This document shows, one piece after another, positions 1 through 64,000 of a stretch of 64,000 bases of DNA. Source of the stretch: Gammaproteobacteria bacterium (GTDB lineage: Bacteria > Pseudomonadota > Gammaproteobacteria > JACCYU01); assembly GCA_013695765.1 (NCBI GenBank), contig JACCZW010000103.1:9781-73780 (forward strand). The letters are read 5' to 3'. Each line of letters starts with the position of its first letter. Within the stretch, counting starts at the first letter, position 1. A model generated the notes under the pieces. The model saw only the letters and a list, made by a program, of their open reading frames with translations. It made no database searches and was not told where the DNA came from. A program made the position numbers and the translations under genes.

Positions 1-59
1 CGGCCAGATAAGCGCCATCCTGCCCGGTCACGCCCGTGACCAGTGCGATCTTGCTCATG
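1..59 (-). CDS. gmd: GDP-mannose 4,6-dehydratase, N-terminal fragment (continues past the window edge)
   Basis: Reverse complement of 1-59 reads ATG then MSKIALVTGVTGQDGAYLA, the canonical Gmd N-terminus with the TGxxGxxG Rossmann motif. A GGGAGGGG Shine-Dalgarno lies just upstream at 62-70. Confidence 0.7.
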
Positions 60-151
60 TTCCCCTCCCGTAACAAACCTATTTTTTTATCAGCCACAAG
101 CGCTTAGCTGGCGCCGAAGCTGTCAAATACCGCCTCGCAGCGGCGACGTAA

Positions 152-1396
152 TTAACGACCGCTGGGCGCGTCCGCGATGTCCCTGAGCAGCCGCGCCCAG
201 CGCTCCACGGCCAGTTGTTCGTCGTAAAGCGTGATGAACGCGTGACGCGCACGCTCGCCCATTGCGCGGCAGTTTTCGGTGTTCTCGCTCAAATGTAATA
301 TACGCGACGCGAGTGCATCAGCATCCCCGGGCGCGATGCTATAGCCACAGCGATGTTTGTACAACTCCGCCGCCACGTCGCCTTCGGGATCGCCTAAAAA
401 CAGACTCGGCCGGCCCGCGGCCAGAATGCCGTAGAATTTGCTCGGGAAGATCAATCCCTCCATGTCCGGCCGTAGCGAAATCAAGTGCGCGTCCGGCGCG
501 CTGAGGCTTTGCGCCAGGCGCTCACGGGGCTGGTATGGCTTGAATAAGAAGCTGTCGAGGCCGCGCCTGCGCGCCTCGTGCTCCAGCCACGATCGCTGCG
601 ATCCGTTGCCGATCCACAGAAAAACCACATCGGTCGTTTTGAGCCGCTCCGCAGCGTCGAGCACGATGCCGAAATCGTGTGCGCGTCCCATATTGCCGGA
701 ATATCCGACCACGAATCGCTCGCCAAGCGACCAATCGCGGCGTAGTTCATCTGCCTCGCGCGCGACCGACCGGATGACATTACCAGACTCCCAGTTCGCA
801 ATGGTGCTTATGCGCTTCGGGTCTAGCCCGCGCTCCAGCAAGTGATTGAGCATCCGCCTGCCAAGCACGACGTTCGCACTCGCGCCTTTCAGCGACCAGT
901 CCCGTAACCTGCGCAACAAACGGGCGAAGACACCGTCGATAAGGTGCATGCGCAGCACCTGAGCGATTTCCGGGAATATATCCTGTAACCAGTTCACCAG
1001 CCGCGCGCCGCGCAGACGCACAACGGCGGCCGCCGCCACCGACAGCATAGGCGGGTCCGTCTTGGCGATAACGATATCGCCCCGGCGCGCCAGTCGCCAC
1101 AGCCGCCAGGCGGCGCTCGGATAAAACGTCAGATAATCGAGCACGCGGCCTGGCAACCAGGCGCGCCCGTAGCGGGATGTCCAGACGCGATAAACGCGCA
1201 CCGCACTGATGCGCTCGCGTGCGGGAAGCGCCGCTTCGGGATCGTCGTATCGTAACCGGCTGGTTACCACGTGCACGTCCCATCCCTGCCCGGCCAGCGC
1301 GGTTGCCAGGCTGGTCAACATCTGACTGGTTGCCGAATGATCGGGATAAAAGAATCGATTGACGAAAACGAGCTTGGCGCCCACGGCTATGTTCAT
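152..1396 (-). CDS. Glycosyltransferase family 4 (GT1-fold)
   Basis: The 444 aa ORF carries a GT1-fold motif (EGLIFPSKFYGILAAGRPSLFLGDPEGDVAAE) and conserved G-rich loops. The likely true start is the internal MNIAVGAKLVFVN at 1396. Confidence 0.75.
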   Translation of the reverse strand: MNIAVGAKLVFVNRFFYPDHSATSQMLTSLATALAGQGWDVHVVTSRLRYDDPEAALPARERISAVRVYRVWTSRYGRAWLPGRVLDYLTFYPSAAWRLWRLARRGDIVIAKTDPPMLSVAAAAVVRLRGARLVNWLQDIFPEIAQVLRMHLIDGVFARLLRRLRDWSLKGASANVVLGRRMLNHLLERGLDPKRISTIANWESGNVIRSVAREADELRRDWSLGERFVVGYSGNMGRAHDFGIVLDAAERLKTTDVVFLWIGNGSQRSWLEHEARRRGLDSFLFKPYQPRERLAQSLSAPDAHLISLRPDMEGLIFPSKFYGILAAGRPSLFLGDPEGDVAAELYKHRCGYSIAPGDADALASRILHLSENTENCRAMGERARHAFITLYDEQLAVERWARLLRDIADAPSGR

Positions 1397-1638
1397 GCTC
1401 AAAAATGCTATATAGGTGCGGCCCAAGGTGAGCGCAGCCACCGCGATAGGTGAACGCGGGTAAAGCGTATACACGCCATCACACATCTTCTCCGTTCACG
1501 ATCCCGGTAATCAAACGACACCCATCAGCCCTCACGAACATGCGTCCTTCCTCCCCAATTTATGGAGCATTTGCGATTTCCACCACGCGTGCTAATCTCC
1601 GGCCGTGGATGTTTAACTAACATCCCAATGGCGGCAAC

Positions 1639-2754
1639 ATGAATGTCAGCAAGTCGGCCTCGCTCCGGCGCGCGGAGAAATACATCCAGCAGTTGTGCTG
1701 TCTGGGTCTGGACGGACAAATTCTCATCCCGGCGCTGCTTGAGAAACTGCACGATGTCATTCCCTCCTACGGTAACGCGTTTTTCTGGACCGACGCCAAT
1801 TTCAAATTCCGCAACCTCTACGACGAAAACCCAATATTCCCGCAGGTCGCGTCCGTATACGCGAGTGAGTTTTACAATAATCGCGAACGAGAGATTTTCA
1901 ATACATTCTCAGAGTCCATGCGTTACGACCGTGGCGTGCAGAGCCTGGAGGAAGTGTTAAAGACCGAGAAGAAAGCGTTTTTCAGGCACGATTTTTATCA
2001 TCTGATCTATCGCCCGCTCGGTTATCGACATTTCATTCGCATCGTGCTGCGCGAAAATGAACTGCCGCTCGGCCGCATACTTCTTTATCGCGCGGAAGAC
2101 CGGGATTTCACCGCGCATGAACGTCGTCGGCTTGCCGCTATTGCACCGTTTATTTCCCACGCGCTCTCCCACCCACTGGCCGACAATCAAATCCCGCTGA
2201 CCGACGGCCGGCATGAGGGCCTGATCATTACCAGTCCGCCAGGAAAGATTATGTTTATGTCGCCGCAGGCGCACAAACTACTTATTCTGGCGACACACCT
2301 TGAAATCTCCCCCACGACCTTAAGCGACCGCAAGAACGCAGCCGTTCTTCCGGCGGCCGTGGCGCACCTGGGTCAACGCCTGATCGATATCCACAGGGAC
2401 ACTACCTACCTCGGCCCACCGCCCGTATGGCGTTGCCGCAATGCCTGGGGGCGCTTCGTATTCAAGGCGCACTGGCTCAATAACGTCAATCCCGAGCCTT
2501 CGACAATGATCGGCATAACCGTGCAGCATCAGGAACCATTACCCATGCGGCTGTTGCCGAAGCTGGAGCGACTGTCGCTTTCATACCGGCAAAGCCAGTT
2601 GTGTCTGTTGATGACCAGCGGCCTGTCTTACGCCGCCATCGCCCAGCGACTGAACGTGGGCGAAAGCACGGTGATTTATCACGCCCGCAGTGTCTTCCTG
2701 AAGCTGAATGTGCATAACCGCAACGAATTGGTGAACAAGCTGCTGGAGATGTAG
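1639..2754 (+). CDS. LuxR-family transcriptional regulator with an uncharacterised N-terminal domain
   Basis: The C-terminal 60 aa (LSYRQSQLCLLMTSGLSYAAIAQRLNVGESTVIYHARSVFLKLNV) is a LuxR/GerE helix-turn-helix. The gene is divergent from the glycosyltransferase. Confidence 0.7.
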   Translation: MNVSKSASLRRAEKYIQQLCCLGLDGQILIPALLEKLHDVIPSYGNAFFWTDANFKFRNLYDENPIFPQVASVYASEFYNNREREIFNTFSESMRYDRGVQSLEEVLKTEKKAFFRHDFYHLIYRPLGYRHFIRIVLRENELPLGRILLYRAEDRDFTAHERRRLAAIAPFISHALSHPLADNQIPLTDGRHEGLIITSPPGKIMFMSPQAHKLLILATHLEISPTTLSDRKNAAVLPAAVAHLGQRLIDIHRDTTYLGPPPVWRCRNAWGRFVFKAHWLNNVNPEPSTMIGITVQHQEPLPMRLLPKLERLSLSYRQSQLCLLMTSGLSYAAIAQRLNVGESTVIYHARSVFLKLNVHNRNELVNKLLEM

Positions 2755-2990
2755 CCGCGGCGACCACGAAGAGATTCCTGCGCGATCACGAGCCCGACGA
2801 TACTTGTACTTGTCATGCGCGCAATCGCCGACCCAATGCCTTCACATCATCGACGACGCGCTCCTACGCGCTGGCCGGGCGGCCAGCTTGTTCGGCGCGC
2901 TATAATTAATGCATTGTCCCACCACTGGTTTATGTCCTGGCCATAGCCGCTGCCACTCCCCACCTATTCACGCTCGAAGACTATCGCCGC

Positions 2991-3575
2991 ATGGCGGAAC
3001 TGGGCGTGCTGCGAGGCGAGCATCGTGTCGAACTGGTTGAGGGAGAGATTGTAGAGATGAGTCCGATCGGCAGTAGGCACGCTGCGTGCGTTACCGCGTG
3101 CAACGATGCATTCCATGCGTGCGCCATCAATGCGGTAATCTGGGTTCAGTGTTCAATTGAATTTCCGTCGCATACCCAGCTGCAGCCGGACGTAGCGCTG
3201 CTGAGGCCCCGCGCGGATCGTTACGCAGCCGGGCTACCCCGGCCGGACGACGTGTTACTGGTGGTCGAAGCCGCCGACAGCAGCCTGGTCTACGACCGCG
3301 ACACGAAAGCGCGGCTTTATGCACGGGCGGGCATCGAGGAATACTGGCTGGTCGACCTCACGCGATCGACACTGTGGATGCATCGCCATCCCGCCGGCGA
3401 ACGCTACACCGCGATGACCGCAATGCAATCCGGCGAAACCGCAAGCCGGCGGCGTTCCCTGCGTGCGCAATTCCGGTCGCCGACATGCTGCCGTGACGAA
3501 CTGTATGGCTCGGGATTAGCATTCCTCACGGAGCTTATCCGATTCATTAGCTCAGAGCCTGCCCTGAGATTCTAG
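2991..3575 (+). CDS. Uma2-family (DUF820) endonuclease with an apparent frameshift near 3446
   Basis: The EIVEMSPIGSRHA and EEYWLVD motifs are present. The in-frame sequence upstream of the called Met (LFTLEDYRRMAELGVL) also matches the family, so the real start is earlier. A -1 shift at the CC run 3446-3447 would restore a canonical C-terminus (PAAFPACAIPVADMLP, stop at 3494-3496). Confidence 0.55.
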   Translation: MAELGVLRGEHRVELVEGEIVEMSPIGSRHAACVTACNDAFHACAINAVIWVQCSIEFPSHTQLQPDVALLRPRADRYAAGLPRPDDVLLVVEAADSSLVYDRDTKARLYARAGIEEYWLVDLTRSTLWMHRHPAGERYTAMTAMQSGETASRRRSLRAQFRSPTCCRDELYGSGLAFLTELIRFISSEPALRF

Positions 3576-3645
3576 TCGAAGGGGCAGGCTCACAGTAAAA
3601 AAATGTCATCCCTTCACTTCGTTCAGGGCAGGCTCTGAGTGAAAC
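3553..3645. repeat. REP-like hairpin element (inverted repeat TCAGAGCCTGCCCTGA / TCAGGGCAGGCTCTGA with a GTCATCC..CGTTCAG core)
   Basis: Arms at 3553-3568 and 3622-3637 are perfect reverse complements. The core motif is shared with copies at 6268, 10633, 36238, 45217 and 48113. Confidence 0.6.
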
Positions 3646-3737
3646 GTAGGATCTCGCAGTGAAGCATCTGGTGGTTCCCCGGAAACAGGAGATTCTTCGG
3701 CAGCCCTCCAACTTCAACATTGGCGCCAAACACCCGC

Positions 3738-5681
3738 TTACCGTTTCCCGCTATCGATTTGGTCGCCGTAAATGCCGCGACGCCAGTGCGATTCGATGTA
3801 GCCTGGCAGCGCGCGATCCGAATCGAGGAAATCGCGCCGCAGATTGAAATTCGGATCGGGCTCGGACAGGAAATTCGGCCGCAATACATTGCGACCCTCC
3901 GGCCCATCGATGGTCGTGCTGGCCGCGTACTGCCAGCGCGGTTGACCCACAACATACGCGCCGCCAATCGGCTCCATGCCGACCCGGGGGGTGAGCGGGA
4001 AACTGACCGACAAGCCGCCTGACTGTTGATCATCCTCATCACGCGCATAGAACAGCCCGACGATGACGTCGCCGATGTAGCGACGCAGGATCACGCGGCC
4101 CGCGAGCTGTTCATCGAAGAACCGTCCGGCCGAGAGCGTGACGCTGAGGTCGCGATCCCACCACCAGAAGCGGTACGAACCGATGGCCATGTCACGGTTG
4201 TCGTCAAAATCCTGATTATCGAAGTGCGCGATGTGCGCGTGCAACTGATGCGCGCCCGTCGGCGAGTGCAAGGCGCCTTCGTAATCGAGTACCGTAAAAT
4301 CGGTCTCGCCGAGTTTCTGTATGCCACCGGAGACGCGGCCGACATACGGCGAAAACGGACGATGCGTCCACTGGAGGAAGGCTTCATCCAGACCGCTTTC
4401 CTGCTGCCTGTTTTCGAACGCGCCCCCGTCGTCATAGACATCGGAGCGAAACCCTTCGACCACCCCAGCACCATGCAGGCTCAAACCATGGCCCAGCAAA
4501 ACACTCAAAGTCGATTGCAATGCGACATCGTAGTCGAAGACGCCAAAATCCGTGGCCACCAGCGAATCGATACGGGGTTCGAGCCGCAGTTCGACGCCGA
4601 AGGGCGTACTGCTCTCCTCGGTGAGCCAGTCAACGTCGTCCGCGTCCTGCGCGCCTAGCGCCGAATGCCGCAGACGCAGATCCTCATCCAGCACTGCGGA
4701 CGAGCGCGGGACGCCGTTCTTTTCCTCCAGCAACACCCAGCCGTTGTCGGCGTCCACATCCAGACGCCGCAATACCTGATGAACGACCTGGAAACCATCG
4801 AGCTGGCTATGCCAGAAACGGCGGTTTTCGAACTTGACTACCGTTTGCCCGGCCGCATCCTCGCCGACTCGTACGCGCGATAAACCGGCGTCGGCAAGTC
4901 CATCGGCAATGGCGTCCGCGTTCCGGTCGCGCGTGTCGTTCGCGGCGAGTTCAGGTGCGGATTGCGGTTGTGCGGATTGCGGTTGCGCGTGTGGCCCCCG
5001 CCGCATCTGTCCCGCAGACGCGGTAACTGCCGCAGGCTGCGGAAGCTCAACACGCGGACTGTCGATGACAGGTGCGGGCTTACCCAGAGCGAATCGCAGC
5101 GACAATCCAACGGACACGTCTTCGTCTGCCTCCTCGCTATACAACTTCGTGGCAAGCTCCGCCTCCACGCGGTCAAGCACCTGATACCGCAGCCCAATGC
5201 CCGCGCGCACCGAATCACCGTCGTGATCCACGGCGATCCTGCCCCACTCACCAACATTCAGCGCAACGCCTCCGAACGGGCCGTCAAGGCGATCGGGGCC
5301 CACGCCGTAACCCAGGGTCAGATCAAGCGGGCCGAGTTCGGCCGTACCCACGCCGTAACGTGCTTCAAAATTCTGCGCGTCGCCGGCGAAATCCTGAATG
5401 CCCCCCGCGAGATCGATATGTCTGGTATCTAGAAACCGCCACTTTGCGTTGCCCGACAAATCGTTGCGAATCTGCGCGCCCATCGCGTCTTTCGCCGTAG
5501 CCACGCGCCCGGAGAGCTCCAGACCCGGCAACAGGCTGTACCCCAGGATATAATTTCGCGCGTTGCCGAGTTGGCGGTCCTCAGCCAGAAAATCGTTATT
5601 GCCGTGAATCAATACCTCGTCACTCGGAATCGTGCGTGCATCCGGAATCTCCACCAGCCCGGTCTGACCGGAAAAATTCAA
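3738..5681 (-). CDS. YjbH/GfcD-family outer-membrane polysaccharide-export protein
   Basis: The N-terminal GQTGLVEIPDARTIPSDEVLIHGNND matches the YjbH signature (GGVGLLQTPTAR...). Size (~650-680 aa) and the polysaccharide context also fit. The called start is TTG, and a signal peptide (KRALAATILSTLCLPAFA) is encoded in frame upstream as far as ~5795 without a canonical start codon. Confidence 0.65.
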   Translation of the reverse strand: MNFSGQTGLVEIPDARTIPSDEVLIHGNNDFLAEDRQLGNARNYILGYSLLPGLELSGRVATAKDAMGAQIRNDLSGNAKWRFLDTRHIDLAGGIQDFAGDAQNFEARYGVGTAELGPLDLTLGYGVGPDRLDGPFGGVALNVGEWGRIAVDHDGDSVRAGIGLRYQVLDRVEAELATKLYSEEADEDVSVGLSLRFALGKPAPVIDSPRVELPQPAAVTASAGQMRRGPHAQPQSAQPQSAPELAANDTRDRNADAIADGLADAGLSRVRVGEDAAGQTVVKFENRRFWHSQLDGFQVVHQVLRRLDVDADNGWVLLEEKNGVPRSSAVLDEDLRLRHSALGAQDADDVDWLTEESSTPFGVELRLEPRIDSLVATDFGVFDYDVALQSTLSVLLGHGLSLHGAGVVEGFRSDVYDDGGAFENRQQESGLDEAFLQWTHRPFSPYVGRVSGGIQKLGETDFTVLDYEGALHSPTGAHQLHAHIAHFDNQDFDDNRDMAIGSYRFWWWDRDLSVTLSAGRFFDEQLAGRVILRRYIGDVIVGLFYARDEDDQQSGGLSVSFPLTPRVGMEPIGGAYVVGQPRWQYAASTTIDGPEGRNVLRPNFLSEPDPNFNLRRDFLDSDRALPGYIESHWRRGIYGDQIDSGKR

Positions 5682-6267
5682 CCAGCTATCGCCCGCGAAT
5701 GCCGGGAGGCACAGCGTGGAAAGAATGGTTGCCGCAAGAGCGCGCTTAAGAGATGGAAACGAATGGCGTTGGTTATTATTCGAAAAAGGCCGCGATTATA
5801 ATTGCTTGCACAGCTCAAATATCCCCCAACCGCACGCTTAGCAGCGCGCGGCGCATAAAGAAGCGGCCGAACTCTCTGGCGCGGCCGCCTCGTCAATCTT
5901 TAAGTATTAATTGCAGGCTGAGTGGCACTCCACGATCTCAAAAGCCACTGCCGCCTGCGCTCCCCATTTTTGCCTAACCACCAGTTATCTATGATTGTTC
6001 GCCGCAGCGACAGTGGTTCCTGACGTCGGGGGCATTACACTCGCGCTTTCAGGTCCAGTCAATACACACCCGACGCCACCGCACCAATATTTTTTTAATC
6101 GTCACGCGGCACGCGCGCGATCAGCTCTGCTACGGGCGGTACCCCTCACTTAGGGACACGCGTTAGCGCGGGTATTCCTCCCCAATAATAAGAATTTTTT
6201 ATGCTATTTTCGATAGCTGAAGTGGACCCGGATTCGGACGGTGCCGTAAGGTGCAATCTGTGAGGTT

Positions 6268-6382
6268 GTCATTTCGGAAGGGCCTTGTCATTCCGGGCAG
6301 AAGTCTTGTCATCCCGAGTGGAGCGAGAAATCTTGCTCCCACGCTCTACGATAAGCCTGCATCAAGATCTCTCGCTCCGCTC
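6268..6382. repeat. Tandem and dispersed REP-like repeats (three ~20 bp TTGTCAT[TC]CCG units plus a GGAGCGAGAAATCTTG/CAAGATCTCTCGCTCC hairpin)
   Basis: Read directly from the sequence. Another copy of the core GTCATCCCGAGCGAAG lies at 6528-6552. Confidence 0.55.
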
Positions 6383-6689
6383 AAAATAACAGCTTTTTGA
6401 CTAACGAATCGGCACGATCATGCAAGCGTAGACCGTCAGCAGTCGACAATACGTGAAACCGGGTCAGCCGTACGAGGCGATAAACCATCCCTGCACTGGC
6501 ATATTCCCGCGCGGAAGGACAAAGCACACGTCATCCCGAGCGAAGTCCTGCAAATCCACCGCTCGACGGCAACGTCTTTATCATGCTGCGGACGTTTCCG
6601 CGGAATCCCACCCAGGGAAAACCAGTACGGCCGGATGGCACTTCAATCCCCGGGCGAGAACCTTCGCGCGCTCCACGCCCAAACGAACT

Positions 6690-6839
6690 CTATCGTTCAA
6701 TCGCGGACAGCGTCGCGTGAGGAATCCCCGTCAGCTCCGCAAGCTGGTTCTGGCTTAGTTCCTGAAGCTCGCGGAGTATCCGCACGGATTCACCAACCGA
6801 AACTGTGATTCGATTTCTGGCTGGTTCATACTGACTCAT
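6690..6839 (-). CDS. HTH-XRE family antitoxin (HigA-like), 49 aa
   Basis: The product MSQYEPARNRITVSVGESVRILRELQELSQNQLAELTGIPHATLSAIER is a typical XRE helix-turn-helix. Its ATG immediately follows the stop of the upstream toxin-like ORF (TAGATG). Confidence 0.6.
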   Translation of the reverse strand: MSQYEPARNRITVSVGESVRILRELQELSQNQLAELTGIPHATLSAIER

Positions 6840-7115
6840 CTAAGACCTCCAATAATAGTGGGCATTAATCGATGCGACTTGAAACAGTTGCTCGGCCGGC
6901 GCAACCCGATAGATAATTCGGTACTGTCGGCTCAGACGCGACGACCGGTAACCATTCCACTTACCAGACAGCGCCTCATCATGAAAGCCTTTGATAAGTC
7001 GAAGTCCAGACGGCCCCGATATAGCTGCGACATCTTCCCACTTTCATATCGCTTGAGGATGTCGATCGGGATGGCGGCAACCTGCCTATCAACCCGGCGA
7101 TGCTCCTCAATCCAC
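6840..7115 (-). pseudogene. HigB/RelE-superfamily toxin, apparently frameshifted
   Basis: The C-terminal 62 aa (…LSGKWNGYRSSRLSRQYRIIYRV…INAHYYWRS) matches the HigB killer-protein motif (GxWSxRVxGNWRxxF…DYH). The middle of the protein (GLIGRLPPSRSTSSSDM) is in a second frame. No single ORF spans the gene. Confidence 0.4.
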
Positions 7116-7240
7116 CATCAGCCAGCGCCGTAGGATTAGAAGACAAAATTTCCCCGCAGGCACTGCCCTGGTTGTTTGAGCCGTACAATGGTGATAGGTT
7201 AGCCGTACGGTGATTCGGGGCACGGTTCAGGGTGACACTC

Positions 7241-7477
7241 ATGGAAACTAATAAGCTAACGGTTCGACTGCCTGCAAGTGAGATCCGATTTATAAAGGAT
7301 TTCGCAAAGCGTCACGGTATAACCGTAACAGAAGTTATTCGCCGTTATTTTACGCGACTCCAGGCGCCTCAGCTCAGCGCTATTCATCCTGAGATCGCAA
7401 AGCTCACCGGAAATATTCCGTCCAAGATCGATGCGATAGCCGAACATCAGGGGCACCTCTACGATAAGCATCGATGA
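7241..7477 (+). CDS. Ribbon-helix-helix (CopG/VapB-like) antitoxin
   Basis: KLTVRLPASEIRFIKDFAKRHGITVTEVIRR is an RHH fold. The gene overlaps the downstream PIN gene by 4 bp (ATGA). An alternative start is at 7232. Confidence 0.6.
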   Translation: METNKLTVRLPASEIRFIKDFAKRHGITVTEVIRRYFTRLQAPQLSAIHPEIAKLTGNIPSKIDAIAEHQGHLYDKHR

Positions 7478-7899
7478 AGGTGCTGTTCGATCTCAACGTT
7501 TTCCTGGATGTACTACAGGAACGCCAGCCGCATTACCCATCATCAGCGGCCGCCTTGAGCAGAGCATTGACCGACGATGTCGCCGGCGTATTTCCCGCGC
7601 ATGGCGTTACCACGCTCTATTATCTTGTCGCACGACACGTGAGCAAATCGCGTGCGGATCGTCTGGTGGACTGGTTAATCCGTCGCTTCGATATTGCGCC
7701 CGTAGAGCAGGCGACGCTCGTACGGGCACGAAGCCTTAAGATGAAGGATTTTGAAGATGCGGTGGTAGCCAGCGCCGCGGAACTCACCGCATGCAGCCTG
7801 ATCGTCACGCGCAATATCGCCGACTTTACTTGCTCCTCGGTTAGGGCGCTCTCGCCCGAGGAGTTCCTGGAAAGTTGGTCGGCAAACACGAGTACATAA
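7474..7899 (+). CDS. vapC: PIN-domain toxin VapC
   Basis: The N-terminal MKVLFDLNVFLD carries the PIN first acidic residue; FEDAVVASAA and IVTRNIADF are also typical. Confidence 0.75.
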   Translation: MKVLFDLNVFLDVLQERQPHYPSSAAALSRALTDDVAGVFPAHGVTTLYYLVARHVSKSRADRLVDWLIRRFDIAPVEQATLVRARSLKMKDFEDAVVASAAELTACSLIVTRNIADFTCSSVRALSPEEFLESWSANTST

Positions 7900-7929
7900 G
7901 ATTGCCCTTGCCCAAAGTGGTGCGAGGGC

Positions 7930-8002
7930 ACCCGCTCAGACCGGCAGCCCCTTCTCCCGCCGCTCGATCTCTTTCATTTTGAGCACGATCACGTATTGGT
8001 AG
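7930..8002. repeat. Direct repeat, copy 1 (~75 bp, 88% identical to copy 2 at 8826-8903)
   Basis: CCCGCTCAGACCGGCAGCCCCTTCTCCCGCCGCTCGATCTCTTTCATTTTGAGCACGATCACGTATTGGTAG here versus ...CAGACAGGCAGAGCCCTTTCTCCCGCCGCTCAATCTCTTTCATCTTCAGCACGATCATGTATTGGTAG in copy 2. Confidence 0.7.
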
Positions 8003-8092
8003 TTCGCCACCGGTGGGAATAAGTTATAAGTCGCTTGAGCTGATCGTGGCGCTTGGCCGTTGCTCCCGAAGCCTTCAGCCTACGCGATGATG

Positions 8093-8413
8093 CTATTCGG
8101 AGATCCGATAGAAATTACCAGGTTGGACTTGCGGCAAAATTTGTCGAACTTCGGACATTAACGGTATAAGCACGTCAATGTCGTTGCTCAGCGCGACTAG
8201 TACTATGACCGAGATCGGTAACGCCGATAGGTTTTGTTGATGTTGCAGGTTCTGATCCACCGTCAGGAATACGTCGAAGCAGTCAGCCGCGTGCCGGAGT
8301 AAATCGCCATTCTTGATGCCGCCCCAACCTTGTTCCTCAACGGTGCGTACTTCATGCTCCGGCAACTGCTGACGCAACCGTCGAGGTACGCACTCGTCAA
8401 GCAGCACGCGCAT
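8093..8413 (-). CDS. DUF5615 (PIN-like) protein, the partner of DUF433
   Basis: MRVLLDECVPRRLRQQLPEHEV…FLTVDQNL matches the DUF5615 pattern MRxLxDENxP. Confidence 0.65.
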   Translation of the reverse strand: MRVLLDECVPRRLRQQLPEHEVRTVEEQGWGGIKNGDLLRHAADCFDVFLTVDQNLQHQQNLSALPISVIVLVALSNDIDVLIPLMSEVRQILPQVQPGNFYRISE

Positions 8414-8636
8414 TAGCTATGAGAATGCGCTTCGCCTCTTCCAAAGCGGCAACAGCTTGCTCCCGCTTTACAGTTGGGAAATCATCGAGAAACTCAGCCA
8501 ACGAATGTCCACCTTCGAAGTAATCGATCAACGCGTTCACAGGAACGCGCGTACCCACAAACACAGGCGTACCGCCTAGAATGTCCGGATCGCTGTGAAT
8601 AATGTGGTGCTCACCTGTGGCATTCTCTTGTGACAT
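8397..8636 (-). CDS. DUF433-domain protein (putative antitoxin)
   Basis: The DPDILGGTPVFVGTRVPV signature is present. It overlaps the downstream DUF5615 gene by 17 bp. Confidence 0.65.
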   Translation of the reverse strand: MSQENATGEHHIIHSDPDILGGTPVFVGTRVPVNALIDYFEGGHSLAEFLDDFPTVKREQAVAALEEAKRILIANARAA

Positions 8637-8825
8637 GATAAATCACCTGCTTAGAAACCATCCCAAGAAAACTACACCAGAGACCGCAACAAAGCTAGCG
8701 AGTTGAGCACGGGCAACCGCGCATGGGCTCTTGCGAATCTGGAGGAATCCGCCAGATCGCATGAGCCATCAAGCTACCTTTGGCCCAATCTGGCGCATTT
8801 CAAGCCGTCTAGCGCTTCACCCTTT

Positions 8826-8903
8826 ACCCGCCGCTCAGACAGGCAGAGCCCTTTCTCCCGCCGCTCAATCTCTTTCATCTTCAGCACGATCATGTATTGG
8901 TAG
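8826..8903. repeat. Direct repeat, copy 2
   Basis: See copy 1. The two copies flank the DUF433/DUF5615 pair. Confidence 0.7.
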
Positions 8904-9056
8904 ATTGCCAGCAGGTGACAATTGCTGGCGGATCCGCGGCAACCCGATGACGCAGCAGTCCCTCGGCCATGGGACTACGGCAGATGTTTCCGGTGCAGAC
9001 CATGAGGATGGATTGCACGGGCCTCCAGTGCAGCAACCAATTGGCGAACGCTTATA

Positions 9057-9326
9057 CTACGCGGCCCGAAGTGGGGCTAATTCGCTGTCCTGCATGGGTG
9101 GTAGCCCGAGCTTGACGAGTACGTGATTGAGATCTGCTATGGTTACATTCGCCGGCGCGGTAATCTCTATTCCTATGGGATTTCCCCCTTGGCCAAAATC
9201 GATGACCATCCCGGCTTCGCCTTTTGACGTGCGATAGCTTCTATCACTGGCTTTTCGTGGCAAATACAGGTACGCGGCAAGCGCAGTGCCGCGCCGGAAA
9301 GTAACTTCTAAGTAGGCTTCTTTCAT
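9057..9326 (-). CDS. DUF2283-family protein
   Basis: LEVTFRRGTALAAYLYL…GMVIDFGQGGNPIGIEI matches the DUF2283 pattern YDxEADALYIRL…GIEIL. Confidence 0.6.
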   Translation of the reverse strand: MKEAYLEVTFRRGTALAAYLYLPRKASDRSYRTSKGEAGMVIDFGQGGNPIGIEITAPANVTIADLNHVLVKLGLPPMQDSELAPLRAA

Positions 9327-9327
9327 A

Positions 9328-9549
9328 TTAATTTTCCCAAACCGGGTAGGCGGTTACGACTACAAGCAGGTTACAGGCAACATCCGGTTCTACAACAATC
9401 TCCCAGCCGCGTTTTTTGTGGCGTGTCTCTATCAGCCAGCGGCCCGCGACAATGTCTTGACGATACAAGCTGGCACGCTCCAACATCGCCCTCAAATCTA
9501 TTTCGTTGAATCGACGATCTTCCATACGCTTGAGCAAATGAGGAGTCAA
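9328..9549 (-). CDS. DUF4258-domain protein (putative toxin partner of DUF2283)
   Basis: HLLKRMEDRRFNEIDLRAML…NLLVVVTAYP is present. There is a 1 bp gap to the DUF2283 gene. Confidence 0.6.
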   Translation of the reverse strand: MTPHLLKRMEDRRFNEIDLRAMLERASLYRQDIVAGRWLIETRHKKRGWEIVVEPDVACNLLVVVTAYPVWEN

Positions 9550-9831
9550 CTCCAGTTCCCATTCCCACCACTCTGGCCATCACTGTTTTCCCAGAACTAC
9601 CCCCAATAGAATTAGTTATATAACGCATGGACGGACAATACCCGAAAGCGCCTCTCTTCGGCGAATTTAGAACCGTCCTTAATGTCCTTGTATATAATTT
9701 ATACAAAGTCAGAATGGGTTGCCTGCGGTAGCGCGCGGAAGCCACCTGCCAAATTCTATCGCATCTTGGAATGTGTAATGCTTACGGCTGACGGACGTAG
9801 AAAGCGCGCGACCTGATCGAGACTTCCACCC

Positions 9832-10587
9832 ATGTTCAAGGACCATTTTTCGCGACACGCCGACGCTTATGCCGGACACCGGCCCGATTATCCGGCGGCG
9901 CTATTCGATTACCTGGCGACGGGGGCGGGTGCGCGCGAGGTGGCCTGGGATGTTGCGACCGGCAACGGACAGGCCGCACTTGCACTTGCGCGCCACTTCG
10001 CACAAGTGTGGGCAACCGACGCCAGCGCGGAGCAGATTCGCGCGGCCACGCCTCATCAACGCGTTGCTTACGGCGTCGCACCCGCCGAGACAAGCGGACT
10101 CGAATCCGCGTCGGTCGATCTGATCACTGTCGCGCAGGCGCTGCACTGGTTAGATCTGCCGCGTTTCTATGCCGAAGTGCTACGCGTGCTGCGACCCGGC
10201 GGCGTGATCGCAGTGTGGTGTTATCACCTAATATCGGTGAGCCCGGAGGTGGATCGCGTGCTGGCGCATTTCTACGCCGACACGATCGGCGCCGACTGGC
10301 CGCCCGAACGCCGGTTGGTCGAGGACGGTTACCGTTCGCTTGAATTCCCGTTCGCGGAAATTCAGGACGCGCCCGCTTTCTCGATCGAACGACTCTGGAG
10401 CGTCGAGCAGGTTTTGAATTACGTCAGCACCTGGTCCGCCGTCCAGCGGTATCAGCGCCGGCTGGGCGTCGATCCAGTCGAAGCCCATCTCGCGCCCGCG
10501 TTGCGCGGTACATGGGGAGACCGCAACCGGCAGCGCCAGGTAGGCTGGCCCATCCTTCTGCGGCTCGGCATTCACCGCCCAGCATAG
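9832..10587 (+). CDS. Class I SAM-dependent methyltransferase
   Basis: Motif I (VAWDVATGNGQAA) and WATDASAEQI are present, as in the Methyltransf_11 family. Confidence 0.8.
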   Translation: MFKDHFSRHADAYAGHRPDYPAALFDYLATGAGAREVAWDVATGNGQAALALARHFAQVWATDASAEQIRAATPHQRVAYGVAPAETSGLESASVDLITVAQALHWLDLPRFYAEVLRVLRPGGVIAVWCYHLISVSPEVDRVLAHFYADTIGADWPPERRLVEDGYRSLEFPFAEIQDAPAFSIERLWSVEQVLNYVSTWSAVQRYQRRLGVDPVEAHLAPALRGTWGDRNRQRQVGWPILLRLGIHRPA

Positions 10588-10632
10588 AACCAACCCCCAA
10601 AACTTATCTCGCCCATTCTGAACACAGCGACG

Positions 10633-10840
10633 ACTTTGTCCTGCTGAGTACAATGACGACCTTTGTCCTGCCGAGTACAGCGGCCACCTTTGTCATTCTG
10701 AGCGGAGCGAAGAATCTGACGTGTTTAACCGACGCAAAGCAGATGCTTCGTTCCACTCAGCATGACGGGTTCGTTTCACTTCGCATGGGTTCGTTTCACT
10801 TCGCATGACCCAGGAATGTAATTCTGAGTAAAGCGAAGCC
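10633..10840. repeat. Composite REP-like repeat block (3 units of ~27 bp CTTTGTC[CA]T[GT]C[TC]GAGTACA plus 2 units of 21 bp GGGTTCGTTTCACTTCGCATG)
   Basis: Tandem units read directly from the sequence. It contains GTCATTCTGAGCGGAGCGAAGAATCTGAC. Confidence 0.6.
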
Positions 10841-10850
10841 TGGCCAGCGT

Positions 10851-11900
10851 TCACGCCTCGCTGTGAACCGCCACACCGCGCGGCTGCTCGAACCAGCCGC
10901 GCGTGGCGTTCACCACGCGCACCAGCGCCAGCATCACCGGCACTTCCACCAGCACGCCCACGACGGTCGCCAGCGCCGCGCCGGAATTTAATCCGAACAG
11001 ACTGATAGCCACCGCCACCGCGAGTTCGAAGAAATTCGAGGTGCCAATGAGCGCCGAAGGCCCGGCGATGTCGGCCGGCAACCGCCATAGCTTTCCCCAC
11101 CAGTACGCAAGCGCGAAGATGCCAACGGTTTGAATAATCAGCGGGATCGCGATCAGTACGATAACCAGCGGCTGCGCCAGCAAGGTACCGCCCTGAAAAC
11201 CGAATAGCAGCATCACGGTCGCGATCAGGCTGATTATCGTCCACGGCGTCAGGCGCGCCGAAAACGTTTGCACGCGTGGCTCCCCGCCACGGCTCATGAG
11301 CGCCGCGCGGGTCAGACCGCCGGCGGTGAGCGGAATCACCACGTACAACAGCACCGACAGCAGCAGCGTTTCCCACGGCACGATCACGTTCGTCACGCCC
11401 AGCAGCAGCGCCACGATGGGCGCGAACGCGAAGATCATGATGATGTCGTTGACCGCCACCTGCACCAAGGTATACGTGGCGTCGCCGCGGGTGAGCTGGC
11501 TCCAGACGAACACCATCGCCGTGCATGGTGCCGCGCCCAGCAGAATCATGCCGGCGATGTACTGCTGCGCGCTTTGTGGATCGACTAGATCGCGAAATAC
11601 GTATTCGAAGAACAGCACGGCGAGCCCGGCCATCGTAAACGGCTTGATCAGCCAGTTGACCACGACGGTGATGATCGTGCCTTTTGGCCGGTCGCCGATA
11701 TGCGCCAGCGAGGCGAAATCGACCTTGACCATCATCGGATAAATCATGATCCAGATCAGCACGGCGACCACGAGGTTGACGTTCGCGATCTCAAGGTTAC
11801 TCAACTTTGAGAACAACCCTGGGAACAGATTGCCCACCGCCGTGCCGGCCACGATGGCGGCCGTTATCCAAAGAGTTAAATAACGCTCGAACAGGCTCAT
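10851..11900 (-). CDS. arsB: ACR3-family arsenite efflux transporter
   Basis: [12 protein letters not shown] is the ACR3 N-terminal signature. The 349 aa product is polytopic. Confidence 0.9.
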
Positions 11901-12406
11901 GCCACGCGCCCCTGGTCGTCGCCGATCTCATTCAGGCGGCGTTGCAGACTCATGCGATCCAATGACGTGATGGGCAGTTGCGTGAAGATCCGGATGCGGC
12001 GCTCCAATTCGTAATACGCGGTGCGGAACGCGCGCTGTTGCCGCTGCTCATCGCCCTCGACCGCGGCCGGGTCCACCATTCCCCAGTGCGCGGACATGGG
12101 CTGGCCCGGCCACGCCGGACAGACTTCCCGGGCCGCGCTGTCGCACACAGTGAACACAAAATCCAGCACTGGCGCGTGCGGCGCGGCGAACTCATCCCAG
12201 CTCTTGCTGCGCAGTCCATTCGTGGACAAATTCATGCGCTCGAACAGTCGCAGCGCCAGCGGATGCACTTCGCCCGTCGGATGGCTGCCGGCACTGTACG
12301 CACGGAGACGGCCGAGCCCTAAGCGATTGAGCAACACCTCGCCCATGATGCTGCGCGCCGAGTTACCGGTGCAGAGAAACAGAACGTTGTAGGATTCTTC
12401 GGTCAT
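11897..12406 (-). CDS. arsC: Arsenate reductase, LMW-PTP type (thioredoxin-coupled)
   Basis: [17 protein letters not shown] is the CX5R P-loop. The probable start is MTEESYN at 12406. Confidence 0.85.
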
Positions 12407-12422
12407 GGTTCCACTCGATTTA

Positions 12423-12803
12423 TCAGGGATTCGCCCGCCTGCGCGCGGCGGAACGACGCGACGAAGACTTCGCGCCCGAAGCGCCTGTATCGCATAGCGG
12501 AATTGCACAGTCCTGAAGTTGCCCTTGGCAACAGTTCTCGGTCAGGTAGGCCAGCACCGCGTTCATCGCCTCGAAGTCGGCGGTATAAATAAGCGAACGG
12601 CCGTCGCGGCGCTTGCGCACCAGGTGCGCGTGCCTCAGGGCGCTCAAATGAAACGACAACGTCGCGCCCGGCAGTCCCAGCCGCGCCGCGATATCGCCGG
12701 CTGGCGCGCCCGCCGCGCCCTGCTGCATGAGATACCGAAACACATCCAGACGGCTCTCGTGCGCCAGCGCGCTGAGCGCGGCAATGACCCATTCCTTTTC
12801 CAT
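12423..12803 (-). CDS. arsR: ArsR-family metalloregulator
   Basis: The HTH is LDVFRYLMQQGAAGAPAGDIAARLGLPGATLSFHLSALRHAHLV. The C-terminal CCx5C (NCCQGQLQDC) resembles the Acidithiobacillus-type As(III) site. Confidence 0.85.
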   Translation of the reverse strand: MEKEWVIAALSALAHESRLDVFRYLMQQGAAGAPAGDIAARLGLPGATLSFHLSALRHAHLVRKRRDGRSLIYTADFEAMNAVLAYLTENCCQGQLQDCAIPLCDTGASGAKSSSRRSAARRRANP

Positions 12804-13027
12804 ATTTTTAATATTGTGGAAATGTGGATTTATGTCAAGCGTTTCTTTCTGATAACGGCATGGCTCAAAAAGGGAATGAACGCTTCACGCCGGTATCAGC
12901 ATTGACGAGCCGAGAGGCGGACGGCGGAACGGCCGCGAGTAATTGAATCGCGCCCGATCAAGCTTCCGTCAACCGTTCGGGAGCGGTTACTTGAACATCA
13001 AAATCTGCGCTTATCGCAAGATCAAAA

Positions 13028-14611
13028 CTACAAAGAACTGAGAAACGCGAGCAGTGCGGCGCGTTCGCTCTGCGGCAGATTGCGAAAATACTCGCGCGCA
13101 GCCCGCGCCTCCCCACCGTGCCACAACACCGCCTCTTCCAGCGTACGCGCGCGCCCATCGTGCAGAAAGCCCGCCAGCGGGTTAACCGTGTGCGTGAGCC
13201 CGATGCCCCATAGCGGCCGTGTGCGCCACTCGCGCCCGGTGGCTTGAAAATCACGGCGATCGTCGGCCAGCCCCGCGCCCATGTCGTGCAGCAGCAGATC
13301 GGTGAACGGATAAATCTCCTGGTTGGACAGCGACGGGATAGCATCCGGGTGTCGCGCGGTAACGTAGCGCGGTGTGTGACAGCCGGAGCAGCCCGCGGCT
13401 TCGAAATGCGCGCTGCCGCGGCGCACGTCCGCGTCATCCACATTGCGGCGCGCGGGCACGTGCAGCGTTTGCGCGTAAAAACTCAGCAGTTTCGGCGACG
13501 CCAGCGGAGCTTCGGACTGACCATCGGCGCCAATGCCGTTATCGTCCGGATTGCGCGCCAGATAAGCATCGTGCAGCGGCGTACCGGAAATGTTCTCGGT
13601 TGGAAACAGGGGATTGGTGATGCCGATGTCATTGACCAGCGCGGTGGATACCTGGTCAAACACCGTCACGTTGTTAGCCTTGAGGCCGAAGCGGCCGAGC
13701 GATACCGGACGCGGATTGCCTGCCGCGGCTTTCAGCGGATCAAAGACAAAGTTGGCGCGGCCGGAAATCCCGTCGCTGTCCGCATCATCGGGATCGACGG
13801 CTGCGAGCAGGTCGTCTTCCGGGATCGCCTCCAGCAGGCCCAGACCGAACACCGGCGGACCGATGCGCGGCGACATGCGCACATCGGGTTGCAGCACACG
13901 CGAGACCGGCAGCTGCAACGCGCTGGGCGCTTCGCCCGGATTGTCGTATGGATTGCGCACCTGCAGCACTGGCTTTCGCAGAGTGACCATGGCGCCATCG
14001 GCGTAAGTCACGATGCTGGATTCGTAACGCACGAACACATCCGCGGCGCCGGTGAAGGGCGAGTCGGGGCGCGCGTCGAACACGCCACGCTGAAAAACCT
14101 GACGGCCGAAGCCGGGCACGGGTTGAGGTACGCAATAGCCATTGTTGAAGGCGGCTTCGCACTGCGCGCCGCTGCTGTCCTCTATGCTGATCGCCAGCAG
14201 CAGCGACTCGTTCTGGCCCAAGCGGGTAAAAGTCTCGCCGGCGGCGGGCGGCGTGCCGCGCCCGTCACGCTGATGACAGGCATTGCAACTGGAGTTGTTG
14301 AATACCGGCCCGAGCCCGTCCACCCCTTCCTGTCCCGGCTCGCCGAACGGCACGAAAGCCTGTTCGAAGGCCGCGTCGCCTTCCAGGTGTCTCGCCAGCC
14401 CGACCGTGTCGAGATTCGCCGCAGGCGTGGAAAACCCGAAGCTGGAGCGCGATGCGTTGACATCGGTCGTGTCACCGCCCAGTTTCGTCGCGTTTGCGTA
14501 AGCGGGCACTGACAATTCCGGTTGCGACTGGCCGCCGCCGTTGCCACCGCCGCAGGCGGCCAGTCCCGCCGCGGCGAGACAAGCGACCGCAAACGGCGCC
14601 GCCCATGGCAT
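13028..14611 (-). CDS. DUF1111 di-heme c-type protein (imelysin-associated thiol oxidoreductase-like lipoprotein)
   Basis: Two CxxCH motifs (CNACH, CSGCH) and a lipobox (LAACGGG) are present. It lies immediately downstream of the imelysin gene. Confidence 0.7.
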   Translation of the reverse strand: MPWAAPFAVACLAAAGLAACGGGNGGGQSQPELSVPAYANATKLGGDTTDVNASRSSFGFSTPAANLDTVGLARHLEGDAAFEQAFVPFGEPGQEGVDGLGPVFNNSSCNACHQRDGRGTPPAAGETFTRLGQNESLLLAISIEDSSGAQCEAAFNNGYCVPQPVPGFGRQVFQRGVFDARPDSPFTGAADVFVRYESSIVTYADGAMVTLRKPVLQVRNPYDNPGEAPSALQLPVSRVLQPDVRMSPRIGPPVFGLGLLEAIPEDDLLAAVDPDDADSDGISGRANFVFDPLKAAAGNPRPVSLGRFGLKANNVTVFDQVSTALVNDIGITNPLFPTENISGTPLHDAYLARNPDDNGIGADGQSEAPLASPKLLSFYAQTLHVPARRNVDDADVRRGSAHFEAAGCSGCHTPRYVTARHPDAIPSLSNQEIYPFTDLLLHDMGAGLADDRRDFQATGREWRTRPLWGIGLTHTVNPLAGFLHDGRARTLEEAVLWHGGEARAAREYFRNLPQSERAALLAFLSSL

Positions 14612-15783
14612 CAGAGCGCGAAATCGGTATTGGCGATCAGCGGCAACACGCGGGTGGCGAGCAGGTTCTGCGCCGTTTGCAGCGCCGTGATCGCGGTCTG
14701 GCAGCGGATGCGCCCGCCCGGATCGTTAATCGCCTGCCGGAAGGTGATCTGGTTGGGCCGCACGATTGCCGTGGTATTCGAGTTGCCGTCGCCGTCGATC
14801 AGGCCGATTGCGTCGTAGGCGGCGACGATCGCGGCCAGCACCTGATTGGCGAGTAGCGCGTTGTGCGCGAACACGAAAGTGTAAAGACCGTTGCCGGTGG
14901 GTGAAATCGCGTTGACTCTCGGTTTGAACCCCAACTGGCCGGAGTAGACGTTGAGCACGCTCTGCACGTTGTTGTGAAAGTCGGTGAGCGAGTTGTAGCT
15001 GAACTGGGATTCTTCCAGCGATTCGTCCGTGCTGTTGATGTTCGCGCCCAGCGGAGCGGCGATCTTGCCGTTGCCGACTTCGTCGAGAATCGTGATCAAC
15101 CCGTTGACCAGTTCCTCGATCACCGCCGCCTGCGAACCGTACACGCTGGTTGGCCCCGGAACAGTCAGCTGCCGCGCGTAAGGCCCGGAAGCCGGATTGC
15201 TGGGATCGAAGCGCGTCGTCCAGGCGGTTTCGAGCAACTGCGTGCGCTGTTTGAACACCGCGGTGGTGGAGATAACGTAAGCCAGTTCTTGCGGCGAGAT
15301 TGCCGCGACCGGTTGATCGTTTGTGGGTACGCCGTCCCCGAACAGCAGAAACTCGATGGTATGAAAGCCCTGCACATTCTCCGGCGCCTGCAATACGGCC
15401 GCCGTTGAGGTGAAACCCGCCGCGAGGAACTGTTGCAAATCCTGCGTGGAGAGCGGCCAAGTGTCGATCAGCGGGTCGATGCCTTGCGCATCCACCGGCC
15501 CGAACAAAAAACCTTCACTGGTTTCCCACGGCACCCGCGTGACTCGCCATTGGGCCTGAGCAGCATCGAGTTCAGCCTCGGTCGCCCCACCGACCCGCAA
15601 GGCATTGACCGCCGCCAGCAAACGTCCGGCCTGGGTATTCAGGTTCCGGTAGGTCTGCGTGATGATCCGGTTGGCGACCTTGACGGACACGCCGGCGGCA
15701 TTGAACGGCACGGTCTGGGCGGGCGCCTCCTGTGCACTCAGCATGGCTAGCAACGCAGCGCAAAGCACTGACAACATCTTCAT
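14611..15783 (-). CDS. Imelysin-family (Peptidase_M75-like) periplasmic protein
   Basis: A signal peptide (MKMLSVLCAALLAMLSA) and the family-typical AQWRVTRVPWETSEGFLFGP are present. Confidence 0.7.
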   Translation of the reverse strand: MKMLSVLCAALLAMLSAQEAPAQTVPFNAAGVSVKVANRIITQTYRNLNTQAGRLLAAVNALRVGGATEAELDAAQAQWRVTRVPWETSEGFLFGPVDAQGIDPLIDTWPLSTQDLQQFLAAGFTSTAAVLQAPENVQGFHTIEFLLFGDGVPTNDQPVAAISPQELAYVISTTAVFKQRTQLLETAWTTRFDPSNPASGPYARQLTVPGPTSVYGSQAAVIEELVNGLITILDEVGNGKIAAPLGANINSTDESLEESQFSYNSLTDFHNNVQSVLNVYSGQLGFKPRVNAISPTGNGLYTFVFAHNALLANQVLAAIVAAYDAIGLIDGDGNSNTTAIVRPNQITFRQAINDPGGRIRCQTAITALQTAQNLLATRVLPLIANTDFAL

Positions 15784-15808
15784 CTTGCTATTCTCCTCTT
15801 GTAAAACA

Positions 15809-17269
15809 TCAGAACTCGACGCCGAGCCCAAGCCCGGCCACATCGGATTCGTTCGCGATCAGGCCTTCGTTTTCGCGCCGCGAATACTCGGCCTTGAACA
15901 CGATGTAGGGGAGCGGCTTGTAGTTGATGCCAACCGTCGCCGCGGTGCGGTCGAAACTCGGGTTGTCGAGCACGTCGCCCTCGACCTCGGCCATGGTGTC
16001 GTACTCGTCGTAGCGCGCGAACGCATCCAGACGGCCGGGCAGCGCGGGGAACAGATGAAACAGGTCGTAGCCGCCTTCCAGAAACCAGCCGTAGGCTTCC
16101 GACGCGACAGGCAGACGCGAGATGCCGAGCACCTCCGGGTTGAAGGTTTGCAGGTTGGCCTGGGTGATGCCGTCCGCGTTGTCCAGCGAACCGAGCACGT
16201 ATTCGCCGCGCGCCGTCCAGGGCCCGCGCTCGAAGCGCGCGTGCGCTTCGGCCAGGAACAGGTTGGCGTCACCCTGAACATCCTGCAACGGACGGTTCTC
16301 GGCGGTGTCGCCGTAGTAGACGGCGCCGCCCAGCAGCACACCAGGCGCGCCCACCCAGTCTAGGCGCGCGAGCCCGGCGAGGCTGTCAGCATTTACGAAT
16401 TCCAGTTCCGATTGTGCGCCTTCGGCAATGAAACTCAAGGAATCGAAACTGCTGGAATCCAGACCGTTGACCACTTGTGCGCGGTAGTAGAAATCGCCCA
16501 GCGCGCCATCGGCCTGCACGCCGGTCGCGCTCCACACGTTGGGCAGTAGCGCGTCTTCGGCGAGCGAGCGGCGCAAGGTGAAGTATTCCGACGGAAGATG
16601 GTGCGTGTTGATCATGCCGAACGGCACCAGCAGATGACCAAAGCGCATGCCGAAACGCTCAGCAGGCGTCCAGGCCAGGTACGCGTACTCTACGCGCACC
16701 TCGCCGCCCTGCTCGATCTCCTGCTCGAACTCGCCGAATTCCTCGGGCTCGAACTCGACCGCGCTGCCGGTGCCACCGTGTTCGAATTCCACTTCGGCCT
16801 CGATCCGCCAGTCGTCGGTCAGTTCGCGCTCGGCTTCCAGCACCACCCTTTCCAGATCGGTGCGCGAACGGCTGTCGGGATCTTCATCCTGCGCGTTACG
16901 GAAAAAATCGTATTGCTCATAGACGGCGGTGAGATAGCCGCCCCATTCGAGTTCGCGGCCTTCGCCTTCTTCGTCTGCGTCCGCCGTGACTGCCGGCCTG
17001 ACCGGTCTGGCGGCAGTGGCTTCTGCGGGTGGGGCGGCGCCAACTTCGGCCTCGCGGCGTTCGAGCTCGCGCAGACGCTCACTGATTGTTTCGAGTTGAT
17101 TACGAAGCGCCTCGATCTCGGCGTCGCGGACGGAGCTCGCAGGCGGTTGCGCATGGACCTCGCTGCCTGCCGCCAGCAACATGATTGCGGCCAGTGCGAG
17201 GCCGTGCCGCCAGTGCGGCTTGGCTACAAGGATTCCATACCAAGCGCGCTCCGTTGTTGCATCCATCAT
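15809..17269 (-). CDS. Outer-membrane porin-like protein with an N-terminal coiled coil
   Basis: There is a signal peptide, a coiled coil (EALRNQLETISERLRELERREAE) and alternating beta-strand-like segments ending in ...GLGLGVEF. Confidence 0.45.
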   Translation of the reverse strand: MMDATTERAWYGILVAKPHWRHGLALAAIMLLAAGSEVHAQPPASSVRDAEIEALRNQLETISERLRELERREAEVGAAPPAEATAARPVRPAVTADADEEGEGRELEWGGYLTAVYEQYDFFRNAQDEDPDSRSRTDLERVVLEAERELTDDWRIEAEVEFEHGGTGSAVEFEPEEFGEFEQEIEQGGEVRVEYAYLAWTPAERFGMRFGHLLVPFGMINTHHLPSEYFTLRRSLAEDALLPNVWSATGVQADGALGDFYYRAQVVNGLDSSSFDSLSFIAEGAQSELEFVNADSLAGLARLDWVGAPGVLLGGAVYYGDTAENRPLQDVQGDANLFLAEAHARFERGPWTARGEYVLGSLDNADGITQANLQTFNPEVLGISRLPVASEAYGWFLEGGYDLFHLFPALPGRLDAFARYDEYDTMAEVEGDVLDNPSFDRTAATVGINYKPLPYIVFKAEYSRRENEGLIANESDVAGLGLGVEF

Positions 17270-17632
17270 CTTTACGCCACCCAGGAAAGCCGAACAAACC
17301 GGCCCGTGTGCATTCAATTAGCGGGCACAGGGACGGAGCAATTACAGCGGGGGCGTGGCTAACGACATGGCTGGCGCCAAACGCATCCGGCGGGATTCGG
17401 CGGACGGACGTTTAAACCCGTGATGAACGCGAAGCGCTCTCATTTGAATCATGCAGAGCTTGTCAATGTAAGTCAACAAATTTCAGCATGTCCCGACACA
17501 ACTCGTTTATGCACGAGTCGTTATGCAAGAATCCGCGCCCGTCCTGTACTGGATTAACGCATGTCATCGGCTTGTCACTTGTCGCCCGCACACTGCCGCG
17601 ATCAATCACTCTTCATGAGCAAGGTAATCGAA

Positions 17633-19209
17633 ATGAGATATGCACTGGCCGCCATAATGCTGACCGGCTCGATCGGCACAGCCGGCGCGAACGACTTCCC
17701 GGAGACACGGAATTCACTCTCACTCGAACCGATCGGCACCTACGCCACCGGCGTGTTCGACGGTTCGGCGGCCGAGATTGCCGCGTTTGATCCCACGACG
17801 AAGCGCGTGTTTGTGGTTAACGCCGAGGCCAACGCGGTGGACGTGCTGGACATCCGCAATCCACGCCGCCTGACCTTGCTGTTCTCTATCGAAATGGCGC
17901 CGTATGGCACGGTCACCAACAGCGTGGACGTTGATCGCAACGTCGTCGCGATCGCGGTCGAGAACGAGGTCAAGACCGATCCGGCAGGGCCGTGTTCTTC
18001 AACGTCAATGGCCGTTATCTGAGCGACGTGACGGTAGGGGCGCTGCCGGACATGCTGACCTTCACCCCCAATGGCCGCAAATTACTGGTCGCCAACGAGG
18101 GCGAGCCGGATGACACCTATACTGTCGATCCAGAAGGCTCGGTCAGCATAGTCGATCTGCGCGGCAACGTGCGCGCGCTTTCGCAACGCCAGGTGACGAC
18201 CGCGAATTTCCGTCGTTTCAACAGGGCGGACATCGACCCGGATATACGCATCTTCGGGCCGGGCGCGAGTGTCGCGCAGGACCTGGAGCCCGAGTACATC
18301 GCGATCTCGCAAGATTCGCGCGCCGCCTGGGTCAGCCTGCAGGAAAGTAACGCACTCGCGTTGCTAGACATCGAGGCCGGCCGCATCGATAAGCTCATCG
18401 CGCTCGGTTTCAAAGATCACAGCCAGGCGCGCAACGCGCTGGACGCGAGCAACGAAGACGGCGGCATCAACATCGAGTCCTGGCCGATCCGCGGCATGTA
18501 TCAGCCCGACGCGATCGCCGCGTACAGCACCCGGGGCGAAAGCTACATCGTTACCGCCAACGAGGGCGACGCGCGCGATTACGATGGTTTCAGCGAGGAG
18601 ACGACCGTCGGCGAACTTGTGCTGGACCCAGCGGTGTTCCCCGATGCCGCGGAACTCCAATTGCCCGAGAATCTCGGCGTTCTAACGACCACCACGGCCA
18701 CGGGCGACGCCAATAACAATGGCGTGTTCGAGGAGATTTACGCCTTTGGCGCGCGTTCGTTCTCGATTCGCGACGCGCGCGGCAAGCTGATCTACGACAG
18801 TGGTGTCGAATTTGAGCGCATCACGGCAAGGCTGCTGCCCGACGAGTTCAATTCGGATAATACCGAAAACGATTCTTTCGACGACCGCAGTGACGCCAAA
18901 GGTCCCGAGCCCGAGGGCGTAGACATCGGACGCGCGTTCGGACGTCAGTATGCTTTCATCGGTCTGGAGAGAGTCGGCGGCATCATGGTGTACGACATCA
19001 GCGATCCTCGAGATGTGCGCTTCGTGGACTACGTCAACAACCGCGATTTCGATGGCGACGCGGAAGCCGGCACTGCGGGCGATCTTGGTCCTGAAGGCGT
19101 ACTGTTCATCTCCAGCGGTGACAGTCCGATCAATGTGCCGCTGCTCATCGTCGCCAACGAGGTCAGCGGCACGACGACCGTATTCCGGATTAATCGCGAG
19201 CAGGATTGA
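17633..19209 (+). CDS. Choice-of-anchor-I family beta-propeller protein (frameshift near 17988)
   Basis: Two adjacent ORFs (17561-18022 and 17992-19209) read through as ...EVKTDPAG|AVFFNVNGRYL...LTFTPNGRKLLVANEGEPDD. The signal peptide is MRYALAAIMLTGSIGTAGA. Confidence 0.55.
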
Positions 19210-19309
19210 TTGCAAGGGCGGCAAAGGATTGATGAAATACGTTCCCTGTATTTCACCCTTCCAGGCAGCTTGCGCTGTTCAAATTCTCTCCCGGAGAATT
19301 TGTGCCGGC

Positions 19310-20431
19310 CTACTCTGCCGCGAGTGCTTTTCGAGAGTTCAGCGAAGCATAATACGCTGCCACCGCGCGGATCTGCGCCTCGCTTAAGTTGCCCGCGATC
19401 ATCCGCATGATCGGGCTGTAAGCCGTACCGCCACGCGCGTGTTCCTGATAAAGCCTGAGCTGCTGCTCCAGATACTTCGCGTGCTGACCGGCGAGCTTCG
19501 GATACGCCGCGAACCGCGGGCCGGGTTTGAGGCCGTGGCAACTGGCGCAGGGCGGTACGAGGTCATCGGTCACGCCGCGTCTGGCGATCCGTTCACCGCG
19601 ACGCAATCCTCCGATATCCGCGGATTTACCGGCTGGCGCCGCGGTGTCACGCCCGGCGCGCGCATAATGCCGGGCCAGGGCGCGCAACGCTGGATCATCG
19701 ATGCCGGAGGCGGCGGGCTGCATCATGCCGCTGTGCCGGCTGCCTTGCGCGTACGCCTTGAGGGTGTTGTAAAGATAGGTTTCCTGCTGTCCGGTGAGGA
19801 TTGGGAACGCGTTTACGCCTCTCCCTGCGCCATCGCGGCCATGACAACGCGCGCATTCGGATAAAATTTCGGTCGGCGGCCCCGAACGCTGGCTGGCCTG
19901 TTCAGCCCCGCCCCTGTCGGTAGCTTCCGGCCCCAGCGCCAGGCGTTGGTACTCTTTAGCGGTCATATCCGGCAATTGTTCGAGAAACGCGACCATCGCC
20001 CACACTTCGTCGTCGCGGCTTCTCGCGACCCAGGCCGGCATGGCACCATACTTGATGCCGTGTTTGACGATCCAGAACAGCTCGTTACTCTCCCACTCAT
20101 GGATTACATGCATCAGGCGCGGAGGCATCGGCGTCATCTCGCGGGCGATCGGCGACTGCGGCTCTCCGGGCGCGCCGTGACAAGACACGCAACCCGACGC
20201 GTAATGACCCGCCCCGCAATGCACCAGCGCGGGACGGCCAAGCTTCGGCGCTTCGATGCCAAGCGCGTAGGTTCGCACAGAATTTCGCATGACCCAGTGC
20301 AGGAGCGTCTGCGTCACGGGCCAATGACCGCTACTCGCCGCCACGTTGAACAGGCCCGACCACGCGAACAGGAATCCACCCGCGCCAAGCAGCGCGATGA
20401 TCAGCGCGAAACCGCCACGATCGAAGCGCAT
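19310..20431 (-). CDS. Tri-heme c-type cytochrome
   Basis: Three CxxCH motifs are present (CVSCHG, CARCHG, CASCHG). It is the last gene of the oxidase operon. Confidence 0.7.
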   Translation of the reverse strand: MRFDRGGFALIIALLGAGGFLFAWSGLFNVAASSGHWPVTQTLLHWVMRNSVRTYALGIEAPKLGRPALVHCGAGHYASGCVSCHGAPGEPQSPIAREMTPMPPRLMHVIHEWESNELFWIVKHGIKYGAMPAWVARSRDDEVWAMVAFLEQLPDMTAKEYQRLALGPEATDRGGAEQASQRSGPPTEILSECARCHGRDGAGRGVNAFPILTGQQETYLYNTLKAYAQGSRHSGMMQPAASGIDDPALRALARHYARAGRDTAAPAGKSADIGGLRRGERIARRGVTDDLVPPCASCHGLKPGPRFAAYPKLAGQHAKYLEQQLRLYQEHARGGTAYSPIMRMIAGNLSEAQIRAVAAYYASLNSRKALAAE

Positions 20432-21141
20432 CAGCGTTGCTCCCGCCCAAGCGCGGAATCATCAATGCGCAGCAGCCGCGCCATCAACACCAGCCCGCCG
20501 ATCAAATACGCGCTGCCGCCCGCGAGCAGCATAATCGCGCCGCCGATGTGCTGATCGGCCAGCGGGCTTATGTCCAGCCCGTTGCCACCGTGATGACTGT
20601 GTGTATAAAGCGCACGGGTGCCGAGACCCAGCAGCGCGCCGAGCAGGGTCATATGCATGGAGGTGAGCAGCAGGCCGATGATACCGGCGGCGTGGCGTTC
20701 ATTTTCATTCGGGCGCCCGCCGAACGCCGACAGCCACACCAGCAGCCCTGACACCAGGAACGACGCCTGTTCGAGCGCCAGTCCCGCTGTCGTACCGCGC
20801 GCGAAGCTGTGCAGCGCGGGCGCGTGCCAGCCCCACACGATAACCAGCTCAACGAGCGACGCCGACATGGGCGCGAACCAGGCACGTCTCGTCAACGACG
20901 GATCGGCGCGCGAACCCGCCACACCAACCGCGAGCAGCGGCGCGGCGACCGCGACCACCGTCATGTGCATCGCCATATGGGCGGTGAAGGAGTGGCCCAG
21001 GAACCTCGGCAATGCACCGCTCCAGGCGATGGCAAGTGCGGCGACGCCGAGCAGCAGCAGCGTTCGATGCATCATCGGCAGCTCGTGATGATCAGCGCCG
21101 GCAGCGCGACATAGAAGGTCGCGACGAAGGAGAGGCCGCAC
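20431..21141 (-). CDS. ctaG: Cytochrome c oxidase assembly factor, Caa3-type CtaG
   Basis: A polytopic membrane protein with His-rich segments (HMAMHM, HMTLL, HSHHGG). Confidence 0.55.
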   Translation of the reverse strand: MRPLLRRDLLCRAAGADHHELPMMHRTLLLLGVAALAIAWSGALPRFLGHSFTAHMAMHMTVVAVAAPLLAVGVAGSRADPSLTRRAWFAPMSASLVELVIVWGWHAPALHSFARGTTAGLALEQASFLVSGLLVWLSAFGGRPNENERHAAGIIGLLLTSMHMTLLGALLGLGTRALYTHSHHGGNGLDISPLADQHIGGAIMLLAGGSAYLIGGLVLMARLLRIDDSALGREQR

Positions 21142-21440
21142 AGCAGCATCGTCGCGTAGCCCAGAAAACGGCGGCGGTCGCTACGTGTATCGTCATCGTG
21201 CGGAGGATCTTCGGCACCAAAGCCCCAGTTCCGAAAAGCGTGCAGACCGGCATGCACGATCAGGCCCAGAGCGATCACGGTGATGATCGCGACGGTCAGG
21301 CGCACGGCCCCGAGGTTCGCATCGATGTCACCGGCTTTCGCGCAGTACACAGCACCGACGACGTAACACAATAGAAAATGTGTGGCCCACACGGTCGGCC
21401 CGGCGATCAGGAACCACAGGCTGTCGCGGCTGGCCGGCAT
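21072..21440 (-). CDS. Small membrane protein within the oxidase operon
   Basis: 122 aa with three hydrophobic segments. Its start overlaps the end of ctaD. The call is weak. Confidence 0.3.
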   Translation of the reverse strand: MPASRDSLWFLIAGPTVWATHFLLCYVVGAVYCAKAGDIDANLGAVRLTVAIITVIALGLIVHAGLHAFRNWGFGAEDPPHDDDTRSDRRRFLGYATMLLCGLSFVATFYVALPALIITSCR

Positions 21441-21441
21441 C

Positions 21442-23970
21442 TCACGCCGCCAGCGGGAACAGCGCGATCACGGCAAAGGTCACGACCGTCGTGATCGCCA
21501 TGAAGTGCCAGTACAGCGACACGTTCCAGATGTCGATGTCGTACTCGGCGGTCAGTTTGCCGGCGAGGCTCCGCGCCACGCAGTAGAGCTGCATGATGAT
21601 CCCCAGCGCCGCGTGACTCGCGGTCCAGATGACCAGCACCCACACCGTAGCCGGATAGACGTGCGCGGCGGCAATCATGTTCGACGTCCACGGTCCCCAG
21701 ATAAACGCCGCGCCGCCGGCGGCGCTGAGCAGCGCGCCCGCGATCAGCGCCAGCCGTAGCGCGTGGTCATTGCCCGCGCGGTTCCAACGTCGCGCCATCT
21801 GCGTGAGCGCCCAGGCCGCTATCAGCAGCGCGCTCGCGACGAGCGGCCACATGACGCCGGGCGCCGCGTCGGGCGGCGGGAAATTGTCGTGTATCGTCCA
21901 GTAGAAAAAATACGCGAACACCAGATTCGCAAACGCCGTCATATCGCCGATCATGGTGATGAACATGGCCCACCAGCCCACCGATTTCGGCCCGGACATG
22001 TAAAGCGGCAGGTTCAATCCTAAGCCTACGTCTTTCTCGTTCTTCTCCGGCACCATCGCCGTGCCGTTCCACAGCCACATAATGATGGCGCCCAGCGCGA
22101 ACACGCCCGACACGAGCGCCGCCAGATACCAGTGATACGTGGTAAAGATAAACACGCCGCCGGTCAAAAACGCCGCCGCCATGGTGATGAACGTGTTGCC
22201 GGGCACTCTCAGGCACTGGATGGGCGTGGCGTCCAGCACCGAGGTCACCAGGGTTTCGCGCTTGCCTTCTTCCGCGTCCGGCAGATAGAAGCGGCCCTCG
22301 TCCACGTTCTTCACGAAATCCGGCTGATCCCACAGCGGATAGCGGCTCTCGACGATGGGGATGGACCGCACGCCCCAGTCCGCGCCCGGCATCTCGGTCA
22401 GCCATTCCAGCGTGCCGGCATTCCACGGATTGCGCGCGGCGTACGCCTGCTTGCGCTTCGGCCTTAGCACATCGAACACGACCACGAGAAAGCCGGCGGC
22501 GAAGATGAACGCGCCGACCGTGGACATCAGATTCAGCCAGTCCCAGCCGAGCCCCGACGGGTAAGTGAACACTCGGCGCGGCATGCCGAGCAGCCCGGTG
22601 AAATGCATAGGGAAGAAGGCGACGTTGAAACCCGCGAACATCGTCCAGAAGGCGAGCTTGCCGAGCTTGTCCGAAAGCTTGCGGCCGGTGACGAACGGAA
22701 AGAAATAATAAGCGCCCGCCAGAATCGGGAACAGCGCGCCGCCGATCAGCACGTAATGCAGGTGCGCAACGATGAAATAGGAATCGTGCGCCTGCCAGTC
22801 GAACGGCGCCAGCGCGACCATCACGCCGGTCAGGCCCCCGATCACGAATATGGCCAGGGTGCCGGTGACGAATAGCATCGGCGTGGTGTAGATCACGCGT
22901 CCGGCCAGCAAGGTCGCGAGGAAGCAGAAGAGCTGCACGCCGGTAGGAATCGCGACGGCCTCGGAGGCGGCCGAAAAAAATCCCAGCGAGATCGCGGGCA
23001 GGCCGGTGGTGAACATGTGGTGTACCCAGAGGCCAAAACTCAAGAACCCGGTGCCCACGGCCGCCAGCACGATCCATGAATAACCGACCATCGGCCGCCG
23101 CGCGAAGGTGGGCACGATCATCGCCACCAGCGCGATGGCGGGCAGGAAGATGATATAAACCTCGGGATGTCCGAAGATCCAGAACAGATGCTGCCACAGC
23201 ACAGGATCGCCGCCGCGCGCGGGATCGAAGAACGGCCAGTCCAGCAGCCGCTCCATCTCGAATAGAATATCGCCGGCAATCAGCGGGGGGAACGCGAACA
23301 GAATCATCGCCGCCACCACCAGCAGATACCAGGCGTACAACGGCATGAGATTGATGCGCATGCCCGGCGGCCGGCACTTGAGAATGCCGATGATGATCTC
23401 CACCGCCGCGGCGATCGAGGCGACCTCGATGAACGACAACCCCAGCATCCAGATATCGGCGCCGATGCCGGACATCTCGGGATCGGTCGTTAGCGGCGGA
23501 TACATGAACCAGCCGCCGGAGGGGGCGGCGTTGAAGAAAATCGAGCCGCACACGAACACGCCGCCCAGCAGAAAGCTCCAGTAGCCGAACGCCGACAGCC
23601 GCGGAAACGGCAGGTCACGCGCGCCCAGCATTTCGGGCAAGATGAGGATGGAGAACGCCTCGAAGATGGGGATCGCGAACAGGAACATCATCACCGTGCC
23701 GTGCAAGGTGAAGAGCTGGTTGTAGAGTTCGGCGGAGACGAAGTCGTTTTCGGGCACGGCGAGCTGCGTACGCATCAAAAGCGCCAGCACGCCAGCGAAC
23801 AGAAAGAACACGAACGCGGTGGCCGTGTACCAAAGACCCACCTCGGAATTGTTGACCGCGCCCCAGTAGCGCCAGCCCTTGCCGCTCGCCCAGACCTTCT
23901 TCAGACGCTCGGCCTGCGCGCGCCGGTGGGCCGGATCGTCTTGCGGCGAGGCGTGTGTGGTAGCGCTCAT
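21442..23970 (-). CDS. ctaD: Cytochrome c oxidase subunit I fused to subunit III (caa3-type)
   Basis: 842 aa. The COX1 core (GGWFMYPPL, HHMF, ligand His residues) is followed by a ~250 aa COX3-like C-terminus. Confidence 0.9.
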   Translation of the reverse strand: MSATTHASPQDDPAHRRAQAERLKKVWASGKGWRYWGAVNNSEVGLWYTATAFVFFLFAGVLALLMRTQLAVPENDFVSAELYNQLFTLHGTVMMFLFAIPIFEAFSILILPEMLGARDLPFPRLSAFGYWSFLLGGVFVCGSIFFNAAPSGGWFMYPPLTTDPEMSGIGADIWMLGLSFIEVASIAAAVEIIIGILKCRPPGMRINLMPLYAWYLLVVAAMILFAFPPLIAGDILFEMERLLDWPFFDPARGGDPVLWQHLFWIFGHPEVYIIFLPAIALVAMIVPTFARRPMVGYSWIVLAAVGTGFLSFGLWVHHMFTTGLPAISLGFFSAASEAVAIPTGVQLFCFLATLLAGRVIYTTPMLFVTGTLAIFVIGGLTGVMVALAPFDWQAHDSYFIVAHLHYVLIGGALFPILAGAYYFFPFVTGRKLSDKLGKLAFWTMFAGFNVAFFPMHFTGLLGMPRRVFTYPSGLGWDWLNLMSTVGAFIFAAGFLVVVFDVLRPKRKQAYAARNPWNAGTLEWLTEMPGADWGVRSIPIVESRYPLWDQPDFVKNVDEGRFYLPDAEEGKRETLVTSVLDATPIQCLRVPGNTFITMAAAFLTGGVFIFTTYHWYLAALVSGVFALGAIIMWLWNGTAMVPEKNEKDVGLGLNLPLYMSGPKSVGWWAMFITMIGDMTAFANLVFAYFFYWTIHDNFPPPDAAPGVMWPLVASALLIAAWALTQMARRWNRAGNDHALRLALIAGALLSAAGGAAFIWGPWTSNMIAAAHVYPATVWVLVIWTASHAALGIIMQLYCVARSLAGKLTAEYDIDIWNVSLYWHFMAITTVVTFAVIALFPLAA

Positions 23971-24935
23971 TCGAGACTTTCCAGATAGTTTGCGATCGCG
24001 TCGATATCCTTGTCCGGCAGCATGCCGAACGACGGCATGCGCACGCCGGGCTTGAGGCGTTGCGTGCCTGCGATAAATCGGGCGATGGATTCCGTGTTGT
24101 TCGCAAGCGTGCCCGCGCCGATGGTTTCGCGACCGCTGACATGTGTGAGGTCGGGCCCGATCACCCCTGACGCACGCGTGCCGCGGACGGTGTGGCAGGC
24201 GCCGCAGCCGGTCGCAAGAAACAGATTTCGGCCTTTCTGGATTCGCGGCGCACGCGGCGTAGCGGCCGGGCGCGCCTCCTGCTCAAGCCATTGCGTGAAT
24301 TCATCGTGCGGCATCACGACCACCGAGAATGCCATCAGCGCGTGCGACGTGCCGCAATACTCGGCGCACTGTCCACGATAAACACCCGTCTCGGTGGGCT
24401 CCAGCACAATGCGATTGGTGCGGCCGGGAATCATGTCCACCTTGCCGGCCAGCGACGGAACCCAGAATGAATGAATTACATCGGGACTGGTCAGGACAAG
24501 CTCGATTCGCTGACCGGCCGGCAAGCGTATCTCGTTGGCGCTGATGACGGGCGCATCGCTTTGGATCGGAAAATACTTCACCCGCCACCACCACTGCTCG
24601 CCCGAAACCTCGATACGCAGGCCGTCGCCCGGCGCGCGCAGGGACGGCATCAGCGCCAGCCCGTAGATCAGCAACGCGCCCAGCACGGCCACCGGAAACA
24701 CCACGCCACCCCACACGATGAGCCGACTCGCCGCATTCTCGCTGTGCGCTTGCGGATTGAGGCGCGTGACGTAGATCGCGAAACCAATGACCAGCGTCCA
24801 GATGAGGCCGGCCCCGATCAGCATCACCCAGAACAGTTGCGCGACCCACGCGGCCTCCAGTCCGGCGGGCGCGAGCGCGGACTGCGATCCGCCGCAGGCG
24901 GTGAGAACGGGCGCGGACGCGCATACGAGCCACAT
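23967..24935 (-). CDS. ctaC: Cytochrome c oxidase subunit II with a C-terminal cytochrome c domain
   Basis: The CuA site (HSFWVP…CAEYCGTSHALM) is followed by a CGACH heme c motif. The start was chosen at MWLVCASAPVLTACGG and is uncertain. Confidence 0.8.
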   Translation of the reverse strand: MWLVCASAPVLTACGGSQSALAPAGLEAAWVAQLFWVMLIGAGLIWTLVIGFAIYVTRLNPQAHSENAASRLIVWGGVVFPVAVLGALLIYGLALMPSLRAPGDGLRIEVSGEQWWWRVKYFPIQSDAPVISANEIRLPAGQRIELVLTSPDVIHSFWVPSLAGKVDMIPGRTNRIVLEPTETGVYRGQCAEYCGTSHALMAFSVVVMPHDEFTQWLEQEARPAATPRAPRIQKGRNLFLATGCGACHTVRGTRASGVIGPDLTHVSGRETIGAGTLANNTESIARFIAGTQRLKPGVRMPSFGMLPDKDIDAIANYLESLE

Positions 24936-25407
24936 GTGACCCCGCGTGCGCAGGACCGTGTTGGCTGTGGCGGTACGTCCGCTGTCTTCAGATAAAAACG
25001 GCTGTTTCAATGCGGCATATGCGTACGCTAGCGCTGATGTCACCGGCCAGTTGGCGCGGAGAGTCAGCGAGTATCGGTCGCCGAATGTGGTGCCATCTGC
25101 ATAGCTTGGCACCGTCGAATACGCGCTAAAAGAAAATGTTCGAGCACGTAGTCGATTGCGATACAGACATGCTTCGAACAGGTTAAGCCACATGATGGAA
25201 AACCGCTAGCATTCGGTCCATGTCCCGTACATCACGTAGCAGCCGAATCTTCAACCCGCCTTATCCATCGACTGGCACTGTGGCGCAGGGCGCTGTGAGA
25301 TTAACAGCCGGTCGCCGTACGCAATCCTGAGACATGGGCGCGCGCTACCCTCAGGAGTGCCATGCGCCGGAATGATCAGGCGGCCAAGTTACACCGAAGT
25401 TAGCCGA

Positions 25408-26139
25408 TCAGATCAGCGGTCGTGGCTTTATCGGGCTTTCAAAGTAATCGGCCAATTTCTGCAGAGCCTTGCGATCGAGCAACACGAGCCGCTGCTTGTC
25501 CAGGCCGAAGAGGCCAAGCTTCTGCAGGCGCCGCAGCGTCTTGTTCGTATGCACGAGCGAGATACCGAGCGCGTCGGCGATATGCTGCTGAGTAATGGGA
25601 AAGTCGAGGCTGTCTTTCGTGGCAAGTTCGACCGCTGCTGCGCGTTTGTAAAGGTGGATCAGCAACATGGCGACGCCTTCGAGCGCCGTGCGGCGGCCGC
25701 TGGAAACCAGATTCTCGTCAACCATGCCCTCCTCGTGCGCGGCAAGCCAGGTTATGTCGAAGGCGAGCTCCGGATAGCGGTTGTAGAGTTCCCAGATCTT
25801 GCTGCGCGAGAACACGCACAGTTCAACCTCGGTCAGCGCCTCCACCCCATGCTCTGAATCTCCGAGCAGTTGCGCCTGAAAACCTATCAAATCGCCCGGT
25901 AACAAAAAATTCAGAATCTGGCGGCGGCCATCCGTCAAGGTCTTGAAGCGGAACGCCCACCCGGAAAGTAGGGAGTACAAGCGCGGATCGCAGTCGCCTT
26001 GACGAACGATTTCACGCCCGGCCGACACGTGAATCTGCTCCCGCTTCATCGCGGCGATAAAGTCGAGTTCCTCGACCGTGTTCGGTTTAAATACCGGGAG
26101 CCGCCGCAATGGACATTCCTGGCAGCGAACGTGCTTCAT
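25408..26139 (-). CDS. Crp/Fnr-family transcriptional regulator
   Basis: A cNMP-binding fold is followed by a C-terminal HTH (QQHIADALGISLVHTNKTLRRLQ). N-terminal cysteines are present (CQEC). Confidence 0.8.
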   Translation of the reverse strand: MKHVRCQECPLRRLPVFKPNTVEELDFIAAMKREQIHVSAGREIVRQGDCDPRLYSLLSGWAFRFKTLTDGRRQILNFLLPGDLIGFQAQLLGDSEHGVEALTEVELCVFSRSKIWELYNRYPELAFDITWLAAHEEGMVDENLVSSGRRTALEGVAMLLIHLYKRAAAVELATKDSLDFPITQQHIADALGISLVHTNKTLRRLQKLGLFGLDKQRLVLLDRKALQKLADYFESPIKPRPLI

Positions 26140-26442
26140 GTCTTGGCAACGCGGTCGCCGGAAGGGCTGGTCCCCATAGCATCTATGTCAAAGTACATAG
26201 CGAGAGTGATAACAAGCTGCTAGCGTGAGGTCAAGACAGCCAAGGTCTGATCAGTGGACGAATACTAGACGTTGGCTTCCTTCGCTGCTTGATTCACAGG
26301 AGTACCTCGGATGGATAATCAAGCGCAGCAAGACAGCCGAGCGCCAGGAAGATCAAGGGCAAGATAAATCGGTCTACGGAATTGAGGTGAAGAGAACCCG
26401 TCGCACCTGAACTCGAATAACAAGCACAAGAGGTAATCCATC

Positions 26443-27183
26443 ATGGCAAATCAAACGGGCGTACATGGCAGCGTGTACCGGAATGATGACTATGTAGCCG
26501 TCAATCGTGTGTCGTGGGGCGCGATCTTAGCGGGCACTATCGTAGCGCTGGCCGTCCAAATCGTTCTGACACTGCTCGGATTCAGCATCGGCCTCGGCGT
26601 AATGAGCCAGGCCACGGACACTAGCGCCTTAGGCGGCGTCGGCATCGGCGGGATGATCTGGCTCGTGGTCAGTACGTTGATATCCCTTTACATCGGTGGC
26701 TATGTTGCGGCTCGTTTAGCCGGCGTACCGACCAAGCCAGATGGCGTTTTGAATGGCGTGGTGGTATGGGCGCTCGCCACGTTGCTGTCACTGTACCTGG
26801 CGACCTCGGCCGTCGGCACCGCCGTTAGCGGCGTCGCGGGCATCATTGGCCAGGGACTCCAAACGGCTACAAGTGGCGCCACCACAGTTGCGCCGGAGGC
26901 CGCCGAGGCGCTTAAACGGAACCCTCAGGAAGCGCGTGAGACGGCGCGCCAGGCGGTTGATGAAGTTCAGCAGCAGTACCGTCAAGTACGCCGGCAAGCG
27001 GGACAGACGCTGAACGAAGCGCAGCAGGAAGCGGCACAGACCGCGCGGCAGGCCGCGCCAGTAGCTTCCGGGGCGGCCTTTGGCGGATTTATCGCGCTGG
27101 TGCTAGGCGCAATCGCGGCGGCGCTGGGCGGCATGGCTGGCATCCCCAAAGACGTAGTGGCTTCCACGGCCACTCGCAGGTAG
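26443..27183 (+). CDS. Membrane protein with glycine-zipper repeats (PhnA-like/general stress)
   Basis: Three hydrophobic Gly-rich helices and a central charged coiled region are present. It clusters with stress genes. Confidence 0.45.
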   Translation: MANQTGVHGSVYRNDDYVAVNRVSWGAILAGTIVALAVQIVLTLLGFSIGLGVMSQATDTSALGGVGIGGMIWLVVSTLISLYIGGYVAARLAGVPTKPDGVLNGVVVWALATLLSLYLATSAVGTAVSGVAGIIGQGLQTATSGATTVAPEAAEALKRNPQEARETARQAVDEVQQQYRQVRRQAGQTLNEAQQEAAQTARQAAPVASGAAFGGFIALVLGAIAAALGGMAGIPKDVVASTATRR

Positions 27184-27404
27184 GAGGTAACCGAGATGAA
27201 AAAGGCGTTATTTCTTGCCGCAGGTCGCTTTATCTGGCGGTTGATTCAGAAACGTTCGCAGAAGAGTAGCGGCAGGCACCGGCACAGCCCGTAGCGGAAT
27301 AGCCGCGGCGGTTGAACTGGCGCAAGTGAATCAAGAAGATGCCCCAAGCTTAGAGCAACAAGTTAAAAAGCTCACGGCAATCAGTGTCATTACCAGGAGA
27401 CTTT

Positions 27405-27677
27405 ATGATCAATTTCATCCTATGGATCATCATCGGCGGCATCATCGGATGGCTCGCAAGCATGGTCATGAAGACCGACGCACAGCAGGGAATAATCCTG
27501 AATATCGTCGTCGGTATCGTCGGCGCGTTTCTCGGCGGCTTGCTGCTTTCGCCGCTGTTCGGCATCGCCAGCATGAACCAAGGCAATTTCAGCATAGCGG
27601 CTTTGTTCATCGCGTTCCTCGGCGCGGTGATCTTGCTGGCAATCGTCAACCTTATCCGCCGCGGTAGCGTGCGTTGA
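27405..27677 (+). CDS. GlsB/YeaQ/YmgE-family stress membrane protein
   Basis: MINFILWIIIGGIIGWLAS…IVVGIVGAFLGG is the family hallmark. Confidence 0.8.
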   Translation: MINFILWIIIGGIIGWLASMVMKTDAQQGIILNIVVGIVGAFLGGLLLSPLFGIASMNQGNFSIAALFIAFLGAVILLAIVNLIRRGSVR

Positions 27678-27705
27678 TCTCGGTCACGAACACTGCAATG
27701 GAGTT

Positions 27706-27987
27706 ATGGACATGTTCACAAAATCTCAATCCAGGCGCCAACGGGCCGCTGACGCGGCGCGCGAGGTCGTTGAAAGAGGGACCGAGGGCGCTGCCGAGGT
27801 GGACAGACGTGCGCGAGAAACCGTCTCTGACGCGGAAGAAGTTGTGCGAGACTCCACTCGTCAGGTGCGGCAGCGGTCGGGCGAAGCCTACCGGGATTTA
27901 GCCGACCTCGCATACAACTATCCCGTGGCAACTATTATGATCACCTTCGCCGCCGGCGCTTTGATGGTGTCGCGCCTGAACCGCTAA
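27706..27987 (+). CDS. DUF883 (ElaB/YqjD-like) membrane-anchored protein
   Basis: A charged helical N-terminus is followed by a C-terminal TM helix (YPVATIMITFAAGALMVSRL). Confidence 0.7.
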   Translation: MDMFTKSQSRRQRAADAAREVVERGTEGAAEVDRRARETVSDAEEVVRDSTRQVRQRSGEAYRDLADLAYNYPVATIMITFAAGALMVSRLNR

Positions 27988-28096
27988 GTCGTGGGGTGGA
28001 TTATCCGAGAACAATCCGGATAACCCATATTACGAAGCTGGTGGATTACGGCGCTGCGCGCTTAAACCACTCTTACACACACCAGGAGAGCATGAC

Positions 28097-28279
28097 ATGA
28101 AAGATCCCAAGACAGACAAAACCGAAGGCAAGGCTGATGGAGTCGTCGGTAAAATTAAAGAGACCGCCGGCAAGGTGCTCGGTGACAAAGACCGTGAAGC
28201 CGAGGGCAAGGGACAGCAAGACAGAGGCCATCTAAAAGAAACTAAAGGCGAGGTCAAGGACAAGTTCAAGGGCAAGTAA
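28097..28279 (+). CDS. CsbD-family general stress protein
   Basis: The 60 aa product KTEGKADGVVGKIKETAGKVLGDKDREAEGKGQQ matches the CsbD repeat. Confidence 0.8.
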   Translation: MKDPKTDKTEGKADGVVGKIKETAGKVLGDKDREAEGKGQQDRGHLKETKGEVKDKFKGK

Positions 28280-28295
28280 ACCGCCATCTACTCGA

Positions 28296-28330
28296 CATAA
28301 GGGCGCTTCGAAAACATTCGAGGCGCCCTT
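28296..28330. terminator. Putative bidirectional hairpin between csbD and ccp
   Basis: AAGGGCGCTTCGAAAACATTCGAGGCGCCCTT has a near-perfect 12 bp stem. It lacks a strong T-tract. Confidence 0.4.
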
Positions 28331-28522
28331 ATCCCACGAATCCGGGTCTTCGCGGAAGCGGAACCCAGCCAGTAGCCTGTAACAACTTTTTAAGAACTGA
28401 ATCCGTAGGTCGGAAATCCTTTTCCGACGCGCTGACGTCAAGGGATTGGCGACCTACGAATTCAGCGCTCGGAATGGGAAGCCATGTGACATGGCCTACT
28501 ATTCCGGTGCCGCCATTCCCTG

Positions 28523-29950
28523 CTACAAAGTCCGCAAGAACGCGACCAAATCTCTCTTCTCGGCTTCGGTCAGTTTCGTGCCGACGACAACGTTGAAGAA
28601 TTCGACCGTGTCGTCCAGCGTCAGCAGCCGGCCGTCGTGCAGATAGGGCGGAGAATCCTTGATGCCGCGCAACGGGAAGGTTTTGATCGGACCATCGCCC
28701 GCTGCTTTCCTGCCGTTGATCATCTGCGTCTTGTAAAAGCGCTCGGTCTGCAGATCGTGCATCTGGTTGTCGGTATAGAACGGCGGCTGATGGCAGCTTC
28801 CGCACTTCCCCTTGCCGAAGAACAGTTTCTGCCCGGCCATTTCCGATTTGCTCGCCTTCGCGGAATCGAGTTTGCCGATAAGGTCGAGCTTGGGTGCCGG
28901 CGGAAAATCCAGTATCGACTGGAACTCTGCCATGTTGGCAACCTCGCTGCCGCGCTCGAGGATATTCACGCCTTTCTTGGTCGCAATCACGTTGTCGCCG
29001 TCGAAATACGCGCCGCGTTGCTCGAACTCCGTGAAGTCCTCAATGCTGCGCAACGACCGCTGCGAGCCAAACAAACGCTGAATGTTCACGCCGCGCAAGG
29101 TCGGTATATCGAGGCGGCGCCTGGATTCCTGCGGCCGTGTCTGCGGATCCAGGTGGGTCGCGGCATTGGTATGGCCGTTCGCGTGGCAATCGAAACAGGT
29201 GACACCCAGGCTCGGCCGCTCGGAGCGCCGGTCGGCGGTCAAATTGAACTGCTGCTGGGGCGCCGGCGTGACCAGCAACCGGACTCCGTCCAACTGTTTC
29301 GGCGTCAGGGTGCCGTTGAACAACTCGTAATAATTTTGGGTGGTGACCAGCTGGCCTTTGGTGACATCGCCGAGATCGGGGCGGGTCGTCAAAAACATCG
29401 GTGGGGGAAACTCGGGCAGCAGATGATCCGGCAGATCTAACTCCAGATCGAAGCGCGTCAGGTTGCGGAGCACTTCGCCCTCCTGTTTCTTGATTTCGTC
29501 GATATGAAACTGAGGAAACACCATGCCACCTTCGGCGTGGTTAGGATGCGGCAGCGGCAGAAAACCGGCCGGAAACAACCCCTGGTCGCGGATTTTTTCG
29601 GGGCTCATGCTCGCGAGTTGTTGCCAGGTCACACCGTTTGGTAATTTGATGCGTACGCCTGCCTGAATCGGCTTGCCTTTGGTCATCGTGACGTTCTTGG
29701 CGGGCCGGTCACTCAGATCGTAACGCTGGTCGAGCAGCTTCTTTTGGCGTGCCATGATCTCGGGTTTGGCCGCTTCCATGCGGGCCTTTGTGCTCGCGAA
29801 ACTTTCCTCCTCAACAACCGGAGCGTAGCTCGATGGCGGCGGCTCCTGCGGGTCAGCCGCCGGAGCGGCCGTAGAAAAAATAAGGGCGGTCGCGAATAAT
29901 CCGCCGACCGCCCAATTTACCGGGTTGCCCTGTATCTGATGCTCTGTCAT
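28523..29950 (-). CDS. Di-heme cytochrome c peroxidase (CCP/MauG family)
   Basis: CFDCHANGHT and GKGKCGSCHQPPFYTDNQMHDL match the CCP heme motifs. A signal peptide is present. The start was chosen at MTEHQIQ. Confidence 0.8.
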   Translation of the reverse strand: MTEHQIQGNPVNWAVGGLFATALIFSTAAPAADPQEPPPSSYAPVVEEESFASTKARMEAAKPEIMARQKKLLDQRYDLSDRPAKNVTMTKGKPIQAGVRIKLPNGVTWQQLASMSPEKIRDQGLFPAGFLPLPHPNHAEGGMVFPQFHIDEIKKQEGEVLRNLTRFDLELDLPDHLLPEFPPPMFLTTRPDLGDVTKGQLVTTQNYYELFNGTLTPKQLDGVRLLVTPAPQQQFNLTADRRSERPSLGVTCFDCHANGHTNAATHLDPQTRPQESRRRLDIPTLRGVNIQRLFGSQRSLRSIEDFTEFEQRGAYFDGDNVIATKKGVNILERGSEVANMAEFQSILDFPPAPKLDLIGKLDSAKASKSEMAGQKLFFGKGKCGSCHQPPFYTDNQMHDLQTERFYKTQMINGRKAAGDGPIKTFPLRGIKDSPPYLHDGRLLTLDDTVEFFNVVVGTKLTEAEKRDLVAFLRTL

Positions 29951-30009
29951 GACTCTCTCTCCTCGTGGCTTGTATTGAGACTTCATAAGGCAATCTCGCA
30001 GTGACCGGT

Positions 30010-30251
30010 TCAGTGACAGCAACGCGTTCATGGTGTCGAAATTCGCCGTATAGATAATCGAGCACGTCGCGGCAGTTCATTACAAGCCCCGCGTGGCGCA
30101 GGTTATACAAGTGGAACGCCAGCATCGCCGCGGCAACTCAAGCCGGGCCGCGATCTCGCCAACGGGGCGCGCCGTCCGCCCCCAGCCGCATCAGATAGCG
30201 GAAGACATCCAGGATTTCACAGACTTTTTGCGATAAAGAACTTAAATCCAT
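30010..30251 (-). pseudogene. ArsR-like regulator remnant (paralog of arsR at 12423)
   Basis: MDLSSLSQKVCEILDVFRYLMRLGADGAP… and …MLAFHLYNLRHAGLV align with ArsR but are split by +1/-1 indels in G/C runs (~30124-30170). The wing segment is missing and the 3' end runs into ccp. Confidence 0.4.
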
Positions 30252-30326
30252 TTCCGCGAATTGAACCCGGCCACAAGCGATCTATGAAACGCTATAACCG
30301 GTTAAGAGTAGCTATATTCCATTTCC

Positions 30327-30350
30327 GACAATCAATCCAATTTAACTATT
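30327..30350. promoter_or_regulatory. Perfect 9-6-9 inverted repeat CAATCCAAT-TTAACT-ATTGGATTG, a candidate operator upstream of the arsR-like gene
   Basis: Read directly from the sequence. It lies ~75 bp upstream of the ATG at 30251 on the minus strand. Confidence 0.35.
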
Positions 30351-30720
30351 GGATTGTTGCGATCGTTTATATGAATGGTGCGGCGCTCTGTACTGCGTAC
30401 GTCAGGATCAGCGCATCCGCCCTTCGGGTGTATGCGGGCACCGACCGATCGTTACACATGGCCGTAAAAGACCGCGCCCGAAGTGTCTCTTAATCGGAAT
30501 AACTGACGTCGGGCATCGTGAAACTCAGATTACCGGTGTTGGATGGAAGGTTGGTCTCGTCCGGAAGCGGCGGGCACCTCCGTGGGAAAGGTATTCGAGA
30601 CTTCATTAGAGCCCGGCCTTAGGAAGTGACTCGTTGACTACGCGAGAACACTTCAATAGTCCTAACCACTGCGTGCAGCGGATGCGCCGTCGCGCGGGAT
30701 CGTATTATTTGCAGGTTGTC

Positions 30721-31764
30721 CTACTCAAGCTCCAGGATGGCGTAAGGCGCCTGATGCGGATGCCTGACCGCTGGACTGGTTTCATCCTCCAGCCCCAGAG
30801 CGCGGTCGTTGTCGAAAACCACGAACAGATGAGTTTCGTCCAGCACCGCCACACCCTCGGGTTTGTTGACAAACCGCAGGGGTGTGCCATCGTCAGCCAC
30901 GAACGGCGTGGGCGACCGGTTGGCCTCGAAGTCCTCGATAGAGATCGTCCACAGATAACCACCCAGCAACGCCTTGCCATCGCGCGTCGGCTCCTCGAAG
31001 CTGGTGAGCAACAGCATGCGATTCAGGTAGGCATCGTATTCGATGCTGGACAGGCCCACGGTCTGCGCGATCTCGTGTCGAGGCGCGGGATCGTAATCGT
31101 AGACCAGAGTGAAATCTCCGATAAACGCGAGTTCGTCGTTCTCGATGCGATACGGCGATGAGATCACCTTCATCGTATATTCGAAATTCTCGTGGCTTTC
31201 GCCGAATTCGCGGATCCCGAACAACAATCGATCGGGTTCTTCATCGCCCGGCAGGGTGGTCAGGCCCTCGATCTTGAAGTAGGGCGCCCCGCCGAGAATC
31301 CGGGAAATATCCTTGCGCAGGCTTACGGAACTGGTCACGCCCGCTCTCGTCGTGGGCGCTACGATCCTAACGACCTGCGAACGGCCGGCGGGCCAGATCA
31401 GCAGCATGTTGTAAAGATCGAGTTCCGCGGAGTCGGGCTCGATGCGATCGAATCCGGTCGCCGCGATGACGTATTTGCCGTCCGGCGTCAGGGCGAAGTC
31501 TTCGTACTTGGTGGCCGCCTTGATCAGCGGCGCGGTGTGGTATTCGAACGTCTCCGGCCGCAGCGCGCCGTCGGTATAATCCAGCGAAAACACCGCGGAG
31601 CGCGCGGCGCCCGGTATCGGTTTGTCGCTGGCGAAGACGAGCCGCCTGCCGTCATACACTACGGCCGAGATCTCGGCGTCCACACGTGCGCCTTTCGCGG
31701 CCTTCAGGTCTTCGTCGAAACAGTCGATGAGCCCTGTTTCAACGATGCGCGCTCGCATGGTCAT
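30721..31764 (-). CDS. Esterase-like-activity-of-phytase (phytase-like beta-propeller) family protein
   Basis: The C-terminal KPEGVAVLDETHLFVVFDND has an EGxA-type motif and beta-propeller-like repeats. The chosen start is MTMRARIVETG. Confidence 0.45.
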   Translation of the reverse strand: MTMRARIVETGLIDCFDEDLKAAKGARVDAEISAVVYDGRRLVFASDKPIPGAARSAVFSLDYTDGALRPETFEYHTAPLIKAATKYEDFALTPDGKYVIAATGFDRIEPDSAELDLYNMLLIWPAGRSQVVRIVAPTTRAGVTSSVSLRKDISRILGGAPYFKIEGLTTLPGDEEPDRLLFGIREFGESHENFEYTMKVISSPYRIENDELAFIGDFTLVYDYDPAPRHEIAQTVGLSSIEYDAYLNRMLLLTSFEEPTRDGKALLGGYLWTISIEDFEANRSPTPFVADDGTPLRFVNKPEGVAVLDETHLFVVFDNDRALGLEDETSPAVRHPHQAPYAILELE

Positions 31765-31808
31765 TTGCGGATCATGATGGCAATTGGCTCGCCGGCGCCG
31801 GCACTCGC

Positions 31809-32916
31809 CTAGTCCGGCAAGGCGCTGGTGTTGCGCGGTTCTTCGATTGCGTGCTGGTTGAATTCCTGCCGAAACTGCGTCGAACTCTCGTCCACGGGTT
31901 TGCGCGCGCGCATAATCGAGCCCAGCGGCTGGGTGAGCCGCCAGACCGTGCCACGGACTGAAAGACAGGCCGTCGTCAATGTTGGTAACTCTGGTCTCAC
32001 TCCAGGCGGATTGCGGTTGCACATTGATGCGGGCGACCGCGGCGTACGGACTCTGGTCTTCCGGCCAGATCGTCGAGGCGTCTTCCACCGGCATCATTTC
32101 AAGATCGGTGCAAAGCAGTACGCGCACTTCCCACTCGCCGCGGCTTTCGCTGAAGAAATCGACCACCGCCTCGCGCAGACCGTTGGGCTTGCCGTTAACG
32201 TTAAGCGGCGCGCCGGTCAGATTGGTGAGTTCCGGCGAGACGGGTGCGACAGCAAGCTTCGCGATATGGTCACCGTAGCGCAGCGGCGCCTGCGTGTAGA
32301 AGGTCTCGCCCAGAATATGCGTTTCGCGCTGGCCGCCCAGGGTCTTTAAGGTGGGGCTCTCGCCGCCGAAACTTTCCACCACCGTTTCGGCGCCGCGCAT
32401 CACGGCTGAAAAAGCCTTCTTCCAGACTTGCGGCGTATCGGTGGTCACCGCCAGCAGCTTGAGGTTTTTCAGGAACGCTTTGGCGTCGGGCGCGGCAAAG
32501 GCTGGCGCGTTGGCCGTGACGAAATCCTGGGTCACGTGATTTTCCGTTCCCGGCAGGCGTTCTCCTTCGACGCCGATCACCTTGATCGTCAGACCGCGCG
32601 GCGCGGACACGCTGTCATCCACGATATCGCCAGGATTGGTGGACAGACGCATCACCACCGGATACACGGCCGGCCGTGCGAACAGCCCTTGCGCCAGAGC
32701 CGGCGGCAGGTCGTCCAGCACGCGCAATTCACCACGTAACAGGCCGTGACTCTTGGCGTGTACGCTGCGCACCGCGCGCCCATAATCCTTGGAGGTCGTC
32801 TCGCTGATCTTGCGCATGGTGTCGATCAGTGCCTCGATGGTTTCGGACTCGTCATCCTGCACCTGTTCGGCGGACGGATCGTAAGGCAAAGGGCGGGCGG
32901 TAGTGGCATTGGACAT
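31809..32916 (-). CDS. Catalase-related (mini-catalase, allene-oxide-synthase-like) heme protein, frameshift near 31931
   Basis: The distal-His motif (RAVRSVHAKSHGLL) and VYPVVMRLSTNPG are present. After …WHGLAAH the +1 frame continues PLGSIMRARKPVDESSTQFRQEFN…LPD and reaches a stop at 31809. Confidence 0.6.
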
Positions 32917-32954
32917 AAACAGGCTCCGGTTGGATCAGACGTTCAAAAGCATCT

Positions 32955-33352
32955 TCAGCGTTTGGCGCGCGACAGCAGTTGCCGCGGTGACTCGATCGAC
33001 ACTAGCCCGGCGATGCGCTCGCGTCGCGTATAGACGTTAAATCGCTCGCCGCGCAGAAAGCCAATCAGGGTGACACCGAACTGCTCCGCCAGCCGCACGG
33101 CGAAACTGCTGGCGCGGAGATGGCGCACACCACCGGCACGCGCGCCATAATCGCTTTCTGCAACAACTCGAAGCTCGCGCGTCCGCTCAAGAGCACGATT
33201 CCTTCGTGCAACGGCAACTTGTCGTTCAACAGCGCCCAGCCACACAGCTTGTCCATCGCATTGTGCCGCCCTACGGCTTCGTGCGCAGCGAGAAGCTCGC
33301 CGCGAGGATCGAAGAGTGCTGCCGCGTGCAAACCGCCGGTGTACCTGAACAC
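32955..33352 (-). pseudogene. fdhD: FdhD (formate dehydrogenase sulfurtransferase) C-terminal fragment
   Basis: [38 protein letters not shown] … [26 protein letters not shown] | [31 protein letters not shown]. One frameshift sits at the C run near 33112. The N-terminal ~170 aa, including the CGxCG motif, are absent. Confidence 0.55.
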
Positions 33353-33436
33353 GTGCTGCGCCGCGCGGAGTTTTTAGGCAGACCAGCCACAAAATCCGCG
33401 CTGATTTGCGGGCCGGCTGGCAGCGAGAGCAGCGCT

Positions 33437-33649
33437 TCAAGCGGTTCGCAGCTCGCAGATGCGCACCAGCTTGCCGCCGACGCGCACCCAGCAGGTAACG
33501 CAGGTCTTGATCGCGCCCAAGCTCGGGTGGTAACAAACGTGCGGCAGATTGATCTTCTGTGCCGCGAGGAAGTCGACCAGCGGCTGATCGGGCTTCCCCG
33601 TATAAGCCTGACCATCCACATGAACGATGCAGCGCTGGGGTTCCGCCAT
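33437..33649 (-). CDS. Small 2Fe-2S (Fer2_4/NuoG-type) domain protein, possibly an N-terminal stub of a formate dehydrogenase alpha subunit
   Basis: CYHPSLGAIKTCVTCWVRVGGKLVRIC has the Cx10Cx2Cx11C pattern. A strong AAGGAG Shine-Dalgarno lies 5 nt upstream. The ORF ends right where a large catalytic subunit would continue. Confidence 0.45.
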   Translation of the reverse strand: MAEPQRCIVHVDGQAYTGKPDQPLVDFLAAQKINLPHVCYHPSLGAIKTCVTCWVRVGGKLVRICELRTA

Positions 33650-34116
33650 TACAACTCCTTAAAAAATTTTATCCGCGCTCGGCACTGGCCGCATGCGCTT
33701 CATTTACTGGAATGAAGTGCTCGAACACGGCAGGGACTGGCGGCGCTGGCGTCTGACTCCACGGCTTCAAAGCAAGCTGTATGCCATGCCGCCGGCTGCG
33801 CGGTGACGGGAACATCCGGGCACGGGTTTCGGGGAGGGCGCCGCCCGCGTGTGTAAAATAAGCGCTAAATTTACATCGCGTTTTGAAAAATTTACCGATG
33901 CGATGTCCCGCAGCAGGCAGCCGCGGCATGCGAGATATGGCGGCGAGCCAAGTCGGGTGGATAAAGTCCGCCGTCCGATTCGACAAGCACACGCAGGCTT
34001 TGCGGGCGTATCCACCGACCAGAGACATAAAGCGTTTTGTGACAGCCGCCGCTTCGGGTATGGTGGCGCTCGCGGCCATCGCCGCCGTCAAATCGATCAG
34101 GGTTCGATAATCGGGA

Positions 34117-35682
34117 GTGGCTACGTTGGCAGAAGCGGGGACAGCAGGGCCGCGGGCAGTGAACGCCGAGGCAGGCGCGCACGGCCTTAAGGCCAACGCG
34201 GTGGGGTTTATCAGCGTGCTGGTGATCGGGCTTGCCTCCACAGCGCCGGCCTACTCGCTGGCGGCGGTCATCGGCGTGGTCGTCGTGCTGGTAGGCGTGC
34301 AGGCGCCGGCGGCCTTGTTGACGAGCTTTATCCCCATGTTCTTCATCGCCGCGGCCTTTTATTATATGAATCGGGCCGACCCGGATTGTGGTACGTCGTT
34401 CTCGTGGGTCACCCGGGCAATGGGACCGTGGGTCGGCTGGATGGCCGGCTGGGCGGTGTGTGCTACAAGCATCCTCGTGATCGGCTCGCTGGCGGACGTC
34501 GCCGCACGTTATACGTTTCTGCTGTTCGATCTCGATGTACTGGCCGCCTCGAAAGTGGCCGTCACTATCCTGGCCGTGCTCTACATCGCCGTGCTGACAT
34601 GGATCGCCGTCGTCGGCATCGAACTCTCCGCGCGCCTGCAGGACGTGCTGATCGTGGCGCAGGTTCTGGCGCTGCTGCTCTTCGCCAGCGTCGCCCTGAT
34701 CAGCGTCTTCAATGGCACAGCGCCGGGGGGTTCCTTGCTGCCGGAACTGGCCTGGTTCTCTCCTTTCGCAATCTCCAGTCCGGACGCGCTTATCGGCAGT
34801 CTGCTGATCGGTGTGTTCATTTACTGGGGCTGGGAAAGCGCGGTGAACAGCACCGAGGAGAGCACGGACAGCGCAACCACGCCGGGTCTGGCCGCGATCT
34901 GCGCCACGATTATCCTGCTGATTACTTACCTTTCGGTGAGCACCGCGGTGGTGGCTTTTGCAGGCCTCGCGACCGTGGAGGGGTTCGCGGATAACGACAC
35001 GATATTAAGCCACGTGGCGACCGACGTGCTGGGTTCGCCGTGGGACAAGTTTGTCGTGCTGGCCGTGCTGACCTCGGCGCTGGCCGCCACGCAGACCACG
35101 ATCATTCCCTCCTCGCGCACCACGCTCTCCATGGCGCGTGCGCGCGCGATGCCCGATGCGCTGGCCCGCGTTCATCACCGCTTTCAAACACCGCACATTG
35201 CGACCATTATCACCGGCGTCGCGGGGATCGCCTGGTACGTATCGATCAAGTTCCTGTCCGAGAGCTTCCTGCTTGATACGCTCTCGGCGTTGTCGCTGCT
35301 GGTCGCCTTTTACTATTCGCTCTCCGGCTTCGCGTGCGTGATCTATTACCGCCGCGAGTTGCTCAAGAGCGCCAGGAATTTTGTTTTTATTGGTGTCGCG
35401 CCCATGCTCGGCGCCATGCTGCTGGCGTACATATTTTTCATGTCCATGGCGAGCCTGGCCGAACCGCGCGACTCGTACACCGGCGCGGCCGTGTTCGGGC
35501 TCGGCCTGCCGCTGGTAATCGGGCTTGGATTCCTGCTACTGGGCTTGGTGCTGATGATACTTTGGCGTCTCATGGGCGACGGGACCTTCTTCGGCCGCAC
35601 GGCATTCCAGGCCGTGGATCCGGAGGTCGCCGCCGGCAAAGTCGCGACGCAGGAAACCGCCGGCGCCCCGGCGGGAAGTTGA
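34117..35682 (+). CDS. APC-superfamily amino acid permease
   Basis: ~12 TM segments with typical APC architecture. The start is uncertain. Confidence 0.7.
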   Translation: MATLAEAGTAGPRAVNAEAGAHGLKANAVGFISVLVIGLASTAPAYSLAAVIGVVVVLVGVQAPAALLTSFIPMFFIAAAFYYMNRADPDCGTSFSWVTRAMGPWVGWMAGWAVCATSILVIGSLADVAARYTFLLFDLDVLAASKVAVTILAVLYIAVLTWIAVVGIELSARLQDVLIVAQVLALLLFASVALISVFNGTAPGGSLLPELAWFSPFAISSPDALIGSLLIGVFIYWGWESAVNSTEESTDSATTPGLAAICATIILLITYLSVSTAVVAFAGLATVEGFADNDTILSHVATDVLGSPWDKFVVLAVLTSALAATQTTIIPSSRTTLSMARARAMPDALARVHHRFQTPHIATIITGVAGIAWYVSIKFLSESFLLDTLSALSLLVAFYYSLSGFACVIYYRRELLKSARNFVFIGVAPMLGAMLLAYIFFMSMASLAEPRDSYTGAAVFGLGLPLVIGLGFLLLGLVLMILWRLMGDGTFFGRTAFQAVDPEVAAGKVATQETAGAPAGS

Positions 35683-35726
35683 ATCGGCACACGCGATAGT
35701 TTCGGGAAATTACGGAGTAGAAAAAC

Positions 35727-36182
35727 ATGTTCGTGTTAGTGGCCTTGCATACGCTCGCCGCCGTGATCTGGGTCGGCGGCATGTTCTTCGCTTTCCTGGT
35801 GCTCCGGCCCGCGTCTGCGGAATTGCTGGACGTGCCGATGCGCGTGATGCTGTGGCGTTACGTTTTTCGGCGCTTCTTCCCGTGGGTATGGGCCGCGATT
35901 GTGGTTTTGCTGGCAAGCGGCTATGGCATGATTTTCAGTCTGCCGGGCGGCATGGGCGATGTCGGCTGGCATGTGCATGTGATGCAGGCTTTAGGGATCG
36001 CGATGATGCTGCTGTTTCTGCACCTGTTTTTCGCGCCGTACCGGCGTCTTATCAAAGCGGTTGACGACAGCTATTTCGAGACCGCCGCGCGCAGTCTGAA
36101 TCAGATCCGCATGATTATCGGCATCAACCTGGGATTGGGGCTGGTGGTGGTTGTGGTCGCCACCGCGGGAAGGTATCTGTGA
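35727..36182 (+). CDS. CopD-like small inner-membrane protein
   Basis: 151 aa with 4 TM helices (MFVLVALHTLAAVIWVGGMFFAFLVL…). The family assignment is tentative. Confidence 0.35.
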   Translation: MFVLVALHTLAAVIWVGGMFFAFLVLRPASAELLDVPMRVMLWRYVFRRFFPWVWAAIVVLLASGYGMIFSLPGGMGDVGWHVHVMQALGIAMMLLFLHLFFAPYRRLIKAVDDSYFETAARSLNQIRMIIGINLGLGLVVVVVATAGRYL

Positions 36183-36237
36183 TGGTTATCTGTGCAACGG
36201 GAACGCGAGAGGAATCTTAAAGACGCTCTAAAGAGAG

Positions 36238-36300
36238 GCGTCATTGCGAGGAGTGGAACGACGTGGTAATCCAGTACGGACCCGCGTGCATTCTGGATTG
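36238..36300. repeat. REP-like element (GTCATTGCGAGGAGTGGAACGACG plus AATCCAG/CTGGATT hairpin) between convergent genes
   Basis: Nearly identical to the reverse complement of 45290-45322. Confidence 0.55.
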
Positions 36301-36392
36301 CTTCTCACCCCCCCTCTGGCTCGCGGCTAAAGGCCGCTCGCAATCACGGTTACGGCGCGACTTTGTCAGACGCCGTAAGGGCGCCAGCCATC

Positions 36393-36773
36393 TTAGGCCG
36401 CCTGCACGGGAATCGCGTTGGCGGTACACATGATGCGGTTGGAGGCATCGACGTACACCAGGGTCGGCTTGAAGCGGCTGACCTCGTGTGCCTCCAGCTC
36501 GGCGTACGCGCAGATGATCACGCGATCGCCGGGGCTGGCGCGATGCGCGGCGGCGCCGTTGATCGATATGACGCCGCTGCCGGCTTCGGCGCGGATGGCA
36601 TAGGTGGTGAAGCGTTCGCCGTTGGTCAGATTGTAAATTTGAATCTGCTCGTATTCGTGAATACCGGCGGTATCCAGCAACCGGCTGTCGATCGCACATG
36701 AGCCTTCATATTCAAGCTCTGAGTGCGTGACTCGGGCCTGGTGAAGTTTAGCCTTGAGCATAGTCAGCCTCAT
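36393..36773 (-). CDS. panD: Aspartate 1-decarboxylase
   Basis: [16 protein letters not shown]…GSCAID; the pyruvoyl precursor Ser is in the GSC context. Confidence 0.9.
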
Positions 36774-37711
36774 GTGTGCTTCCTCATATGCGTCGATGGT
36801 TGGGTGTCGGGGGTTGAGCCTGCCGCGGATGAACCGCGAATTATCGGCGATAAATAACTGTCCATCAATGTCACACGGATATTGTCAATCAAGCGCGTGC
36901 GGCCTAGCCAGACGGCACCTAGTATGACAATTTCCCGTGAGCGCCCGTTCGGAACACTCAGGTCGCAAGCGTCAAGGACGCTCACGTAATCCGGCCGCAG
37001 ACCCTGCGCCGAAAGCATATGCATAGTTTGTGCCTGAAGCCGGTCAAAATCACGTTCGCCGACGCGGATGCAGTCGCCCAGCGCACGCAGGCACGCGTAA
37101 AGTCCCGACGCGTGCGCGCGTTCATCCTCATTGAGATTGCGGTTGCGCGAACTCATCGCGAGCCCATCGGCCTCGCGCACCGTCGGCAGACCTTCGATTT
37201 CCACGGCAAAATTCAGCTCCGCAGCCAGCCGCCGGATGACCAGCAACTGCTGGTAATCCTTTTCGCCGAACACCGCCACATCAGGCTGTACCAGGTTAAA
37301 GAGCTTCGCGACGACCGTGGCCACGCCGGCGAAATGCCCCGGACGGCTCTCGCCTTCCAGGATTTCCGCGAGTTGCGGCACCACTACGCGCGTCGTGTGC
37401 ACCATGCCTTGTGGATAAATCGTCTCACTGGCGGGTGCGAATACCAGATCGGTTTTCAGGTCCCGCAACTGCGCGAGGTCAGCTTCCATGGTGCGCGGAT
37501 ACGCGGCCAGATCCGCGGCGCGATCGAATTGTATAGGGTTGACGAAGATGCTCGTCACGACACGATCCGCCCGCGCGCGCGCATGTTCGATCAGCGCGTG
37601 ATGGCCCGCATGCAGGTTACCCATGGTCGGCACCAGGGCGATCCGCAAGTTCTCTCGCCGCCATTCAGCAAGGCGCGCGCGCAAGGTCTGGATGTCGTCG
37701 ACGATGAACAT
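36770..37711 (-). CDS. panC: Pantoate--beta-alanine ligase
   Basis: [18 protein letters not shown] is the HIGH-like motif. Confidence 0.9.
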
Positions 37712-37773
37712 GAGTGCCGTGAACTCGTTTCGAACCGCGCCGCATCGGCGCTAAGAGAAACTTAAACGTACTT

Positions 37774-38586
37774 TCAGAAGCTATGTTCGGCGGCGGGAAA
37801 GGTTTTGTCCTTGACCGCCCGCACATATTGGCTTACGGCGTCGGCGATGCCGTGCGCGCCGGTCAAGAAATTGCGGGTGAATCTGGGTGTTCTATCCACG
37901 CTGACACCCAGAAGATCGTGCAGCACGAGGATCTGGCCATCGCATTCGTTGCCGGCGCCGATCCCGATGACCGGGATGCGGGCCGTGGCAGAGATTTCCG
38001 CAGCCAGCGCCGCCGGCACACATTCGAGCAGCAGCAGTTCCGCGCCGGCGGCCTCTACCGCGGCAGCAGCCTCACGCATTTTCGCGGCAGCGGCGGCTTC
38101 TTTGCCCTGCACGTGGTAGCCGCCGAGCTTGTGCACGGCCTGAGGTTGCAGACCCAGATGCGCACACACAGGAATGCCGTGCGCGCTCAACTCGCGCACG
38201 ATGCCGGCCTGGGTCTCGCCGCCTTCCAGCTTGACCATTTGCGCACGCCCTTCCTGCATCAGCCGCGCCGCGTTCGACAGCGCCTGGGTGTGATTCGTGT
38301 AGCTCATGAACGGCATGTCGGCCACGCGAAAAGCGCGCCGGCTGCCGCGCGCGACCGCGCGAGCGTGATAGATAACGTCGTCCACGGTGACCGGCACCGT
38401 GGTATCGAATCCCTGAATCACCATGCCCAACGAGTCGCCCACGAGAATCACGTCCACGCCGGATCGATCCAGCACCGCGGCGAAACTCGCGTCGTAGGCG
38501 GTCAGACAGGCGATCTTCTCGCCTTCCCGTTTCAGGCGTTTGAGCGTAGTCACGGTGACGCCGCGCTGTTCGCGATGCACGCTCAT
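37774..38586 (-). CDS. panB: 3-methyl-2-oxobutanoate hydroxymethyltransferase
   Basis: KREGEKIACLTAYDASFAAVLDRSGVDVILVGDSLGMV. Confidence 0.9.
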   Translation of the reverse strand: MSVHREQRGVTVTTLKRLKREGEKIACLTAYDASFAAVLDRSGVDVILVGDSLGMVIQGFDTTVPVTVDDVIYHARAVARGSRRAFRVADMPFMSYTNHTQALSNAARLMQEGRAQMVKLEGGETQAGIVRELSAHGIPVCAHLGLQPQAVHKLGGYHVQGKEAAAAAKMREAAAAVEAAGAELLLLECVPAALAAEISATARIPVIGIGAGNECDGQILVLHDLLGVSVDRTPRFTRNFLTGAHGIADAVSQYVRAVKDKTFPAAEHSF

Positions 38587-39290
38587 GCATCGACCGCCGA
38601 CAGCAGCGAGTTGGGCAACGGATTGAAGTAGCGGCGCGCGACAGGCAACGCGCGGATCTGTGTCAGCAACGCGCGAAAATCGGCGTCACTAGCGACCAGA
38701 TCGATCTCCGCGGCGTTGACGATCAAAAGCGGCGCGGCTGTGTAGTTGTAGAAAAAATTGGCATACGAGCCGTTAATCCGCTCCAGATACGCGCCATCGA
38801 TGGGTTGTTCGTAGGCGCGGCCCCGCTTTCTGATGCGCTCCAGCAACACGTCAACCGGCGCCTGCAGATAAACGACCAGATCGGGTGTGGGCGCGTTGAT
38901 GGTCACGTGCGCGTAAATCTGCTCGTAAAGTTCGAACTCGTGGCTGTCGAGGGTTACTTTCGCGAACAGGCGATCCTTCTCAATCAGAAAATCCGCCACT
39001 CGCACTGCATTGAAAATATCGCCCTGGCGCAGGATTTCCATCTGCCGCGCGCGCTGCATCAGAAAAAACAGCTGCGCGGATAGCGCGCCCTGTCGCGGAT
39101 GCGCATAAAACCGCGCGAGAAACGGGTTTTCGTCCGGCGCCTCCAGCAACATTTCGGCCTCGTACTCGGCCGCGAGGCGACGTGCGAGACTGGTCTTGCC
39201 GACGCCGATGGGGCCTTCGACGGCAATGCAACGCGGGAAGTGAGCCTGCACTATGCCGATTCCAGGCGTTTGAGTTCGCCGCGAGGACAT
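38583..39290 (-). CDS. Deoxynucleoside kinase family protein
   Basis: A P-loop (VEGPIGVGKTSL) and the dNK fold are present. Confidence 0.75.
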   Translation of the reverse strand: MSSRRTQTPGIGIVQAHFPRCIAVEGPIGVGKTSLARRLAAEYEAEMLLEAPDENPFLARFYAHPRQGALSAQLFFLMQRARQMEILRQGDIFNAVRVADFLIEKDRLFAKVTLDSHEFELYEQIYAHVTINAPTPDLVVYLQAPVDVLLERIRKRGRAYEQPIDGAYLERINGSYANFFYNYTAAPLLIVNAAEIDLVASDADFRALLTQIRALPVARRYFNPLPNSLLSAVDA

Positions 39291-39748
39291 CGAGCCGCCA
39301 GTGATTCAAGTCCGCTGTGACCGAGGATATCGATATCGCCTGCGATCTCCAGCAACGGATAAATCACGAACGCGCGCTCGTGCAGACCTGGGTGCGGCAC
39401 CGTCAGTCTGTCCTCGTCTATCCTGCGGTCGCCATACAGCAGCATATCCAGATCCAGCGTGCGCGGACCCCAGCGCTGCCCGTCGCGACTGCGCTGGTGC
39501 CCCAGTTCGATGGACTGCAAGGCATCGAGCAGCGCGAGCGGCGCCAGGCTCGTGCGCAACCGCGCGACGGCATTGACGTAGTCCGGCTGATCAGACGGGC
39601 CCATTGGGGGACTCGCATAGAGACTGGAGCGCGCCATGCACGCGGTATGCGCAATGCCATCCAGGTCGCTCAGCGCCCGGCGAACATGACCGCACGGATT
39701 GTCGAGATTACTGCCGAGGCCAACATACACGTCGGCCCGCTCAGGCAT
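39251..39748 (-). CDS. folK: 2-amino-4-hydroxy-6-hydroxymethyldihydropteridine pyrophosphokinase
   Basis: VYVGLGSNLDNP…WGPRTLDLDMLLYGD. Confidence 0.85.
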   Translation of the reverse strand: MPERADVYVGLGSNLDNPCGHVRRALSDLDGIAHTACMARSSLYASPPMGPSDQPDYVNAVARLRTSLAPLALLDALQSIELGHQRSRDGQRWGPRTLDLDMLLYGDRRIDEDRLTVPHPGLHERAFVIYPLLEIAGDIDILGHSGLESLAARCPRGELKRLESA

Positions 39749-41045
39749 TGGCGTTTGCGCGCGCGCTGGCGGGCTTGCGCCGCCGCGGACGCTTACGCGC
39801 CTGGCTCACTGCGCCTTGATGCGCGTCGGTGTCCATGGTTTGCAGATCGGTCCACCACTGACAATCTTCCTGCAACGCTTCGCCAGCGGCGGCGCGCAGA
39901 CATAGAAAATCATAGGCCGCCCTGAAACGAGGATGCCCCAGCAGGCGCAATGGACGCTTGCCCTGCCGCTGCCGGAAACGCGGCTGCATGAGCCAGATTT
40001 CGCGCATGGGCACGCTGAATCGCCGCGGCAGCGACGTGCGGCGAAGCTGTGCGGCGATCACCTCGTCGGCCGCGCGCTGCATGGCGTCAATCTCGCTCAT
40101 GTCCTGCTCCATGTATCGCTGCAACCGCTCCCGCACCGGCTCCCACAGCAACACACCGTACAGAAACGACGGCGTAACGGGTTTATTGTCGTTGATGCGC
40201 AGGTCGGTATTCTCCAGCGCCCTGGCGACGAAGGTGAGCGGAAAGCCGCCGTCTTCGTGTCTCAGCGCCGATTCGGTCATCGGGAACAGATATGACAGCA
40301 ATCCGTAATGGCGCAACAGCTCAAACGTTGCGTGCGCGTAGCCGCCGTGAAACATCTTCAATACTTCGTCGAACAGCCGCGCCGCGGGCACGCTTTCCAG
40401 CAGGCTGCCCAGTTCGCGGATGGGCGCCTCAGCCTCGCTGTGAATCCTGAAGCCCAGTTTCGCGGCAAAGCGCACCGCGCGCAGCATGCGCACCGGGTCT
40501 TCACGATAGCGCTCCGCCGGGTCGCCGATCGGACGCAACACACCGGCTACAAGGTCGACCATGCCGCCGGTGTAATCCACCACCGAGAAATCGCGGATGT
40601 CGTAGTACAGCGCGTTGACTGTGAAATCGCGCCGCCACGCGTCCTGCGCGATGGTGCCGTAGACGTTGTCGCGAATGATGCGGCCGTCCCTGAGCAGGGT
40701 TTCCCCTGCGTCTTCGACTTCCAGCCGTGCCCTGAAGGTCGCCACTTCGATGATGTAACGTCCGAAGTGCACGTGCGCCAGACGAAAGCGGCGACCGATG
40801 AGACGGGAGTTACGAAACAGACCCCGCACGTCATCCGGACGTGCGCTGGTGGCGATGTCGAAATCCTTCGGCTCGCGGCCCAGCAGCAGATCGCGCACCC
40901 CGCCACCGACCAGATACGCCTCAAAACCGGCGTCCTTCAGCCGGTATAAAACCTTGAGGGCATATTCGTTCACGTCCGCGCGCGAGACACAGTGCTCGGC
41001 ACGTGGAATAACGGCGGGAATGGGCGGATTTTCCTCGGCTCGCAC
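39741..41045 (-). CDS. pcnB: Poly(A) polymerase I
   Basis: The nucleotidyltransferase head is GGGVRDLLLGREPKDFDIAT…RFRLAHVHFG. Confidence 0.85.
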   Translation of the reverse strand: MRAEENPPIPAVIPRAEHCVSRADVNEYALKVLYRLKDAGFEAYLVGGGVRDLLLGREPKDFDIATSARPDDVRGLFRNSRLIGRRFRLAHVHFGRYIIEVATFRARLEVEDAGETLLRDGRIIRDNVYGTIAQDAWRRDFTVNALYYDIRDFSVVDYTGGMVDLVAGVLRPIGDPAERYREDPVRMLRAVRFAAKLGFRIHSEAEAPIRELGSLLESVPAARLFDEVLKMFHGGYAHATFELLRHYGLLSYLFPMTESALRHEDGGFPLTFVARALENTDLRINDNKPVTPSFLYGVLLWEPVRERLQRYMEQDMSEIDAMQRAADEVIAAQLRRTSLPRRFSVPMREIWLMQPRFRQRQGKRPLRLLGHPRFRAAYDFLCLRAAAGEALQEDCQWWTDLQTMDTDAHQGAVSQARKRPRRRKPASARANANA

Positions 41046-41150
41046 TTAATGATTTATTATGAAATATGAAATTGGCGATGCGATCATGATACCATCGCGC
41101 GCCTGTCGATGCAGGCAACGGAGGCAATGCAGTTTCACAGCTCCCTTCGT

Positions 41151-41226
41151 CTAGTGGCCCAGGACACCGCCCTCTCACGGCGGGAACAGGGGTTCGAGCC
41201 CCCTAGGGAGCGCCACACGGCTTTAC
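41151..41226 (+). tRNA. tRNA-Glu (anticodon CTC)
   Basis: The 76 nt sequence is near-identical to E. coli tRNA-Glu apart from the anticodon loop CTCTCAC. The acceptor stem GCTCCCT/AGGGAGC ends in GCCA. Confidence 0.85.
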
Positions 41227-41248
41227 CAAAACCGCAAACTACGCCGCG

Positions 41249-41692
41249 TTACTGCGGCGAAACTCGTAGCGACGCGACCTCGCCAGTATCGCGGTACCTT
41301 AAAAAATCATCCAGAATCAAGCGGTGGTCGAACGCGAGTTTAAGCGATCGATCCGCCGGATCGACGACCTTGACTGATTTGGCATCATCGGCCGCCGCCG
41401 GTTCGCCGGAAGCGTGGACGATGTAGACGGCGCTGACCGTATGGCCGCGTTCGTCGCGCCGCGGGTCCGAATAGCATCCCAGCAGACGCTCCAATTTCAC
41501 ATCCAGACCCGTTTCCTCTCTCGCCTCGCGTATCGCCGCGGCCTCCAGGGTTTCGCCCACATCGACGAATCCGCCGGGCAGCGCCCAGCCGGGCGGTGGA
41601 TTGCGGCGTTCGATCACCACCACTTTCCCGGCATCGCCGTTTAGACAAATGATGACGTCGGTGGTCAGCAGTGGCGTTTCCGGTTTTGCCAT
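41249..41692 (-). CDS. NUDIX hydrolase
   Basis: The Nudix box is GGFVDVGETLEAAAIREAREETGL. Confidence 0.8.
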   Translation of the reverse strand: MAKPETPLLTTDVIICLNGDAGKVVVIERRNPPPGWALPGGFVDVGETLEAAAIREAREETGLDVKLERLLGCYSDPRRDERGHTVSAVYIVHASGEPAAADDAKSVKVVDPADRSLKLAFDHRLILDDFLRYRDTGEVASLRVSPQ

Positions 41693-41695
41693 CGA

Positions 41696-42097
41696 TTATT
41701 CCTTGCCGCTGAAACGGCGGATTTGCCTGCGCTGATGCTTGTCGGGCCGGCCTTCATTATGCGGCATCGAGTCGTTCAGCAGACGCCGTTGCGCCGCCTG
41801 CAATTCGCGTCGCGCGCGGCTATCGTCGGTTTCGGTGTAAAGCAATTGCGCCTCGCGCGCGGGCCGGCGCTGTTCGTTGAGGTCATTAACGATAATTGTC
41901 ATGGCCTGGCGGCCCAAGTTGACATCGAGCCGGTCGCCGGGCCGCACAAGCCGCGACGCTTTCACGCGCTCGCCATCGACATGCACCTTGCCGCCCTTGA
42001 TCGCCGCCAGCGCCAGACCGCGCGTCTTGAACAGCCGCGCGGCCCATAGCCATTTGTCGATCCGCAGGCCGTGTGCAGAGTGATCCACGTACGTCAT
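41696..42097 (-). CDS. hslR: Ribosome-associated heat shock protein Hsp15 (S4 domain)
   Basis: LRIDKWLWAARLFKTRGLALAAIKGGKVHVDGERVK. Confidence 0.75.
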   Translation of the reverse strand: MTYVDHSAHGLRIDKWLWAARLFKTRGLALAAIKGGKVHVDGERVKASRLVRPGDRLDVNLGRQAMTIIVNDLNEQRRPAREAQLLYTETDDSRARRELQAAQRRLLNDSMPHNEGRPDKHQRRQIRRFSGKE

Positions 42098-42131
42098 CGG
42101 CGCGTGCCCGAATAACCGCCCCCCGCGTACC

Positions 42132-42602
42132 CTACTCAGGCCACCGTACGATGCACGCTTCCAGATCGGCAACTCGGCGCTCCGACACGGCGCGTCTGCG
42201 AACGGATATGCCGGCCTCATGCACGGTGGCGGGATCGCCGGACACCAGCGGATGCCACCACGCCAGCGATTTGCCTTCCGCCAGCACTCGGTAGGCGCAG
42301 GTCGATGGCAGCCATTTGAATTGGCTGGCGCCCTTTGGCGTCAGATTTACGCAATCCGGCACGCGACGCGTGCGCTGCCCATAATCGCGGCACCGGCAGG
42401 CGCCGATATCCAGCAGGTGACAGGCGGCATCCGTATACGCGACTTGTCCGCTGCGTTCGTCCTCGAGTTTTACCAGGCAACACTTGCCGCACCCATCGCA
42501 CAGCGACTCCCACTCGTGCGCGTCCATTTCCGCAAGCGTCTTGCGCTCCCAGAACGGCAGTGCGGTGTGCGCATGCTGTGTGGCTTCGTCGTTACGCGCC
42601 AT
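42132..42602 (-). CDS. ycgN: YcgN/UPF0260-family cysteine-cluster protein
   Basis: [16 protein letters not shown] is the family signature. Confidence 0.75.
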
Positions 42603-42607
42603 GAGGG

Positions 42608-44500
42608 CTATCTCACCATATCCAGCATCAACGTGTTCAGCCGCGCGACGAAGCCGGCCGGATTTTCCAGTTGCCCGCCCTCGGCGAGCACCGCCTGTTC
42701 GAGCAACAACTCGGCCCAGCCGTCGAAATCTTTCTCGTCCGGCTTGCTCTTGATGCGTTCGATTATTGGGTGTGTGGGATTGACCTCCAGCACCGGCCGG
42801 CTGGCGGGCATGTCATGACCCGCCTGTTTGAGCAGATGCTGCATGTATAACGCCATATCGTGCTCGTTCAGCACGATGCAGGCAGGCGAGGTTATCAATC
42901 GATGCGACACGCGCACGTCCGCGACCTTTTCGCCCAGCGCTTTCTTGATGCGCTCGATGAAATCCTTTGCCTCCTCCTCGACTTCTTCCTGTTCCTTTTT
43001 CTCTTCGCCACTTTCCACCGAGCCCAGATCCAGCTCGCCCTTGGCCACCGATTGCAGCTTTTTGGCGTCGAATTCCGTGAGATGCGACACGAGCCACTCA
43101 TCGACACGATCGTGCATCAACAACACTTCGACACCCTTCTTGCGGAAGATCTCCAGGTGCGGGCTGTTGCTGGCGGCAGTAAAGTTGTCCGCGGTAATGA
43201 AAAAGATCTTGTCCTGCCCGTCTTTCATGCGCGCGACGTAATCGGCGAGCGAAGCCGATTGCGTCTTGTCGTCGGTGTGCGTGGAGGCGAAGCGCAGCAG
43301 TTTCGAAATCGCGTCCTTGTTGCCGAAATCCTCGGCCGGCCCTTCCTTGATGGCCTTGCCGAATTCGTCCCAGAAAGTTTGATACTTCTCGGGCTCCTTC
43401 TCCGCCATGTCCGCGAGTAGCCCCAAGACTTTTTTCACCGAGCCGGAGCGGATGCTGTCGATAACCTTGTTATTCTGCAGGATCTCGCGCGAGACATTGA
43501 GCGGCAAATCATCGGAGTCGATCACCCCGCGCACAAAGCGCAGATAACGCGGCATCAACTGTTCGGCGTCGTCCATGATGAACACGCGATGCACGTACAG
43601 TTTGACCCCGTGCATATGATCGCGGTCGAACAGATCGAACGGCGCGCGCTTCGGAATAAACAGCAGTGAAATGTATTCGAGCTTGCCCTCGACCCGGTTG
43701 TGCGTCCACGTGAGCGGCCCCTCGAAATCGTGCGCGACGTGCTTGTACAGCTCTTCGTATTCCTCGTCCTTGATCTCGCTTTTTGGCCGCGCCCACAGCG
43801 CGGACGCCTTGTTGACAGTTTCCCATTCGTCCTGCGTCTTGCCCTTGTCGTCCTCCTTGCGCATCTCCACCGCGAGCGGGATGTGGTCGGAATATTTGGT
43901 GATGATGTTGCGCAACCGCCAGCGGTTCAGCAGGTCGTCCTCCGTTTCGCGCAGGCGCAGAGTGACTTCCGTGCCGCGCTCAAGCCGTTCCACCGTCTCG
44001 ATGCTGAAATCGCTCTTGCCGTCCGACGTCCAACGCACGCCCGCTTCCGGCCCTAACCCTGCGCGCCGCGTGGTCAGGGTGACCGTATCGGCGACGACAA
44101 ACGATGAGTAAAACCCCACGCCGAATTCGCCTATCATCTTCGAATCCTTTGCCTTGTCGCCGGTAAGATTCCTGAAGAATTCCTGCGTGCCCGATTTGGC
44201 GATGGTGCCGATGTTCTGAATCACCTCGTCACGGCTCATGCCGATGCCGTTGTCGCGGATCGTTACGGTGCGCGCTTTCTCGTCGAAGTCGACCTGAATT
44301 TTTAACTCTGAGTCGCCCTCGAACAGCGCATCGCTGGAGAGCGCCTCGAAGCGCAGCTTGTCGCAGGCGTCCGAGGCGTTGGAGATCAGTTCGCGCAGGA
44401 AGATCTCCTTGTTGGAGTACAGCGAGTGAATCATCAGGTGCAGCAGCTGATTCACTTCCGCCTGGAAATCCAGCGTTTCTTTTTGCGCTTCGACGGTCAT
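42608..44500 (-). CDS. htpG: Molecular chaperone HtpG (Hsp90)
   Basis: [38 protein letters not shown]. Confidence 0.95.
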
Positions 44501-44704
44501 GGCTATCGGTCTCTTTGAAGAAATGGATATGACACAGAGAAATGTGGATGGTGTCAGCAAAATTCAACCCAATGGGCCGACGCAATCACCGGGAACGCGC
44601 ACTGGATTTGCATTGTGCAAACCGCGGGGCTGACCTAAACTCCGACGACTAATGGCGAGATAAAACCCTGATGGGTAGATGAAGCAATGGGGGGAGATAC
44701 AACG

Positions 44705-45136
44705 ATGTGCCCGACAAGATCGATCAAGTTCAGGAACTTAAGTCTTTGTCTCTGCCTGCTCGGCATCGCGGTCGGTGCGCCCGCGCTGGCGCAGGATGCG
44801 TTCCGCGGACTAGAGCCAGCCGATGCGTTCGGCGCGAAACCCAATCGGACCGTGTGCCCGCGCATCAAGCCGTTCAAATGCGAGAGCGGTGATTGTGTAA
44901 CCAATCCCACCAAATGTCAGGCCACCCATCAATGTCCGCGCGACAAGCCGGTGCGCTGCGCCGACGGCGCCTGCGCGAGCAAGTCGCGCGACTGCGAATG
45001 GCGTGAGCGCTGCCCTGTGGCGCGTCCGTACCTGTGTCCCACCGGCGGTTGTGCGTGGGCCGCGCAGGGCTGCACCGCAACAAAGCCACACCAACAACGC
45101 ACGCAAAAACGCAATCGACTGCCCAGTCTTCGGTAA
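44705..45136 (+). CDS. Secreted cysteine-rich protein with three tandem 26-aa C-P-x2-[KR]-P-x2-C-x2-G-x-C-x6-C repeats
   Basis: A signal peptide (MCPTRSIKFRNLSLCLCLLGIAVGAPALA) is present. The repeats are CPRIKPFKCESGDCVTNPTKC, CPRDKPVRCADGACASKSRDC and CPVARPYLCPTGGCAWAAQGC. Confidence 0.5.
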   Translation: MCPTRSIKFRNLSLCLCLLGIAVGAPALAQDAFRGLEPADAFGAKPNRTVCPRIKPFKCESGDCVTNPTKCQATHQCPRDKPVRCADGACASKSRDCEWRERCPVARPYLCPTGGCAWAAQGCTATKPHQQRTQKRNRLPSLR

Positions 45137-45216
45137 TCCGTTCCGGCAATCGTCACCGCCCCCCGCATCCGGCTTGAAGAACTTCCGTCAGCAGCGCGCG
45201 ACGTAATCTGGGGAGG

Positions 45217-45349
45217 ACTCTGAACAAGTCGCCGTACCCGTCATTAGCGCGCGGAGCGAAACGACTTAGAATACCTATAGCTCAGCCACTTACTGGATTG
45301 CCGCGTCGCGCCACTCCTCGCAATGACGACTTGTTCAGAGCTTCCCTAC
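45217..45349. repeat. REP-like element with 14 bp distal inverted arms (CTCTGAACAAGTCG … CGACTTGTTCAGAG) downstream of rplS
   Basis: The arms sit at 45217-45230 and 45336-45349. The internal GTCATTAGCGCGCGGAGCGAAACGAC / GTCGTCATTGCGAGGAGTGGCGCGAC motifs belong to the same family. It is the likely operon terminator region. Confidence 0.55.
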
Positions 45350-45690
45350 AGCTTCTCTTTAATACGCGCGGCCTTGCCGGTCAGTCCGCGCAGGTGATAA
45401 AGCTTGGCCTGACGTACCTTGCCGCGGCGCTTGACCTTGATGTCCGCAACCACCGGGCTGTGGGTCTGAAATACGCGTTCCACGCCCTCGCCATGCGACA
45501 TTTTCCGCACGGTGAATGCCGAATTGAGGCCGCGGTTACGGCGGGCAATCACCACCCCTTCGAACGCCTGTAACCGCTCGCGTGCACCTTCGGCCACCCG
45601 CACCATGACAGTCACCTTATCGCCAGGCGCGAAATCGGGCACCTCCGCCTTGAGCTGCGCGGCTTCCAGTTCCCGTATTATTTCACTCAT
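45346..45690 (-). CDS. rplS: 50S ribosomal protein L19
   Basis: [14 protein letters not shown]…. Confidence 0.95.
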
Positions 45691-46465
45691 CGTTTTCTAC
45701 TCTGTCAGTGTTCAACAAGTCGCACGATTCCGTGCCCTCACGCATGAATTCATCCAGCAGACGCTGGTCGTCCTCGTTCATGACGTAGCCTGCCAGCAAT
45801 TCCGGCCGTCGCAACGCGGTGCGGCCCAGCGCCTGCTTGCGGCGCCAGCGCGCTATGGCGGCGTGATCGCCTTGCATCAGCACCGGCGGCACCGGCAGAC
45901 CCTCCACGGTGCGCGGGCGCGTGTAGTGCGGATAATCCAGCAAGCCTTGCATGAACGAATCCTGCCCCGCGGAACCTTCGTCCCCCAGCGCGCCAGGCTG
46001 CAGGCGCGCGAGCACATCGATCAACACCATTGCGGCCAGTTCGCCGCCGCTCATCACGTAATCGCCGAGCGACCATTCTTCGTCTACGCCAAGTTGCATC
46101 AGGCGTTCGTCCACACCTTCATAGCGCCCGGCGACCACGATCATGCCTTGACCCGCCGCCATGTTGACCAGTTTCGCCTGATTCAGCCCCCGGCCTTGCG
46201 GGCTGAAATATATGGTCCGTGCCTCATCCGTGCGCGCCGCGCGCGCGGCGCGGATCGCGGCCAGCAGCGGTTCGACCATCATCACCATGCCCGGCCCGCC
46301 GCCATAAGGCCGGTCGTCCACAGTGCGATGGACATTCGACGCATGGTCGCGCGGATTCCACGTGCGTACGTCGATCAGTCCGCGCGCCGCCGCCCGGCCG
46401 GTCACGCCATACGCGAGCACGCCGCGCACCATGTCCGGAAACAGGGTCACGACGTCGATACGCAT
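45683..46465 (-). CDS. trmD: tRNA (guanine37-N1)-methyltransferase
   Basis: [12 protein letters not shown]…. Confidence 0.95.
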
Positions 46466-46971
46466 CAGTAATCCGGCGCCCAGTCCACGCGCATCACGCG
46501 CGCTTCCAGATCGATGTCCTTGACCACAGCCCCGCGTACGAACGGGATCAGGCGTTGCCGCTCACCTTCCACCACCAGCACGTCGTGGGCGCCGGTACGC
46601 AGCAGATGATCGATCCTGCCAAGCGTGCGCCCCTGCAGTTCCACAACCTCCAGTCCCTGCAACTGCGCCCAGTAGAATTCATCCGGCGGCAATGGCTGAA
46701 GCTGCGCGTTTTCGACCTCAATTTCCGCGCCGACCAGCGCCGCTGCGGTGTCGCGATCTTCGACACCTTGCAGTCGGGCGATTACCGCATCGCCGTGACG
46801 TTGACCCTCTGCTACCGTCTTTAGCTCTTCACTGCCCGGGCACAGCAGCCGCCATGGGCTGTAGTGAACAATATTTTCGCGCGGCTCCGTGTAGGAGAAA
46901 ATCTTTACCCAGCCCGTTACGCCGAATAGACCCGCAATCCGGCCGACCCGCACGCGCGCACGGCAGTTCAT
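46465..46971 (-). CDS. rimM: Ribosome maturation factor RimM
   Basis: Sits between rpsP and trmD; PRC-barrel. Confidence 0.9.
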
Positions 46972-46996
46972 TCAGACGCCGCACATCCGCGCTAAA

Positions 46997-47272
46997 TCAG
47001 GCGGCGGCGGACTCGGTGGCCGCAGTTTCGGTCTTCGCGCGCTCCTTGAACAGGCTGGTCACGCGCTCCGAGGGCTTCGCACCCTGCTCCAGCCAGTACC
47101 GCGCTCGCTCACTATCGAAATGCAGGCGCGTCTCTTTGCCGATCGCGATCGGGTTAAAGTACCCCAGTTGTTCGATATAGCCGCCATCGCGTCGCCTGCG
47201 CGAATCGGTGACGACGATGTGATAAAAGGGGCGTTTCTTGGCGCCGCGGCGCATCAAGCGAATAACTACCAT
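46997..47272 (-). CDS. rpsP: 30S ribosomal protein S16
   Basis: [21 protein letters not shown]. Confidence 0.95.
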
Positions 47273-47453
47273 GGTGTTGTCTCTTTAGGATCGATCCGGC
47301 CCGCGGAAAACGCGCGAACTCGATTAAAACCCGGCATTGTAAAAGATTGGCGTCAAAAAGAAAGCTTGTGCCGGTTAATTCGCTGCCCGGCGCCGCGCGG
47401 TTGCAGCCGGTTTCAGCGTCCATCGGCACGGTTGCGGACCGGTACAGGCGCGA

Positions 47454-48053
47454 GTGCTGATGCGAATCCAGATGCCAACACGGGGTGTTCTGCTGGCGGC
47501 CGGCGCGAGCGTGCGCTTCGGCCATCGCAAGCTCATGCACCAATTACCCTGCGGCATGCCTATTGGCGTCGCGGCGGCACGAAATCTGTTACGCGGTTGC
47601 GGCAGCGCACTGGCAGTGGTTCGCGCGTGCGATCATGACCTGGCCGCGCTGTTACGCGCCGAAGGTCTCGAAGTCGTCGTCGCCGAGCGCGCCTCTTCAG
47701 GCATGGGCGCGAGTCTCGCGGCCGGCGTGCTTGCAGCACCCGATGCGAATGGCTGGCTGATCGCGCTCGCCGATATGCCCTGGCTCGCGCCGGACACGAT
47801 TCGCGCGCTCGTCTCCATGCTGAATGACGGCGCCACGCTGGCCGCGCCCGGCTACGACGGCCGGCGCGGCCATCCGGTGGGTTTCGGCCGCGCGTTCCAA
47901 GATGAATTGATTAACCTGACGGGCGATACGGGCGCGCGCGAACTTCTGAGGAGCAACGCCAGCCAGCTTCAGCTTCTACCCTGCGATGACGCGGGTGTGT
48001 TGATGGATGTCGATACGCCGGCAGATCTGTCCGCGACACGAGTATGGGACTAG
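47454..48053 (+). CDS. MobA/MocA-like nucleotidyltransferase (molybdenum cofactor cytidylyl/guanylyltransferase family)
   Basis: GVLLAAGASVRFG is the NTP-transferase motif. Confidence 0.65.
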   Translation: MLMRIQMPTRGVLLAAGASVRFGHRKLMHQLPCGMPIGVAAARNLLRGCGSALAVVRACDHDLAALLRAEGLEVVVAERASSGMGASLAAGVLAAPDANGWLIALADMPWLAPDTIRALVSMLNDGATLAAPGYDGRRGHPVGFGRAFQDELINLTGDTGARELLRSNASQLQLLPCDDAGVLMDVDTPADLSATRVWD

Positions 48054-48112
48054 GACCTACCCCCAAATCCGGCACTAGCCTTCTGAGGGACCCCTTCGGT
48101 GATCCTAAGAGC

Positions 48113-48210
48113 GTGCCCTGAGTTTGTCTAAAAGACAGGCTCCGCGACTGAAGAATCTTGCCCCACCTCAAGCATTAATACGGATTCTTCGTTTCACTCA
48201 GAATGACAAC
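48113..48210. repeat. REP-like element (GTGCCCTGAG…GACAGGCTCCG ; GATTCTTCGTTTCACTCAGAATGAC)
   Basis: Shares the GTCATTCTGAGTGAAACGAAG core (as reverse complement) with 3622-3645 and 10700. Confidence 0.55.
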
Positions 48211-48227
48211 ATGGTTTGGGCCTGGCG

Positions 48228-49583
48228 CTAAAACGGCATCCCCGGCGGCAGGCGGCCTTTCATCCCGCGCATCATCTTCTGCATGCCGCCTTTGGAGAAT
48301 TTCTTCATCATCTTGCGCATCTGCGTCTGCTGCTTGAGCAGGCGGTTGACGTCCTGGATCTGCGTGCCCGAGCCGGCCGCGATGCGCCGTTTGCGCGAAC
48401 CCTTGATGAGGTCCGGCGCGCGCCGCTCTTTGCGTGTCATGGAATCGATGATGGCGATCATGCGCGTGACATCCCGCTCGCCGTGCTGCGCCTTGAAATT
48501 CTGCGGCATGCCCATGCCCGGCAGCTTGTCGAGCAGACCCGCCACACCGCCCATGCTGCGCATCTGTTCGAGCTGCGCGCGCAGATCTTCGAAATTGAAG
48601 CTCTTGCCCGCCTGAAGTTTGCGCGCGAGGCGCTCCGCCTGATTTTTATCGACGTTGCGCTGCGCGTCTTCTACGAGGGTCAGCACATCGCCCATGCCTA
48701 AAATACGCGAGGCGATGCGTTCGGGATGAAACGCCTCCAGCGCGCCGGTTTTCTCGCCGGTACCGATGAATTTGATAGGCTTGCCGGTAATGTGCCGCAC
48801 TGACAACGCCGCGCCACCGCGCGCGTCGCCGTCGACCTTGGTGAGAACCACGCCGGTCAAGGGCAGTGCGTCGTTGAACGCCTGTGCAGACAGGGCCGCG
48901 TCCTGGCCGGTCATGCTGTCGACCACGAACAGGGTTTCCGCCGGCGACAGCGCGGCGTGCAATTGCTGCACCTCGCTCATCATGTCGGCGTCCACATGCA
49001 GGCGCCCCGCCGTATCGACGATCAGCACGTCCTTGAACTGCGTCCGCGCCTGTACGAGCGCGCCTTGGGCAATGTCTACCGGACGCTGGGACGAATCGCT
49101 GGGATGGAAATCCGCGCCGACCTGACGTGCGACGGTCTGCAACTGATCGATCGCGGCCGGTCGATAGATGTCGCAACTGACGACCATGACTTTCTTGCCC
49201 GTGCGCTCTTTCAGCCAGCGCGCCAGCTTGCCGACGGTGGTGGTCTTGCCCGAGCCCTGCAAACCCGCCACCAGAATGACGGCCGGCGGTTTCACATTCA
49301 GCGCCAGACCTTCGTCGGTCGCGCCCATGGTCCGCACCAGTTCGTCGTGTACTACTTTGATAAGCGCCTGGCCGGGGGTAAGGCTTTGCAAGACATCGTG
49401 CCCCAGCGCGCGCTCGCGCACCGCCTTGGTAAAATCGCGCACTACCGGCAGCGCCACGTCGGCCTCCAGCAGCGCCAGGCGCACTTCGCGCAACGCGTCG
49501 CCGATATTTTCTTCCGTAAGGCGCGCCTGCCCGCGCAGGTTCTTGATGGTGACGGAAAGCCTTTCGCTGAGAGAATCGAACAT
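48228..49583 (-). CDS. ffh: Signal recognition particle protein Ffh
   Basis: GLQGSGKTTT, the NG domain and a Met-rich M domain are present. Confidence 0.95.
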   Translation of the reverse strand: MFDSLSERLSVTIKNLRGQARLTEENIGDALREVRLALLEADVALPVVRDFTKAVRERALGHDVLQSLTPGQALIKVVHDELVRTMGATDEGLALNVKPPAVILVAGLQGSGKTTTVGKLARWLKERTGKKVMVVSCDIYRPAAIDQLQTVARQVGADFHPSDSSQRPVDIAQGALVQARTQFKDVLIVDTAGRLHVDADMMSEVQQLHAALSPAETLFVVDSMTGQDAALSAQAFNDALPLTGVVLTKVDGDARGGAALSVRHITGKPIKFIGTGEKTGALEAFHPERIASRILGMGDVLTLVEDAQRNVDKNQAERLARKLQAGKSFNFEDLRAQLEQMRSMGGVAGLLDKLPGMGMPQNFKAQHGERDVTRMIAIIDSMTRKERRAPDLIKGSRKRRIAAGSGTQIQDVNRLLKQQTQMRKMMKKFSKGGMQKMMRGMKGRLPPGMPF

Positions 49584-49696
49584 GATTGGATCTAAATTTG
49601 GATGCTGGCTAAAACTTTAAGGAAACGACAACCGCGAATGACGCGGCTTGCTGGATGACATTCCCGAACGCCGATGCGTCCGAGGCTGGTTGATAA

Positions 49697-50464
49697 TTAT
49701 AACTCGAAAACCTGCCCGGTCAGGAGTCGATGGAGATCGAACTGCGGCAGCATCGCCCGCAGTTCCCGCAGCGTCACCGCTTCCGCGCCCGGCTTCAGAT
49801 GCGTAACGTAGATGCGCGGCCGATGTTCGAGCTTTGCGAGATCGGCTGCCAACAGCGACGGGCAATAATGGCCCGCGGCGAGGCTTAACGCCGCGTCGGC
49901 CTCTGGAAAAGCGCATTCGACGATTAGTAGATCGAGCCGTTGATGGCGATTCAGCACCGACCATAACCAGTTATTGGACGTGGTGTCGCCACTGAACGCC
50001 AGTACACCGTTGGCGCTGTGAATTCGATAAGCCGCCGCGGGCACCGAATGCGTGACCTCGATCATCTCGAAGCCCCGTGCGCCGAGCACATGAGATTCAC
50101 CGGGGGCGAGTGGCTCGAACCTGACGGCGGGCGCTCTTTTGTCCGGCAACTCGAAGAAATCCGGCCACACGTGCCAATTGAAAATATGCCGCCGCAACAC
50201 TTCGTAGGTCGAAGCTTGACAATGTATGGTCAGCGGCTGTTTCTGAAGCTGCTCGAATACGGTATCGATCAGTAGCGGCAGCAACGCGATGTGATCGAGA
50301 TGTGCATGCGTCAGAAACACGTGCCGCACGGCGCGCAATCCGGCCATGTCGAGATCACCGGCGCCGGTGCCGCAATCGACCAGCACATCGTCATCGATCA
50401 GCAGGGAAGTCGTGCGTAACCCCGCGCCAATGCCCGCGCTGCAACCGAGAACCTGTACGCGCAT
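49697..50464 (-). CDS. Class II 3',5'-cyclic-nucleotide phosphodiesterase / MBL-fold hydrolase
   Basis: FLTHAHLDHIALLP. Confidence 0.65.
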   Translation of the reverse strand: MRVQVLGCSAGIGAGLRTTSLLIDDDVLVDCGTGAGDLDMAGLRAVRHVFLTHAHLDHIALLPLLIDTVFEQLQKQPLTIHCQASTYEVLRRHIFNWHVWPDFFELPDKRAPAVRFEPLAPGESHVLGARGFEMIEVTHSVPAAAYRIHSANGVLAFSGDTTSNNWLWSVLNRHQRLDLLIVECAFPEADAALSLAAGHYCPSLLAADLAKLEHRPRIYVTHLKPGAEAVTLRELRAMLPQFDLHRLLTGQVFEL

Positions 50465-50700
50465 AATCGTGTTCTTATCCGTAAGATCGACCCGATGCTA
50501 CCACGCGTTTTGCCGACAGGCTGCCAACTCCACCGCTGCGCGTTAAGATATGGCACGTGGTTCACATTGCCGACCCAGTGCCCGCGCACTCAGAACCCAT
50601 TTTCGAACGAAGCCCCGGACAGTACCCGGATAAATAAACAACGCGCTGACCTGCCCGCCAGTACAGCGGACAACGTCAATCGAGAAGAATTCTTAATCAG

Positions 50701-51510
50701 ATGCAATCCATTATCGGCCTGATCGCTATCGCGCTTTATCTGCTCGCGACCGCGGCGGCCGCCATGCATTTCCGCAACATCGCGCGCGCGCGCCCGTCCA
50801 GCAAGACGCCATTGCTCATCCTCTGGGGCGGCGCGGTGCTGCTGCACGGCATGACGGTTTATCTGCGGATCATGACGGCCAGCGGTCTCAATCTGGCGTT
50901 CTTCAATGCGCTGGCAATGGTGGCGTTGCTGGTCTCCGCCATCGTGTGGCTAACGGCCATCCGGCGTCCGGTGGAAAATCTGGCGTTCATCGTGCCGCCC
51001 ATCGCCGCGGTCTGTCTGGCGCTGGATCAGGCAATGCCGGATCACTTTGTCATCGCCGCACCGGCCGACAGCACCCTGCAGATTCATATCCTTATATCGC
51101 TGCTGGCCTACAGCCTGCTGAGCATCGCCGCGCTGCAGGCGATGGTGCTGGCCGTACAGGATCGGCGTATTCACAGCCGGCGTCCTGGCGGCCTGATCCG
51201 CATGCTGCCGCCGCTGCAATGGATGGAGCATCTGCTGTTTCAGCTCATCGGCGCCGGCTTCGTGCTGCTGACCCTGGCGCTAATCACGGGATTTGTGTTC
51301 CTGGAAGATATATTCGCGCAGCACCTGGTACACAAGACGATATTGTCCATCGTCGCCTGGATTCTGTTCGCCACCTTGCTGATCGGACGCTGGCGCTTTG
51401 GCTGGCGCGGACGCACCGCGATCGGCTGGACCCTGGGCGGTACCGTGGCGCTGATGCTGGCCTATTTCGGCAGCAAGCTGGTGCTGGAGTTGATCCTGCA
51501 TCGCGCTTGA
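50701..51510 (+). CDS. ypjD: Cytochrome c assembly-family inner membrane protein (YpjD/CcsA-like)
   Basis: A polytopic protein adjacent to ffh, as in enterobacteria. Confidence 0.7.
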   Translation: MQSIIGLIAIALYLLATAAAAMHFRNIARARPSSKTPLLILWGGAVLLHGMTVYLRIMTASGLNLAFFNALAMVALLVSAIVWLTAIRRPVENLAFIVPPIAAVCLALDQAMPDHFVIAAPADSTLQIHILISLLAYSLLSIAALQAMVLAVQDRRIHSRRPGGLIRMLPPLQWMEHLLFQLIGAGFVLLTLALITGFVFLEDIFAQHLVHKTILSIVAWILFATLLIGRWRFGWRGRTAIGWTLGGTVALMLAYFGSKLVLELILHRA

Positions 51511-51517
51511 GAATCTT

Positions 51518-52867
51518 GTGGCCGCGAAATCGAAAGTCAACTATCAGTGCGCCGCGTGCGGCGCGGTGCATAACAAATGGACAGGTCAATGCGCCGATTG
51601 CGGCGCCTGGAACACCTTGAGCGAGGTCGTCACCGCCGGCGCGACCGGCCCGCGTTTTAGCAGCTACGCCGGCGAAAGCGCCGTGCAAACTCTGGCTGAG
51701 GTCAATCTTACCGAACAACCACGCACGTTAACGGGGATTAGTGAGCTGGATCGCGTGCTGGGAGGCGGCGTGGTGCGCGGCTCGGTGGTGCTGATCGGCG
51801 GTGATCCCGGCATCGGCAAGTCCACACTTTTATTGCAGATGACCGGCGCGATGGGCGGCGCCGACGTGCTCTATGTCAGCGGCGAGGAATCCGCGCAGCA
51901 AACCAGTTTACGCGCGCGGCGGCTGGGCCTGGCTCACACCAACATGCTGCTGCTCACCGAAACCGGTGTGGAACGCATTCTCACCACCGCGGCGGCAAGG
52001 CGCCCGCAGGTTATGGTCATCGATTCCATCCAGACCCTTTACACCGACCAGTTGCAGTCCGCTTCCGGTTCCGTCTCGCAGGTGCGCGAATGCGCGGCGC
52101 AACTGGTGCGCTACGCCAAGCAGACCGATACCACCGTATTTCTGGTCGGCCACGTCACCAAGGAGGGCGCGCTCGCCGGCCCGCGCGTGCTGGAACACAT
52201 GGTCGACACGGTGCTGTACTTCGAGGGTAATCCTGGCGAGCGTTACCGCGTGCTGCGCGCTGTGAAAAACCGCTTCGGCGCGGTCAATGAACTCGGCGTG
52301 TTCGCGATGTCCGACCGAGGGCTCAAGGGCGTCGAGAATCCGTCCGCGATTTTTCTGTCGCGACACGAAGAACCGGTGCCCGGCAGCGTCATCATGGTCA
52401 CCCGCGAAGGCACACGTCCGATGCTCGTTGAGATTCAGGCGCTGGTGGACGAGAGTCACGTGGCCAATCCGCGCCGGGTGGCGGTGGGCCTGGACTACAA
52501 CCGGCTCGCCATGCTGCTGGCCGTGCTGCACCGGCACGGCGGCGTGGCCATGTACGACCAGGATGTGTTTGTCAACGCCGTCGGCGGCATGCGCATCAAC
52601 GAGACCGGCGCCGACCTTGCGGTGCTGCTGGCGGCACTTTCCAGCTTCCGTAACAAACCCCTACCGGCTGACCTGGTCGTATTCGGCGAAGTCGGCCTGG
52701 CCGGTGAGATCCGGCCAGTACCCAATGGTCAGGAACGTTTGAAGGAAGCCGCCAAACACGGCTTCAAGCGCGCGATTATTCCAAAAGATAATGTTGCCAA
52801 GAAGAGCGGTGGGGACATGCAGATTATTGGCGCGCGGCGGTTGAGCGAGGCGATCGACAAGATTTAG
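51518..52867 (+). CDS. radA: DNA repair protein RadA
   Basis: A zinc finger (CAACGAVHNKWTGQCADCGAWNT), a Walker A (GGDPGIGKSTLLLQ) and a C-terminal Lon-like domain are present. Confidence 0.95.
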   Translation: MAAKSKVNYQCAACGAVHNKWTGQCADCGAWNTLSEVVTAGATGPRFSSYAGESAVQTLAEVNLTEQPRTLTGISELDRVLGGGVVRGSVVLIGGDPGIGKSTLLLQMTGAMGGADVLYVSGEESAQQTSLRARRLGLAHTNMLLLTETGVERILTTAAARRPQVMVIDSIQTLYTDQLQSASGSVSQVRECAAQLVRYAKQTDTTVFLVGHVTKEGALAGPRVLEHMVDTVLYFEGNPGERYRVLRAVKNRFGAVNELGVFAMSDRGLKGVENPSAIFLSRHEEPVPGSVIMVTREGTRPMLVEIQALVDESHVANPRRVAVGLDYNRLAMLLAVLHRHGGVAMYDQDVFVNAVGGMRINETGADLAVLLAALSSFRNKPLPADLVVFGEVGLAGEIRPVPNGQERLKEAAKHGFKRAIIPKDNVAKKSGGDMQIIGARRLSEAIDKI

Positions 52868-53033
52868 GCGATATCGCTTCAATACTTCATAGCTCCCGCG
52901 ATCGCTTGACTAGTGGTCATTGTGCAATTTTAGGATGGCCGCATTTCTAGGCGGTTCGGCATCAGAATCACGTCGGCGAGGGATGACCCTCTCTTGGCGC
53001 ATCGGCACTAGAAAACCTCCGAGAAGAATTCTG

Positions 53034-54098
53034 CTATAGGATGCGCGCCGCCCCGAACAGCTCAGTGCTCCATGACGGAGAGCCAAAATGTTTCCGTGCC
53101 CGCACTGCACCGAAACCAGCATCTACTCGCGCGAGTTTCTTACATATATCTCCTAGTCGCTTCAGCTGCCCGCTGTCCATAGCAGGGCGGCGGCTTGCTC
53201 CAGAGGTGGTGTAGGCGTGCGGGGTCATCGTCCTCACCCGGTGCTTGTCCGCCTCAGTGGGCAATCGAAGATCACCAAGCGAAAATGGTGTCAGACATGC
53301 TACCGGGTCGGGTGTCAACAAGTTCTCCCATATCTGGCGGCAGTCGCCCGTAGAAGAACCATGATGGGCAACTTTATAGGCCGTAGCCGGTCTTCGCCCA
53401 CGCGACCAGTTGTCGGCTATCATTGCGGACCAGCCAGAGGTTTGATCCTCCTCAAGATCGGCGCCAAGGAGGATTGCGTCTTCACCGACATTTACGTGCA
53501 GGACCACCGATTCACGGTTGGGCCGAAGTTCTGGAATATGATTGATCGGCTTGGCCTTGCGCGGCAGGTACTGCGACATGTGCGCGAGTGACTGGGCAAA
53601 CGCCGCCGGCATCGGCGACAAGGCTGTGACCATTACAGGCCGATTGCTAAGGGTAGCTTCAAGCACAATCGACTTATGTAGCACCGGGGTTACGGCTTCC
53701 CGCGATTGAATAGCCGAGAACAGTTCCTTAGCACCTCGCGCCAGTCCAGCAGAAGAATTCCCACTGAAGGCAGCCAGAAACGCCCCAGCTTCTTTACTGT
53801 TAAACACTGCCGAGAGAAAGAACTCAGCATTGGGATGTTTGGTCGCGAGCTGTGAAATCCCTCGCACATGATCGTCGTGCCAATGGGAGGCGACGATTGC
53901 CCGTACCTGACTCGCATCGACGCCGATCTGGTCGAGATAAATTCCCGAGGCCGGAGCTCTGAATTCTGGGTCTATACACGAATCAACTAATAGCCAGGCG
54001 CCGCAGCCTAGATGTACTGCGATCGCCTCGCCGTAACCGGGACCGAACAGTGTTATTTCGATTTGATCGTCTGCCGGAGGTGCTCCGTAGTCGATCAT
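53034..54098 (-). CDS. MBL-fold metallo-hydrolase (third gene of the island operon)
   Basis: HWHDDHVRG is the HxHxDH motif; a downstream H (KVAHHGS) is also present. It overlaps the upstream gene by 4 bp. Local GC (~57%) is lower than the flanks. Confidence 0.6.
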   Translation of the reverse strand: MIDYGAPPADDQIEITLFGPGYGEAIAVHLGCGAWLLVDSCIDPEFRAPASGIYLDQIGVDASQVRAIVASHWHDDHVRGISQLATKHPNAEFFLSAVFNSKEAGAFLAAFSGNSSAGLARGAKELFSAIQSREAVTPVLHKSIVLEATLSNRPVMVTALSPMPAAFAQSLAHMSQYLPRKAKPINHIPELRPNRESVVLHVNVGEDAILLGADLEEDQTSGWSAMIADNWSRGRRPATAYKVAHHGSSTGDCRQIWENLLTPDPVACLTPFSLGDLRLPTEADKHRVRTMTPHAYTTSGASRRPAMDSGQLKRLGDICKKLARVDAGFGAVRARKHFGSPSWSTELFGAARIL

Positions 54099-54673
54099 GT
54101 TGCGGTTGGCGGCGTCTTCATCTTGGAAAGCAGCATGGCTGCATCATTCTCGATCTGCCTCAATTGACCCTCCGACCATGAGGGACGCCGGCGGAATCGG
54201 AGTTCTTGCGTATTTTCGATGCTGCCTCGCTTCGTGCGTTTCGAAAGTGTGAGATAAAATACCGCCCCGGGGCAAACAAGATCGTAGTCTTGGTCTGCAA
54301 CCCATTCGAGTTCGATCTCTCCCGTATGAATCGGTAACTTGCCAATCTTGGCATCCAGCAATACGTGCATTACGCCGCCGCTTTTACGATCGACATTGAG
54401 AACGGTTCCCTCCCAAATCTGCAGGGGCGTCGAGTCCGAGGTGAAGTCGCGCGATCCAGCCAAACTACTTGTCATGGGCGCGTCAAATCTCCGTCGCAGC
54501 GCCTCACGCTCACCGAACGCGGTGTTATTGGGCAATTTTGGCCGCACAGCCGACGTACCACCGATTGACCGAATGTCCGGCTTAATTTCTCTTCGCGCAC
54601 CCTGGCGTCGTGAAATAGGATCGCCAATGATAAAGGAACCCAAGTTTATCGGCGTATCAGTTGATAATATCAT
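54095..54673 (-). CDS. Hypothetical protein (second gene of the island operon)
   Basis: 192 aa with no recognisable motifs. It is translationally coupled to the MBL gene. Confidence 0.45.
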   Translation of the reverse strand: MILSTDTPINLGSFIIGDPISRRQGARREIKPDIRSIGGTSAVRPKLPNNTAFGEREALRRRFDAPMTSSLAGSRDFTSDSTPLQIWEGTVLNVDRKSGGVMHVLLDAKIGKLPIHTGEIELEWVADQDYDLVCPGAVFYLTLSKRTKRGSIENTQELRFRRRPSWSEGQLRQIENDAAMLLSKMKTPPTAT

Positions 54674-54691
54674 CTGAGATCTGCCTGAGAT

Positions 54692-55405
54692 CTAATTTCC
54701 AATAGCCATAGAAAGTATCCCATCGAACACCCGGACGGCGTCCGTCCAGGAATTTTCCCATTCCGTGTCAATAACGGTAGCCGCACGCTCTGCCGGACTC
54801 AAGTCGTTTGAACCGGCTACGGTGAAATCGTGGTGGTCGTTGTATGCTAGATACACTCCAAACTTGCCAAACTTGAACTTGTTTGATGGTTGAACCGTAA
54901 TGCGTTTCTCGTCGTTGGTTTTAACGGGCTCCCCGCGGGCCGCGTACTGAATCCGAACCGTAAGATCTGCAAGCCCATGCGACCGGTCAGGATATAAAGA
55001 CTTCCAAATGTCTTTTGGCGCAAGCACATCACCAACCTTATGGTACGTATCCTCACTGGGTAGCTTGAAGTGCCCCATGAAATTCAAGCCAACGGCAGTA
55101 ATTGGCGTATGTGGAACCATCTGAAATATCCCCGCAGCCAAGTCTTTGAGCGCCGGGGAGAGCGCGGCTTTGCTAGTCAGTGAAAACTGGTTCTCGAGTA
55201 TCTGCAACGCGAACCATTCTGTTTCAAAAGCCGCTACTTGGTGAGATATGAGCAGTGATTTACTTGGATCCTTTTCGCGCGCATTATCTGCGTCATCCTT
55301 GCCAATGAGACCATTTCTCTCTAACCAATCTGGCGAAAAGATCGCTGGGTTGAAGTCTCCAACGGCAACTATCGCGGAAGCAAAAATTTCAGCCGTGTAT
55401 GGCAC
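54692..55405 (-). CDS. Hypothetical protein (first gene of the island operon)
   Basis: 237 aa. GC is ~50%. No family could be assigned by eye. Confidence 0.45.
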   Translation of the reverse strand: MPYTAEIFASAIVAVGDFNPAIFSPDWLERNGLIGKDDADNAREKDPSKSLLISHQVAAFETEWFALQILENQFSLTSKAALSPALKDLAAGIFQMVPHTPITAVGLNFMGHFKLPSEDTYHKVGDVLAPKDIWKSLYPDRSHGLADLTVRIQYAARGEPVKTNDEKRITVQPSNKFKFGKFGVYLAYNDHHDFTVAGSNDLSPAERAATVIDTEWENSWTDAVRVFDGILSMAIGN

Positions 55406-56767
55406 GCTAGATCATTGATCGATGAATTTACGAACTAAAATGTTAGGGAAAGAAGACAGAAATATGCGGGTCAGTCGGTGATTGCAAAGCTCTTTTGACG
55501 CGTACGCACTGACAAACTCTAGAGATTCCCATTGAGGAACAAAAAATCAACCACGTCTTGGACTTGGCTTCGATCACCTTTTTAAAGCAGATCGACAACA
55601 GATGCTGGAGTTATCTGCATGTTCATGCATTGACAATGGTAAATCAATTCCTTCGTAAACAGACTATTGAGGATCAGACGAACCGCGCCACCAAGTCGAG
55701 CGATGCGACGATGCTACAGTCTTTGAAAATCTGAATGACGCAGGTGCGGAATTTAAGCGGTTTTGAGCGGATCGCACGTCAGCGGTGGGCAATGGCCGGC
55801 GCGACCACCGAGCCGGCAAACCTTACGTCGAAATGAAACGGCAATGTACTATGTTTGCGCTGGCTGGTACAAGTCCATGAACAGGTTGTGACGAGCGCAG
55901 CAGCGGCCAGCGCCGGCTGGTGGCTGTGGCTAGCAACGTCTCAAGTGTATCGAAAGTTACATATTCACCCAGTACTTACGGCTTCTTTAGGCGCGCTCGA
56001 AGCCACACAACCCCACCGCCAGCGATCCCACCTTGATCACGAATGTCCTCGTATCAAACCTACCGCGGCACGCACGTCCTCCTTGAAATTCTTCAATCAG
56101 TTGCACGATTTTTTTGTAGGCATCGATTAGAACCCCACCAGTCGCCCAAGCAACAAAGCCGTCGGCCAGCAGAGGAGTGACACGAGCGCCGTTCCGTGGG
56201 CCGCGATGGTGGTGCTGGCGCGACTCGGCGGAGCCGCGCCGCGATGGAAGCTGCGGCGGCGGAAAACCAGTGCATTCGCCACGGCAAGCGCTACGAGCAG
56301 CATCTTTGCCTGGAACAGACCGGATGCGGCATATTCCACCGCGCGCGATTAAATACAAAGCCGTCCGCAGTCACGGCAATCAACAGCCCCCTCCCGCGAC
56401 AGGGGTGAGAACGCGGGACAGCGACGCCGCGGGCGGCCTGCTGAAGATCAACAGCGCCGGCACGTGCCTCCTCGAAATCGACGACATCTCGCCCTATCTC
56501 GGAAAGCCCTGGTGGAAACTTGCCGGCGGATTCCCGCGCCAAGTACGGGCCGCTGTGGAGCGCGCTTTGCGCGGCGAGCTGGCGCACTTCGAGGACTATT
56601 GCCCGACGAGCAGGGTGTGCCCGCAAGCCCTGATGACGCTGCTGCCCACTGCATGTCGGACACGCTTTATAGAATCGCGGCGTCCTCAACGATCCCACCT
56701 GTACTCGCACCCCGCGCGCGTCGCATGCTAGGCTCCACGCTTATTTTCTAGTCAGGAGAAACGCAAA

Positions 56768-57316
56768 ATGAGCGAAAGAATCGTATTCCGATCCGGCGAG
56801 TCACTGGTTGGCGGCGGACCGCCGGGCACCGCGGCGGAACCTGAAGTTGTCATCGGCGAACTGGATGGGCCGGTGGGCACGGCGCTCGCCACGCTTATTG
56901 GCGATCAGGTCAAAGGCCACAGCCGCGTGTTCGCCATTTTGAATACGGACATCCAGGTTAGGCCCGTCACGTTATGCGTGAGCAAGGTAACGGTGACCAA
57001 CAGCAAATACACCAGCATCCTCATGGGCACCGTGCAGGCGGCCATCGCCAACGGCGTGCTGGATGCCGTGCGCACGGGCGACATCCCCAAAGATAAGGTC
57101 AACGATCTCGGCATCATCTGTTCGGTGTGGCTGAATCCATCCGTGACGGAGGACAAGAACCTGGATCACAAGGTGCTCTTCGACATCCACCGCAAAGCCA
57201 TGGCGCAGGCCATTCACAAGGCGATGCGCAACGAACCCGGCATCGACTGGCTGCTGGAAAACCAGGACAAGATCACCCACAAGTATTACCAGATGGGGCT
57301 CGACGGCAAGCTATAA
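56768..57316 (+). CDS. fae: Formaldehyde-activating enzyme family protein
   Basis: GESLVGGGPPG…IGELDGPVGTALATLIGDQVKGHSRVFAIL…ICSVWLNP aligns along its length with the Fae pattern (GEALVGDG…IGPRGSPAE…). Confidence 0.65.
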   Translation: MSERIVFRSGESLVGGGPPGTAAEPEVVIGELDGPVGTALATLIGDQVKGHSRVFAILNTDIQVRPVTLCVSKVTVTNSKYTSILMGTVQAAIANGVLDAVRTGDIPKDKVNDLGIICSVWLNPSVTEDKNLDHKVLFDIHRKAMAQAIHKAMRNEPGIDWLLENQDKITHKYYQMGLDGKL

Positions 57317-57431
57317 ACTGACCAGCCGGTCGCGCTCGTGGCCGGCTTTTTCCCGCGGCACTGGCCGCGTTAGTTGACCGAGGACTGAACGTGGCCAACA
57401 TCGATTCGGCATCAAGCGCCGCGCGTCTCGC

Positions 57432-57764
57432 ATGGAAATCCTGAAAATGCTCGGCCTGTTCATCCTCACTGCCATCGCGGAAATCGTCGGTTGTTACCTG
57501 CCCTATCTCTGGCTCCGGCAAGGCCGTTCCGCGTGGCTGCTGTTGCCGGCGTTTTTAAGCCTGGCCGTGTTCGCGTGGTTGCTCACCTTGCATCCGCAAG
57601 CGGCGGGCCGCGTTTACGCCGCCTACGGGGGCGTTTATATCGGCGTGGCGCTGGCCTGGCTGTGGGCCGTGGATGCCGTGCGCCCCACCTTCACGGACTG
57701 GCTCGGCGTGGGTGTCTGCTGGCTGGGCATGGCGATCATCATGTTCGGGCAGCGTTATGTTTAG
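57432..57764 (+). CDS. ynfA: YnfA/UPF0060-family membrane protein
   Basis: [23 protein letters not shown]. Confidence 0.8.
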
Positions 57765-57817
57765 CAATGCACGCGCGGTCGCGGCTTATGGGAGTTCAAT
57801 TTTGAACAACTCGTGAA

Positions 57818-58255
57818 ATGAAGAAATTTCTCCTCGTCCTCGCCATCGCAGCCGCGACCACTGTTGGCTTTCTCCAGAGCGGGGTGTTGCCGCAGTACGC
57901 AGCGGTCGCGCGCGAGTCAAACAGCGAGCAGGCGTTTGCCGACGCATTAGAAAATCGCAGTAGCGATTTACAGATCGAGGGCCGCGGCATCGTTGCCAGA
58001 ATACTCTCCGACGATCTCGACGGCAGCCGCCATCAGCGTTTCATCGTCGAGTTGGAATCGGGACAAACCTTGCTGGTGGCGCATAACATTGACGTAGCAC
58101 CTAAGGTCGATCAACTGCGCGAGGGCGACGACGTGATGTTCTATGGCGAGTACGAATGGACGCCGCAAGGCGGCGTCATCCATTGGACGCATGACGACCC
58201 GGACGGTGATCATCCCGATGGATGGATCAGGCATCGCGGGCGCACGTACAGATAA
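57818..58255 (+). CDS. DUF3465-domain protein (secreted)
   Basis: GIVARILSDDLDGSRHQRFIVELESGQTLLVAHNIDVAP…YGEYEWTPQGGVIHWTHDDP. Confidence 0.75.
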   Translation: MKKFLLVLAIAAATTVGFLQSGVLPQYAAVARESNSEQAFADALENRSSDLQIEGRGIVARILSDDLDGSRHQRFIVELESGQTLLVAHNIDVAPKVDQLREGDDVMFYGEYEWTPQGGVIHWTHDDPDGDHPDGWIRHRGRTYR

Positions 58256-58302
58256 CGCAGCACAACGCCCCACTCAGTCTTCGTTAAGCCGGGCACCTGC
58301 CT

Positions 58303-59202
58303 TTAGCCGCGCGCCTCAATGAAGACCCGCTTCACGTCCGGATACGCAGCCTTTATTTCCTTGTTGAGTTTCGCGGTGCTGGCCTCGACATCCGCCGCCG
58401 GGGTCTTATCCGCGAAATCCGCGCTCAGATTCACCAGAATAAATTCAGGCCCCATGTGCATTGTCAGTACCTCGTTGACCTGCCTGATGCCGGGTGCCTT
58501 GCCCGCCAGTTCGCGAATGCCATGCACCACGTCAAGATTGGCGCTCTCGCCGATCAGCAGTCCCTTGGTCTCGTAAGCGAGCCACGCGGCCGTGCCACCC
58601 AGGATCAGGCCGATGATGATCGTGGCGCCGCCGTCGAAATACGGGTTGCCTGTCAACTGCCCGATCAGAATGCCCATGAACGCGACGATCAGGCCCAGCA
58701 TCGCGGCGCTGTCTTCGAACAACACCACGAACAGAGTTGGGTCCTTGCCGCGGCGCACGGCTTCGAAGTAGCCCAGGTTGCCTCTCGCGTGGTTGAATTC
58801 CCTGAACGCGAAATACCACGCGAAGGCCTCGAAGATCATCGCCAGTCCCAGCACGATGTAATTGATCAGCGGGCTGCCCAGCGCGTGCGGGGCGATTATT
58901 GCGTGCACCCCTTCATAGATAGAAATGCCGGCCCCGACCGCGAAGATCATGATGGCGACCACGAAGCTCCAGAAGTAAATCTCCTTGCCGTGACCGAACG
59001 GATACAGGGCGCTGGCGGGCTTTTTGGACTGGCGCAGGCCGAAAAGTAGCAATCCCTGATTACCGGTGTCCACCACTGAATGTATCCCCTCCGCCAGCAT
59101 CGCCGAACTGCCGGTGATGCCCGCGGCGATGAATTTGGTTACCGCGATGCAGCCGTTGCCGATGAGGGCGGCAAAGATAACGGTCTTGGTTCCTGATGCC
59201 AT
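58303..59202 (-). CDS. Cation diffusion facilitator family transporter
   Basis: TM motifs HSVVDTGNQ and HALGSPLINY plus a C-terminal cytoplasmic domain. Confidence 0.85.
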   Translation of the reverse strand: MASGTKTVIFAALIGNGCIAVTKFIAAGITGSSAMLAEGIHSVVDTGNQGLLLFGLRQSKKPASALYPFGHGKEIYFWSFVVAIMIFAVGAGISIYEGVHAIIAPHALGSPLINYIVLGLAMIFEAFAWYFAFREFNHARGNLGYFEAVRRGKDPTLFVVLFEDSAAMLGLIVAFMGILIGQLTGNPYFDGGATIIIGLILGGTAAWLAYETKGLLIGESANLDVVHGIRELAGKAPGIRQVNEVLTMHMGPEFILVNLSADFADKTPAADVEASTAKLNKEIKAAYPDVKRVFIEARG

Positions 59203-59263
59203 ATCGAGCAGTTCCTGTGATTATTGTTGGGTCAAGCAAAAGCAGTGGCGCAGCTTAACGTCG

Positions 59264-59938
59264 CTATCGAACATCCATTTTGAGGATACTATCGGCAACC
59301 GCCCCAAGATCCGCGCCGACAATGTCGGGCCGCTCAGCGAGTGGATCGAGCACCATGCCCGGACGCGCGACGAAGGCGGCTCGGCAGCCGGCGCGCATGG
59401 CGCCGATTACATCCCAGGAGTGCGCCGCGACCAGCCGAACGTTGCTCGCGTCTACATCGAAAGCTCGCGCGGCCATAAGATAGGGCTCGGGCGCAGGTTT
59501 CAGGCGACGCACCGCATGCGCCGACAGTATCTGCTCGAAAAAATCGTAGAGTCCCGCGTGCTTTAACTGCGCTTGTGCGGTTTGCGCCGTTGAGTTGGTC
59601 AGCGCGCCCAGCCGCAAACCCTGGTCGCGCAAACGCGCAAGGGCGTCGGGCGCCTCCGCGTGTGGCGGGAGTGTGCGCATAGCGCCGAGAATGGCGGCAC
59701 GGGCGTCGTCGCTCAAGGAAAGCTGATGGCGTTGCGCGATCATTTCCAGTGCCGCACCGCCAATGCGGCCGAAGTCGCTGTATGCATCGGTGATGGTGGC
59801 GACCATCGCGGAACTGAGCGCCTGCGCGAACCACTCCTTGCGCACGTCAGCCACGCGCAAATATCGCTTGAAGCAGACATCGAGCCCGCGCAGATCCAGC
59901 AGCGTCTCGTTCACATCGAAAATTATCACGCGCGACAT
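59264..59938 (-). CDS. HAD-superfamily hydrolase (haloacid dehalogenase type II-like)
   Basis: IIFDVNETLLDL is HAD motif I. Confidence 0.75.
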   Translation of the reverse strand: MSRVIIFDVNETLLDLRGLDVCFKRYLRVADVRKEWFAQALSSAMVATITDAYSDFGRIGGAALEMIAQRHQLSLSDDARAAILGAMRTLPPHAEAPDALARLRDQGLRLGALTNSTAQTAQAQLKHAGLYDFFEQILSAHAVRRLKPAPEPYLMAARAFDVDASNVRLVAAHSWDVIGAMRAGCRAAFVARPGMVLDPLAERPDIVGADLGAVADSILKMDVR

Positions 59939-60026
59939 CGCATGATCCCATCTGAAGTTTTGCTATCCGGAGGCAAATCCCCTGCCAGCGCCGCAACCCG
60001 ACGGGCGCGACCCGAGACTTGCGAGC

Positions 60027-61244
60027 TCAACGCCGCGAGGGCCGCTTGATACGTCGTGTCTTTGCGGGTTTGATATTCTTGGGACCGGTGTCATGCGCGA
60101 CGTGGTCGGCGGTCTCGATCAGGTAGCGCGCGATCCGTTGCGGCGTAACGTGCCGGTCGAAGTACGCCACGGACGCCTCGCGCACCGACGCCGCACGATC
60201 CACATCGTGTACCAGCGCCATGACTGTGTCGGAGATACATTCGTAATCGCCGATAGCGGGTAGCGATTCGTCCTGATCGATGCCGATTTCGCAGTTGACG
60301 AATTCGCGGCCCGAGCGCATCGGCACCGGCCACTGCGTGTAAGCCGCGCGGTCGCAAACCGTACACGCGCCCATCGCCAGATGATCGATCATGCGCCACG
60401 ACACGCACAGGTGCTTGCCGGGCCGCAGAAACGCCACGCGCGCTGCCGAAGTCGCGGCCCACAGCTCATCGACGGTGATGTTGGTTTCCGTCACGTGCAC
60501 GCCGCAGTTGACCAGTCGATCGATATACGGTTTTGGCAATTGACCTTCGTGTGCGCGTGGCACGATCGCGCGCAGCAACGAACGGATTTTGAGCGGCGCC
60601 AGCGTCTCGAACAGCCGCACCAGATGCTCCACCGGATGCCAGTGGGTGGGCCCCGGCACGCTGGGCCACAACTTCGCGATAAACACGAGGTCCAGATGCC
60701 TGGGATAATCCCTGAGCGCCACTAGCCTATCGATGCGCGCCTGCGTAGGCGCGCCGTTGCCGGTAACCAGCCCGCGCACCTTTTCGCTGTAGTCCAGATT
60801 CGGCCAGCGATTGACCTTGAAATAGACCTCCGCCCAGTCGTGCGCCTCCGGGTCGCGAATGCCGCGCCCGTCGTGCTGGTCGATCGCAACCCGCACCGGC
60901 TCGGCGCGTGTGGGAAGATCGAACAGATAGCGCGCCACGTGGTTGGCCTTATCCTCGCGCTGTCTGGCCTGCCGGCCGGCATAATATTCCCAGGCCCGTG
61001 AAGCGCCCGGCCAGTTGCGCTCCAGCGCCCAGGCGAAGCGCCTGTCGGCTGTATCCGCGTAGCTGAATTCCAGTCTCGGGATCGCGCGCAGGCCGATCAG
61101 ATAATAGCGCTGGTACAAATGCCAGGTGGCCGGGCGGCGCGCACGTCCGCCGAGCAGCGACACCCTCACAGGTTTGACCTTGCTGATGCGTCCGTGATTT
61201 TGCAACTTTACATCCAATGTCGGTTCGCGCTTTGCGGTCGCCAT
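60027..61244 (-). CDS. Hypothetical protein, possibly glycosyltransferase-like
   Basis: The long ORF has its start trimmed to MATAKREPTL. A weak GT1-like C-terminus (SWRMIDHLAMGACTV) is present. Confidence 0.3.
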   Translation of the reverse strand: MATAKREPTLDVKLQNHGRISKVKPVRVSLLGGRARRPATWHLYQRYYLIGLRAIPRLEFSYADTADRRFAWALERNWPGASRAWEYYAGRQARQREDKANHVARYLFDLPTRAEPVRVAIDQHDGRGIRDPEAHDWAEVYFKVNRWPNLDYSEKVRGLVTGNGAPTQARIDRLVALRDYPRHLDLVFIAKLWPSVPGPTHWHPVEHLVRLFETLAPLKIRSLLRAIVPRAHEGQLPKPYIDRLVNCGVHVTETNITVDELWAATSAARVAFLRPGKHLCVSWRMIDHLAMGACTVCDRAAYTQWPVPMRSGREFVNCEIGIDQDESLPAIGDYECISDTVMALVHDVDRAASVREASVAYFDRHVTPQRIARYLIETADHVAHDTGPKNIKPAKTRRIKRPSRR

Positions 61245-61455
61245 TAGGCCACCGCGCAAGTTTCTTTTGAGAGAACGATGTTCTACTACATCAGATATTT
61301 CGCGGCAGTCAATATTTAACCAATTCCGGAGTTGGCCCTGGCGGAGACTCACGTGAGTTAGTGGCGCGGGACAGCGCCGCCGCTTAGTCTTTATAGTGGC
61401 ACGCCAGACGCCGACCCAAACGAGCCTGACAAGAATAACCCGAAGAGGACAAAAA

Positions 61456-62793
61456 TTGAACAACGACCATTTCGACACCCCCGGCTTCCGCAACGCCGCA
61501 CCCTACATCAACGCTCATCGCGAGCGCATTTTTGTCATCGCCTTCGGCGGCGAGGCGATCGCGGATGCCGATTTTTCCAGCCTGATTCACGACCTCGCCC
61601 TGCTGCACAGCCTGGGTGTCAAACTCGTGATCGTGCACGGCGCACGCCCACAGATCGAGGCCCGGCTTAAGTCTGCCGGTGTAGAGATGCAGTATCACCA
61701 GGGGCTGCGTGTTACCGATGCGGCCGCGTTGACCGCGGTGAAAGAAGCGGCCGGCTGCGTGCGGGTGGAGATCGAGGCCAGGCTTTCGGCCGGTCTCGCC
61801 AACACACCCATGTCCGGCATGCGACTGCGCGTGGTGTCCGGCAACTTCGTGACCGCGCGTCCGCTGGGGGTGCGCGACGGGATCGACTTCGCGTACACCG
61901 GCGAGGTGCGCAAGATCGATGTGGACGGTATTCGCCAGCAGCTCGACCGGCACAACCTGGTGTTGCTGTCGCCGCTGGGATTTTCGCCGACAGGCGAAGT
62001 TTTTAATTTGTCCGCGGCGGACGTGGCCACCATGACCGCCGCGTCGCTGCCGGCCGACAAACTGATTTTCCTCACCGAAGACTCAGGCTTGCGCAACGGC
62101 CAGCGCAAGGCAGTGCGGCAACTCAATCTCGCGCAGGCGCAGGCATTGCTTGTTAGTAAACGGCGCTTAAGCGAAGAAACGCGCCGCGATATGGAAGGCG
62201 CGGTCAGCGCCTGCTTAAACGGCGTGCGGCGCGTGCATCTGGTCAACCGGCGCATCGACGGCGCGCTGCTCAAGGAGCTTTATACGCGCGACGGCGCCGG
62301 CACGCTCATTACCGCGGAGGCTTACGAGGGGCAGCGCGAGGCGGTGATCGACGACGTCGGCGGCATTCTGGAACTGATCGCGCCGCTGGAGCAGTCAAGC
62401 GCGCTGGTGCGCCGTTCGCGCGAACAACTGGAGTTGGAAATCCAGCGCTTCGACGTGCTCGAACGCGACGGCATGATCATAGGGTGCGCAGCACTTTATC
62501 CGTCCGCCGACGAGGGCTTTGGCGAAATCGCGTGCCTGGCGGTGCATCCGCGCTATCGCGCCGAGGGGCGCGGCGAGATGCTGCTCGCTCAGCTCGAACG
62601 AAAAGCGACCGGGATGGACTTAAAACAACTGTTCGTGCTCACCACACAGACCGCGCACTGGTTTCTGGAACGCGGTTTTCACGAGGGCACGATAAAGACC
62701 CTGCCGCTCAAGCGGCGCGACTTGTACAACTATCAGCGCAACTCGAAGATTTTCTACAAAGCTCTAATAAAAGACGATCTATCGAAAAGCTGA
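61456..62793 (+). CDS. argA: Amino-acid N-acetyltransferase (N-acetylglutamate synthase)
   Basis: FRNAAPYINAHRERIFVIAFGGEAIADADFSSLIHDLALLHSLGVKLVIVHGARPQIE matches E. coli ArgA. The TTG start at 61456 was chosen by alignment, and the upstream extension in the ORF track is probably spurious. Confidence 0.85.
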   Translation: MNNDHFDTPGFRNAAPYINAHRERIFVIAFGGEAIADADFSSLIHDLALLHSLGVKLVIVHGARPQIEARLKSAGVEMQYHQGLRVTDAAALTAVKEAAGCVRVEIEARLSAGLANTPMSGMRLRVVSGNFVTARPLGVRDGIDFAYTGEVRKIDVDGIRQQLDRHNLVLLSPLGFSPTGEVFNLSAADVATMTAASLPADKLIFLTEDSGLRNGQRKAVRQLNLAQAQALLVSKRRLSEETRRDMEGAVSACLNGVRRVHLVNRRIDGALLKELYTRDGAGTLITAEAYEGQREAVIDDVGGILELIAPLEQSSALVRRSREQLELEIQRFDVLERDGMIIGCAALYPSADEGFGEIACLAVHPRYRAEGRGEMLLAQLERKATGMDLKQLFVLTTQTAHWFLERGFHEGTIKTLPLKRRDLYNYQRNSKIFYKALIKDDLSKS

Positions 62794-62854
62794 TCAACGC
62801 CCGCGTTCGACGTCTGCCGGCTAACAGAGCGCACGCTGCGGACCAGCGCATGCG

Positions 62855-63523
62855 CTAATCCGGGCGCTTGCGCGCGAGCGTCAACCCGTCGCCGATAGGC
62901 ACCAGGCTTATCGAGACGCGCTTATCGTCGTAGAGCCGCTCGTTGAAGCGCCGGATCGCCTCGGTTTCGGAATCCGTTTTGTCGGACTCTGCGACCGAAC
63001 CGCCCCACAAGGTGTTGTCCACCGCGACGAGACCGCCCGGACGCATTAACTCCAGGCAGCGTTCGTAATAATGCTGATAATTCTCCTTGTCCGCGTCGAT
63101 AAACGCGAAGTCGAAAGTCCCGGCCGCGGCTTGCGCCAGCAGCGCATCCAGTGTCTCAAGCGCCGGGCGCAGGCGCAGATCGATTCTGTCCGCAATCCCC
63201 GCTTCCGTCCAGTAGCGTCGCGCGATGTCCGTCCATTCCACGCTGGTATCGCAGCAGATCAGCCGCCCGTCAGCGGGCATCGCCCTGGCCACCCACAGCG
63301 CGCTGTAACCGGTGTAGGTACCGATCTCGATTGCGCGCCGCGCGCCCAGTAATTTCACCAGCAGCGTCATAAACTGCCCCTGCTCCGGCGCAATCTGCAT
63401 GCCGCCGGACGAATCCTGGGCCGTCTCCTCGCGCAGCCGCGCGAGCAGCGGCGGCTCACGCACGGACACAGCCAGCAGATATTCGTAAATGCGGTCGTTG
63501 ATTTCGATGGTGCGGTTGGACAT
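62855..63523 (-). CDS. Class I SAM-dependent O-methyltransferase (family 3, caffeoyl-CoA OMT-like)
   Basis: IEIGTYTGYSALWVA…FDFAFIDADKENYQHYYE. Confidence 0.8.
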   Translation of the reverse strand: MSNRTIEINDRIYEYLLAVSVREPPLLARLREETAQDSSGGMQIAPEQGQFMTLLVKLLGARRAIEIGTYTGYSALWVARAMPADGRLICCDTSVEWTDIARRYWTEAGIADRIDLRLRPALETLDALLAQAAAGTFDFAFIDADKENYQHYYERCLELMRPGGLVAVDNTLWGGSVAESDKTDSETEAIRRFNERLYDDKRVSISLVPIGDGLTLARKRPD

Positions 63524-63779
63524 CACTCTCCCAGGGGGATACGAGGTTACTTCAGTACGGAAATATGGCGTTGCTCCCGCGCAATGGCACGTAGGCAGCA
63601 CGATCGTGCGCGGTGAGCGCCAAGCTGCGGGCGCTAGGATCGCGCGCCCTGTCGGCCAGCGCAAGGCATGACAATGCGTTTATCCCGGCAGGCGCCGGGC
63701 CCGCAATGCCAAGGCGTCGGGATGCCATTCTTTTGTTGTGGGTTACAAACACGGATAACGCGTTCTAGAATGTCTCGCC

Positions 63780-64000
63780 ATGCGAAGTGATTGGGAAGAA
63801 TCGTTCCGCCGCCAGATCAGCCTGCCGGACGATAATGTGGATCTGCTGCGCGCGGCCCTGTTGATCGGCGCGGATGAGTATCTCAATCTGGATGTGGCGC
63901 ACCATGTGGCCACGCTCGACGCCTGGGCACAAGAGATCGGCGGGCGCGTGGCACCGGGGACGGATGAGCAGATTCGGATTAGGCAACTGAACAAATTCCT
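63780..64000 (+). CDS. SirB1/transglutaminase-like family protein (N-terminal part, runs off the window)
   Basis: DNVDLLRAALLIGADEYLNLDVAHHVATLDAWAQEI resembles the YchA/SirB1 N-terminus. Confidence 0.55.
   Translation, partial: MRSDWEESFRRQISLPDDNVDLLRAALLIGADEYLNLDVAHHVATLDAWAQEIGGRVAPGTDEQIRIRQLNKF

What the first reader, a model, noticed from the sequence alone, without database searches (positions are those of the whole stretch)
5897..9830. Stack of four type-II TA-like modules in a lower-GC patch
Within 3 kb there are four modules in series: a HigB-like toxin plus XRE antitoxin, an RHH antitoxin plus VapC PIN toxin, DUF433 plus DUF5615 (PIN-like), and DUF4258 plus DUF2283. Each pair is translationally coupled (overlap or 1-bp gap; TAGATG for the first). 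Local GC drops to ~50% in places, and ~800 bp of repeat-rich non-coding DNA lies upstream (5897-6690). This looks like a TA/defence islet inserted between the polysaccharide genes and a methyltransferase.
Basis: partly seen in the sequence, partly recalled or inferred. Interest (0 to 1): 0.55.

Follow-up and report, generated by a model that had tools for sequence, protein, structure and literature searches.

The report
Decaying toxin-antitoxin cluster in eroded polysaccharide locus
This is an ordinary cluster of small toxin-antitoxin gene pairs, two intact, one damaged and one dead, sitting among leftover pieces of sugar-polymer genes in an uncultured soil bacterium; its one unusual feature is that copies of one gene's tail end separate the pairs.

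Summary
Two pairs look fully intact: DUF6364/PIN_3 VapBC-like (7232-7899, +) and DUF433/DUF5615 (8093-8636, -). The DUF4258/DUF2283 pair (9057-9606, -) is a conserved mobile pair, but its toxin has an in-frame TGA at codon 9 of the long form. The "HigB-like/XRE" pair (6581-7155, -) is a relic: the XRE domain is split by a frameshift, and the RelE/StbE-like toxin lies in at least three frames with no start codon. All lesions are identical in 5-8 independent metagenome assemblies.

The block has the lowest GC of any 4-kb stretch in the window (53.4% against 60.2%). Three relatives (69-73% YjbH identity) lack these modules; two carry unrelated TA sets near yjbH.

The "non-coding" DNA and the spacers hold host-gene debris: a 5' fragment of a tyrosine-phosphatase gene and three direct copies of the last ~25-30 codons of a family-2 glycosyltransferase gene. 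These tail copies bracket the cassettes. The same tail abuts other TA modules in three further loci. No PADLOC model matched, so "defence" is unsupported.

Verdict: a known kind of thing, of low interest. The tail-bounded arrangement is an unexplained minor lead.

The parts
5682..6400 (.). Spacer between yjbH and the cassettes. It holds short MITE/REP-like repeats (GTCATYCYGAG at 6308 and 6530; a 29-nt inverted repeat at 6307-6335 / 6363-6391). The lipoprotein gene that precedes yjbH in relatives is missing here.
6401..6500 (-). GT2 glycosyltransferase 3'-tail fragment, copy c1. It is degenerate, has an in-frame stop, lacks the last ~15 codons, and corresponds to about aa 245-263 of a 278-aa GT2.
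   Evidence: (D3)
6581..6839 (-). XRE/HTH_3 antitoxin relic, split by a frameshift near 6690-6700 (49-aa ORF at 6690-6839, remainder at 6581-6697).
6840..7155 (-). RelE/StbE-like toxin relic in at least three reading frames, with no start codon. Its stop TAG abuts the ATG of the XRE relic.
7232..7477 (+). DUF6364 (RHH/RelB-like) antitoxin candidate, VapB-like. Gene callers use the ATG at 7241.
7474..7899 (+). PIN_3 VapC-type toxin, 141 aa. The full-length domain is present and the acidic residues D6, D95 and D117 are conserved with Slr8014.
7928..8009 (-). GT2 tail fragment, copy c2 (…YQYVIVLKMKEIERREKGLPV*). It keeps the native stop codon and about 10 nt of 3' flank.
   Evidence: (D1)
8093..8413 (-). 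DUF5615 (Mut7-C-type PIN-like) toxin candidate, 106 aa.
8397..8636 (-). DUF433 (COG2442) antitoxin candidate, 79 aa. It overlaps the toxin gene by 17 nt.
8737..8799 (.). Palindromes 100-160 nt upstream of the DUF433 gene. The operator role is inferred only.
8831..8925 (-). GT2 tail fragment, copy c3 (…IYQYMIVLKMKEIERREKGL…, stop codon lost). It is fused directly to the phosphatase gene fragment.
8932..9036 (-). 5' fragment (about 35 codons, CX5R loop) of a low-molecular-weight protein-tyrosine phosphatase gene (Wzb-like). The 48-aa ORF spans 8890-9036.
9057..9326 (-). DUF2283-like 89-aa partner (antitoxin/immunity candidate) of the DUF4258 toxin.
9328..9606 (-). DUF4258 BECR-type toxin gene. 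The long form (TTG 9606) is interrupted by TGA at 9580-9582. A 73-aa ORF from TTG 9549 remains.
9683..9711 (.). 12-nt inverted repeat (TGTCCTTGTATA / TATACAAAGTCA) about 80 nt upstream of the DUF4258 long-form start. The operator role is inferred only.

Best explanation
The block is a chromosomal accumulation of four small type II toxin-antitoxin (TA) operons. They were acquired horizontally and now sit at a variable, eroded end of an exopolysaccharide (EPS) gene cluster in an uncultured soil bacterium.

How each unit works (inferred from family knowledge, not shown here):
- A stable toxin is held inactive by a labile partner made from the same tightly coupled transcript. The toxin is a PIN-domain RNase in modules 2 and 3 and a BECR-fold RNase in modules 1 and 4.
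- Loss of the operon, or arrest of its expression, frees the toxin. This makes the DNA hard to lose.

Current state of the units:
- VapBC-like and DUF433/DUF5615 appear functional.
- The DUF4258 toxin is truncated or attenuated by a nonsense codon.
- The RelE-XRE unit is dead.

The cassettes lie downstream of copies of the 3' tail of a family-2 glycosyltransferase (GT2) gene and beside a truncated phosphatase gene. So the surrounding EPS genes were deleted or rearranged around the TA modules.
For: - Domain content and coupling.
- PIN acidic residues are conserved with Slr8014, an experimentally validated RNase toxin (PMC4963859).
- DUF433-PIN is a predicted TA family (PMC2701414, PMC5499597). 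The toxin is 48% identical to a pSYSG homologue with the same 17-nt overlap.
- DUF4258 is classed as a BECR / RelE-ParE superfamily toxin (PMC11980606). The AF2 model (pLDDT 92) has an alpha-alpha-beta4 topology. Its top-ranked PDB matches are HigB2, HigB, a CDI toxin and RelE, though none is significant.
- The DUF4258 then DUF2283 pair recurs with a 1-nt gap in unrelated loci, and as fused ORFs.
- GC is the lowest in the window.
- Relatives lack the block, or carry unrelated TA sets near yjbH.
- Host-gene fragments lie inside the block.
- The lesions are fixed in 5-8 independent assemblies.
Against: - No toxicity or neutralisation data exist for any of these proteins.
- The Pfam scores for DUF4258 (25.8 against 25.0) and DUF2283 (23.4 against 23.0) are marginal when taken alone.
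- The DUF2283-like partner has no recognisable DNA-binding fold and no significant PDB match, so autoregulation of module 4 is unexplained.
- No close relative with an empty site was found, so horizontal acquisition rests on composition and on non-conservation among distant relatives (69-73% YjbH identity).
- No mobility gene lies in the window.
Confidence: 0.75

Rival explanations
1. The array is the product of site-specific, repeated integration at the 3' end of the GT2 gene. Each cassette, or the decayed integrative element it came from, brought or displaced a copy of the last ~85 nt of the gene. This gives tail-cassette-tail arrays, as at tRNA-gene islands or, more loosely, integron cassettes, with the recombinase now lost or encoded elsewhere.
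For: - Three direct tail copies bracket the cassettes.
- c2 and c3 are only 89% identical, about as divergent from each other as from copies in other organisms (84-87%). This argues against a recent local duplication.
- Seven tail fragments from at least four lineages begin within aa 242-258 of a 278-aa protein and end about 10 nt after the stop codon.
- The same tail abuts different TA cargo in L023 (VapC | tail | ORF239-HicBA | tail), L021 and L036 (GT4 | tail | Gp49-HTH).
Against: - No integrase was found in the window (weak tests).
- No copy is attached to an intact GT2 body in any TA-bearing locus.
- There is no hairpin or attC-like structure (z-scores -0.5 to -1.3).
- No match was found in viral contigs.
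- No presence/absence polymorphism was seen among about 15 contigs of this population.
- Ascertainment is biased, because the fragments were found by searching for the tail motif.
- c1 and the L021 copy extend further 5'.
Confidence: 0.15
2. The block is an active anti-phage defence island, in which the TA modules act as abortive-infection systems.
For: - TA modules cluster in defence islands, for example on Synechocystis pSYSG, where homologues of modules 2 and 3 sit beside type I R-M genes (PMC4963859).
- The Uma2 gene nearby hits the PADLOC candidate PDC-S03.
Against: - None of the six TA proteins matches any PADLOC model.
- No R-M, CRISPR, Abi or other recognised defence gene lies in or next to the block.
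- One module is dead, a second is damaged, and a subpopulation carries a frameshift in the DUF5615 toxin. That pattern points to relaxed selection.
Confidence: 0.07
3. The frameshifts and the stop codon are assembly or sequencing artefacts, and all four modules are intact.
For: None beyond the general possibility.
Against: The exact sequence around each lesion occurs in 5-8 distinct contigs from independent short-read assemblies (ENA megahit, NCBI, JGI, Logan). These are 99.8-100% identical with no indels across the region.
Confidence: 0.01

Closest known systems
VapBC type II TA systems of the PIN_3 subgroup, e.g. Ssr8013-Slr8014 of Synechocystis plasmid pSYSG
   Same: The toxin is 141 aa with a full PIN_3 domain, and D6, the DFED motif and TR..DF are conserved with Slr8014. 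A small upstream antitoxin gene overlaps the toxin gene. Slr8014 is an RNase toxin neutralised by its antitoxin (PMC4963859).
   Different: Identity is only 26.5-29%. The antitoxin here is DUF6364 (RHH/RelB-like), not DUF2281. No papers on DUF6364 were found. Nothing has been tested.
DUF433 (COG2442) - PIN-like (COG4634/DUF5615/PIN_10) predicted TA, e.g. ssl8008-sll8007 of pSYSG and VapBC45 (Rv2018/Rv2019)
   Same: It has the same two domains, the same antitoxin-then-toxin order and an identical 17-nt overlap. The toxin is 48% identical to sll8007, and the D6-E7 and T-x-D-Q motifs are conserved (PMC2701414, PMC5499597).
   Different: The location is chromosomal, inside an EPS locus rather than a plasmid defence island. 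A subpopulation carries a C-terminal frameshift variant.
DUF4258 BECR-fold toxins (RelE/ParE superfamily; reassigned to the colicin-like branch / Ntox49)
   Same: It is 60-75% identical to more than 100 proteins that carry PF14076. It has the alpha-alpha-beta4 fold. The partner gene lies downstream, as reported for E. coli DUF4258 loci (PMC11980606, PMC10790755, bioRxiv 10.64898/2026.08.28.747851).
   Different: The partner is an 89-aa DUF2283-like protein, not HicB or MqsA. No paper in the library mentions both domains. The toxin here carries a premature TGA.
HigBA / RelE-XRE modules (toxin first, XRE antitoxin second)
   Same: The gene order is the same, with a TAGATG junction.
   Different: Both genes are disrupted. 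The HigB-like Pfam score is below its cut-off.
Integron cassette arrays / CALINs, and tandem genomic islands at the 3' ends of genes
   Same: Small promoter-proximal cassettes rich in TA genes are separated by direct repeats. The repeats equal the 3' end of a gene, as at tRNA-gene islands (the comparison rests on my general knowledge).
   Different: There is no attC-like imperfect palindrome and no IntI or other tyrosine recombinase in the window. The repeat is a protein-coding tail, and the gene body is missing.

Membership tests
VapBC (PIN-domain type II TA) | Toxin with a complete PIN domain and its conserved acidic residues | tested here: met
   PIN_3 scores 62.6 bits over profile positions 1-115 of 115. 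D6, D95 and D117 align with Slr8014.
VapBC (PIN-domain type II TA) | Small DNA-binding antitoxin gene immediately upstream and translationally coupled | tested here: met
   DUF6364 scores 43.7 bits, and there is a weak RelB_antitoxin match. The genes share an ATGA overlap at 7474-7477.
VapBC (PIN-domain type II TA) | Toxin inhibits growth and the antitoxin neutralises it | not testable with these tools
   This needs expression assays.
DUF433-PIN(COG4634/DUF5615) predicted TA | DUF433 gene followed by an overlapping Mut7-C-type PIN-like gene | tested here: met
   DUF433 scores 65.6 bits and DUF5615 scores 31.2 bits. The 17-nt overlap is identical to that of pSYSG ssl8008/sll8007.
DUF4258 (BECR) toxin family | Sequence membership in PF14076 | tested here: met
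   The score is 25.8 bits against a cut-off of 25.0. It is 60-75% identical to many proteins with a precomputed PF14076 hit.
DUF4258 (BECR) toxin family | BECR / RelE-like fold | tested here: inconclusive
   The AF2 model has pLDDT 92 and an alpha-alpha-beta4 topology. The top Foldseek hits are HigB2 (TM 0.56), HigB, a CDI toxin and RelE, but none has E <= 0.001.
DUF4258 (BECR) toxin family | Intact full-length ORF | tested here: not met
   TGA at 9580-9582 interrupts the long form. The conserved WPEWWEWELE motif lies between that stop and the only remaining start, TTG 9549. About a third of homologues are 74-aa short forms that begin 2 codons upstream of TTG 9549, so residual function is possible.
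DUF4258-DUF2283 as a two-gene module | The pair is conserved in unrelated genomic contexts | tested here: met
   L032 and L033-L035 have the same order, the same 1-nt gap and an 89-aa partner that is 60% identical. Fusion-like proteins P0290 and P0266 also exist.
HigBA / RelE-XRE TA | Intact toxin and antitoxin ORFs | tested here: not met
   A frameshift splits HTH_3. The toxin lies in at least three frames without a start codon.
HigB-like toxin (PF05015) | Score above the Pfam gathering threshold | tested here: not met
RelE_StbE TIGR02385 scores 29.2 against 27.9.
Integron cassette array / CALIN | attC sites (imperfect palindromes with R''/L''-L'/R' boxes) between cassettes | tested here: not met
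   The inter-cassette repeats are direct coding-tail fragments. They fold no better than shuffled sequence (z-scores -0.5 to -1.3).
Integron cassette array / CALIN | IntI integrase nearby (for a complete integron) | tested here: not met
   There is no tyrosine-recombinase motif and no phmmer hit in the 64-kb window. Both are weak tests.
Integrase-mediated island at the 3' end of a gene | Direct repeats equal to the 3' end of the target gene flanking the inserted DNA | tested here: met
   Tail copies c3, c2 and c1 flank the cassettes.
Integrase-mediated island at the 3' end of a gene | An intact target gene at one end, and an integrase gene | tested here: not met
   No GT2 body and no integrase were found in the window, L021, L023 or L036.
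Known anti-phage defence systems (PADLOC-DB 2.0) | Any component matches a PADLOC model | tested here: not met
   There were 0 families for all six proteins.

The most novel reading that the evidence does not exclude
The last ~85 nt of a conserved EPS family-2 glycosyltransferase gene may be a recombination or attachment site. Small integrase-less TA cassettes would be captured there repeatedly, producing tail-cassette-tail arrays in several soil lineages. This would be an integron-like gene-capture hotspot anchored on a protein-coding 3' end rather than on attC or attI sites.
Probability: 0.1. Interest if true: 0.6.

Novelty: new member of a known kind. Interest (0 to 1): 0.25.

Why it matters
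As a TA cluster it matters little. Stacks of VapBC, DUF433-PIN and RelE-type modules in low-GC patches are routine in environmental bacteria.

Two points have modest value:
- The DUF4258 to DUF2283-like pairing is a well-conserved, mobile two-gene module. It is not described in the literature I could search. Its partner protein has no recognisable DNA-binding fold and no solved structural relative.
- The cassettes are bracketed by copies of a glycosyltransferase gene's tail, with similar 5' boundaries in several lineages. If this reflects site-specific capture, it would show how TA modules colonise and outlive polysaccharide loci.

The locus also illustrates TA decay in situ: one module is dead, one carries a nonsense mutation, and one is polymorphic for a frameshift.

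Tried and rejected
- Sequencing error as the cause of the frameshifts: rejected.
- tRNA or tmRNA as an att site: the only tRNA is at 41140.
- Rfam families in the block: none at gathering score, and only chance-level hits at E <= 1.
- The repeat as an integron attC or a structured element: no inverted repeat and no excess folding energy.
- The repeat as the N-terminus of the lipoprotein gene that precedes yjbH in relatives: no.
- Genome-contig scans with YjbH and with the tail pattern: both empty, so the organism could not be named and no isolate relative was found.
- Viral contigs scanned for the tail: none.
- Plasmid collection searched for the module 4 proteins: none.
- PDB sequence search for four proteins: only a weak DUF433 hit, 2ga1.
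- Foldseek on the DUF2283-like model: nothing meaningful.
- The L021 modules are not orthologues of the window's modules.
- The 239-aa ORFs of L023 and L033 are unrelated.
- Promoter and terminator scans were no better than shuffled sequence.

Full report
**What is at the coordinates.** ORF listing and Pfam scans show four two-gene units between 6581 and 9606.
- Module 2 (+ strand) is DUF6364 (7232-7477, 43.7 bits, with a weak RelB-antitoxin match) followed by a 141-aa PIN_3 protein (7474-7899, 62.6 bits over the whole profile). The genes overlap by ATGA.
- Module 3 (- strand) is DUF433 (8397-8636, 65.6 bits) followed by DUF5615, a Mut7-C-type PIN-like protein (8093-8413, 31.2 bits). They overlap by 17 nt.
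- Module 4 (- strand) is DUF4258 (9328-9549, 25.8 bits against a cut-off of 25.0) followed, after a 1-nt gap, by an 89-aa DUF2283-like protein (9057-9326, 23.4 bits against 23.0).

**Module 1 is a relic.**
- The XRE ORF (6690-6839) ends after 49 aa in the middle of its helix-turn-helix. The rest of the domain is encoded in another frame at 6581-6697. Only the joined sequence covers HTH_3 positions 2-54 of 55, at 48.8 bits.
- The toxin has no ATG, GTG or TTG start. Its recognisable parts lie in three frames: 7111-7155, 7034-7117 and 6840-7043.
- Joined, the toxin parts reach the RelE_StbE model TIGR02385 (29.2 bits, cut-off 27.9), and the match spans the junction between the second and third frames. 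HigB-like scores only 15.6 bits.
- In architecture the unit is HigBA-like (toxin first, XRE second). In family it is RelE/StbE-like, and it is dead.

**Module 4 is damaged.**
- The DUF4258 protein belongs to a tight family: 307 hits at 60-75% identity. Most are 87-90 aa with an N-terminal W-P-x-W-W-x-W-E-L-E motif, and about a third are 74-aa forms that start just after it.
- In the window the long form is all there: TTG at 9606, then GVVLGKQ, then TGA at 9580-9582, then WPEWWEWELE in frame. The stop leaves only TTG 9549 as a start, giving 73 aa. Gene callers on other contigs called 65 or 52 aa.
- The toxin is therefore either inactivated or reduced to a short form.

**The lesions are real.** The block occurs at 99.8-100% identity, with no indels across the lesions, in contigs from ENA, NCBI, JGI and Logan assemblies. 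The exact sequence around the XRE frameshift, the RelE frameshift and the DUF4258 TGA is found in 5, 8 and 8 distinct contigs respectively. A subpopulation (L005, L026) also carries a 1-nt indel that replaces the conserved C-terminus of DUF5615.

**Composition.** GC of 5897-9830 is 53.4%, against 60.2% for the window, 59.5% to the left and 62.0% to the right. It is the lowest of 301 sliding 4-kb windows. The modules range from 51.8% to 54.7%, and 9550-9831 is 49.3%.

**The "non-coding" DNA is host-gene debris plus short repeats.**
- TRF finds no tandem array in 5897-6690. There are GTCATYCYGAG-type short repeats and one 29-nt inverted repeat.
- A direct repeat occurs three times: 6401-6500 (degenerate), 7928-8009 and 8831-8925.
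- A metagenome scan for its coding pattern found an intact 278-aa family-2 glycosyltransferase (L025 123-959, PF00535) that ends …YEYMIVLKMKEIERREKGLPI*.
- tblastn maps the three window copies to about aa 245-263, 258-278 and 252-276 of that protein.
- Full-length annotated GT2 genes with this C-terminus sit in EPS/O-antigen clusters of Shinella and others.
- Between c2 and c3, four of five substitutions in the 19 shared codons are synonymous (sequences). This fits descent from coding DNA.
- Copy c3 is fused to a 35-codon 5' fragment of a low-molecular-weight tyrosine-phosphatase gene (8932-9036, LMWPc profile positions 1-25 of 144). An intact LMWPc gene lies in the yjbH cluster of one relative.
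- To the left, yjbH itself has lost the start codon of its signal peptide, and the lipoprotein gene that precedes it in relatives is missing.

**Relatives.** No isolate genome matched. Three metagenomic relatives with 69-73% YjbH identity were examined.
- L022 has Uma2-YjbH-lipoprotein as in the window, followed by phasin, BrnT/BrnA and MNT/HEPN.
- L021 has YjbH followed by HEPN/MNT, TumE with its partner, DUF433, and an 84-aa ORF with DUF2283. Then come one GT2 tail fragment and further EPS genes.
- The third relative has Wza and Wzc after YjbH and no TA genes.
- The L021 proteins that share Pfam families with the window's are not detectably similar to them by BLASTP.
- The block is therefore not conserved, and the region near yjbH is a recurrent TA landing zone with independent content.

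**The tail-TA association.**
- In tail-coding orientation the window reads: phosphatase fragment | c3 | DUF433-DUF5615 | c2 | VapCB (inverted), RelE'-XRE' | c1.
- L023, from the same soil project, reads: VapC | tail | ORF239-HicB-HicA | tail.
- L036, from an unrelated high-GC lineage, reads: GT4 | 31-codon tail | Gp49-HTH_37.
- L021 reads: hexapeptide transferase | tail | TA stack.
- All seven fragments start within aa 242-258 and stop about 10 nt beyond the stop codon. None is attached to a GT2 body.
- c2 and c3 (89% identical) are about as divergent from each other as from the L021 and L023 copies (84-87%).
- This resembles att-site duplication by integrative elements that target a gene's 3' end. 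Against that reading: the repeats have no palindromic structure, I found no recombinase in the window and no copy in viral contigs, and the population shows no presence/absence polymorphism.
- Some other tail-only ORFs in the database are contig-end or frameshift artefacts (L028, L029), while L031 is a true stand-alone tail without TA genes.
- I treat site-specific capture as a minority hypothesis (about 0.1-0.15).

**Mechanism.**
- Shown here: domain identities, coupling, conserved catalytic residues, recurrence of the pairs, and the lesions.
- Inferred from family knowledge: the PIN toxins cleave RNA. Slr8014, a 26.5-29% identical homologue, degrades mRNA and is neutralised by its antitoxin (PMC4963859).
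- DUF433-PIN is a predicted TA family (PMC2701414, PMC5499597). The module 3 toxin is 48% identical to pSYSG sll8007 and has the same 17-nt overlap.
- DUF4258 is a BECR-fold toxin of unknown target (PMC11980606; bioRxiv 10.64898/2026.08.28.747851). Its AF2 model (pLDDT 92) has two helices and a four-stranded sheet, and ranks HigB2, HigB, a CDI toxin and RelE at the top. The Foldseek E-values are not significant.
- Its partner recurs downstream with a 1-nt gap in unrelated loci, is 60% identical there, and is occasionally fused to the toxin. Its confident model (pLDDT 92.5, five strands plus two helices) matches nothing solved. It probably neutralises by direct binding rather than acting as a classic DNA-binding antitoxin.
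- Palindromes upstream of modules 3 and 4 are candidate operators.

**Defence.** None of the six proteins matches a PADLOC model, and no recognised defence gene adjoins the block. The decay pattern argues for relaxed selection rather than active defence.

**Verdict.** It lies in an eroded, variable end of an EPS locus. All the families are known. The DUF4258/DUF2283-like pairing and the glycosyltransferase-tail brackets are the only points beyond routine.

**Limits.** There is no experimental data, no close relative with an empty site, and no taxonomic assignment. The search for mobility genes was weak.

Noticed in passing
window 5682-5790 and 3738-5681 (-): Homology of yjbH to the signal-peptide region of relatives continues in frame upstream of the annotated TTG start (5681). 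There is no canonical start codon after the preceding stop (~5790). The gene may therefore lack its signal peptide or be a pseudogene. The lipoprotein gene that precedes yjbH in three relatives is absent.
   Followed up: partly
window 6285-6391, 6530-6545, 10624-10809, 48192-48207: There are short GTCATYCYGAGYGNAG repeats, a 29-nt inverted repeat, and 27-nt x3 and 20-nt x3 tandem repeats between the methyltransferase and ACR3 genes. They look like a MITE/REP-like dispersed element, and L021 is also full of similar sequences.
   Followed up: partly
window 10851-12792 (-): An arsenic resistance operon (ArsR-like, LMW-PTP-type ArsC, ACR3/SBF arsenite pump) lies convergent with the methyltransferase gene (9832-10587). 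A di-haem oxidoreductase, an imelysin and a porin gene follow.
   Followed up: no
window 2991-3575 (+): The Uma2-family putative endonuclease next to yjbH matches the PADLOC candidate defence family PDC-S03 (E = 3.6e-12). It is conserved beside yjbH in relative L022.
   Followed up: no
L005 684-1016; L026 96-428 (corresponds to window 8093-8130): A subpopulation carries a 1-nt indel that replaces the conserved C-terminal ~14 residues of the DUF5615 toxin (110 aa instead of 106 aa). This suggests ongoing decay of module 3 as well.
   Followed up: partly
L021 12976-17561: A relative with 69% YjbH identity has a different TA stack after yjbH: HEPN/MNT, a HEPN fragment, TumE with an HVO_A0114/MarR partner, DUF433, and an 84-aa ORF with DUF2283. 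The stack ends at a single GT2 tail fragment (17980-18092) that starts 10 nt after a hexapeptide-transferase gene.
   Followed up: partly
L033 2051-2970, L034, L035: In another lineage the DUF4258/DUF2283 pair sits immediately downstream of a HicB-like 67-aa gene and an uncharacterised 239-aa ORF. That ORF is unrelated to the 239-aa ORF of L023.
   Followed up: partly
protein database: All 108 database proteins that match the GT2 C-terminal tail profile are shorter than 108 aa, and no full-length GT2 was returned. Some are contig-end or frameshift artefacts. Others (L031, L036) are true stand-alone tails. The absence of full-length hits is unexplained.
   Followed up: partly
window 9683-9711 and 8737-8799: There are palindromes upstream of modules 4 and 3: TGTCCTTGTATA/TATACAAAGTCA and ATCTGGAGGA/TCCGCCAGAT. 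They could be autoregulatory operators.
   Followed up: no

Follow-up and report, generated by a model that had tools for sequence, protein, structure and literature searches.

A 731-codon open reading frame that very probably joins a decayed mini-catalase gene to an unrelated beta-propeller gene by accident

Within the 64,000-nucleotide stretch of a gammaproteobacterial contig analysed here (the window), a 731-codon open reading frame (ORF) is very probably an accident, in which a broken mini-catalase gene reads through into an intact and unrelated neighbour that encodes a beta-propeller. The ORF occupies positions 30721–32916 of the minus strand, where the window's ORF list gives a single uninterrupted frame of 731 amino acids. 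Our reading draws on a one-base frameshift and its recurrence in several other public assemblies, on invariant residues that have been lost, on the independent inactivation of the same gene in relatives, and on the lack of co-occurrence of the two genes elsewhere.

The first ~328 residues of the ORF align end to end with "catalase family proteins" of 357–374 residues, bearing out the catalase-like N-terminus proposed in the initial annotation of this DNA, and a homologue search returned 5396 matches, the top one being 368 residues long and 82% identical. In a profile search, the segments VHAKSHG and VVMRLSTNPG of the window aligned with RVVHAKGAG and IAVRFSTVAG of bovine and human catalase (E about 1e-4). 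The family signature comprises the distal His in RxVHAKxHG (RSVHAKSHG in the window), a motif kept in 113 of 120 homologues, and the proximal Arg/Tyr in MRARKxaY, a segment that, by our own inspection of the motifs, presumably corresponds to MLQGRLFAY of catalases with its Arg/Tyr proximal pair. Against Pfam PF00199 the frame-repaired protein scored 18.1 bits, below the gathering cut-off of 25, and nothing beyond this sub-threshold Catalase match was obtained when the single repaired protein was compared with Pfam, NCBIfam, and PDB sequences; membership is assigned here from the family profile and the fold, the PF00199 gathering score not being reached. The fold was assessed on the intact, 82%-identical homologue (P0001) rather than on the broken window copy. 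Its AF2 model (pLDDT 83.8) has a catalase-core fold and matches catalases as well as the small catalase-related structures 3E4W/3E4Y and 1U5U (Foldseek E from 1e-9 to 1e-12 for catalases, 3E4W, and 1U5U), in keeping with the small, catalase-related type originally suggested.

The window copy of this 368-residue protein (31809–32916, minus strand) reads as a true pseudogene when aligned with its homologues. Alignment to an intact relative, L001, places an extra C in the run at 31931–31933 (minus strand; CACCCAG in the window vs CA-CCGG in L001), and the C-terminus typical of the family (…HQPLGSIMRARKPVDESSTQFRQEFNQHAIEEPRNTSALPD) lies in the +1 frame, ending in the TAG at 31811–31809, just where it had been located at the outset. 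Past the insertion the shifted frame stays open for ~57 codons and then joins the frame of the downstream gene; as no stop interrupts that stretch and the register is then that of the propeller gene, the ORF finder reports one ORF of 731 residues. The out-of-frame linker stretch of the ORF reads PAAGLDYARAQTRGREFDAVSAGIQPARNRR…. A spacer of 44 bp (31765–31808, minus strand) separates the former stop of the catalase gene from the ATG of the propeller gene, vs 160 bp in L001. Two residues are also replaced in the window copy: the proximal heme-ligand Tyr342, present in 119 of 120 homologues, is Asp (codon GAC at 31890–31892, out of frame), and Gln267, invariant in 30 of 30 homologues, is Leu (32116–32118). 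Neither the 120 top matches nor a cluster look-up contained an NCBI protein for the catalase-like gene of the window. A functional catalase-like product is probably absent; a fused or truncated product from the locus is possible.

The inactivation is recent. L001, an 82% relative, carries an intact catalase-family gene of 368 codons, and no other close relative examined keeps it intact. In L091 and L092 (90–93% nucleotide identity) codons 220–368 alone remain, with the Tyr kept and no frameshift, codons 1–219 having been deleted; in L091, whose remnant we translated as far as its end, the stop codon is gone too. The 77% relative L002 has no catalase gene, and its propeller gene lies 190 bp from an amino-acid permease gene. 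Three routes of loss are thereby represented: a frameshift together with loss of the ligand, a 5′ deletion together with loss of the stop, and the lack of the whole gene. The dN/dS of the catalase remnant against L091 is 0.33, from ~16 substitutions, a value that a live gene could equally show, and these substitutions are too few to discriminate the remnant from the propeller gene.

The downstream gene (30721–31764, minus strand) encodes a cytoplasmic propeller of 347 residues that starts at the ATG at 31764 (MTMRARIVETG…), as initially annotated. It has ~400 full-length homologues of 345–350 residues, and NCBI lists it as a separate 345-residue hypothetical protein, MBA2410242.1, counted from the ATG at 31758, the second one. 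The gene is unbroken in all relatives compared, with dN/dS of 0.14–0.27, and is under purifying selection; its translation most likely begins at an ATG of its own, and it is probably expressed independently. The AF2 model (pLDDT 88.7, pTM 0.90) is almost wholly beta, and its Foldseek matches are exclusively propellers, at the level of the generic fold (TM<0.5). As to the phytase-like part of the initial assignment, a weak similarity to PF13449 (Phytase-like) recurs in 14 of 18 family members, all of them sub-threshold (best E 0.0055), and the window protein scores 13.4 bits vs a threshold of 27.6. No solved structure related by sequence was found, no signal peptide was seen on inspection, and searches of the DUF3616 literature returned no characterisation of the family. 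Neighbour clustering over 83 loci gave no conserved partner, the best cluster being present in 25 of the 83 and ~5 kb away. With ~400 members, no above-threshold Pfam family, and no conserved neighbours, the widespread propeller family is a truly uncharacterised enzyme-like fold.

The initial annotation had tentatively joined the two genes in a peroxide/oxylipin module, to be given up if they proved not to be co-conserved in other genomes. What we found is adjacency essentially confined to one narrow lineage: it occurs only in L001, in the window's own population, and, as a truncated remnant, in L091 and L092. Among 159 loci with a propeller homologue of <70% identity (the best 80 loci per scan), no catalase-family gene turned up in the flanking DNA retrieved, which reached 1.5 kb or more upstream in 129 of them and 9 kb or more on each side in 84. 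Catalase-family genes elsewhere stand alone in variable contexts; the pseudogene of the window has as neighbours the propeller gene and remnants of fdhD and a Fer2 gene. We therefore regard the adjacency as, in all probability, a chance gene order peculiar to this lineage, in a stretch undergoing decay, rather than a functional module. A highly improbable variant is that, in an L001-like ancestor, the catalase-fold and propeller genes formed a lineage-specific operon with a linked peroxide-related function, which later became dispensable, the catalase half decaying repeatedly. The module in its full form, a conserved pair of catalase-related heme enzyme and phytase-like propeller in which the frameshift would be either a sequencing artefact or an accident of recent date, is very improbable. 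It can draw on L001, where the two genes lie side by side, undamaged and on one strand, on the confirmed catalase fold with its fold-level likeness to the lipoxygenase-partnered allene oxide synthase (1U5U, TM 0.56), and on the di-heme MauG/CCP-like gene nearby. Against it stand the 159 more distant propeller loci, the absence of the catalase gene from L002, and five catalase-family loci (L085–L089) with neither a propeller nor a lipoxygenase gene near them; no lipoxygenase or other fatty-acid oxygenase gene was found near any of the catalase-family members examined (L001, L085–L089). The catalase gene, dead in the window, was lost in three ways among close relatives while the propeller stayed intact, where an obligate partnership would lead one to expect the reverse, and the di-heme gene stands alone in the loci of other genomes.

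Accidental read-through from a broken gene also has to be set against the idea that the catalase gene is really intact and the extra C a homopolymer miscall. A single-base lesion in a short C run of a metagenome-assembled contig would suit such an error, but the identical lesion is present in JGI, ENA, and Logan contigs from other runs or samples, which rules out an assembly error: a JGI contig (L090) has the identical frameshift motif and is 99.95% identical to the window, its 2 differences both lying elsewhere, and ENA ERZ27252444 and Logan SRR6263736 (L170 and L171) carry the same 731-residue ORF with 1 nucleotide difference; further NCBI contigs share that ORF. These assemblies may stem from related samples of one population and represent a single mutational event. 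Frame repair, moreover, still leaves Asp for the heme-ligand Tyr and Leu for Gln267, and in sister lineages this gene is inactivated by different lesions, so that a miscall is extremely improbable. Equally far-fetched is a genuine new fusion or a programmed +1 frameshift that restores a functional catalase, for although the 731-residue ORF is uninterrupted and stable across several assemblies of the population, fusion replaces the proximal helix (Arg338/Tyr342) by 57 out-of-frame residues, making heme ligation impossible for the catalase domain, no such fusion occurs among the 5396 catalase-family or ~400 propeller homologues, a shifted frame open for 57 codons is unremarkable in DNA of 62% GC (roughly 0.1–0.2 by our own estimate), and CAC-CCA-GCC has on inspection no recognised shift-prone motif. 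Programmed frameshifting was rejected on the further ground that the restored product carries Asp342, which is no heme ligand.

The remaining elements around the ORF are real but peripheral. An arsR/SmtB-type regulator remnant (about 30017–30251, minus strand), correctly called degenerate at the outset, has an internal stop and frame changes; the window also contains an intact paralogue, at ~12495–12845. Aligned with the ArsR of L002, the remnant shows 51% identity over 55 residues, interrupted by a stop and one shift of frame. Upstream of the remnant, the perfect 9-6-9 palindrome described initially, CAATCCAAT-N6-ATTGGATTG, was found at 30333–30356; its arms are conserved in L091 and its spacer differs. 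A periplasmic di-heme protein of 475 residues, putatively of the MauG/MbnH/CCP superfamily, is encoded at 28523–29950 (minus strand); the ORF there, starting at 30031, is 502 residues long because its first 27 codons belong to the arsR remnant. The protein, initially called a di-heme CCP, has two CxxCH motifs (CFDCH and CGSCH), and its NCBIfam MauG/MbnH/CCP matches are partial and far sub-threshold (38.5 bits vs a cut-off of 443.85). The protein has an N-terminal extension of ~230 residues and the public label "cytochrome B6". Di-heme fatty-acid dioxygenases of Pseudomonas (PMC4496055) offered a possible link for this neighbour, which we set aside because the gene stands alone elsewhere. On the other side of the ORF, at 32955–33649 (minus strand), lie remnants of a formate dehydrogenase cluster, an fdhD split over frames and a 70-residue 2Fe-2S (Fer2_4) stub, both deleted in L091 and L092; these remnants mark the intergenic stretch as a zone of gene decay. 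A scan of 30200–34200 gave no promoter-like sites and two terminator-like matches, fewer than in shuffled controls.

In the history we propose, the two minus-strand genes are unrelated, and the upstream one (31809–32916) is a recently inactivated member of a widespread catalase-fold family. Insertion of a single C at 31931–31933 shifted the frame just before the helix bearing the heme-ligand tyrosine, a residue that is itself found mutated to Asp. The shifted frame, stop-free by chance for ~57 codons, runs into that of the downstream propeller gene (30721–31764), which has stayed intact under purifying selection, most likely with a start of its own, in a decaying stretch that also contains the fdhD, Fer2, and arsR remnants. 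With the two genes paired, in the loci surveyed, only within one lineage, the locus is an ordinary finding, and it raises no new biological question on catalases or oxylipins. It is a clean small example of one gene lost repeatedly and independently in closely related environmental populations that have retained the gene next to it. It also advises caution, in that a single-base frameshift in a pseudogene can yield a long "fusion" ORF joining unrelated domains, and adjacency in one genome is no evidence of a module.

Comparison with known systems places the pseudogene nearest to a clade of ~360–370-residue proteins from Proteobacteria (Pseudomonas, Paraburkholderia, Methylobacterium, Azospirillum) that NCBI and UniRef name "catalase family protein", for which a search of the literature on mini-catalases and catalase-related bacterial proteins returned no characterisation. 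After frame repair it shares 62–82% full-length identity with them, along with the distal RxVHAKxHG, the same length, and the catalase-core fold modelled for P0001; unlike them, it is a frameshifted pseudogene in which Asp has replaced the proximal Tyr, and Leu has replaced Gln267. Classical monofunctional heme catalases (bovine 4BLC, human 1DGF; PF00199) align over the distal His and beta-barrel segments (E about 1e-4), and at ~500 residues they exceed the 368-residue family by about 130. The 33-kDa catalase-related protein of Mycobacterium avium subsp. paratuberculosis (3E4W/3E4Y; target-normalised TM 0.66–0.68) and the small coral catalase-related allene oxide synthase (1U5U, 3DY5; target-normalised TM 0.56 for 1U5U) likewise consist of the catalase core only, with identities to the catalase-fold family of just 13–17%; the family sequence profile at E<=1 misses both and picks out classical catalases. 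Unlike the coral enzyme, the catalase-fold family has neither a lipoxygenase fusion nor a lipoxygenase neighbour in the loci compared (L001, L085–L089). The propeller, for its part, resembles the bacterial Phytase-like/DUF3616 propellers (PF13449, "Esterase-like activity of phytase") in its fold and in a weak PF13449 similarity, and UniRef names some members of its family DUF3616 or Phytase-like; it differs from them in that its Pfam scores are all sub-threshold and its structural matches are those of the generic fold.

The ORF listing of the window contains a 731-aa ORF (30721..32916, minus strand) and, in another frame, a 71-aa ORF that ends at 31809. Residues 1 to ~328 of the longer ORF have full-length homology to proteins named "catalase family protein" (5396 matches), this similarity ends at residue ~329, and the C-terminus of the family (HQPLGSIMRARKP..SSTQFRQEFNQHAIEEPRNTSALPD) is found in the +1 frame, where it extends up to a TAG at 31811-31809. 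Alignment of the DNA to L001, the contig of a relative (82%) with an intact catalase-like gene, identified one additional C in the window within the run at 31931-31933 (GCTCACCCAGCC vs GCGCA-CCGGCC). The shifted frame is open for ~57 codons and is also the frame of the downstream propeller gene (ATG 31764); because it lacks a stop and coincides with the propeller frame, the catalase-like gene (31809..32916) and the propeller gene (30721..31764) appear as one ORF of 731 aa, an artefact of read-through. The extra C, the +1-frame C-terminus and the ATG at 31764 thus confirm in all details how the initial annotation had described the ORF, its frameshift and the second gene. In the NCBI annotation, the propeller is already a separate 345-aa hypothetical protein (MBA2410242.1), and no NCBI protein for the catalase-like gene was found among the 120 top matches or by cluster look-up.

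Judged from conserved positions, the protein is still not normal once the frame is repaired. In the MRARKxaY motif, the tyrosine present in 119 of 120 homologues is Asp in the window (GAC, 31890-31892), and Leu stands in place of Gln267, which does not vary across an alignment of 30 members. By inspection we match MRARKPAY to MLQGRLFAY of classical catalases, which we take to be the proximal Arg/Tyr heme-ligand pair.

In the metagenome contigs L091 and L092 (90-93% DNA identity), the gene is reduced to codons 220-368 by a deletion that removes the first 219 codons plus the fdhD/Fer2 remnants (window 33733..32250); the remnant has no frameshift and retains the Tyr (…AAHQPLGSIMRARKPVYESS…). Translated through its end, the L091 remnant has CAG in place of the TAG stop, a second, independent read-through configuration at the catalase-propeller junction; at L091 ~5720-5770, the stop-less remnant reads slightly beyond the propeller start codon. 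In L002, a 77% relative, the gene is entirely absent; L002 shares with the window locus the flanking amino-acid permease/CopD genes, which in L002 lie 190 bp from the propeller gene. Only L001, among the window and the compared relatives, has an intact catalase-like gene; the propeller gene is intact in the window, L001, L002, L091 and L092, with dN/dS of 0.14-0.27. The short catalase remnant gives a dN/dS of 0.33 from ~16 substitutions, a value without power to discriminate, consistent with the gene having been inactivated very recently.

The propeller protein has ~400 homologues of 345-350 aa, mostly unnamed, which occur mainly in Salinisphaera and Halomonadaceae and in a few Desulfonema and Beggiatoa-like genomes; motifs invariant across the window and loci L005-L169 include SDKPxPG, KYEDFALT, TGFDR, GLSSxEYD and TSFE. 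It had been described as a phytase-like propeller: its model is a confident β-propeller (pLDDT 88.7, pTM 0.90), and the similarity to Phytase-like (PF13449) is weak and sub-threshold, in 14 of 18 members, with no Pfam family attaining threshold. Fold matches of the model were generic only, sequence search identified no solved structural relative, and inspection revealed no signal peptide.

The proposal that the two genes form a peroxide/oxylipin module, co-conserved in other genomes, was examined in the best 80 propeller loci from GTDB species-representative genomes (±10 kb) and the best 80 from metagenomes, which were searched by tblastn with the repaired catalase-like protein. The catalase-like gene adjoins the propeller only in L001 and in three assemblies of the window's own population (L090, L170 and L171), and as a truncated remnant in L091 and L092. 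None of the 159 fetched loci with propeller homologues of <70% identity has a catalase-like neighbour (upstream sequence reaches 1.5 kb or more in 129 of them, and 84 are covered for 9 kb or more on each side), and clustering of all neighbouring ORFs identified no conserved partner. Catalase-family genes stand alone in five contigs representing three distinct genomic contexts, where their neighbours are type I restriction genes, a TetR regulator or malic enzyme, or a ribose operon; no propeller or lipoxygenase lies beside them in these five contigs. The module is therefore unsupported, and co-conservation in the loci examined is confined to one closely related lineage. We consider it very likely that this is an ordinary case, in which the catalase-like gene, whose catalase-fold family is known though uncharacterised, died recently and has an intact member of an uncharacterised propeller family downstream of it by chance; an ancestral, lineage-specific catalase-propeller operon, as the adjacency in that lineage would allow, or an interesting function of the propeller family, is very improbable.

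The lesion recurs in JGI, ENA, Logan and NCBI contigs, which rules out an assembly error peculiar to the window as its source. The source contig (78,961 bp) belongs to the NCBI MAG "Gammaproteobacteria bacterium", with exact protein matches to PanC (MBA2410247.1), Ffh (MBA2410262.1) and RadA (MBA2410265.1). JGI metagenome contig Ga0136630_1009422 (L090) is 99.95% identical to the window over 3.9 kb, with an identical frameshift motif and two differences, both away from it; ENA ERZ27252444 (L170) and Logan SRR6263736 (L171) carry the 731-aa gene call one nucleotide off the window, and two more NCBI contigs fall in the same protein cluster, one with the full 731-aa call.

Nothing examined in the surroundings links the nearby di-heme gene functionally to the catalase pseudogene. 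Between the permease (34117-35682) and the cytochrome oxidase genes the sequence is a mosaic, in which remains of a formate dehydrogenase cluster (32955-33649, minus strand) comprise an fdhD broken up over more than one frame and, as a 70-aa stub, the N-terminus of a 2Fe-2S (Fer2_4) protein. The ArsR-type regulator had rightly been called degenerate, with a stop and frame changes (~30017-30251), and the perfect 9-6-9 palindrome beside it is present at 30333-30356 (arms CAATCCAAT/ATTGGATTG). In L091 (7176-7199; 91% identity) its arms are kept and three of the six spacer nucleotides differ, which hints at a still-constrained operator, although the arsR copy beside it is a pseudogene; the palindrome could be bound by the product of the intact paralogue at 12495-12845, which lies with an ars operon (~10.9-12.8 kb). 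The adjacent ORF (28523-30031, minus strand) encodes a di-heme periplasmic protein (CFDCH and CGSCH) with an N-terminal extension of ~230 aa, which probably starts at ATG 29950 (475 aa), since the first 27 codons of the 502-aa ORF are arsR-remnant sequence. Earlier assigned as a di-heme CCP, it has two heme motifs, and its similarity to MauG/MbnH/CCP is only partial and sub-threshold. On plasmids of Legionella, Sinorhizobium and Methylocystis, homologues (58-70%) go by "cytochrome b6" or hypothetical; the MAG's own record (MBA2410241.1) likewise reads 'cytochrome B6', apparently a misnomer. The homologue is solitary in both plasmid contexts examined (Legionella and Sinorhizobium), one of which places it ~1 kb upstream of nifHDK. 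By inspection of translations, small general-stress-type genes cluster at 26443-28287, including a 60-aa CsbD-like protein (28097-28279) and a GlsB/YeaQ-like membrane protein (27384-27677), adjoined by a Crp/Fnr-family regulator (25408-26139; Pfam cNMP_binding and HTH_Crp_2); L002 lacks this entire block and the di-heme gene.

The "catalase family protein" group, so named by NCBI and UniRef, is very large, with members of 357-374 aa; the best match to the catalase-like part of the window is P0001, the 368-aa protein encoded by L001 (82% identity). A 9-sequence family profile matches bovine and human catalases (E about 1e-4), aligning RSVHAKSHG…VVLRLSTNPG…PRGLAVK with RVVHAKGAG…IAVRFSTVAG…PRGFAVK and a second segment with the catalase β-barrel, and the AlphaFold model of P0001 (pLDDT 83.8) matches catalases with E down to 3.5e-12; the earlier "mini-catalase" identity is therefore right at the fold level. 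The model also matches the 33-kDa M. avium catalase-related protein (3E4W/3E4Y; TM 0.66-0.68 on target), coral allene oxide synthase (AOS; 1U5U, TM 0.56) and chanoclavine synthase (9JDB). AOS and MAP-2744c proteins are not retrieved by the family sequence profile, and the P0001 clade is distinct from the clades of both, with identities of 13-17%.
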